DNA of 32,000 nt, from the NCBI GenBank assembly GCA_031283585.1, contig JAITBP010000002.1:2373-34372 (forward strand), in the 5' to 3' direction. The position numbers and the translations under genes are program-made. The notes beneath the pieces were generated by a model, which saw only the letters and a list, made by a program, of their open reading frames with translations, was not told the origin of the DNA and ran no database searches. Below, piece after piece: positions 1-32,000 of the stretch (the stretch's first letter is position 1; each line of letters begins with the position of its first letter). This DNA is from Puniceicoccales bacterium. Its GTDB lineage: Bacteria; Verrucomicrobiota; Verrucomicrobiia; Opitutales; LL51.

Positions 1-1
1 A

Positions 2-430
2 GAACTGGTAATCATAAGCTCAAAAATGTCGAAATTATATGGCAACAAAGAGATAGATCCTTTTGAATTAGAAAATATGGCTTTTGTAAAATTTTTACAA
101 AATTCACCTAATCGGAATATAATCGATAACATACTCAGTTCAAACAACATAAATACTCGAACATCCACAGAATTCGATAATATAGATTTGATAAAATGTG
201 CCGTTGAAGCCAATCTCGGACCATCGATCGTCCCGATTTCTTCGGTATATATGGAACTGGATAAACAGGTGTTTTACTGTTCGAGGATAAAGGATACAAA
301 AATGCCATGCGTGTTGTCGTTTTTTTATAAAAAAGACAGTTATGTAACATCAGCAATGAACGTATTTTTCGCTATATTGAAGGGAGACATCAACTTCCTG
401 CACATTGGCAACACTCTTGAAGATAGCTAA
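2..430 (+). CDS. LysR-family transcriptional regulator, C-terminal substrate-binding part (5' end outside the window)
   Basis: The frame is open from the window edge (ELVIISSK precedes the ATG at 26). The stretch FDNIDLIKCAVEANLGPSIVPISSV resembles the LysR effector-domain motif (..lv.aGlGi.ilP..). Stop TAA at 428-430. Confidence 0.55.
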   Translation, partial: ELVIISSKMSKLYGNKEIDPFELENMAFVKFLQNSPNRNIIDNILSSNNINTRTSTEFDNIDLIKCAVEANLGPSIVPISSVYMELDKQVFYCSRIKDTKMPCVLSFFYKKDSYVTSAMNVFFAILKGDINFLHIGNTLEDS

Positions 431-447
431 GCGAAAACAAGCCAACC

Positions 448-1128
448 ATGAAAAATAGCAATGGACACAGACAAAACCTGCGAGAAAGATTTCTGAAGGC
501 CGGCTTTGATTGTTTTGCAGAACATGAAATTCTAGAGCTGCTATTAACATTATGCATTCCAAGAAAAGATGTTAAGACCCAGGCCAAGGAATTACTACAA
601 CGGTTCGGCTCGTTAAGTGAGGTTTTAGATGCTGATATTGAAAAATTGCAGGAAATAAAAGGCATAGGTAAAACCACGGCCATCGCCCTCCATATTATAA
701 GGAACGCCGCCGCGCTGTACTTGCAAAAATCGGCGGAAAACACCAGGGTAAAATTCGACACAACCTCAAAATTGGAAAATTTTTGGCAAATAAGGATTGG
801 CCATTTAAACCACGAAGTGTTCGAGGTCGCCTACTTGGATAAGCAGTTGCGTCTGCTCAGGAACGGAATAGAAAGAATAGAAGAGGGAATCATCGACCGA
901 GCTAACGTATTCCCTCGCAAGATAATAGAACATTCCATAAGAAAAGGAGCCTGCGGAATTGTTCTCGCGCATAATCACCCATCCGGCTCGGAACGGCCAT
1001 CGGTCTCCGATGAGCGCATAACCAAATCCATCGTGTACATATGCAATTCACTTTGCATTCGCGTCCTAGACCATATAATAGTCGCTCGAAATTCGGTATT
1101 TTCGTTTAGAAGAGCCAACTTGTTGTAG
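448..1128 (+). CDS. radC: RadC-like JAB/MPN-domain protein
   Basis: N-terminal HRQNLRERF..G...F.EHEILELLL and HhH-like GIGKTTA. C-terminal JAB motif AHNHPSGSERPSVSD is intact. Length 226 aa is typical. Confidence 0.9.
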   Translation: MKNSNGHRQNLRERFLKAGFDCFAEHEILELLLTLCIPRKDVKTQAKELLQRFGSLSEVLDADIEKLQEIKGIGKTTAIALHIIRNAAALYLQKSAENTRVKFDTTSKLENFWQIRIGHLNHEVFEVAYLDKQLRLLRNGIERIEEGIIDRANVFPRKIIEHSIRKGACGIVLAHNHPSGSERPSVSDERITKSIVYICNSLCIRVLDHIIVARNSVFSFRRANLL

Positions 1129-1149
1129 TTAAACATCTTAGTATTTTAT

Positions 1150-1506
1150 TCAAAAGGCACTTTTCCTTCTAATCAGGTTATCCACATAATCTCTCAGCTC
1201 TTCCAGCTGGGACCTTGGCCTATGGGATAATAAATCGGTCACCCGATCCAAAAAGTCTGCGGGAGAATAATTTGCAGTCTCGAGCAGGTATAGCAAAATG
1301 CCATCTCGATGGATACGGTAGGATTTCCTTTTCTCCATGCCTTTCGGAGTCCGGCCGTTGGCCACGTGGCCAAGGATTTTTTGGTTATCAAAGGCATCCC
1401 GAACGTATTGGTCTGTCTTACCTATTATTGATGCCATCTCCTTGGGCGAAAACCAGTTTTGGTGCGGAACCATAAATCCAAAATGATTATTATCGTTAAC
1501 ATTCAT
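1150..1506 (-). CDS. Small DNA-binding protein, excisionase/AlpA/MerR-like HTH
   Basis: 118 aa. FSPKEMASIIGKTDQYVRDAFDNQKILGHV...YRIHRDGILLYL fits the HTH_17-type pattern. An AAGGATG Shine-Dalgarno-like sequence sits 5 nt upstream of the ATG, and the gene lies 9 nt after the upstream small ORF. Confidence 0.5.
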   Translation of the reverse strand: MNVNDNNHFGFMVPHQNWFSPKEMASIIGKTDQYVRDAFDNQKILGHVANGRTPKGMEKRKSYRIHRDGILLYLLETANYSPADFLDRVTDLLSHRPRSQLEELRDYVDNLIRRKSAF

Positions 1507-1515
1507 ATTTCATCC

Positions 1516-1740
1516 TTATAAAAAAAATTTATCACATAACCCTGACATGGACAGTTTTATGGCCCTGATATTGCGATCCACTTTTCCGAGGGCAGCAGCA
1601 TACTCGCGAAGTTTTGTTGCAGTGGTTTTATTTGGGATAAAGTCAGCAATAATGTCATATAATTCGACCCTATCGCTGACTTTTTCAGATTCCAGTTTCG
1701 TAAGAATATACTCGATTAACTTATATACTGGGTCTTTCAT
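1516..1740 (-). CDS. Hypothetical 74-aa protein, first gene of a two-gene minus-strand unit
   Basis: Clean ORF that is tightly coupled to the downstream HTH gene. I recognise no family. Confidence 0.4.
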   Translation of the reverse strand: MKDPVYKLIEYILTKLESEKVSDRVELYDIIADFIPNKTTATKLREYAAALGKVDRNIRAIKLSMSGLCDKFFL

Positions 1741-1818
1741 TTCATCTTTTGGTTCTATGAATTGGGCAGTTCACAGATATAAATCTATCACCTATTGATT
1801 TATTGAGGATAGAACTAA

Positions 1819-1884
1819 TTGCTAAAAAACAAATTATTGTTATCATATCTCTCTATGATATGTAATTTTTACACTTTTTAGCAA
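1819..1884. promoter_or_regulatory. Nested imperfect palindrome with candidate interdigitated divergent promoters/operator
   Basis: Outer arms are TTGCTAAAAA (1819-1828) and TTTTTAGCAA (1875-1884). Inner arms are TATCATA (1841-1847) and TATGATA (1854-1860) with a 6-nt spacer. Each arm reads TTGCTA-16/18 nt-TATCAT on its own strand, facing the XRE gene (+) and the 74-aa gene (-). Confidence 0.4.
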
Positions 1885-1921
1885 AAATCAAACAAATTCT
1901 ATCTTTAAGTAGAAAAATTTT

Positions 1922-2407
1922 ATGAAGCACAAAAGAATAAGGGACAGTAGCTTCGGGCTAAGATTCAGGATATTGCTTGGGTATCATAACCTAACGCTTA
2001 GAGACATAAGCGAAGCAACTGGTGCAGCTGTCTCCACTGTCAGCACATGGAAAAATGGAAGAATTCCATCTTCCGAAAAAATTCTAGAAAAAATTGCAAA
2101 ATTATTCCATGTAACCAAGGAATATCTGACAAACGGTCATAACTGGGACTCCTATGCCGAACGGCCTGTGGCTAAATTGAATGAAATCATTAAGGAAATA
2201 GCCGGATCCGAGGCCAAGAAATGTGACAAAGAAAGCTTGAGAGCCAAAATAGAAAAACACTTTTCCGAATACTTGAACCGGGCTGAAACAACACGTTACG
2301 GCTTGGAACATACATGGATAGAGATCACGAAACGTTTTCCACTCAGCTTTTTTGATGACATTCCTCCTGGACACGACAGATTAGCCGATGAGGATGAAAA
2401 GTTTTAG
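1922..2407 (+). CDS. XRE-family HTH transcriptional regulator with a ~90-aa C-terminal extension
   Basis: FGLRFRILLGYHNLTLRDISEATGAAVSTVSTWKNGRIPSSEKILEKIAKLFHVTKEYL is a classic Cro/CI-type HTH_3 pattern. Confidence 0.75.
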   Translation: MKHKRIRDSSFGLRFRILLGYHNLTLRDISEATGAAVSTVSTWKNGRIPSSEKILEKIAKLFHVTKEYLTNGHNWDSYAERPVAKLNEIIKEIAGSEAKKCDKESLRAKIEKHFSEYLNRAETTRYGLEHTWIEITKRFPLSFFDDIPPGHDRLADEDEKF

Positions 2408-2492
2408 AAATTAAAAGTTTTTGATAAAAAATCTGAACATATCAAAAAATTTAACGTCTCATATAATGTGAGGGAGAAATTCTCTCGTGTTC

Positions 2493-3335
2493 CTAAAGTT
2501 TAGTTTTATTCCTCGGATCGTCGCTAGTCGTCGGTCCGTAGTTTTTTACAATACAGCTAGCGATTTTTAAAGCTGACCCGTATTGCAACACTTCGCCCCG
2601 GGCATTTTCTTTCATAAATAGCTTACCTCCAGGCATTTCGACAATGACGTCATTTCCACAGATGTTCAACTTTTTTGATACGGCAAAGGCGGCACAGGCA
2701 CCACTGCCAGAGGCCAGGGTATAGCCCACACCGCGTTCCCATATCTGTATCTGTATCAATGAGTTCGATATCACCTTCAGGAATTGCACATTGGTCCGCC
2801 GAGGGAACAGTGGCAATCTTTCCACCAGTGGGCCGATCCTTTTTGTATTATCAACATCGAGATCATCCACATAGATCACGCAATGGGGATTTCCAAAGGA
2901 CAGGGCATGCAACTCTACCACTTGACCATCAATGTGTTGCAAAAAATCTGCCGGAGCAGGAATGTTTGTGTCGCTGAACCTCGGCCTTCCCATATTCACA
3001 CATATTTCATCGCCAAATTTACTGCACCTAGACTCACCTGATGGCGTAGTTATAACCAGCTCGTCCGCCGACGTAATTCCTTCGTCCCAAACGAATTTCG
3101 CGAATATCCTCAGGCCGTTACCACTCTTCTCGGCAACGCTAGCATCCGGATTGAATATCTCAAGCTTGAACCTGTTGTCACCGAGTCTGTTACCGATCAG
3201 TACTCCGTCAGAGCCAATGCCATAATGACTGTCACAGACGGTCCTTATGGTGGGAGCGTCCAACCCCCTGCCATCCTCATCTCTAAATATCAAGTAGGCA
3301 TTCCCGAGGGCCTGATATTTTTCAAACATCAACAC
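2493..3335 (-). CDS. dapF: Diaminopimelate epimerase homolog (DapF fold) with Ser at both catalytic Cys positions
   Basis: Collinear with E. coli DapF as I recall it: ALGNAY (GLGNDF), FNPDASVAEKSGNGLRIFAKF ([21 protein letters not shown]), FGNPHCVIYVDD (MGNPHCVIQVDD), WERGVGYTLASGSGACAAFAV ([21 protein letters not shown]). The start may be the Met at 3329. Confidence 0.8.
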   Translation of the reverse strand: MLMFEKYQALGNAYLIFRDEDGRGLDAPTIRTVCDSHYGIGSDGVLIGNRLGDNRFKLEIFNPDASVAEKSGNGLRIFAKFVWDEGITSADELVITTPSGESRCSKFGDEICVNMGRPRFSDTNIPAPADFLQHIDGQVVELHALSFGNPHCVIYVDDLDVDNTKRIGPLVERLPLFPRRTNVQFLKVISNSLIQIQIWERGVGYTLASGSGACAAFAVSKKLNICGNDVIVEMPGGKLFMKENARGEVLQYGSALKIASCIVKNYGPTTSDDPRNKTKL

Positions 3336-3422
3336 GATTGCGGGTTATAACCGCCACAAAAATGCTTGGCAACCAAAATATATTTGTTGCTAATGGGCTC
3401 TGTCGCTATTCATTACGAAACA

Positions 3423-4706
3423 ATGAAAATATTTCTACCGGATTTTCCATTTTCTTCAAAAAATTTTACATTTTTCTATGGTTGGATGATTTTATTCGTC
3501 TCGACGATGGCAAAACTGGCAAGTCTTCCTGGGCACGTCGCCGGAATATGCGCATTTATAGAACCATTGATGAGCAGGTTGTGCATCAGCAGGAACGGCA
3601 TAAGCACAATTTATGCGATTTGTTCCATCCTGTCAGTGTCTTTTTTGCCATTTTTTGGCAGCAAATGCGATAGGATTGGGCCACGCAAAGCTCTGACAAT
3701 TACATTGGCCTCTTTCGGGTTCTCTATGTTGTTGCTAGGGTTAATACTTAGCGAACACATACCATTAATACATCTGTCAAAAATTCTAAACATTACAATC
3801 CTGTCCCTTGGCGTTTTTGCACTTAAGTTCTTTGGTCAGAACCTGATACCAATGTTCAGTAGAATAATTCTACTTAATTGGTTTGAGAAAAAAAAATGCA
3901 TAATGTTGGGTATCTCTGGCATATTTTTATCCATCGGCTTTGGCATCGCTCCAAGTTTATTTAACTCGTTGATAGACAATGTTGGAATAGAATTTTCCTG
4001 GATAATAATCGCTGGCCTGATCCTGCTGGTCTTTACGCCAATCATATGGTTGTTCGGGCGAGACCACCCTGCGCAATTTGCCCTAACCCTGGATGGAGGC
4101 GAGTCCAACGAGAAAATCTGTCCAGACAAAGACATCTATCAGGCCATAAAATCCCCAGCATTTTGGCTGTTTACATTGGCCGGATCGATGGTCACGCTCC
4201 TAGGAACGGGGATACAATTCCATGTGGTCGACATCTTCCGGGAGTTTGGTTATGAAAAACAAAACGCGTTTAATTTTTTTAAACCTGTCTCCCTGGTGAG
4301 CGCACTTATGAGTCTAATATTCAGCTGGTTACAAGACAAAGTATCCCTGAAATACGGACTAATGTTATCATTTTTAATACAGATTTTATTATTAACAACG
4401 CTGGAATTCGGCAAAACCGATCTTGCCTACTATCCTCTCGTATTTTTCATGGGGTGCAACTACGGGATGTACACCATCATGCTGTCAGCACCCTGGGCAA
4501 GATTGTTCGGCCGCAAGCACTTAGGAAACATAATTGGCTTTGTTTCCCTAAGCGTTTCGATATTTAATGCCGTTAGCCCATACCTTATGAGCCTGTCAAA
4601 ATCCATATTTTCAACCTATTTGATCGCCACGAGATGCTTCATGGTTCTGGCCATAATCCTATTTTTGGCATCGATATTTTTTACAAAAGCATCGGATATG
4701 GACTGA
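3423..4706 (+). CDS. MFS transporter
   Basis: About 12 hydrophobic segments and an MFS motif-A-like GSKCDRIGPRK after TM2. The ORF track starts at a TTG (3366). I prefer the ATG at 3423, but the start is uncertain. Confidence 0.75.
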   Translation: MKIFLPDFPFSSKNFTFFYGWMILFVSTMAKLASLPGHVAGICAFIEPLMSRLCISRNGISTIYAICSILSVSFLPFFGSKCDRIGPRKALTITLASFGFSMLLLGLILSEHIPLIHLSKILNITILSLGVFALKFFGQNLIPMFSRIILLNWFEKKKCIMLGISGIFLSIGFGIAPSLFNSLIDNVGIEFSWIIIAGLILLVFTPIIWLFGRDHPAQFALTLDGGESNEKICPDKDIYQAIKSPAFWLFTLAGSMVTLLGTGIQFHVVDIFREFGYEKQNAFNFFKPVSLVSALMSLIFSWLQDKVSLKYGLMLSFLIQILLLTTLEFGKTDLAYYPLVFFMGCNYGMYTIMLSAPWARLFGRKHLGNIIGFVSLSVSIFNAVSPYLMSLSKSIFSTYLIATRCFMVLAIILFLASIFFTKASDMD

Positions 4707-4732
4707 GCTAATTTTTTGGATTATATATAGAT

Positions 4733-5923
4733 ATGTACGAAAACCTTAGTTTTAAAATCACGCACACAGACAGTTCTTCCTGGGCACGATGCGGGTTACT
4801 TAAAACACCGCACGGCACCCTGGAGACCCCGAATTTTATCTTTTGCGCAACAAAAGGCGCCATGAAATCCCTTACAACGCAACAGGTTAAAGAAGCAGGT
4901 GCGGATATAATACTGTGCAACACCTATCATCTTTTCTTGCAACCCGGCGGCGGCTTTGTTCAAAAACACGGCGGGTTACATAAGATGTTGAATTGGAACG
5001 GCCCAATGCTCACCGATTCGGGAGGATTCCAAATATTTAGCTTTGGTCACGGCGGGATTAGCGCCGAACTCAAGGGAACTAGCAATCAAGCCAGACCGAA
5101 AACACTTCTCAAAATAGATGAAACCGGCGCGACATTCCGATCCTATGTGGATGGCCAGGTTCGTGTTCTGACACCGGAGGCGTCGATAAAAACCCAGTGC
5201 CAGCTCGGCGCTGACATAATTCTGGCGCTGGACGAATGTGCTCCGATCCGCGCGGATAAAAGCTACAACGAGCGTTCGATGAACCTGAGCCATCGCTGGG
5301 AACTGCGGTGCCTCGGTGAGTTTAAAAAATACGATACATCGATGCAGGCCCTGTATGGTGTAATCCAAGGTGGTGTGTATGAAGATCTTAGAAAACTAAG
5401 TGCGGAATTCGTCCGCAGCAACGACTTCTTCGGCCAGGCCATAGGCGGAAGCCTCGGAAAATCAAAAGCCCATATGCATGAAATTATAAGACTTACATGT
5501 CAACACATTGATAAGCAAAGACCTACGCATCTTCTTGGCATAGGAGGAATGAGCGATATCATCAATGGCATCGCCGGCGGGATAGATACCTTCGATTGCG
5601 TTCATCCGATGAGATTGGCCAGACATGGAGGCGCACTTCTTGAACCACAACATTGTGATGGAAAAGAGTTTATCAACATCAAGAATTCTAAATTCTCTGG
5701 AGATCTATCGCCAATTCAGGAAAACTGCAGCTGCTATTGCTGTAAAAATTTTACCAAAGCCTATATTCATTATCTGTTCAAAGCAAAAGAACTTCTTGGA
5801 GGCCAACTACTTGCAATACATAATACGGCGTTTATGAGCAACTTCTTAAAAGAAATAAGGGCAGCGATAAAAGCCGGAGCATTTGGCTCTATCATGAAAA
5901 GGTGGAATATTGTTGCACCCTGA
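4733..5923 (+). CDS. tgt: Queuine tRNA-ribosyltransferase (tRNA-guanine transglycosylase)
   Basis: TPNFIF..TKGA, NTYHL, TDSGGFQ, LDEC, GIDTFDCVHPMRLARHG and the zinc site CSCYCC...HN are all present. Confidence 0.92.
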   Translation: MYENLSFKITHTDSSSWARCGLLKTPHGTLETPNFIFCATKGAMKSLTTQQVKEAGADIILCNTYHLFLQPGGGFVQKHGGLHKMLNWNGPMLTDSGGFQIFSFGHGGISAELKGTSNQARPKTLLKIDETGATFRSYVDGQVRVLTPEASIKTQCQLGADIILALDECAPIRADKSYNERSMNLSHRWELRCLGEFKKYDTSMQALYGVIQGGVYEDLRKLSAEFVRSNDFFGQAIGGSLGKSKAHMHEIIRLTCQHIDKQRPTHLLGIGGMSDIINGIAGGIDTFDCVHPMRLARHGGALLEPQHCDGKEFINIKNSKFSGDLSPIQENCSCYCCKNFTKAYIHYLFKAKELLGGQLLAIHNTAFMSNFLKEIRAAIKAGAFGSIMKRWNIVAP

Positions 5924-6985
5924 TCAATCTACCGATATCTCTTGACCGGAGAAGAACTTACGTAATATCTTTGCACGCATGATATCGCGAAACTCTGGCA
6001 GAGCAGCTTCATCGGAAAACACCATCAGGTGGCCTTTTTGGATTTCCAGCATATACCTATCTATGCCGTTTCGATAGGACAACGGCAAAATTTCTCGCTC
6101 CGAAGCCAGCCTCATCCAGGATAAAAGCTCGAAAGCTTCACTACCTCCGATCTTGTAGCAGGATCGCAAAATTCCGTAGGCTCTGCAAATTTTGTCCAAA
6201 ATAAAAGACCTCGCCGACTTGAATATCCTGTCTCTCGCCAAATTTTCATGTTCCGTAACTGTCTTAGCCACATGCTCCATTTTCATTATTATGTCCTGTT
6301 CAGACAACCCCAGCGTGTGTTGATTCGACAGCTGAAAAATGTTACCGAAAGCGTTCGTGCCCTCGCCCAGAACGCCCCTGACCGTAACACCGATCTTATT
6401 GAGCGCACCTATGGTATGCTGAATTTGCTTATCTATCACCAGGCCAGGGAGATGCATCATGACCGAAGCCCTCATCCCGGTGCCAATATTTGTCGGGCAG
6501 GCGGTCAAATAACCAAGCCTTTTGTCAAAAGCAAAATCGCCGCCATCTAGATTGTCATCGATCGCACCTATAACAGTCCAAAGGGCCTTCAATCCCATGC
6601 CACCTCTAAGTGCTTGTATACGAAGATGATCTTCCTCATTTACCATGATCGAAATGGTCTGATCATTGCTGCAAGCCACGCAGGCACTGGGCAGCGACAG
6701 CTCCTTGCTTATGATATAATGTTCGCATAGGGCAAGTTTTTCATGGTCTTTCAACTCATTGATCCTGAAAAAAACACCGTCACTTAACTGCTTCAGTTTA
6801 ATTAACTTAGACTCCGCCACCGAGGCAATACTATCACGCTCTGCATCGCTGGCCCAATGCGGAAATCTATGGCTAATCAGGTTTCGCGCCAGCCTGATTC
6901 TTGAGCTCAAAACCACATCCTTTTGCTGGCCAACGTCGCCAAAAAATTTACCACTACTCAGCAAAAACTGTTTTACACTTTTCAT
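5924..6985 (-). CDS. mcsB: Protein arginine kinase McsB (ATP:guanido phosphotransferase family)
   Basis: SSRIRLARNL..FP, CPTNIGTGMRASVM.HLP and a C-terminal dimerisation-like region. The ATG at 6983-6985 overlaps the mcsA stop (TGATG). The track's first codon at 6988 is TTG. Confidence 0.9.
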   Translation of the reverse strand: MKSVKQFLLSSGKFFGDVGQQKDVVLSSRIRLARNLISHRFPHWASDAERDSIASVAESKLIKLKQLSDGVFFRINELKDHEKLALCEHYIISKELSLPSACVACSNDQTISIMVNEEDHLRIQALRGGMGLKALWTVIGAIDDNLDGGDFAFDKRLGYLTACPTNIGTGMRASVMMHLPGLVIDKQIQHTIGALNKIGVTVRGVLGEGTNAFGNIFQLSNQHTLGLSEQDIIMKMEHVAKTVTEHENLARDRIFKSARSFILDKICRAYGILRSCYKIGGSEAFELLSWMRLASEREILPLSYRNGIDRYMLEIQKGHLMVFSDEAALPEFRDIMRAKILRKFFSGQEISVD

Positions 6986-7482
6986 CAAAATTGCGACCTC
7001 AACTGGTCCCTTAGTTTTGCTGCATCTTCAAATCGTTCTTCTGCTATCGCCCGTTTCATGGCCTCTTCAAGGGATTCCCGTGAATCATTCAAGTTGGTAT
7101 TCAAAGACTTATCATCCATATGGCCAGGAATTTTTCCAATATGCTTCGTACTTTTTTGCAAATTTTCGATGGTTTTTATCATGAAATCATACATCCCTGA
7201 GTAACATTTCGGACAGCCAACAAACCCGGTTTCTTTATAATTTGACAGCGAAAAACCACAGCCATCGCAGCTGCAAACCGGACTAAAAGATAGCGCTTGC
7301 ATCTTGCTGATCAGTGCACTGCCAATATTCTTAAGTATCGATAAATGAGGAACATCTGACTCAAATATGCCACATTTCTGGGCACAGGCATTGCACAAAG
7401 ATATCTCCTGCATGCTGTCGTTCACAATCTGCGTCATCTGCACCATCGCAGGGTTTCCACAAAGGTAACATTTACTATCCAT
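6985..7482 (-). CDS. mcsA: McsA-like activator (zinc-finger and UVR-motif protein)
   Basis: Four CxxC pairs (CYLC, CNAC, CDGC, CPKC) and a C-terminal UVR-like motif FEDAAKLRDQL. I prefer the start at 7482 (MDSKCYLCG) over the upstream ATG at 7521, which adds a hydrophobic leader. Confidence 0.75.
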   Translation of the reverse strand: MDSKCYLCGNPAMVQMTQIVNDSMQEISLCNACAQKCGIFESDVPHLSILKNIGSALISKMQALSFSPVCSCDGCGFSLSNYKETGFVGCPKCYSGMYDFMIKTIENLQKSTKHIGKIPGHMDDKSLNTNLNDSRESLEEAMKRAIAEERFEDAAKLRDQLRSQF

Positions 7483-7530
7483 GACTACCGATAATATGAC
7501 CCGTAAAATTAATGCAATCAATCAAAATCA

Positions 7531-8565
7531 TTATTGTTTTAACTTACTGATAGCCTTCATGTTAAGGTAATAACGATAGACACCGTTCACAATTGCCAAC
7601 GCGGTCTTTTCTAGATTACCCTGTGCCGTAAACAGCCTAGCAACAGTGTCATTTGAAAGAAACTCCACCTCCACAAGCACTCCCGGACAGCTGAGACCTT
7701 TCAAAACACCAAACCTGGCATGCTTGACCCCGCGATCATCGAATTTTAATCGCTGCTTCATCGAATACAGCATTGAATAGCCAGCAACCGTGTTCCAATG
7801 ATCAAACCGGTTTCCCGGCAGAGCTATTGAATCAGAAGTCGTTTTCTTAGAACTAGAAGAAGATGGCTGCCCCGGCGGAGTCAATGTAAAAATTTCCACA
7901 CCTCTCACGGATTTAGTATTGGCCGAATTGAAATGTATGCTCAAAAAAAGATCTGCTTTTGCCCTGTTTGCCGCATTCACCCTATCGGCCAACTCCAGGT
8001 GAGCATCGCTGTTCCTTGTAAGGATCGCATTGAATCCCAATGTCTTAAGTTCAGTCTGCACAATCTTTGCAACGGCCAGGGTTAAATTTTTTTCTTCCAA
8101 CTTATAACCGCGATTAGTCGTACCACTATCCCTGCCACCATGGCCAGGATCGATAACAATGGTCTTTAATCCGGGAACGGAATTTGCGATGGATCTAGGA
8201 GCAAACATCGGCTGGACATATAACTTGTAATCGTCTATGGCGATATATAACTTTTTCTGTTGCAAGAGGATAGGGCTGCCAATAAAAATTTTACAATCGT
8301 TATAATAGAAATACCTATCCTTCGAAACAAACTTTGCCGATATGTCGGACTTGGAAATGGTCGCACTGTAATTGGATGAACAAATTTTAGCATCCAAATC
8401 CTTTGCCACGGAGTCCAGCGTAACATACTCTGTCCCAGCGCTTTTTATGCAGACCAACCCAGGTTTTTGACCCACGTCGGCCCGGAACAGCTTCCCCTGG
8501 CAATTTATGACAAAAACCAGGCAGATAATAACAACAAAAGTGGACAATAACAGACGAACGGACAT
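7531..8565 (-). CDS. N-acetylmuramoyl-L-alanine amidase (Amidase_3), secreted
   Basis: N-terminal signal-like segment, then IVIDPGHGGRDSGT, LSIHFNS and VLVEVEFLSN (Zn-ligand motifs of the AmiA/B/C type). Confidence 0.88.
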   Translation of the reverse strand: MSVRLLLSTFVVIICLVFVINCQGKLFRADVGQKPGLVCIKSAGTEYVTLDSVAKDLDAKICSSNYSATISKSDISAKFVSKDRYFYYNDCKIFIGSPILLQQKKLYIAIDDYKLYVQPMFAPRSIANSVPGLKTIVIDPGHGGRDSGTTNRGYKLEEKNLTLAVAKIVQTELKTLGFNAILTRNSDAHLELADRVNAANRAKADLFLSIHFNSANTKSVRGVEIFTLTPPGQPSSSSSKKTTSDSIALPGNRFDHWNTVAGYSMLYSMKQRLKFDDRGVKHARFGVLKGLSCPGVLVEVEFLSNDTVARLFTAQGNLEKTALAIVNGVYRYYLNMKAISKLKQ

Positions 8566-8568
8566 AGG

Positions 8569-9180
8569 CTACAATTCAAGCCCGTTATTAAGATCTTTTA
8601 TGTTATCGGTGGCAACCTTTTTTTTGTGCGACCTAACCGGCGATAAGCTCAACGTAATCAGGCGCCCGGCCAATCTTGGCTCGTTGTCAGGCGTGCCAAA
8701 TTCCTTAACATCTTCAATCACTTTCTTTATCAGATCAAAGCCCAGGCCAATAAGGTCCATCTCACGCCCCCTAAAAACCACACCTATTTTGACTTTGCTG
8801 CCGTCGGCCAGAAAAGCCAACACATGTCTCAGTTTAGTTTGGTAATCATGCTCTTCGGTGCAAAAGCGAAATTTTACTTCCTTAACCTTAGCCGTCGCAC
8901 TTTTACCAGATTTTTGCTTTTTCCCCTCGTCATACTTGTACTTGCCAAAATCTACGATCTTGCACACCGGAGGGATTGCATTTGCACTAACCTCTACAAG
9001 ATCAAGACCTTCTTGCTTAGCTATGGCTATGGCCGCGGAAACTTCCATCACACCAAGCGGCAGCCCGTCAGAACCTATCACACGAACTTCCTTTGCCTTA
9101 ATTTTTTCGTTTTTTCTGGTATAATTTTTCCACGGGCCTTTCTTGCCGAAACCACCGCCTCTAAATGAAACATTTGCCAT
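8569..9180 (-). CDS. infC: Translation initiation factor IF-3
   Basis: NEKIKAKEVRVIGSDGLPLGV....A...A...GLDLVEVS....PPVCKIVDFGKYKY is the IF3 N-domain and the C-domain follows. An ATG start gives a ~25-aa Gly/Arg-rich N-terminal extension. Confidence 0.9.
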   Translation of the reverse strand: MANVSFRGGGFGKKGPWKNYTRKNEKIKAKEVRVIGSDGLPLGVMEVSAAIAIAKQEGLDLVEVSANAIPPVCKIVDFGKYKYDEGKKQKSGKSATAKVKEVKFRFCTEEHDYQTKLRHVLAFLADGSKVKIGVVFRGREMDLIGLGFDLIKKVIEDVKEFGTPDNEPRLAGRLITLSLSPVRSHKKKVATDNIKDLNNGLEL

Positions 9181-9201
9181 TAATATATCAACCCAATCTG
9201 C

Positions 9202-9215
9202 GACAGATATCTGTC
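9202..9215. repeat. Perfect 14-bp palindrome GACAGATATCTGTC in the infC upstream region
   Basis: Read directly from the sequence. It lies 22-35 nt upstream of the infC ATG. On the + strand it is followed by TAATTTTTT. Confidence 0.6.
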
Positions 9216-9264
9216 TAATTTTTTAGTAATTTGACATTTTTTCAATCCAATATTTATAGGTGAT

Positions 9265-10722
9265 TTACCCGGCAACGAACATCTCGTTTTTCCAGTGCGG
9301 CTTACTAAACATACACATAATAAATGGAAAAATAACACTCAACAGGTTGCCGATGATCATCACAGTAACATACAAGAACATATTATCAATATGCAACTCA
9401 CCCGGAGGTATGAATCCAACAAAATAACACGCTAAACATACCAATATACCAATAATACATACAACTATCATGCCCACATTACCAAAGGGCACCTTATAAC
9501 TTCTCGTCACCGCCGGGAACTTATACCTAAGTACCACGGCCGCAACAAACATCAAAATATACATCAGAAGCAGCGACTGGGTTGAAAACGCGACCAAAAC
9601 CCAAAAACAGGTTTCCACCGAATCCCACAGGACGAACAACATGGAAAACAGAGTTATAATACCTGCCTGGAATATCATTATCGCCGATGGCATCCCTACT
9701 TCGTTCACCTTCTGCAACATCGGAGGCAGATTGCCTGTCCGTGCCGTAGCCAACATGCCCCGGGCTGGCCCGGCAATCCAGGTCACAAACCAAGCTACCA
9801 CACCAAACACCATCATTCCGGCCATCACAGGACTTAGCCATTTCAATCCAAATCCGGACAGCAACACATCCATCGCATTGATCACGCCGGTTTCCAGAGT
9901 CAAACATTCTTTTGGAACTGCTATGGCAATTGCCATGGAGCCAAATGCATACAGACCAAAAACCAACAGCGATGATATCAAAATAGCCCTTGGGAAATTT
10001 TTCTGAGGATTAGCCACATCCCGGGTATGGACAGCAGACACCTCTAGGCCAGCAAACCCTAGCATCACATTCAAAAACAATACCCATTGGGCCGGCTCGG
10101 CCAACGGTGGAACAATCCTGGAAGCGTTAAACTCAATATTTGAATGTTTGCCTGTCACAAGCCATAGGCCTCCTAGAGCTATGATCACAAACCCAGGAAT
10201 AAATGTACCAAAAATACTCCCGATGTTAGTTATCGCCGTTGCAACCCGCATTCCTTTCATCGTCACCAGGGTTCCAATCCATATTGTAACCAAAATAACG
10301 CCAAGTACATAGATGTTGTTATGAGCCAGGGACGGAATACCCACCGCATAGGAAAGCACTCCAGCCAGGTAGACCAGCGAAACCGGAATTGTCACAAAAT
10401 TTGAAAAATTTTGCAGCCAAACGGCTAAAAATCCGATCCTGTTACCCAGCGCCTTGCCTACCCAGTTAAAAATACCGCCATCCTCGGGAAATCCTGTGGC
10501 CAATTCCGCCGAAACCAGCGCAGTCGGTATCAGAAACGTCACCATTGCAACGCCATAAAAAAACAACATCGACATTCCGTAGACAGCCATCGCCGGCAAA
10601 TTCCTAAGATTCGCTACGGTGGCAAAGGTCATCATAGCTAGAGAAAATACGCTAATACCCGCCGTCCAAGTTATGTGACCACTAGAATCCACCCCCTTGC
10701 ACTGAATAACACCCACTGACAT
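9265..10722 (-). CDS. APC-superfamily amino acid permease/antiporter (GadC/AaxC-like)
   Basis: About 12 TM segments. The N-terminal region SAELATGFPEDGGIFNWVGKALGNRIGF matches the APC signature region. Confidence 0.85.
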   Translation of the reverse strand: MSVGVIQCKGVDSSGHITWTAGISVFSLAMMTFATVANLRNLPAMAVYGMSMLFFYGVAMVTFLIPTALVSAELATGFPEDGGIFNWVGKALGNRIGFLAVWLQNFSNFVTIPVSLVYLAGVLSYAVGIPSLAHNNIYVLGVILVTIWIGTLVTMKGMRVATAITNIGSIFGTFIPGFVIIALGGLWLVTGKHSNIEFNASRIVPPLAEPAQWVLFLNVMLGFAGLEVSAVHTRDVANPQKNFPRAILISSLLVFGLYAFGSMAIAIAVPKECLTLETGVINAMDVLLSGFGLKWLSPVMAGMMVFGVVAWFVTWIAGPARGMLATARTGNLPPMLQKVNEVGMPSAIMIFQAGIITLFSMLFVLWDSVETCFWVLVAFSTQSLLLMYILMFVAAVVLRYKFPAVTRSYKVPFGNVGMIVVCIIGILVCLACYFVGFIPPGELHIDNMFLYVTVMIIGNLLSVIFPFIMCMFSKPHWKNEMFVAG

Positions 10723-10938
10723 CTGTCAAGAATATCTAGCCATTAGAAAACAAAAATCATGAAAGCAACGCAGAACTTATCGCATAACACAGGAAAAATA
10801 AGGACAGAAAAAATCTTACACTCACAGCCATCGACTTTATATAATTTATAAAAAAATAAAAAAATCAACATTTTTGTATTTTTTTATGTTAAATTGGTCC
10901 GGGCCAACTAATCTCCGATTTTAACAGCAGAAAAATCC

Positions 10939-11826
10939 ATGAATGAGGTCATATATTACGCCATAAAAGCCCTTGAAGATCTGCGTGATAGCGGACATGA
11001 GAGCATTCCAATCAGCGGTGAAAACATAGAATTTTTATTGTCGCTGATCAACGATGGCCAAAGAGAGGATTACAGCTCTCTGAATTCCATCGACAGGGCC
11101 AGTGAAGCCAACGCCATGGCCGACAATGCTGGATCAAACCCGATTACACCCAACACCATCCAGAACATTGAACCACCGGTTAACGGCTCCATCAACCTAC
11201 CCGAGGGAACCAAGCAGGAGCAATGGAACTGGCTGCGAAACAAAGTCCTTAGCTGTCCGGTATGCAATGCCCAGGTTAATCCTGGGAAAAAAATTGTATT
11301 CGGCGTTGGAAATCTCGATGCGGATATCTTTCTATGTGGAGAAGCACCAGGTGCCGATGAAGAGATTGTTGGTGAACCATTTGTAGGTCGCGCAGGCCAA
11401 TTGCTAACAAAAATCATCACCGCCATGGGCATAGGTCGGGAGGATGTTTATATAGGAAATATAATGAATTGGCGGCCCAAAATGCCGACAAAGACTGGCA
11501 ATAGACCACCGACAAAAGAGGAAATGCAATTCTGCCTGCCCTATCTATGCGCCCAGCTGCAAATAGTAAAACCAAAAGTTATCCTGGCCCTGGGCGCAAC
11601 CGCCGTGAATGGACTGCTTGGCCAGGATGACTCCCGAAGAATTTCCGATATCAGAGGCAAGTGGCTGGAATTCAATGGAATAAAACTAATACCAACCTTC
11701 CATCCATCCTATGTTTTGAGAAATAACAGCAACCAAACCAAACGGCTGGTCTGGGAGGATTTTATGAAGGTCATGGAGTTCCTAGGCCTACCGATATCAG
11801 ACAAGCAACGAAAATTCTTCACCTAA
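10939..11826 (+). CDS. Uracil-DNA glycosylase, family 4, with a ~100-aa N-terminal extension
   Basis: CPVC...IVFGVGN..ADIFLCGEAPGADEE..GEPFVGRAGQLL and FHPSYVLRN are family-4 UDG motifs. Confidence 0.85.
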   Translation: MNEVIYYAIKALEDLRDSGHESIPISGENIEFLLSLINDGQREDYSSLNSIDRASEANAMADNAGSNPITPNTIQNIEPPVNGSINLPEGTKQEQWNWLRNKVLSCPVCNAQVNPGKKIVFGVGNLDADIFLCGEAPGADEEIVGEPFVGRAGQLLTKIITAMGIGREDVYIGNIMNWRPKMPTKTGNRPPTKEEMQFCLPYLCAQLQIVKPKVILALGATAVNGLLGQDDSRRISDIRGKWLEFNGIKLIPTFHPSYVLRNNSNQTKRLVWEDFMKVMEFLGLPISDKQRKFFT

Positions 11827-11902
11827 CAGTGAACTTATCTTTGACAAACCGCCCATCGATAGACAATATTTGCCGACGGCTAAGTATTGTAAGACCAATA
11901 CA

Positions 11903-12400
11903 ATGAGAAAGTTAAAGAAAGTTTTAATCGAATTATTCCTGGCACTTATGGTGGTTCTGGTCTATTTTGCCTTAAAATATAGAACAGTCTTCAGCCACCG
12001 GGCATTCCCTGGAATGAAAAACAATTCGGCCGCCGAATATATGGATAAAAAAACCAAAGCCGAGCCACTGATAGACAGGGCTCGGGAAACGCTTGAAACA
12101 TGCCTAAGGTTCTTGAACGCCAAGGCTTTTGACCATGAAGTAGAAGAGCAAAAGCAACTTCTTCTTAAACAAAGAAACGACGTACCTTTGCCCTGCAGAG
12201 AATCATTTAATACATTCGTGTTTTTTGTGGATGAAATAATAAATGAAGATGTTATGGATATAGCTCGAATGGGCATAAATAATCTCGACAAGGCATTGTA
12301 CGATGCTTTCAACGATTTGATAACCAGCTATGCATCCTATCTTAACGATCAACCTGGACACGAAAATTTCCAAAAAGCCGCCAAGATGGATTCCAATTAA
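11903..12400 (+). CDS. Hypothetical membrane-anchored protein
   Basis: ATG at 11903 gives MRKLKKVLIELFLALMVVLVYFAL (a single N-terminal TM) followed by a helical acidic domain. The track's start at 11870 is TTG. I recognise no family. Confidence 0.5.
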   Translation: MRKLKKVLIELFLALMVVLVYFALKYRTVFSHRAFPGMKNNSAAEYMDKKTKAEPLIDRARETLETCLRFLNAKAFDHEVEEQKQLLLKQRNDVPLPCRESFNTFVFFVDEIINEDVMDIARMGINNLDKALYDAFNDLITSYASYLNDQPGHENFQKAAKMDSN

Positions 12401-12409
12401 TTTCAATCA

Positions 12410-12685
12410 TTAAATGGTACCCGCTGGTTTGTTTTCTGCAGCAACGGCTTCATTTTTTGTCGGATCATCTTTAGACTGTCCGCCACGTTCAATGGTCAAA
12501 GCTTTTTCGAAATCCGTGCTTAGCATCACCGAAGGCTTGGTTTCATTTTTATTTTGAGCCACTGGATTTTTAGGTTTTGGATCCAATGGTTTTTCGGCTA
12601 CACTGTCCAATGTGCCGCGATTATTGTTCACCTGGACATAGCGTCCATCATTATTTACAATTTGTGAAAACTGTGATTCTGTCAT
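12410..12685 (-). CDS. Hypothetical 91-aa low-complexity protein
   Basis: Only ORF of this size in the gap. Its composition looks disordered (K/P/N-rich). Weak support. Confidence 0.3.
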   Translation of the reverse strand: MTESQFSQIVNNDGRYVQVNNNRGTLDSVAEKPLDPKPKNPVAQNKNETKPSVMLSTDFEKALTIERGGQSKDDPTKNEAVAAENKPAGTI

Positions 12686-12773
12686 AATTTACTCCTGCTT
12701 ATAATTACAAAAATCAGTATAATATTTTTTTTACTTGAGGCAACCATTTATAAACATAAAATTATAATTGACC

Positions 12774-13463
12774 ATGAAAGCGCAGGGCATAAACATAAAA
12801 TCGAAGTTGGTTGCTTTTATTCTGATTACGATTTTTTTAATAAATTCACGGATTGAAGCTGTAGATAAACCGGTTAATGTCGAGGATAGGGTTCATAGTG
12901 CTGAGGACAAGGTTCATAGTGTCGAGGACAAGGTTCATAGCGCCGAGGATAGGGTTCATTTGGAAAAAATAAAATTCGCCAAAAACAGACTTCTTGTGGC
13001 GATGAAGCGTTGGGGAGAAATAAAAATCAATATAAGGGCAGTGGCAGCCAACCCCAAGGCCGAGTGGGTAGATGATTGCAGAATAAAACTATACATCGGC
13101 TATAATGGTCTTGGGAAAAACGGTAAGATGTTGGCATTCAAATCGTCATGCAAAATATTTACCTTACCAAACAACTCCACGCAAAGCATATATTTCTACC
13201 TTCCCGGTGACCTGAGAAAGCGCTATAAATTAACACAAGATCCTGATTTCTATACTGTTAGAATAACGGTTGATGGGGTGAAAATGCCACTTGGGGAACT
13301 GGAATGTAGCCAATCTCTCAAAACTCCGAAACAACGAGAAGATTTTTACAAAAAAATCAAAAAAGAGGCAAGTTTGCTTGAGTCAGCGCTTTGCAATGCT
13401 AACCAACTACCTCCCTATGCCGATCTAAAGGTCGACAGCCAGCCCACTCTACGGCGGAATTAG
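12774..13463 (+). CDS. Hypothetical secreted protein with a heptapeptide repeat (V/A)ED(R/K)VHS x4
   Basis: Signal-like N-terminus KSKLVAFILITIFLINSRIEA, followed by the repeat and a ~170-aa domain I do not recognise. I prefer the ATG at 12774 over the TTG at 12768. Confidence 0.55.
   Translation: MKAQGINIKSKLVAFILITIFLINSRIEAVDKPVNVEDRVHSAEDKVHSVEDKVHSAEDRVHLEKIKFAKNRLLVAMKRWGEIKINIRAVAANPKAEWVDDCRIKLYIGYNGLGKNGKMLAFKSSCKIFTLPNNSTQSIYFYLPGDLRKRYKLTQDPDFYTVRITVDGVKMPLGELECSQSLKTPKQREDFYKKIKKEASLLESALCNANQLPPYADLKVDSQPTLRRN
12879..12962 (+). repeat. In-frame tandem repeat, 4 x 21 bp
   Basis: Units are gtcgaggatagggttcatagt / gctgaggacaaggttcatagt / gtcgaggacaaggttcatagc / gccgaggatagggttcatttg. 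The variants follow an A-B-B-A pattern (gat-agg versus gac-aag). Confidence 0.9.
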
Positions 13464-13475
13464 TTGGAAAAATAA

Positions 13476-14438
13476 TCAGACATCCGTGTATTTTAGGCCA
13501 TTTTCGCATTCATCGATGGGTCTATCCAGCCAATTAACCGACAGATATCTTCCGATGTTGCAGCCAAAGGCAATTTTTTTCACCCGGAGCTTTGTCCTGT
13601 GTTTTGTTACTTCATCAACCATATCTATTTCTGTCATCACCCATTGGCCATCGATTTTTTTAAATCTCAGCAGATCCATTTTCTTTAATAAATTATCCTG
13701 TTTATCAAAGTATTCCACCCTTATAATCGCACCGTAAGATGTACAGAATGAGATACGTACATATCCGACATTGGCCAAGCCAACAGCCTGACCAGGGCCT
13801 GGTTCAAGTTTGAACTGCTGGGTCTGCAGCCCAAGGACATTTTTCGGCCCAAGATAGGTAAACTTATCCCAAAAAATGAATGAAAACCCCATATCTGCTG
13901 GCGTAAAAATAAACCCTGGGATTATCTGGTCATAGATACTATCGGGTGGACTGGTGACTTTGTTATCAACATCACATAACAGCCCTAGCCAGGGCAAAAC
14001 CAGTTTCATAGGGCTCAACGGCGGCAACAACCTGTGGACCAACAACCCAAGCCTGGCCAGGATCACCGGAACACCGGATATTCTGCCATGATAATGCAGC
14101 ACCATCGACGGAGAAGGGGAATTAACCAGGTTCAACAACAACGAATATTTTTGGCCCGGCACATCCAGCCTCATTGATCTATTGTTTCCTGTCTCTGTGC
14201 CAGATATGAAACAGGTCTCAGGTTTTTTCTTTGAATCCTTCGACCGGTGTTCCAAGTCAAAAACAAAGGAATAGCTCCCCAGCGACTGTTTTTTAAGCTT
14301 TTCCAACTCAAGCTCTGCCTGTTTTGGTGTCAAAGTCGGTATAAACGACCTACGCACCATGGATGCATTCGATGCACAAACCAAGACGATTATGGCCAGG
14401 GTAGATAGAGCACGGTTCGGGTACTTATTCACCCTCAT
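13476..14438 (-). CDS. Putative outer-membrane lipoprotein-sorting (LolA-like) family protein, secreted
   Basis: Signal-like MRVNKYPNRALSTLAIIVLVCASNASM. The C-terminal pattern VEYFDKQDNLLKKMDLLRFKKIDGQWVMTEIDMVDEVTKHRTKLRVKKIAF resembles LolA_like-domain proteins. The ATG at 14438 overlaps the secG end by 14 nt. Confidence 0.5.
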   Translation of the reverse strand: MRVNKYPNRALSTLAIIVLVCASNASMVRRSFIPTLTPKQAELELEKLKKQSLGSYSFVFDLEHRSKDSKKKPETCFISGTETGNNRSMRLDVPGQKYSLLLNLVNSPSPSMVLHYHGRISGVPVILARLGLLVHRLLPPLSPMKLVLPWLGLLCDVDNKVTSPPDSIYDQIIPGFIFTPADMGFSFIFWDKFTYLGPKNVLGLQTQQFKLEPGPGQAVGLANVGYVRISFCTSYGAIIRVEYFDKQDNLLKKMDLLRFKKIDGQWVMTEIDMVDEVTKHRTKLRVKKIAFGCNIGRYLSVNWLDRPIDECENGLKYTDV

Positions 14439-14985
14439 TGTCGAATGAATCATCGTAAGTATCCTCGGAATCGGAAAAACCCGAATCATCGTAGTATTCG
14501 CCGAGCTCACCGAGGAAATTATCACCTTCCGCGGTAATGGGTTCTGAAACAGGTTCCGAATCACCGGCCGAATATGAATACAAGTCCTCCTTGGCATCGT
14601 TGGAATCCGTACCGGGCTCACCTGTCTCAGCACTTTTCCCGAGGCTATTCTCTTCCACCGTAGTAGCTTTCGTGTCATCAGCCACCTCGGTGACAGCCAT
14701 TTTCTTTGGAATAATCTCATCGGCCTTTCCCGGTTTATGTTCCCGGGCCATGTAGATCATAGCCAACAGAAACGCCGCCAGATAAAAAAATCCTACACAC
14801 CATTTTGTCCATCTCGCCAACACATTGACCGCATCTCCACCAAATACCGCTGTCACGGAACCCTCTCCCAATGTGGCACCTAGGCCGGTTTCTTCGTTTG
14901 GCCGCTGCATCAATATGATCATCACAATAAACATACTGACCAATACCAAAGCCAGGGTCAGGACAACTATAAAAAACATGCTCAT
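14425..14985 (-). CDS. secG: Preprotein translocase subunit SecG with a long acidic C-terminal extension
   Basis: Two TM segments flank LMQRPNEETGLGATLGEG....FGG.....L.RWTKW, which matches the SecG core pattern. Residues ~82-186 are a D/E/S/Y-rich tail. Confidence 0.75.
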   Translation of the reverse strand: MSMFFIVVLTLALVLVSMFIVMIILMQRPNEETGLGATLGEGSVTAVFGGDAVNVLARWTKWCVGFFYLAAFLLAMIYMAREHKPGKADEIIPKKMAVTEVADDTKATTVEENSLGKSAETGEPGTDSNDAKEDLYSYSAGDSEPVSEPITAEGDNFLGELGEYYDDSGFSDSEDTYDDSFDNEGE

Positions 14986-15014
14986 AATAGAATAGGCATT
15001 AACCCTAATAGAAT

Positions 15015-15971
15015 TTAGAAATTTTCAAGCAATAATCTGTTTATCTTCGGTGGTTCTAGGCCACGCGCCAGGTAAGCCGTTCTGAAATGCAATTTTGCAA
15101 ACTCTCCAAGTCTATCATCACCGAACTTTTCGACCAATTTCCTGGCCTGCTCAAGGGTCTGTTTACCAGCACCTTTTTGTAATTTTTCTCCGGCGAGCTT
15201 CGACAGCTCAGCCATCTGCCTAACATACTCAGCCCTTGCAACTATCGACGCTGCAGCCACCACCGGATCCCTCTCGGCTTTGGTCTGCATATCAAGAGTG
15301 AAGCCATCCGCATCCTTGAGGTATCGCTGAACCAAGGGAGCCTTCGAAAATTGATCCAACAGACCGCGGCTGACCGGCCGCAGCTGCAATGCGCCCAAAA
15401 GCGACCGCGAATGCATCCAGGCCAGCAATCGATTCATGTTAGAACCGAATGAAAGGTATAACTCATTGTATTTCTTCATGCTAAGAACCATCTTCTGGCA
15501 AACGACACCTTTCTGCGCATGGATCCTCGAATCCAGATCCAAAATAATATTTTCTGAATGAATTTTTTTACTATCTTTAACACCTTTGGCCAGCAATGAC
15601 TTAATCGCACCTGGGCCGGCTATGACACAGGCCGTGACCAGTGGCCCAAAAAGATCACCTTTGCCGCTCTCGTCCAGGCCTGCATGCTCTTGGAACCAAA
15701 GTGGATCCGCCTCATCGTTAGACCCAAAATTAAACTCCATGGTTATTTCGGGCTCCAGCACAAAGGTGATAAATTCTTCGGTTTCCTTCCCCTGGATGAC
15801 GGTCTTGCCGCTATTATAATGTACAATATTGATACCGTTGCCCTTAAATGCGAAATCAGCATAGGCTACCTGGTACCGATCCCAGGACCTGGCCAAACAA
15901 TATTCCTTAAGCTTCAAAGCCTGTTGTGCTGTGAGTTCTATCGAATAAACGCAATTCTTTTTTTTATCCAT
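15015..15971 (-). CDS. rnhC: Ribonuclease HIII
   Basis: N-terminal TBP-like domain (YADFAFKG.GINIVHYNSGK..IQGK) and the RNase HII/HIII core GLDESGKGDLFGPLV. I prefer the ATG at 15971. Confidence 0.85.
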   Translation of the reverse strand: MDKKKNCVYSIELTAQQALKLKEYCLARSWDRYQVAYADFAFKGNGINIVHYNSGKTVIQGKETEEFITFVLEPEITMEFNFGSNDEADPLWFQEHAGLDESGKGDLFGPLVTACVIAGPGAIKSLLAKGVKDSKKIHSENIILDLDSRIHAQKGVVCQKMVLSMKKYNELYLSFGSNMNRLLAWMHSRSLLGALQLRPVSRGLLDQFSKAPLVQRYLKDADGFTLDMQTKAERDPVVAAASIVARAEYVRQMAELSKLAGEKLQKGAGKQTLEQARKLVEKFGDDRLGEFAKLHFRTAYLARGLEPPKINRLLLENF

Positions 15972-16104
15972 CGATGGCGGCGCACCAAATGCGATTAGCA
16001 ATAATTTAATAAATAGATCCTAGTACAATAATTTTTCATAAGTTTTGACATTTATCTACCCAATTCTAGCATTGCTTTTGGTTGATTTAACAAAATTTTA
16101 ACAT

Positions 16105-16764
16105 ATGGCGAAAATTAATACCCTATCATGGCCAAAGAAAGTACTGGTTCGCATCGCTATGATTTTTATACGCCTATGGAGCAAAACGCTCAAAATAGAG
16201 TTATCCAACCAAGCCCAGGATGTACTCTCGACCAGTGTGGACTGGCCGAAGATCTACGCATTCTGGCACAATCGGTTATTTGTGGCGGCCGAGGTTTACA
16301 AAAGATATATGTCCAACACAAAAATATATGGGCTGATCAGTCCAAGCAAAGACGGTGCCTGGTTGACGGAAATCTACAGGTCCGCTGGCATAAAAGCCAT
16401 TCGTGGTTCAAGCAAACGCCGTGGACACAAAGCACTCACAGAGCTTGAAAACATGCTGAATTGTGGTTGTAATTGCGCCATCACGCCGGACGGTCCCAGG
16501 GGCCCAAGATATGTGGTCAAAGCCGGCATTGCGGTGCTGGCAAAAAAGGTAGATGTGTCCATAATTCTACTCGGTTGCAGGTTTGCATCTGCTTGGCGAT
16601 TAAACTCCTGGGATAAATTTTACATCCCAAAACCATTTTCACGGGTTATAATCAACGCGATTAAAATAGATCCATCGCAATACAAAAATCTCCTGGAAGA
16701 AGAACTGATTGGATTAATACAAAGGGAAATGTTAATATTAAATAAAAGCCGTCGAGGCAGCTAG
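16105..16764 (+). CDS. DUF374-family (lysophospholipid acyltransferase-like) protein
   Basis: FWHNRLF, SPSKDGAWLTEIYRSAGIKAIRGSS.RRG..AL and ITPDGPRGPRY are characteristic DUF374 blocks. Confidence 0.8.
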   Translation: MAKINTLSWPKKVLVRIAMIFIRLWSKTLKIELSNQAQDVLSTSVDWPKIYAFWHNRLFVAAEVYKRYMSNTKIYGLISPSKDGAWLTEIYRSAGIKAIRGSSKRRGHKALTELENMLNCGCNCAITPDGPRGPRYVVKAGIAVLAKKVDVSIILLGCRFASAWRLNSWDKFYIPKPFSRVIINAIKIDPSQYKNLLEEELIGLIQREMLILNKSRRGS

Positions 16765-17342
16765 GATTTATTCACCGGGGTAGATTTCTTCTCCCTGATT
16801 TTGGAAAAGAGGTACACTCCACACAACACAATGACTACCAGCAACGTTATGGCCGCAAATGCCGGCATGGTATCAAACTTTCCATCCATGATGACATCTG
16901 CGATTATATAGCCAACAAAACAGCAAATCATTGCCCAGGTGGCACCGGAAAAAACGTTATAAATCCAAAATTTTACCGGATTGATTTCCGCCGCCCCCAA
17001 AATCAATGGGCTCGCAATCCTGATTCCATAGATAAACCTAAAAGAAAATATAAACAGACCTCCCAGCCTGTGCAGAAGGTCATACACCCTGTCAACACAT
17101 TTTTTTACCTTTGGAAACCTGTTGGTGACCGATTCGATTCCCATTCTGCGGCCAATCCAAAAAAGGCCCTGATCGGTCAAAACCGTTGACAGGAATGCCA
17201 CCAAAAAGACTTTGTATATGGACATAACTCCATAGGCTGCAAGAGCCGCGGCCGTAAGAATTATCACTTCGCCTTCTATCATAGCGCCGAGAAAAACAGC
17301 CAAATAACCCCATTCTTTTATAAAATCTGTGAAATTGATCAC
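16761..17342 (-). CDS. DedA-family membrane protein
   Basis: GYLAVFLGAMIEGEVI....A and FIYGIRIASPLILGA are typical DedA/SNARE-associated blocks. Its stop overlaps the convergent DUF374 stop (CTAG). Confidence 0.85.
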   Translation of the reverse strand: MINFTDFIKEWGYLAVFLGAMIEGEVIILTAAALAAYGVMSIYKVFLVAFLSTVLTDQGLFWIGRRMGIESVTNRFPKVKKCVDRVYDLLHRLGGLFIFSFRFIYGIRIASPLILGAAEINPVKFWIYNVFSGATWAMICCFVGYIIADVIMDGKFDTMPAFAAITLLVVIVLCGVYLFSKIREKKSTPVNKS

Positions 17343-17408
17343 CGGTCAGAGCTCCGTTCTACTTAGAATATCCTGTTGAAGGTTTGTCAATGATTTTATC
17401 CATGATCA

Positions 17409-17427
17409 AATAAATTTAAAATTTATT
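17409..17427. repeat. Perfect 9+1+9 palindrome AATAAATTTAAAATTTATT in the dedA/upp divergent intergenic region
   Basis: Read directly from the sequence. It is AT-only, so the chance expectation in AT-rich spacer DNA is not negligible. Confidence 0.5.
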
Positions 17428-17515
17428 AACAACTTGATTAAAACCTGGACTGAATACAGTTGCTCTTCATCAAATTTCCATTGATTTAGGGAAAATCAAC
17501 CCTAAGGTCTAATCC

Positions 17516-18136
17516 ATGGCTTTGCATACTGTAAGTAATCCGATAATGCAAAATGCACTATCACTGTTAAGAAATGTAAATAGTTCGCTGATCCAATTCC
17601 GTCAGGCTTGCAAACAAGTCACCGCCGGCCTGGTGCTTGATGCGTCTAACCGTTTTTCTACAAAAGACGTAATTATCAAAACACCACTGGCAACCTGCAA
17701 AGCCTGCCGGATCGAAAATCAGGTGGCTTTTATCCCAATTTTAAGGGCAGGACTGGCCATGTTAGACTGTGCCATCGGCCTTATTCCCGAAGCCAAAATC
17801 GGCTACCTTGGGCTCCAGCGTGACGGGAAGCCCACGAAAACGTCACCGTACTATGAAAATCTACCCAGCCTGGACGGAGCCAATGTGATGCTGCTGGATC
17901 CCATTCTGGCCACCGGTAATTCGGCGATTCAGGCCATCGAACGCATTTTGAAAAAAAATCCCAAAACCGTAACCCTGTGCTGTATCGTCGTGTCTTCGGA
18001 AGGCATAACCCATATATCAGAAAAATTTTGCGATGTGCATGTCTACACCGTTGCCATCGACGACAACATCAACGCCAAAAAGTATCTAGTGCCTGGCCTG
18101 GGTGACTTTGGAGATAGATTCAATGCAACGATTTAA
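17516..18136 (+). CDS. upp: Uracil phosphoribosyltransferase
   Basis: ILRAGLAML, the PRPP loop MLLDPILATGNSA, and C-terminal YLVPGLGDFGDRF. Confidence 0.9.
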   Translation: MALHTVSNPIMQNALSLLRNVNSSLIQFRQACKQVTAGLVLDASNRFSTKDVIIKTPLATCKACRIENQVAFIPILRAGLAMLDCAIGLIPEAKIGYLGLQRDGKPTKTSPYYENLPSLDGANVMLLDPILATGNSAIQAIERILKKNPKTVTLCCIVVSSEGITHISEKFCDVHVYTVAIDDNINAKKYLVPGLGDFGDRFNATI

Positions 18137-18154
18137 TGCCTAAATTCTGCTCCA

Positions 18155-20044
18155 ATGGATGAGTTAGAATACAGGCTTGGGTTAAAAAAAATCCGCCTAA
18201 TATTGCTCTATATAGTCCTGTTTGGCCTGGCAATTTTTCTGGCAACTGGCATGTTTTGGCGTCAGATAATTTGCTACGAACATTTTTTGCAAAAAGAACG
18301 ACACCAAAATCTTAGAAGAATCCTGGTACCCGCACCGCGAGGTAATATATATGACCGAAATGGCAACCCTCTTGCCCATAATTCGCCCAGCCACGAGTTG
18401 CTGCTCTATCTACCATTGCTTCGCAGTGAATTTAACCAGGAATATGTCAATCTTCTTCGAAGCGCAAGGGCTTCTGGCATAAATACAAACAAAAAAAATC
18501 TACAGATCGAAGCCCGTAAAAATATAATTCAAAAATACATGGACCAGGTCAGGGCACTAACCCATAGAAACCTGTCCGTGACTCCGGCACAGATCGAACG
18601 CCATTATAACAAAGAACTGCTGCTGCCATTTGTACTGATGGGTAATCTGACCGATCTGGAATACGTAACACTGGTAGAAAACATCGCCCCGGACTCACCA
18701 TTACGGATTGGGACAGAATATGTTAGGTCCTATCCTCGGGGCACAGCAGCCTGCCATGTGATTGGCTACGTAACATCCACCAAAACACTGGGAGGCCTGG
18801 ATAATAACATAACCACATTTCGCCAATATAATAAGCTGGGCAAAGCTGGCATTGAACTGATAATGAATGACTTGCTAAGCGGAACCTCGGGTGAAGAAAT
18901 CCTCTCGGTGGATCCATCTGGGTTTAAAGCCCAAACCACCGAGTTCAGAAACCCTGAGAAAGGCCAGGACTGTTATATAAGCATAGACATAGATCTACAG
19001 CAGGTTGCCGAAACCTCCCTCGGCGACAAAATTGGCAGTGTCGTGGTCCTGGACGTGCGCACCGGCGAAGTACTTGTGATGGCAAGTAAGCCGAATTATG
19101 ACCTTGGAAAGATGAGTCCACGCATAACCAATGAAATTTTTAGCAAAATATCCGCAGAAACCGGCTGGCTAAATCGATCAACCCAGGGACTATATCCGCC
19201 GGGGTCCACATTTAAGCTCCTGTCGGCCATAGCATTCCTAAAATCTGGCACGGCAACCTGGGATCCAGCGGATACCGAACTTTGCCAGGGCAGCACGATG
19301 ATTGGTACAGGAAAATTTCGCTGCGATAACCATCGCGCCCATGGAAAAATCGGATTACACGAAGCCATCAAAAAAAGCTGTAATGTATATTTTTATAATC
19401 GCAGCCAAAAATGTGGCATAGACTTCATAAGCAAGGAAGCCCACAGGTTTGGACTAGACTCTAAAACCGGCCTGGAGTTGCCCTACGAAACCTCAAAAAT
19501 GATTGTGCCGACCAAAACCTGGAAAATCGCTAAAAATCTAGGACCCTGGTTGGGCGGTGACACGGCCAACACGTCCATCGGCCAGGGATACCTACGGCTA
19601 ACACCGCTGCAAATGGCCTGCTTCACCGCCTCGGTGGCCAGAAATGAAACCAGAACCACTCCCCATATTATACATGAAGAAAACAGACCATCCCAACAGG
19701 GTTGCCACGAAGAAATAGGCCTCAGCAACGATGACTACACAAAGCTTATCTCAGCCTTCGAAGATGCGGTCAATGGTGGAACCTGTTGGCGTGCAAGGAT
19801 ACAAGGACTGCGTGTCGCCGGTAAAACCGGCACAGCCCAGGTATGGGAAAACGGCAAAAAAAGGAACGTGGCCTGGTTTATAGGATTCGCACCGGTGGAA
19901 GATCCTCAAATCGCCATCGCCGTGGCTGTACAAGAAAAATCCGAATCGGACAGCTACTACGGTTCAACCCATGCGGCGCCCCTGGCTAAAGATACCATGG
20001 AATACTATTTTTCTAAATTTTTAAACAAAATTCCATGCCCTTGA
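18155..20044 (+). CDS. mrdA: Penicillin-binding protein 2 (class B transpeptidase)
   Basis: N-terminal TM, then PAPRGNIYDRNGNPLA. The three transpeptidase motifs STFK, SCN and KTGTA are in the correct order. Confidence 0.9.
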   Translation: MDELEYRLGLKKIRLILLYIVLFGLAIFLATGMFWRQIICYEHFLQKERHQNLRRILVPAPRGNIYDRNGNPLAHNSPSHELLLYLPLLRSEFNQEYVNLLRSARASGINTNKKNLQIEARKNIIQKYMDQVRALTHRNLSVTPAQIERHYNKELLLPFVLMGNLTDLEYVTLVENIAPDSPLRIGTEYVRSYPRGTAACHVIGYVTSTKTLGGLDNNITTFRQYNKLGKAGIELIMNDLLSGTSGEEILSVDPSGFKAQTTEFRNPEKGQDCYISIDIDLQQVAETSLGDKIGSVVVLDVRTGEVLVMASKPNYDLGKMSPRITNEIFSKISAETGWLNRSTQGLYPPGSTFKLLSAIAFLKSGTATWDPADTELCQGSTMIGTGKFRCDNHRAHGKIGLHEAIKKSCNVYFYNRSQKCGIDFISKEAHRFGLDSKTGLELPYETSKMIVPTKTWKIAKNLGPWLGGDTANTSIGQGYLRLTPLQMACFTASVARNETRTTPHIIHEENRPSQQGCHEEIGLSNDDYTKLISAFEDAVNGGTCWRARIQGLRVAGKTGTAQVWENGKKRNVAWFIGFAPVEDPQIAIAVAVQEKSESDSYYGSTHAAPLAKDTMEYYFSKFLNKIPCP

Positions 20045-20089
20045 CTAAAGATTCTTGATGTTTTGGCTCCAAAAGCTAAGGTCAGGTTT

Positions 20090-21640
20090 ATGTCCGAAGC
20101 TATTTTGAACCAAATACGTGAAGAAATCAATGCCATCAGGTTCTCCTGTCAAAAGAAAAACCTAGGTGAAATAGTGGAACTTGCCGATGGAGTTGCCCTG
20201 GTCGAAGGTCTATCCGGAGCGATGGCCAATGAGATGATATCGTTTGGCAATAGCATATTTGGCATAGCCCTAAATCTCGAGGAGGACTACGTGGGCGTCG
20301 TTTTGCTCGGTGACAGCACAGGCCTAAAAGAAGGTGATCAGGCGGAAACCACTGGTAGGCTCCTGTCCGTACCGGTGGGCATGGCATTGCTTGGTCGGAT
20401 CATCGACCCACTGGGAAACCCGTTGGATGGCAAGGGACAGTTAGACCGCAGCACCATGTACCCTATGGAAAAGCCTGCACCGGGCATTATGGCCAGAAAA
20501 TCTGTCACCCAACCGCTCCAGACCGGGATAATTGCGATCGATGCGATGATACCGATAGGCCGGGGTCAAAGGGAACTGATAATCGGCGATCGATCCACCG
20601 GCAAAAGCGCCATAGCCATAGATACGATCATCAATCAGGCCAGGATAAATCGCGCTGGAATCGCCAGCAAAGACAAGGATTTTCGACCTGTGTATTCGAT
20701 CTATGTGGCGATTGGTCAAAAAAATTCCACCGTGGCCAGAACCATACAGCTTCTGACCGAAACCGGTGCATTGGATTACACCGTTGTGGTGAATTCTCCG
20801 GCCGCCGACAATCCGGCCAATCAATATCTGGCACCCTACGCCGGTTGTGCTATCGGTGAATGGTTTATGGAACATGGCCAGGATGCGTTAATTGTATACG
20901 ATGACCTTTCTAAACACGCCACCGCCTATCGACAGATATCGCTGGTTCTGAAGCGTCCATCGGGGCGTGAAGCCTATCCAGGTGATGTGTTTTATCTGCA
21001 TTCCAGGTTGCTTGAAAGGTCGGCAAAATTGAATGAAGACCTGGGTAATGGTTCGCTGACCGCTCTGCCCATAATAGAAACCCAGGCCGGGGATGTTTCG
21101 GCCTACATTCCCACCAACGTCATATCCATCACCGATGGCCAAATTTTCCTGGATACAGATCTATTCAACCGAGGCATTAGGCCAGCAATCTCGGTGGGAA
21201 TCTCAGTATCAAGAGTCGGGTCAGCGGCCCAGTTGAAAGCATTTAAACAACTGGCCAACAAATTAAAGCTCCAGCTCGGCCAATACTACGAACTAGCTGC
21301 CTTTGCCCAATTCGGTTCGGATCTGGATCAAAACACCCAGCAACAGCTAGACCGTGGGGCCCGGATCGTAGAGTTATTCAAGCAGTCGACATCAAAGCCC
21401 AAGGACATAGGTGAGCAACTCCTAATACTCTGGGCCATAAATCACGGCATTTTCGATGACATTCCATTGCCCAGTGCATTGGAAGCCTCGGACCAGGTGA
21501 TTGCCCACTGCCAGGCCACCTCCATCGATTTGCTGAATTCGATCATCTCTAAAAAAGAAATAACCGACGAACTGAACCAACAGTTGGACACGGTGATCTC
21601 TTCCTGGAAACAATCTTTCCTAGCCAATTCACCGGCCTAA
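20090..21640 (+). CDS. atpA: F-type ATP synthase subunit alpha
   Basis: [18 protein letters not shown]-loop [36 protein letters not shown] and [15 protein letters not shown] prefer the ATG at 20090 (the track start at 20063 is TTG). Confidence 0.92.
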
Positions 21641-21648
21641 TTTTACTA

Positions 21649-21676
21649 TTGTTAAAATTTTTTACATTATTATAGT
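21649..21676 (+). promoter_or_regulatory. Candidate sigma70-like promoter for paralog A (TTGTTA-16 nt-TATAGT)
   Basis: The hexamers and spacing were read directly. The -10 element ends 11 nt before the ATG, so the leader would be very short. The same architecture is conserved in unit B. Confidence 0.35.
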
Positions 21677-21687
21677 TCATATCTGTT

Positions 21688-22221
21688 ATGGGTGGAATTG
21701 GCGATATAAATAATAATAATTATAATTATAATGGCGTCAGCTGGACTGGAAGGAGAGAAATTCTTAAAAATAATGGCATCGGTAACTGCTTTTCCAGACT
21801 GTTTCTTGCCAGCAAATGGGGCTCAGGGAAAAATGCCATGAGCGTTGCAATGAGTGGAACAACCGCTATTTCAAATATAAAAACCGGAAGCCTAAAGGAA
21901 AAAAAAGCCATAAAATACGGCCAACAATTCATACAAAATCTTGTCAACAAATTTAACAGCCCTAATACCACCCCAAAGGAGAAGACTGAAATAGCCAACC
22001 AAATTAGGTCGCTAACAGGGAAAAGAGAAGATGCAAGCATAGGTGTAGATAACCGAACTGAAAATCGATATGATTTTATCACTGACAATAAGTTAAAAGA
22101 TGATTTAGCAAAGATAGAAAAAGACCCATCAATAAGAAAAACTCATGAACAATCTATGACTCAGCAATCAATGAAAGAACTAGCAGCAAAATTAAATAAA
22201 GGAAATCCACATCCTAAATAA
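21688..22221 (+). CDS. Hypothetical 177-aa protein, paralog A of a duplicated pair
   Basis: MGGIGDINNNNYNYNGVSW....L.NNGIGNCFSRLFLA... aligns along its length with the product of 22467-22946. I recognise no family. Confidence 0.6.
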   Translation: MGGIGDINNNNYNYNGVSWTGRREILKNNGIGNCFSRLFLASKWGSGKNAMSVAMSGTTAISNIKTGSLKEKKAIKYGQQFIQNLVNKFNSPNTTPKEKTEIANQIRSLTGKREDASIGVDNRTENRYDFITDNKLKDDLAKIEKDPSIRKTHEQSMTQQSMKELAAKLNKGNPHPK

Positions 22222-22233
22222 TAGAAAGATACC

Positions 22234-22420
22234 TGGCTATGGGGTATCAAAACAAAAAATACCTTAAAAATTCCGTTACTGAATTTTCCTGAGCTGCTTC
22301 CCTGGGTCTACCAGGGATTCGATTTTTCTAAAAAAGAAGTAACTGACGATCTGAATCATCATTTGGAAGCCTCGTTTTTTTCTTGGAAACTGGCTTTTTT
22401 TGCCGGTTTGCCGGAAGTGA
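22234..22420 (+). pseudogene. Relic copy of the atpA 3' end (last ~70 codons), not attached to any atpA body
   Basis: The frame reads LWGIKTKNTLKIPLLNFPELLPWVYQGFDFSKKEVTDDLNHHLEASFFSWKLAFFAGLPEV, against the AtpA tail [70 protein letters not shown]. By hand count, 63 of 93 nt are identical over 22327-22419 versus 21548-21640. The stretch 22234-22314 is less certain. Confidence 0.7.
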
Positions 22421-22427
22421 TTTACTA

Positions 22428-22455
22428 TTGTCAAAATTTTTCATACTATTATTAT
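22428..22455 (+). promoter_or_regulatory. Candidate sigma70-like promoter for paralog B (TTGTCA-16 nt-TATTAT)
   Basis: Positionally equivalent to 21649-21676. The upstream block TTTACTATTGT(T/C)AAAATTTTT is nearly identical in both units. Confidence 0.35.
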
Positions 22456-22466
22456 ATTGGATTGCT

Positions 22467-22946
22467 ATGGGATGGATGGGAATTACTGGTAGTAGGCGTA
22501 ATTATAACAGCCTTTCCTGGTCTGAAAAGAGAAAGGTACTCGCAAATGCAAACGTTGGGAACTGGTTCACCAGATTATTCCTTGCTATTGGCGACAGACA
22601 TGAATCAAATACAATGGAACCAATTGCGAAAAAAGTAGTAGCTTTGACCAGCATCAAGCTATCCGAACGCAAGGTCCATAAAACCATGCATGGGGCAGAG
22701 AAAATATTCCAGTCCCTGGTTAATAAATACAATCAATCGGAAAATGAAACCGAAAAAAAAGAGATAGGTACCCGCATAAAAGTCCTACTAGGAAAAAAAG
22801 GCAGCAATGCCCAGGAAAATGATCCTCTAATCTCCATCAGCAATGATAAATTAAGAGAAGACATCGCCAACCTATTGCAAGATATGGCTAAAAACAACGA
22901 CATGCCAGTCGAAATATTGCGGCCAATGCAGCCTTTACATAAATAA
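22467..22946 (+). CDS. Hypothetical 159-aa protein, paralog B of a duplicated pair
   Basis: The ATG at 22467 gives MGWMGITGSRRNYNSLSW....L.NANVGNWFTRLFLA..., parallel to paralog A. The track's longer ORF from 22383 starts at a TTG inside the spacer. Confidence 0.6.
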   Translation: MGWMGITGSRRNYNSLSWSEKRKVLANANVGNWFTRLFLAIGDRHESNTMEPIAKKVVALTSIKLSERKVHKTMHGAEKIFQSLVNKYNQSENETEKKEIGTRIKVLLGKKGSNAQENDPLISISNDKLREDIANLLQDMAKNNDMPVEILRPMQPLHK

Positions 22947-22967
22947 AACCCTAGCCTAATAACCAAA

Positions 22968-23043
22968 TGGTGGAGCCGATCGGGTTCGAACCGACGACCT
23001 CCACAATGCCATTGTGGCGCTCTTCCAACTGAGCTACGACCCC
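22968..23043 (-). tRNA. tRNA-Ala (anticodon GGC), CCA encoded
   Basis: The reverse complement folds as a cloverleaf: GGGGTCG acceptor with G3:U70, D-arm GCTCAGTTGGAAGAGC, anticodon stem CCACA/TGTGG with loop ATGGCAT, T-arm GTCGG-TTCGAAC-CCGAT, then ACCA. Confidence 0.93.
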
Positions 23044-23047
23044 ATTC

Positions 23048-23124
23048 TGGCACACCCCACAGGAGTCGAACCTGCAACCTTCTGATCCGTAGTCAGATGC
23101 TCTATCCAATTGAGCTAGGGGTGC
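23048..23124 (-). tRNA. tRNA-Arg (anticodon ACG), CCA encoded
   Basis: The reverse complement is GCACCCCTAGCTCAATTGGATAGAGCATCTGACTACGGATCAGAAGGTTGCAGGTTCGACTCCTGTGGGGTGTGCCA. The anticodon loop is CTACGGA. It lies 4 nt from tRNA-Ala. Confidence 0.9.
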
Positions 23125-23180
23125 AACCAGGTCCTCTAGGCTGTAACAGCCAACGTTTTTGCAAGGCAAATTTTATAACT

Positions 23181-24014
23181 CTAGGATAAGCCATGGATTT
23201 TGTATTTAGCCAAAATTTCAAAACTACCGATATCTTCCCAGTCAAAAGTACCAATAGCCATCAAAAGATCGTCCAATTTTTCAAGCACAGCACGATCAAA
23301 AGATATGTTCTTGATCTGGCCATAGGCATAGTCTGATCCGGCAACATGGCTTCTAATATTTTCATATATATCATTGGCATGTAGTTTGATTGCCCTGCGG
23401 ATAGCATATCCGGTGGCTATTATCATGCCTGTATTCCAAAAGTACTTGCAAGACTTTACATAACTATTTGCAGTTGTTTTATCCGGCTTCTCCACAAATC
23501 TATCCACATTAAATATCTTTTCACCAAGTTCCACCACAGAACCAATTTTAATGTACCCATATTGGGAAGATGAGTCTTTAGGTGATACACCGATAACCGT
23601 TATTTTATTGGTAATTGAAGCAAAATCAATCGCACTGGTTAAGGTTTCCTTAAACCCGGCCAGGTCATTTATTACAGAATCCGATGGTATAAATACTATT
23701 GGCCTAGTCCCAGCCCGATTGCTGAGAACCTCATTAGCTAAACAAATGGCCGCAGCGGTATTTCTAGCAAATGGCTCTAATATTATGTTGTCTTTTCGTA
23801 ACATCGGCAGCTTTTCCATGATCAGCTGGCTATTTTCTTTGATTGTAGAAATAAATATGTTGGAAACATTGCAGAGCAAAAGCCCTCGCTGGAAAGCTGA
23901 TTGAATCAATGAAGTCTCATCTATCCTCAACAAATACTTCGGCCTTTCAGTAGTACTTAGTGGCCATAGGCGTTCGCCAATTCCTCCAGCCAGAATAACA
24001 ACCAGAACATCCAT
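23181..24014 (-). CDS. Sugar-phosphate nucleotidyltransferase (mannose-1-phosphate guanylyltransferase-like, N-terminal domain only)
   Basis: VVILAGGIGERLWPLSTTERPKYLL matches the ManC/CpsB-type signature (AGG.G.RLWPLS...PKQ.L). At 277 aa it lacks the C-terminal cupin/isomerase part. Confidence 0.8.
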   Translation of the reverse strand: MDVLVVILAGGIGERLWPLSTTERPKYLLRIDETSLIQSAFQRGLLLCNVSNIFISTIKENSQLIMEKLPMLRKDNIILEPFARNTAAAICLANEVLSNRAGTRPIVFIPSDSVINDLAGFKETLTSAIDFASITNKITVIGVSPKDSSSQYGYIKIGSVVELGEKIFNVDRFVEKPDKTTANSYVKSCKYFWNTGMIIATGYAIRRAIKLHANDIYENIRSHVAGSDYAYGQIKNISFDRAVLEKLDDLLMAIGTFDWEDIGSFEILAKYKIHGLS

Positions 24015-24129
24015 AAATCCCCAACACTGTGCATTATAATACTAATCGGCGTTATTACAGCAATAATATGAATATAGTTGTATATTTTTCTGGACAAAGC
24101 GAATAGATAATAGCATAGTGTCAAATGTG

Positions 24130-25248
24130 ATGAGTTTTAAATCAACCTATGTAGGGATTTTTTATTTGTTATTTACATCAATTGGGCTATGCGTAGAGAC
24201 TGCCGATGCTGTGGACCTGGATAAAATAGAGGTCCCGGGTGAAAATTACGATAATGCCCAATCCACGATAGACACTGAGAAATCGATCCAGTCCATTGAC
24301 CACAAATATGACAAACTTATAACGGCCTATGGTTGGTTATCTGGACATAAACTTAACATTACAGAACTGGAATTCACCGACCGAGAGTGGGAATTGTTTA
24401 TCCAGGGGCTAAGACTCTGCTGTAAAGATAAATATCCAAAGATTGAAGGCAGTGATGAAGCGGAACATTACATAGAAAAAAGACGTGAAGAAAATCGCAG
24501 GAAAGAATCCGAAGATTATATTAACTATCTTTGTAAAAATCATAGTGTGATCAACCTCTGCGATGGGGCATGGTGTGAAATTATTAACAAGGGTGATGAA
24601 AAAATGCGACCCAACGACAATTCCATAGTGACCATAGAGTATATGCTTAGGTCGACAGCCGATAAGGTAACTATCTCTTCGAGGGACCTTCATTATTACC
24701 AAGGGTTAAAAGTAGATATTAATTCTCTTCCAAAAGAATATAATAAAGGATTGAGGTTAGTAGGCAAAGGCGGTTCAATGTGGTTGTACTCTGTAGCAGA
24801 GGCTAATCCTGACAATTATGACAACCTATGGCCAGATTGGTCAGGTTATAATGGTGACGAATTGGAGTTTAAAAAAGCAATTTTTTCGATTGGGTCTGTC
24901 AGAATATCAAGGGTTACTCTGTTGGATGTGGAACCGTCCAATGGCCAGAAGCCACCTATTACCAAGGCTTTGGATGATTTTGTTTTTTTCTATTTTGATG
25001 ATAATTTTAATGGTGGTAATGATATGGATGACGACATCGGCGATGACGATGACATCGGCGACGACGTTGGCGATGATGTTGATAATGAAAAAGATGATGA
25101 TTTATTCTCACCGCTCGACGCCAGCCCAACAGTAGATGATGGTCTGGAAGATGATGAGGAAGGTGACGATGACGACGTCATATTTCTGCCATCGCCTGCC
25201 CAATTATTAAAATCGGCGGCATCAACTGAGAAAACACCGGCTCCCTAA
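24130..25248 (+). CDS. Secreted Mip/FkpA-like (FKBP_N + degenerate FKBP_C) protein with a poly-Asp C-terminal tail
   Basis: Signal-like N-terminus. AYGWLSGHKLNITELEFTDREWELFIQGL resembles FKBP_N. YLCKNHSVINLCDGAWCEIINKGDEKMRPNDNSIVTIEYML...GLRLVGKGGSMWLY parallels the Mip FKBP domain, but the FDSS, GW and YG positions are not conserved. The start is either GTG at 24118 or ATG at 24130. Confidence 0.45.
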   Translation: MSFKSTYVGIFYLLFTSIGLCVETADAVDLDKIEVPGENYDNAQSTIDTEKSIQSIDHKYDKLITAYGWLSGHKLNITELEFTDREWELFIQGLRLCCKDKYPKIEGSDEAEHYIEKRREENRRKESEDYINYLCKNHSVINLCDGAWCEIINKGDEKMRPNDNSIVTIEYMLRSTADKVTISSRDLHYYQGLKVDINSLPKEYNKGLRLVGKGGSMWLYSVAEANPDNYDNLWPDWSGYNGDELEFKKAIFSIGSVRISRVTLLDVEPSNGQKPPITKALDDFVFFYFDDNFNGGNDMDDDIGDDDDIGDDVGDDVDNEKDDDLFSPLDASPTVDDGLEDDEEGDDDDVIFLPSPAQLLKSAASTEKTPAP

Positions 25249-25268
25249 CCGGCGATTACTAGAATAGC

Positions 25269-26102
25269 TCAGAGAAGTTGCCTAAGTTCCTTATCCAGTT
25301 TTTGCCAGGTCTCAATGGGGACATTTTCAGGCCTGGACGTATAGTCTATTCCAGATGTTTGAAGTGCTTTTTTAAGAAATGGGCCATCTTCTGCCTCGCA
25401 TATTTTTAATGTGCTGCCGATCTGTTTCCTTCTGTAGTTGAACAGGAACCGGATCAAAGATTTGGTTTTCAGAAAAAAAATATAGGGTTGCTCCATTTTT
25501 CTCAGGACAAGCAGTGATGAATCCACCTTTGGCTCGGGATAAAAACATTTTCTTGACACATTATGTATACATTCTATCGAATAGGCCGAGTTCAGAAACA
25601 GGGATATTGCACCGAAATTTTTACAATCGGGGGATGATGTAAATCTGCTAACCGTTTCCCTTTGAAGCATTAACACCATAATTTTTGGTAAAAAATCACG
25701 GCCCAGGACACCATCGAGCCAGGCCGTTGAAATCGCATAGGGTAGGTTTGAAACTATTTTGTAATCAAAAACATCATCCGGCAACCCGGCCACCGGAAAC
25801 TCCACCGCATCACCATTGAGCAGCGAAAACAGCCCATTTTGCGAAAAATTTTTACATAAAAATGAATACAACGCTCTATCATATTCCACAGCAAAGACTT
25901 TTGCACCGGCGTCCAGCAAACCCATGGTAAGAGCTCCGAGGCCAGGACCAATCTCGACCACATTATCGCCGGCCTGGATTCCGGCCAGCTGCACAGATTT
26001 TTTTATCATATTCGGATCGATTAGAAAATTTTGGCCAAGTCTTTTATTGGGAGCGCAACCGATATCTTTCAACACGGATAGGGTGGATTTCAGGCCAAAC
26101 AT
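25269..26102 (-). CDS. rsmA: 16S rRNA (adenine1518/1519-N6)-dimethyltransferase
   Basis: KRLGQNFL, VVEIGPGLGALT and SNLPYAIST. The start abuts the surE stop (TAAATG). Confidence 0.9.
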   Translation of the reverse strand: MFGLKSTLSVLKDIGCAPNKRLGQNFLIDPNMIKKSVQLAGIQAGDNVVEIGPGLGALTMGLLDAGAKVFAVEYDRALYSFLCKNFSQNGLFSLLNGDAVEFPVAGLPDDVFDYKIVSNLPYAISTAWLDGVLGRDFLPKIMVLMLQRETVSRFTSSPDCKNFGAISLFLNSAYSIECIHNVSRKCFYPEPKVDSSLLVLRKMEQPYIFFLKTKSLIRFLFNYRRKQIGSTLKICEAEDGPFLKKALQTSGIDYTSRPENVPIETWQKLDKELRQLL

Positions 26103-26906
26103 TTAAAATGTACACAGCTTTCTAATACTTATGATAGAATCACTTATGTTGTACTGGGCCAGGCATGACACGTCGCTACCTTCGGAAAAATTCAAGCCAC
26201 TGAAATCACCCGAAGGGAATTTGAATATAAATTTGTCACCAACCAGCTCATACAATGACCCATAGGCTCCAAAGTCCGTGCCATTATTCAGAGTTATATC
26301 CGCCAGCCGTGTTTTTTTCACCGGAGTGGAAGGTTTTGTCGGATATGGAAAATTTACATTATGAAGCTCAACCTTCTTACTCGCAACAAGTTCCGTTGCG
26401 ATATCAACGGCTATATCGGCAGAAATTTTTATTACACTCATCAGGCCCGGGTGATTTATATAATCAATCCTGCGCTGTAGATAATGCTCTTTTTGATCCG
26501 GAAGTCCTTGGGAAAAAGCGATTGACGGCACGCCCCAGCAAAAACCTTCCATGGCACCACCAACGGTACCTGAACTGAATATAATTGGGACTGTTATATT
26601 TAACCCCCAGTTGATGCCAGAAATAACCAAATCTGGTTTTTTTTGTAAAAGATTTCCCAGAGCGATGTTCACACAATCGCTCGGCGTACCATTAATCGCC
26701 CATGCATTGCAACCACTTAAAGAAACTTTCCGGGAAAAAAATTCTTTGCTCAATCCCATGGAACGCCCAACACCGCTTTGTTCCTCGCTTGGCGCCACAA
26801 CAAAAACATCCCAATCATTAGAGACAAAACTTTTGACCAACGCCATTAATGCCGCCGAATCGATCCCATCATCATTGGTAATCAACACACTAGCCACCAC
26901 ATCCAA
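26103..26906 (-). CDS. surE: 5'/3'-nucleotidase SurE
   Basis: VLITNDDGIDS, VVAPSEEQSG and ISGINWGLN. Confidence 0.9.
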   Translation of the reverse strand: MDVVASVLITNDDGIDSAALMALVKSFVSNDWDVFVVAPSEEQSGVGRSMGLSKEFFSRKVSLSGCNAWAINGTPSDCVNIALGNLLQKKPDLVISGINWGLNITVPIIFSSGTVGGAMEGFCWGVPSIAFSQGLPDQKEHYLQRRIDYINHPGLMSVIKISADIAVDIATELVASKKVELHNVNFPYPTKPSTPVKKTRLADITLNNGTDFGAYGSLYELVGDKFIFKFPSGDFSGLNFSEGSDVSCLAQYNISDSIISIRKLCTF

Positions 26907-26961
26907 TGGTATTCATCGTAAAAATAATTGCAATAAAAATACACCTTTGACCTATAAGAAC

Positions 26962-27603
26962 TTATAACAAGCGCAAAAATGTGGACGTGCCGGCGATTAT
27001 CGATTCAAGGGCTATGCAGATAAGAATCAGACCTGTAATTTTCTCAATGACACCGAGTACCTTCGGAGTCAACAAGTTAGCAAACTTGCACGAAATAACG
27101 AAGGTCAGATAGGACAGGAATATGACAAATATCATGGCGGTAAAAAAAACTGCCATACTGGAAAAATTATTTGGAATACTAGACTTTTTGACCAATGTGG
27201 CGGTTATTGTGCCCGGACCGGTAAGCAAAGGCGTCCCGATTGGAGTTATGGCGATATTACCGCTAACCTGTTGTACCGGTTTGCCTTGAGAATCACCAGT
27301 CTTTTCTTCTTTAGCTTCTTTAGCTTCTTTAGCTATTACCATGCCAACAGCTATGGTCAGCAGATACATGCCTCCGCCCACCTGGAAGGCGTGGGTAGAT
27401 ATCCTGAACACCGTCTCCATTATAAAATTTCCGGCCACGGCAAACACAATCAGCAATGACCCGGCCACAAGGCAGGCCTGTCTTGAGATACGGATTCGCT
27501 CGTCCGGCGTCGCCGTTGGCGTCATTCCAATCATAATAGCGGCCCCGATAACCGGAGACAAAATAGTATAAATACTGACAGTTGTTTCTACAAACAAGTT
27601 CAT
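26962..27603 (-). CDS. marC: MarC-family (UPF0056) integral membrane protein
   Basis: Six hydrophobic segments with typical MarC spacing and a charged central loop. Confidence 0.8.
   Translation of the reverse strand: MNLFVETTVSIYTILSPVIGAAIMIGMTPTATPDERIRISRQACLVAGSLLIVFAVAGNFIMETVFRISTHAFQVGGGMYLLTIAVGMVIAKEAKEAKEEKTGDSQGKPVQQVSGNIAITPIGTPLLTGPGTITATLVKKSSIPNNFSSMAVFFTAMIFVIFLSYLTFVISCKFANLLTPKVLGVIEKITGLILICIALESIIAGTSTFLRLL
27307..27333 (-). repeat. Perfect 3 x 9-bp tandem repeat (ttctttagc) encoding AKEAKEAKE in the MarC central loop
   Basis: Three identical consecutive 9-mers, read directly from the sequence. Confidence 0.9.
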
Positions 27604-27660
27604 TTAGCTTGGACATAATACATCGCCCAGGACAAAGTCAACGGCATAAGTAGTATTAAA

Positions 27661-29286
27661 TCACCTAATTTTTGACAACAACACACGGTTTATTTTTGAA
27701 TTATGTCTGACATCGACCGGAAATGCCTTGCAAAAGAAGAACTTATTTATTTTTTTTGTTTTAGGGTATTTGCTGGCTATTGAACGCAGTTCCATGGAAA
27801 ATTTTCGCCTTTGCCAAAAGAATCTTGGAAAAAATCCATGCTTTGGAAGAACTGCAATGGCAGGGGTGATCGTTGTGTAATTTTTACACTTTATCAGAGC
27901 AACTCTTTCCACGGCACTATGTTGCATGAATAGAGGTTCTACACACTCTGGATAGTAAATCTCGTCACCAACCTCGACGCGCTCGGATTTTCTACCACAG
28001 AACCATAGCCGGCCTCTTTGGTCAAAAAACCCGAGATCACCGGTCCTATGCCAGGTCACGGTGACGTCGTATATTTTAGCCATAGAAGTTTCAAGTTCAA
28101 GATCATCATACTCTTCTGTTACAGCGCCTCCGCTTACAATAATCTCACCGACATGGCCCGTTGGCAGGACCATATCACTCTCCATTAATGGCACCCGGGT
28201 ATCGACCGATTTTATTACCTTAACATTCACGCCATCAACAGGATATCCAACGCAAACACCGGCACCACAGCTTTCCAAATCCGCCACAGAAATTATTTCA
28301 TCGGCCTCCAGATCACAGATTGGCAGTGCTTCGGTGGCACCGTAGGGCGTGTGAATTTCCGCATTAGGAGCTATTTTTTTGATCATTTTTACGGTGGCCG
28401 CGCCGGCGGAAACCCCGGCCAAAAATATGAATCTAAAATCATCCAGTGTTATGCCCCTAATATGACAGTATCTGGCTATCTTCTTCCACAGAATTGGTGA
28501 CGCAAAACTACTTGTTGCTTTGACAGTTATAGCTGCTTGGACAAACTTTTTAGGGTCAAGTTTTGCCGGGCTTGAGGGATCGATTTCCGGCAAAACCGTC
28601 GCACGCCCCAGCACCGGATTAAACAGCATAAACACTGGCAAAAGTGTCAAATCCACTTCTTTTTCACCGATTTTATACAAATTTTTCAAAATATTCAGCT
28701 GGGCCAAAAAATGCCTATGCCTATAAACTACGCCCTTCGGAATACCCGTTGAGCCGGATGTAAACAACACAGCGGCAATGGCATCTGGATCAATTATTGC
28801 CGGCTTCGGAACCTCCGAAGGCAAAGATTTGGCAAAGAGCTTCGATTTTGGAAGAAGCGACCTGATCCCGGGCAATCTATAGAATTTTAACATCATCAGT
28901 GCAAATTTTTCACCTATTACAAATTCCGGCCTGGAATGTTTTGCACAGCTAAAAAATGTCCACGGGCCTATCCCAGGATCTATCAGGATCGGAACAGCTC
29001 CCAGGCGTAAAAGTGAAAAAAATACACAGATGAATTCATAGCTTGGTTTAAGCATCATCAAAATTCGCGAGCCATAGCAAACACCTGCGGCAGAAAGATT
29101 AACAATAACCCTGTCGATATCTTGATTTAGCCTGGAGAATGGAATTTTTTCATAGCTCAACCGCCTAAATAGATCACGCCGTGGAATCATTACGGCCCAG
29201 CTGTCCGGCTGGGTTTCGGCCAGTCTGTCTATCATCTCCGCTATATTAGTGCTTCTACTGCAATGGGTTTTAGTTTTTTCCTTCAC
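27661..29286 (-). CDS. AMP-dependent synthetase/ligase (acyl-CoA or acyl-AMP ligase family)
   Basis: The adenylation core motifs LFTSGSTGIPKGVV, YGATE and TGDLGFFD..GRLWFCGRKSERV are present. Confidence 0.85.
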   Translation of the reverse strand: MKEKTKTHCSRSTNIAEMIDRLAETQPDSWAVMIPRRDLFRRLSYEKIPFSRLNQDIDRVIVNLSAAGVCYGSRILMMLKPSYEFICVFFSLLRLGAVPILIDPGIGPWTFFSCAKHSRPEFVIGEKFALMMLKFYRLPGIRSLLPKSKLFAKSLPSEVPKPAIIDPDAIAAVLFTSGSTGIPKGVVYRHRHFLAQLNILKNLYKIGEKEVDLTLLPVFMLFNPVLGRATVLPEIDPSSPAKLDPKKFVQAAITVKATSSFASPILWKKIARYCHIRGITLDDFRFIFLAGVSAGAATVKMIKKIAPNAEIHTPYGATEALPICDLEADEIISVADLESCGAGVCVGYPVDGVNVKVIKSVDTRVPLMESDMVLPTGHVGEIIVSGGAVTEEYDDLELETSMAKIYDVTVTWHRTGDLGFFDQRGRLWFCGRKSERVEVGDEIYYPECVEPLFMQHSAVERVALIKCKNYTTITPAIAVLPKHGFFPRFFWQRRKFSMELRSIASKYPKTKKINKFFFCKAFPVDVRHNSKINRVLLSKIR

Positions 29287-29301
29287 AAAAATATAAATTA
29301 A

Positions 29302-30183
29302 TCAATAAAACTCCAAAAAACCATCGACAATCATCTGCTCGGCGGTTTGCAGATCGATGCCTCTGGATCTAAGATAAAATAATTGCTCCGAATTTATTTC
29401 GCTAACAGTGGCGCCATGGTAGCATTTTATGCCAGGATTCCTAATGTCCATCGATGGAACGCTAGTTGTTCTGGCCGAGTCAGATAGGATAATATTTTTA
29501 TTCAATTGTCTAGCCTCGGAATCGATGGCCGTTTCCGTCGCTATAATTTTTCCACAGAATGAAGAATTTGCATTTTCTTTCAGTGCAAATTTTGCAACCA
29601 AGTTCGAGATGGTGTTGCGGCCCAAGTGATACTGGAGCGTTCTACAGTCGAAAAAACTAGCCTCACCGATGTGAAAAATTTTTCCATCGATCTTCGAACC
29701 TTCACCGGTAAGAAAAAAACTAATTTCAGATCTAAAATCCGAACCTGTAGCAACTTTCTGGTTCAGATCAATGCGGCTGCCTGCCTCGGCAAGAAAGCTG
29801 ATAGATTCAAAGCCAACAGGACCTATCTCGTTGGATACGTTATGGTTATAAACCACAGACGAACCTTCTTCGGCCACCAGGAAAAAAAATCCACCACAAC
29901 CGTTGCCAACGGTTCTATGGTCCAATCTGACCTCTATGCCCCGGGCTATTTTTATTTCAATAATACAAAAATCGTCCTGGGCAATTTCATAAAAACCATC
30001 GTTGCCTATGGCCATAGATCTCCTAGGTCCTTCGGCTGCACAGCGTTCCAGCATCATAACGTAGACATCATCCGCCGGTTCGGCTTTCTGAGCAAAATTT
30101 TTTAAAAAAATTTCTGGCCTGGAAAACTTCCAGTCAAACCTATTTGTAAAACAAAGATCTCTCAACTGGTCAAAAGACGACAT
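29302..30183 (-). CDS. sufD: SufD-like (SufB/SufD family) Fe-S assembly protein, short form
   Basis: The C-terminal block IKCYHGATVSEINSEQLFYLRSRGIDLQTAEQMIVDGF matches the SufBD signature (..C.HGAT.g.ld.eqlFYL.sRGi). At 293 aa it is shorter than the ~400+ aa I recall for SufD. Confidence 0.7.
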   Translation of the reverse strand: MSSFDQLRDLCFTNRFDWKFSRPEIFLKNFAQKAEPADDVYVMMLERCAAEGPRRSMAIGNDGFYEIAQDDFCIIEIKIARGIEVRLDHRTVGNGCGGFFFLVAEEGSSVVYNHNVSNEIGPVGFESISFLAEAGSRIDLNQKVATGSDFRSEISFFLTGEGSKIDGKIFHIGEASFFDCRTLQYHLGRNTISNLVAKFALKENANSSFCGKIIATETAIDSEARQLNKNIILSDSARTTSVPSMDIRNPGIKCYHGATVSEINSEQLFYLRSRGIDLQTAEQMIVDGFLEFY

Positions 30184-30195
30184 GATGCCCGGCTC

Positions 30196-31245
30196 TTACT
30201 CCTCTACAGATTCGGCCAAAATTGTTCCACCAGAAACAGTTACCTTCTCCAAGATCGACGACTTGATCTCATCGGCCAGAGCTTTGTTTTCGGCTATGGT
30301 CTGCTTGGCAGCCTCTCGGCCCTGACCGACCAATTTACCCTGGTACGAAATCCATGCGCCCTTCTTGTCCAATATGTTATATTCCAGACCCAGGTCTATT
30401 ATCGACCCGGTCTTGGAAATCCCTTCGCTGTGCATTATGTCAAACTCGCACTCGGTAAACGGCGCCGCCACCTTGTTCTTGACGATCTTCACCCGGGTAC
30501 GATTACCGATCACACGGCCGGCGTTGTCCTTAATCTGGTTAACACGCCTTATGTCGAGCCTAACCGACGAAAAAAACTTCAACGCCCGGCCACCGGGGGT
30601 CGTCTCCGGATTCCCAAACATGACACCGATTTTTTCACGTATCTGATTGGTAAAGACACAGATACATTGGGTACGACTCACCGCCGATGTCAGCTTACGC
30701 ATGGCCTGGCTCATCATCCTTGCCTGTAACCCTATGGTGGTATCGCCGATCTGACCATCGAGTTCAGCCTTGGAAATCAGCGCCGCCACCGAATCTATTA
30801 CGATCACGTCGATGGCACCGGACCTTATCAAGGTTTCGGCTATATTCAGCGCATCTTCACCATTTTCTGGCTGGGCGACCATCAGGTTATCTAGATCAAC
30901 GCCAACGATTTTTGTGTACTTCGGGTCGAGGGCATGCTCCACATCTATGAAAACAGCATTACCTCCAATCCGCTGGGCCTCGGCAATAACACTCAGGCAA
31001 AACGTGGTCTTACCGGAAGACTCTGGGCCAAACACTTCGCAGATTCTGCCCCGGGGCAATCCACCGACGCCCAGGGCCAGATCCAGTGACAGGGATCCGG
31101 TCGAAATTACCGACACATTCATTTTTTTGGCGTCTCCCATGCGCATCACAGAACCCTCGCCAAACTGTTTATTGACAGCAGTTATGGCCAAATCCAAAGT
31201 CTTTGGGTCATGTAAAACCTGTTTTGCCTGATCATCTTTTGCCAT
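30196..31245 (-). CDS. recA: Recombinase RecA
   Basis: [10 protein letters not shown], Walker [19 protein letters not shown] and [25 protein letters not shown]. Confidence 0.97.
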
Positions 31246-31292
31246 GAACCATGTCTATTAGCCTGGAGAGCTGTTTCAAGACTTTATTAAAG

Positions 31293-31306
31293 TTGATTTC
31301 AATCAA
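31293..31306. repeat. Inverted repeat TTGATT-TC-AATCAA between recA and the pseudopilin-like gene
   Basis: 6-bp arms with a 2-nt centre, read directly. It lies 48-61 nt upstream of the recA ATG. Confidence 0.5.
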
Positions 31307-31356
31307 ATGCTAAACAAAGCTTGAGAAATAATAACATAGTCATAGAATTGCGCCTA

Positions 31357-31866
31357 ATGAAATCTTCCAAAGGGTCTGCATTGATTGAGTGTATAATTGG
31401 CATATCTGTCTTTGCACTTTCGGTAACTATGTTATCGCAGGGTTTTATAAATGGTATGATAATAAAGAAAAATTCTCGCAAATCCAACTCCAATGATGCG
31501 TTTAACACGAAGTTCATAATCGATTCCATCCTCAAAAGAGGCGTAAATATTAATGGTAGCGACTTATGCTCCGTGGGGCGTGAAGTCGCTTTGCCAACCT
31601 GGGTCACTGGCGATAAATCTGCAAATGGCATCATAAAAATACTAAAATCAGTAGCCGTAAAAGGTAAAGCTTTGGCCTCATCCAGTAGCACAGACGGCGG
31701 TGCAGACAATAATACGCCTACAATGCAAGATAAAAAGATTGAAAACCTATATAAGCTGACAATCAGCGTAACCCCTGGGCCAAACAGCGAAGAGAGGATC
31801 TACACGATTTATAGATACATACCACCGGCGAGACAAAGTCCGCCAGCCAAACAACCGGCAAGCTAG
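31357..31866 (+). CDS. Prepilin-type N-terminal cleavage/methylation-domain protein (pseudopilin/minor pilin-like)
   Basis: MKSSKG|SALIECIIGISVFALSV has a basic leader, Gly at -1, Glu at +5 and a hydrophobic helix. I prefer the ATG at 31357 (the track start at 31321 is TTG). Confidence 0.6.
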   Translation: MKSSKGSALIECIIGISVFALSVTMLSQGFINGMIIKKNSRKSNSNDAFNTKFIIDSILKRGVNINGSDLCSVGREVALPTWVTGDKSANGIIKILKSVAVKGKALASSSSTDGGADNNTPTMQDKKIENLYKLTISVTPGPNSEERIYTIYRYIPPARQSPPAKQPAS

Positions 31867-31941
31867 GGACATAAATAAATCGATTAATAATCAGGCCTAA
31901 GCTGGCAAAACCTCGGTCTTACTTCCGAAAACATTACCGAA

Positions 31942-31972
31942 CAAAAAGGCCCGCCGGACAGTTGGCGGGCCT
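31942..31972 (-). terminator. Rho-independent terminator for a minus-strand gene ending at or beyond the right window edge
   Basis: The minus strand reads AGGCCCGCC-AACTGTCC-GGCGGGCCT followed by TTTTT: a 9-bp GC-rich stem, an 8-nt loop and a T-tract. Confidence 0.7.
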
Positions 31973-32000
31973 AGGGTATAAATATCTGGATGGTCTCCTA

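Follow-up and report, generated by a model that had tools for sequence, protein, structure and literature searches.

The atpA locus and its two downstream genes

The window, the whole stretch of 32,000 nucleotides analysed here, derives from a Puniceicoccales MAG; one close relative is a gut MAG of the lower termite Glyptotermes. An independent Logan assembly agrees with the window over 18524-23015 with 4 mismatches, indicating that the arrangement is real. The features of the locus are collected in Table 1. The atpA product carries the Pfam domains ATP-synt_ab_N, ATP-synt_ab and ATP-synt_ab_C (E = 6e-11 to 4e-76). These constitute the alpha/beta-family set of N-terminal beta-barrel, nucleotide-binding and C-terminal domains (PF02874, PF00006 and PF00306), each above its cut-off, and the protein is a 100% match to 'F0F1 ATP synthase subunit alpha [Puniceicoccales bacterium]'. 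The genes upp and a PBP2-type transpeptidase lie upstream, and atpA itself is solitary here.

Two genes of a second family, P1 and P2, follow atpA. Their products share 35% identity over 147 aa (E=7e-23), in agreement with the paralogy proposed in the original prediction. The pN/pS of the P1 N-terminal part is far under 1 (omega 0.15-0.37), which identifies P1 as a real coding gene. Only six members of the P family are found among 1.84 billion proteins; all adjoin atpA and all belong to this clade. No P gene is present in L003, L009 and L011, outgroups with ~70% AtpA identity, a metagenome scan with the P family motif gave no match, and the family has no Pfam or PDB match. The AlphaFold model of a P protein is all-helical, with a pLDDT of 57 that is too poor for a fold search. 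The P family is a fast-evolving orphan gene family of one Puniceicoccales clade.

Table 1. Features of the atpA/P locus (window coordinates)
Feature	Position	Strand	Basis
atpA, F1 ATP synthase alpha subunit, 516 aa	20090..21640	+	Pfam and database protein match
Repeat unit 1, segment a: last 35 atpA codons, recurring in the relic	21536..21640	+	DNA and protein alignment
Repeat unit 1, segment b: 47-nt spacer with P1 promoter-like site	21641..21687	+	block and hexamer match
P1, 177-aa protein, clade-restricted orphan family	21688..22221	+	paralogy and coding selection
Duplication junction and decayed 5' part of the relic	22222..22315	+	similarity to atpA at chance level
Repeat unit 2, segment a: atpA-tail relic, non-coding, no in-frame stop, conserved between genomes	22316..22420	+	DNA/protein alignment
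12-mer TTGGAAGCCTCG	22363..22374	+	identical to atpA 21479-21490, non-homologous position
Repeat unit 2, segment b: spacer with P2 promoter-like site	22421..22466	+	block and hexamer match
P2, 159-aa paralog of P1	22467..22946	+	sequence match to P1
tRNA-Ala(GGC) and tRNA-Arg(ACG), conserved right-hand border of the atpA/P locus	22968..23124	-

A head-to-tail repeat with an orphan atpA tail

The two units are arranged head-to-tail, with the atpA tail, spacer and P1 followed by the relic, spacer and P2. This recurrence had been claimed from the sequence, and shuffle-controlled alignment bears it out. Local DNA alignment of 21425-22221 with 22222-22946 scores 104 against 23.3±2.5 for shuffles (maximum 32; n=200) and covers 21536-21809 and 22316-22585, that is, the atpA tail, the spacer and the 5' part of the P gene, with ~69% identity between the repeats. 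The adjacent copies share orientation, and gene tail, spacer and gene are all collinear, as in a tandem segmental duplication. No further copies of the relic core or of the spacer block occur in the 32-kb window.

The tail of atpA alone aligns with the 3' part of the relic with a score of 41 against 7.1±1.0 (z = 34). Read in the atpA frame, the relic gives SKKEVTDDLNHHLEASFFSWKLAFFAGLP, which aligns with the AtpA C-terminus with a BLOSUM62 score of 81 against 24±4, while the remaining two frames score at chance level. The relic therefore does read as a diverged AtpA C-terminus within 22316-22420, and it has no in-frame stop, the stop codon having been lost as originally described. The predicted length of ~70 codons stands for about half of its extent. 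Only ~35 codons are demonstrably derived from atpA; the similarity of 22234-22315 to atpA is not above that of shuffles (z = -0.7), and neither the 'IPL' part nor the ~30-nt deletion that had been placed there is upheld. The 94 nt separating the P1 stop from the recognisable relic give no alignment to atpA, show no similarity to the equivalent interval in relatives, and have lost the exact junction. As a caveat to the duplication reading, this interval does not allow the duplicated unit to be delimited on its 5' side.

The core of the relic includes a purine run, AAAAAAGAAG. This run, together with the chance-level score of the 5' part, is what could be said for a chance or low-complexity match to the atpA tail. 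The probability of such a match is negligible: the scores lie 14-34 standard deviations over shuffles for both DNA and protein, collinearity carries on into the spacer and the gene, and the same relic is found again in three other genomes. The 12-mer TTGGAAGCCTCG, first pointed out for its non-equivalent positions in atpA and the relic, is found only at these two sites, starting at 21479 and 22363.

The spacers are tied together by the block TTTACTATTGTYAAAATTTTT, which occurs within the 32 kb only at 21642 and 22421 (0 expected). Each carries a promoter-like site, TTGTTA-16-TATAGT for P1 (21649-21676, with the -35 at 21649-21654 and the -10 at 21671-21676) and TTGTCA-16-TATTAT for P2 (22428-22455, with the -35 at 22428-22433 and the -10 at 22450-22455). 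The end of the -10 lies 11 nt from the ATG in both, the equal placement noted in the original prediction. No Shine-Dalgarno sequence is present ahead of P1. A TTG start of P2 farther upstream (22383) was rejected, as the extension is closed in P1 and in relatives and would enclose the promoter.

The same locus in related genomes

In the three related contigs L002, L006 and L007, the relic follows the first P gene. It is seen in four of five related genomes, the contig of the fifth, L005, starting too near the spacer to tell. L002, whose AtpA is 84% identical by BLASTP and 83% by global alignment and whose upp-PBP2-atpA order is syntenic, has atpA followed by two P pseudogene pieces, an intact P gene and the relic at the contig end. 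Its relic retains AAATCAT..TTTTAATGACATTCCATTG, corresponding to the atpA codons INHG.FDDIPL (z = 6). This match indicates that atpA-derived sequence once reached further 5', making the longer predicted extent plausible. Where the window relic has the 12-mer, the L002 relic carries CCGAAGTCTTTT.

L006 (Gsp477_bin142) has the order atpA tail, P1, relic, promoter-like block, decayed P2 and tRNA-Ala. Its decayed gene (L006 1202-1278) matches P2 of the window (z = 6.6) and not P1 (z = 0.8). L007 has atpA, P1 and the relic at the contig end. Finally, L005 shows an intact-looking tail (KSWTYHSNPAA*), the spacer, one P gene and tRNA-Ala, and is possibly single-copy. It is the one candidate found for a single-copy outgroup, not an unambiguous one, since only 36 nt of its contig precede the spacer. 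A second complete atpA, which the original prediction named as contrary to its reading, was looked for and found in none of the relatives. A contig scan of genomes for additional relatives gave the L006 contig only, and a scan with the relic-core pattern gave three unrelated coding matches only.

The relics of the window, L002 and L006 resemble one another with z = 14-21, and the L002 and L006 relics resemble their own atpA tails more weakly, with z = 8-11. The relic cores of the window and L002 are identical at 37/43 positions, compared with 33-34/43 between the L002 relic and either atpA tail. Furthermore, in two alignment columns all tails agree while the three relics share a different base. 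The L007 relic behaves differently: it matches its own atpA tail with z = 7.9 and the other relics with only z = 1.6-4.5. The L007 lineage may have undergone gene conversion or a separate event. The window relic likewise scores 41 with its own tail against 34 and 28 with other relics, which hints at some exchange between this relic and atpA.

A relic made or refreshed in each lineage, by recurrent independent duplications or by ongoing gene conversion from atpA, would dispense with a single ancient event and selection. The preference of the L007 and window relics for their own tails is what such a history would produce. The window relic also favours its own tail over the L006 and L007 tails at 21:8 and 27:7 informative sites, the 12-mer common to a non-homologous atpA site suggests templated exchange, and L002 demonstrates re-duplication at the locus. 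This history is nevertheless improbable. The L002 and L006 relics match one another and the window relic far better than either matches its own tail, and no excess appears in their own-versus-other site counts (8:7, 10:17 and 10:18). The corresponding count for the window relic, 14:6, is not significant (p = 0.12), and its apparent excess comes partly from the window tail being the most conservative, as this tail is favoured by the L006 relic too, at 17:10. In addition, the P2-specific similarity in L006 points to one shared event.

Probable origin by an old tandem duplication

An old head-to-tail duplication of the atpA 3' end, the promoter spacer and the P gene very probably accounts for every collinear segment. 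The presence of the relic in three relatives, together with a decayed L006 copy that is P2-like and not P1-like, indicates that the duplication predates these lineages, and it backs the plain tandem duplication favoured from the outset. The atpA synonymous sites between these genomes are saturated (pS 0.67, dS about 1.7), in keeping with the old age that had been assigned to the event.

The proposed history would begin in the ancestor of a small Puniceicoccales clade with a tandem duplication of at least ~0.8 kb, from within the atpA 3' end to a few bases beyond the stop of P, formed perhaps by unequal recombination or slippage. The upstream copy of the tail would have stayed joined to atpA and coding, leaving the downstream copy as an orphan fragment between P1 and P2. 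Since the 47-nt spacer, with the predicted promoter of P, was part of the duplicated segment, P2 would have had a working promoter from the start, placed the same 11 nt from its ATG. The P copies would then have diverged fast, to 35% identity, as the 5' part of the relic decayed to noise and its 3' ~105 nt and the spacer were kept. Later, and by lineage, copies would have been lost (P2 in L006) or partly re-duplicated (L002).

The original prediction also offered an alternative, in which a small integrating element inserted into atpA, bringing in P1 together with a replacement for the atpA 3' end, the relic being the displaced original tail. Such topology has a precedent in prophage e14, which in the icd gene of E. 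coli leaves a duplicated pseudo icd' 3' fragment of 163 bp (PMC6379469): in both cases extra DNA separates an intact gene from an orphan copy of that gene's 3' end. An inserted element is highly unlikely to explain the locus. Prophage e14 integrates site-specifically, with an integrase and att repeats that are nearly identical, whereas the atpA/P locus has no recombinase, and P1, the sole gene between the repeats, has no Pfam domain and no PDB relative. The repeats, at ~69% identity, are not near-identical, and they do not end at an att-like core but run through the promoter spacer into the paralogous gene. The presence of the relic in four of five related genomes, with L005 uninformative from the position of its contig start, also stands against insertion.

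A possible role for the retained part of the relic

The 3' ~105 nt of the relic are conserved between genomes despite the saturated synonymous sites, while its 5' part has decayed. Selection would have kept this 3' part. As a tentative reading, a stretch that once coded for protein may have been co-opted here as a non-coding element acting in cis, for instance as the terminator region or 3' end of P1, or as an upstream control site of P2. The argument for recruitment is that the 3' part is still recognisable across saturated lineages, its 5' part and flanks are fully decayed, and the atpA tail is under no extra constraint at the DNA level. A role of the atpA tail as regulatory DNA of P1 is not supported, since synonymous divergence is undiminished in the last 35 codons (pS 0.62-0.79 compared with 0.66-0.77 upstream).

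Several other candidates were tried and rejected. The relic is not a protein-coding remnant, its atpA frame being interrupted by stops in L002, L006 and L007, nor an antisense small ORF, the minus-strand ORFs varying in length and start. A structured RNA finds no match in Rfam, which returned two tRNAs only, and the folds of the four relics compared with shuffles give z = -1.3, -1.3, -0.7 and +0.2, with no hairpin common to all four. A terminator-like hairpin at 22299-22317, followed by TTCGATTTTT, is present in the window only; the L002, L006 and L007 relics have no plus-strand equivalent, which rejects a conserved intrinsic terminator.

Comparison with known duplications and significance

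In the bacterial tandem duplications of the Roth and Andersson literature, join points lie between short or no homologies. Examples of spontaneous tandem duplication or amplification in bacterial chromosomes are given in PMC11111574 and PMC4432121. The atpA/P locus shares with such duplications its head-to-tail copies, a join point inside one gene, here atpA, that yields a truncated gene fragment, and a unit that brings its own promoter, here a predicted one, so that the new copy would be expressed. Unlike laboratory duplications, which are young, identical and unstable, the atpA/P copy is fixed, diverged to 35% protein identity and common to several lineages, with the gene fragment still recognisable.

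The tandem-duplication-random-loss model accounts for gene-order change in animal mitochondrial genomes. Lineage-specific decay after duplication, with pseudogene remnants, is common to that model and to this locus, where L006 has lost P2 and L002 holds P pieces. The differences are that this is a bacterial chromosome, that both P copies are intact in the window, and that the remnant comes from an adjacent gene through which the duplication boundary passed.

Apart from the part of the relic that is unexpectedly well conserved among relatives from termite guts, this is ordinary genome evolution and leaves its current understanding unchanged. The locus is a clean natural example of the long-term remains of a tandem duplication: a fragment of an essential gene, a promoter-bearing gene copy, and subsequent loss and re-duplication in individual lineages. 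Should the conserved relic prove functional, it would show on a small scale how coding DNA is turned to regulatory use, and the P family beside atpA could be a handle on symbiont-specific biology.

The duplicated segment downstream of atpA

The original prediction described a head-to-tail repeat of the atpA tail, a promoter-bearing spacer and the gene that follows. The layout of this locus (see table) was obtained by reading positions 19800-23600 together with an ORF listing, and a separate Logan assembly of run SRR14710909 matches 18524-23015 with four mismatches, so the arrangement is not a product of mis-assembly. The repeat was confirmed by local DNA alignment of 21425-22221 with 22222-22946, which scored 104 (shuffles, 23.3±2.5) and in which the aligned segments, 21536-21809 and 22316-22585, are free of large gaps. 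The gene next to atpA (P1) and the one further downstream (P2) are indeed paralogs, with 35% identity across 147 aa (E = 7e-23). The shared spacer block TTTACTATTGTYAAAATTTTT has two occurrences only, at 21642 and 22421, and the accompanying sigma-70-like sites, TTGTTA-16-TATAGT for P1 and TTGTCA-16-TATTAT for P2, both end 11 nt 5' of the ATG.

Coordinates of features at the P loci
Sequence	Feature	Position	Description
Window	atpA	20090-21640	F1 alpha subunit, all three Pfam domains
Window	Spacer		47 nt, between atpA and P1
Window	P1	21688-22221	177-aa ORF
Window	P1-P2 interval		245 nt, without credible ORF
Window	P2	22467-22946	159-aa ORF
Window	tRNA-Ala(GGC), tRNA-Arg(ACG)		minus strand, after P2
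Window	-10-to-ATG regions of P promoters	21671-21690, 22450-22469	
L006	-10-to-ATG region of P promoter	366-384	
L007	-10-to-ATG region of P promoter	1269-1288	
L002	psi1	11671-11857	P pseudogene, z = 20.6
L002	psi2	11882-11964	promoter and 5' piece, z = 10.4

Between the two genes lies a relic of the atpA tail. Its translation collinear with the atpA frame, SKKEVTDDLNHHLEASFFSWKLAFFAGLP, scores 81 against the AtpA tail compared with 24±4 for shuffles, and its two other frames are at chance level. The relic had been read as about 70 codons of diverged AtpA C-terminus; some 35 codons are demonstrably atpA-derived in the window, but the 5' third of the claimed extent (22234-22315) resembles atpA no better than shuffles do (z = -0.7). 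The relic was once longer, in line with the original prediction, since its counterpart in the related contig L002, which extends to the contig end, retains a stretch, AAATCAT..TTTTAATGACATTCCATTG, that matches more upstream atpA codons (z = 6). A second full atpA is absent at all loci compared.

The 12-mer common to atpA and the relic is an exact match with two copies. At the same position the window relic has TTGGAAGCCTCG and the L002 relic CCGAAGTCTTTT; 6 of the 12 bases are shared, which makes half of the 12-mer ancestral to the relics. The other six, specific to the window, are all identical to those of the upstream atpA site (21479-21490) and could stem from short templated repair from atpA, or from chance.

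The orphan P family

A full HMMER search of 1.84 billion representative proteins, using a profile of P1 and P2, yielded a family of six proteins in total, the other four (from contigs L002, L005, L006 and L007) each encoded directly 3' of an atpA 3' end. Relatives are absent from Pfam and the PDB, and the AlphaFold model is helical and of low confidence (pLDDT 57). The genes are real, because their N-terminal ~85 codons are under purifying selection (omega 0.15-0.37) and carry the invariant motif GN.F(T/S)RLF. They diverge very fast: in the same global alignments, window P1 and the L002 protein share 34% identity, compared with 83% for AtpA. The -10 hexamer lies close to the P ATG in the window, L006 and L007, with 10-11 nt from its end to the start codon and no Shine-Dalgarno sequence. 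This arrangement suggests that P mRNAs are near-leaderless.

A probable single duplication in related lineages

Window P1 and AtpA are identical (100%) to proteins encoded on a 34-kb contig of a Puniceicoccales MAG. The five genomes are about equally distant, with 84-86% AtpA identity (390 aa) and 56-60% identity in the adjoining nucleotidyl-transferase. L002 (AtpA 84% identical) shares upp-PBP2-atpA synteny with the window, and L006 is identical to JAIRXD010000068.1 from Puniceicoccales bacterium isolate Gsp477_bin142; Gsp477 is a sample from Glyptotermes, a lower termite (PMC11707648). No P gene was found in outgroups with ~70% AtpA identity.

In an alignment of eight sequences (four atpA tails and four relics), a relic follows the first P gene in L002, L006 and L007 as well. 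Compared over their 3' parts, the relics of the window, L002 and L006 resemble one another (pairwise z = 20.9, 13.6 and 20.2) more than the L002 and L006 relics resemble their own atpA tails (z = 10.7 and 8.3). In the relic core, window and L002 are identical at 37/43 positions, while the L002 relic matches either atpA tail at 33-34/43. Downstream of the L006 relic come a promoter-like block (TTGTTA-16-TATCAT), a decayed gene and tRNA-Ala, and the best-kept 77 nt of that gene match window P2 (z = 6.6) rather than window P1 (z = 0.8) or its own P1 (z = 0.0). The likeness among relics and this P2-specific remnant point to one duplication before the window, L002 and L006 lineages separated. Two observations qualify a single event: the L007 relic is nearer to its own tail (z = 7.9) than to any other relic (z = 1.6-4.5), and the window relic scores slightly higher with its own tail (41, versus 34 and 28 with other relics). 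By site counts, L002, L006 and L007 give no significant sign of conversion from tail to relic; the window relic count against L002 was 14:6, also non-significant, and its larger excesses against L006 and L007 arise partly because the window tail is the most conservative of the four.

Copy number has changed since. The decayed P2 ortholog of L006 (1126-1590), with its promoter-like block retained, represents copy loss in one lineage. L002 carries two additional partial P-unit copies between atpA and its intact P gene (11552-12159; psi1 and psi2 in the table); this locus keeps re-duplicating, with the atpA tail not included. L005 has an intact-looking atpA tail with stop codon, a spacer, one P gene and tRNA-Ala directly after; it may represent a single-copy state, on a contig that begins only 36 nt before the spacer. 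Tandem duplication as originally proposed is supported, although the relic that can be demonstrated is shorter than claimed and the locus more dynamic.

A conserved island in the relic

Window and L002 atpA differ at synonymous sites to saturation (pS 0.67, dS about 1.7, four-fold sites 48% identical), and neutral DNA is therefore expected to be unrecognisable. From the P1 stop to the relic core, similarity is indeed absent between any two genomes (z -1.4 to 0.9). L002 (12658-12668) and L007 (1787-1797) share an exact 11-mer, CAATTAACAAA, a few bases past the P1 stop; no similarity was detected in the remainder of this interval between the two. Despite saturation, the spacer and the 3'-most ~105 nt of the relic are still alignable, with 13 columns invariant in 8/8 sequences, and this part of the relic behaves, by this comparative measure, as a conserved non-coding island. 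Synonymous divergence is not lowered in the atpA tail, so any constraint lies in the relic itself rather than in its parent sequence.

A coding role was rejected: stops interrupt the atpA frame in L002, L006 and L007, and the minus-strand ORFs vary in length and start. Predicted RNA folds of the relic are no more stable than shuffles, and Rfam matched tRNAs only. A terminator-like hairpin at 22299-22317, TCCCTGGGTCTACCAGGGA followed by TTCGATTTTT (to 22326), marks the border of the decayed and conserved relic parts; no counterpart was found in L002, L006 or L007. Because the island persists in L006 despite a dead P2, a candidate role tied to P1 fits better than one tied to P2.

Flanking genes

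Window 17516-21640 holds upp, PBP2 and a lone atpA, with atpH and atpG not adjoining, as in L002 and the outgroups L003 and L009. L011 (5001-10158; Puniceicoccales, same JGI metagenome series, AtpA 69%) reads atpA-atpG-atpD-x-atpC. In the window's lineage the F1 genes are separated from one another. Upstream of upp, window 17343-17515 and L002 7185-7421 share conserved intergenic islands, TTGTCAAT and CATTGATTT...AAATCAACCCTA, and differ by a 66-nt insertion or deletion. Elsewhere in the window, a UVR-motif protein lies beside an ATP:guanido phosphotransferase (5924-7521, minus strand), a pair resembling the McsA/McsB arginine-kinase pair. A 376-aa protein with a long Asp/Glu-rich C-terminal tail and no Pfam match is encoded at 24118-25248 (plus strand); its syntenic place in L006 is taken by an FKBP_N/FKBP_C protein.

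Comparison with known systems

The locus has the defining features of a tandem segmental duplication: both copies point the same way, their sub-segments are collinear and their similarity is significant; the exact join between repeat units has been lost. It does not show those of an integration of the e14/icd type (PMC6379469): a recombinase is absent here, and the repeat is not limited to an att core but reaches beyond it. The locus is a real, old tandem duplication common to related lineages and a fresh case of a well-known process, in which only the orphan P family and the conserved island of the relic are unusual.
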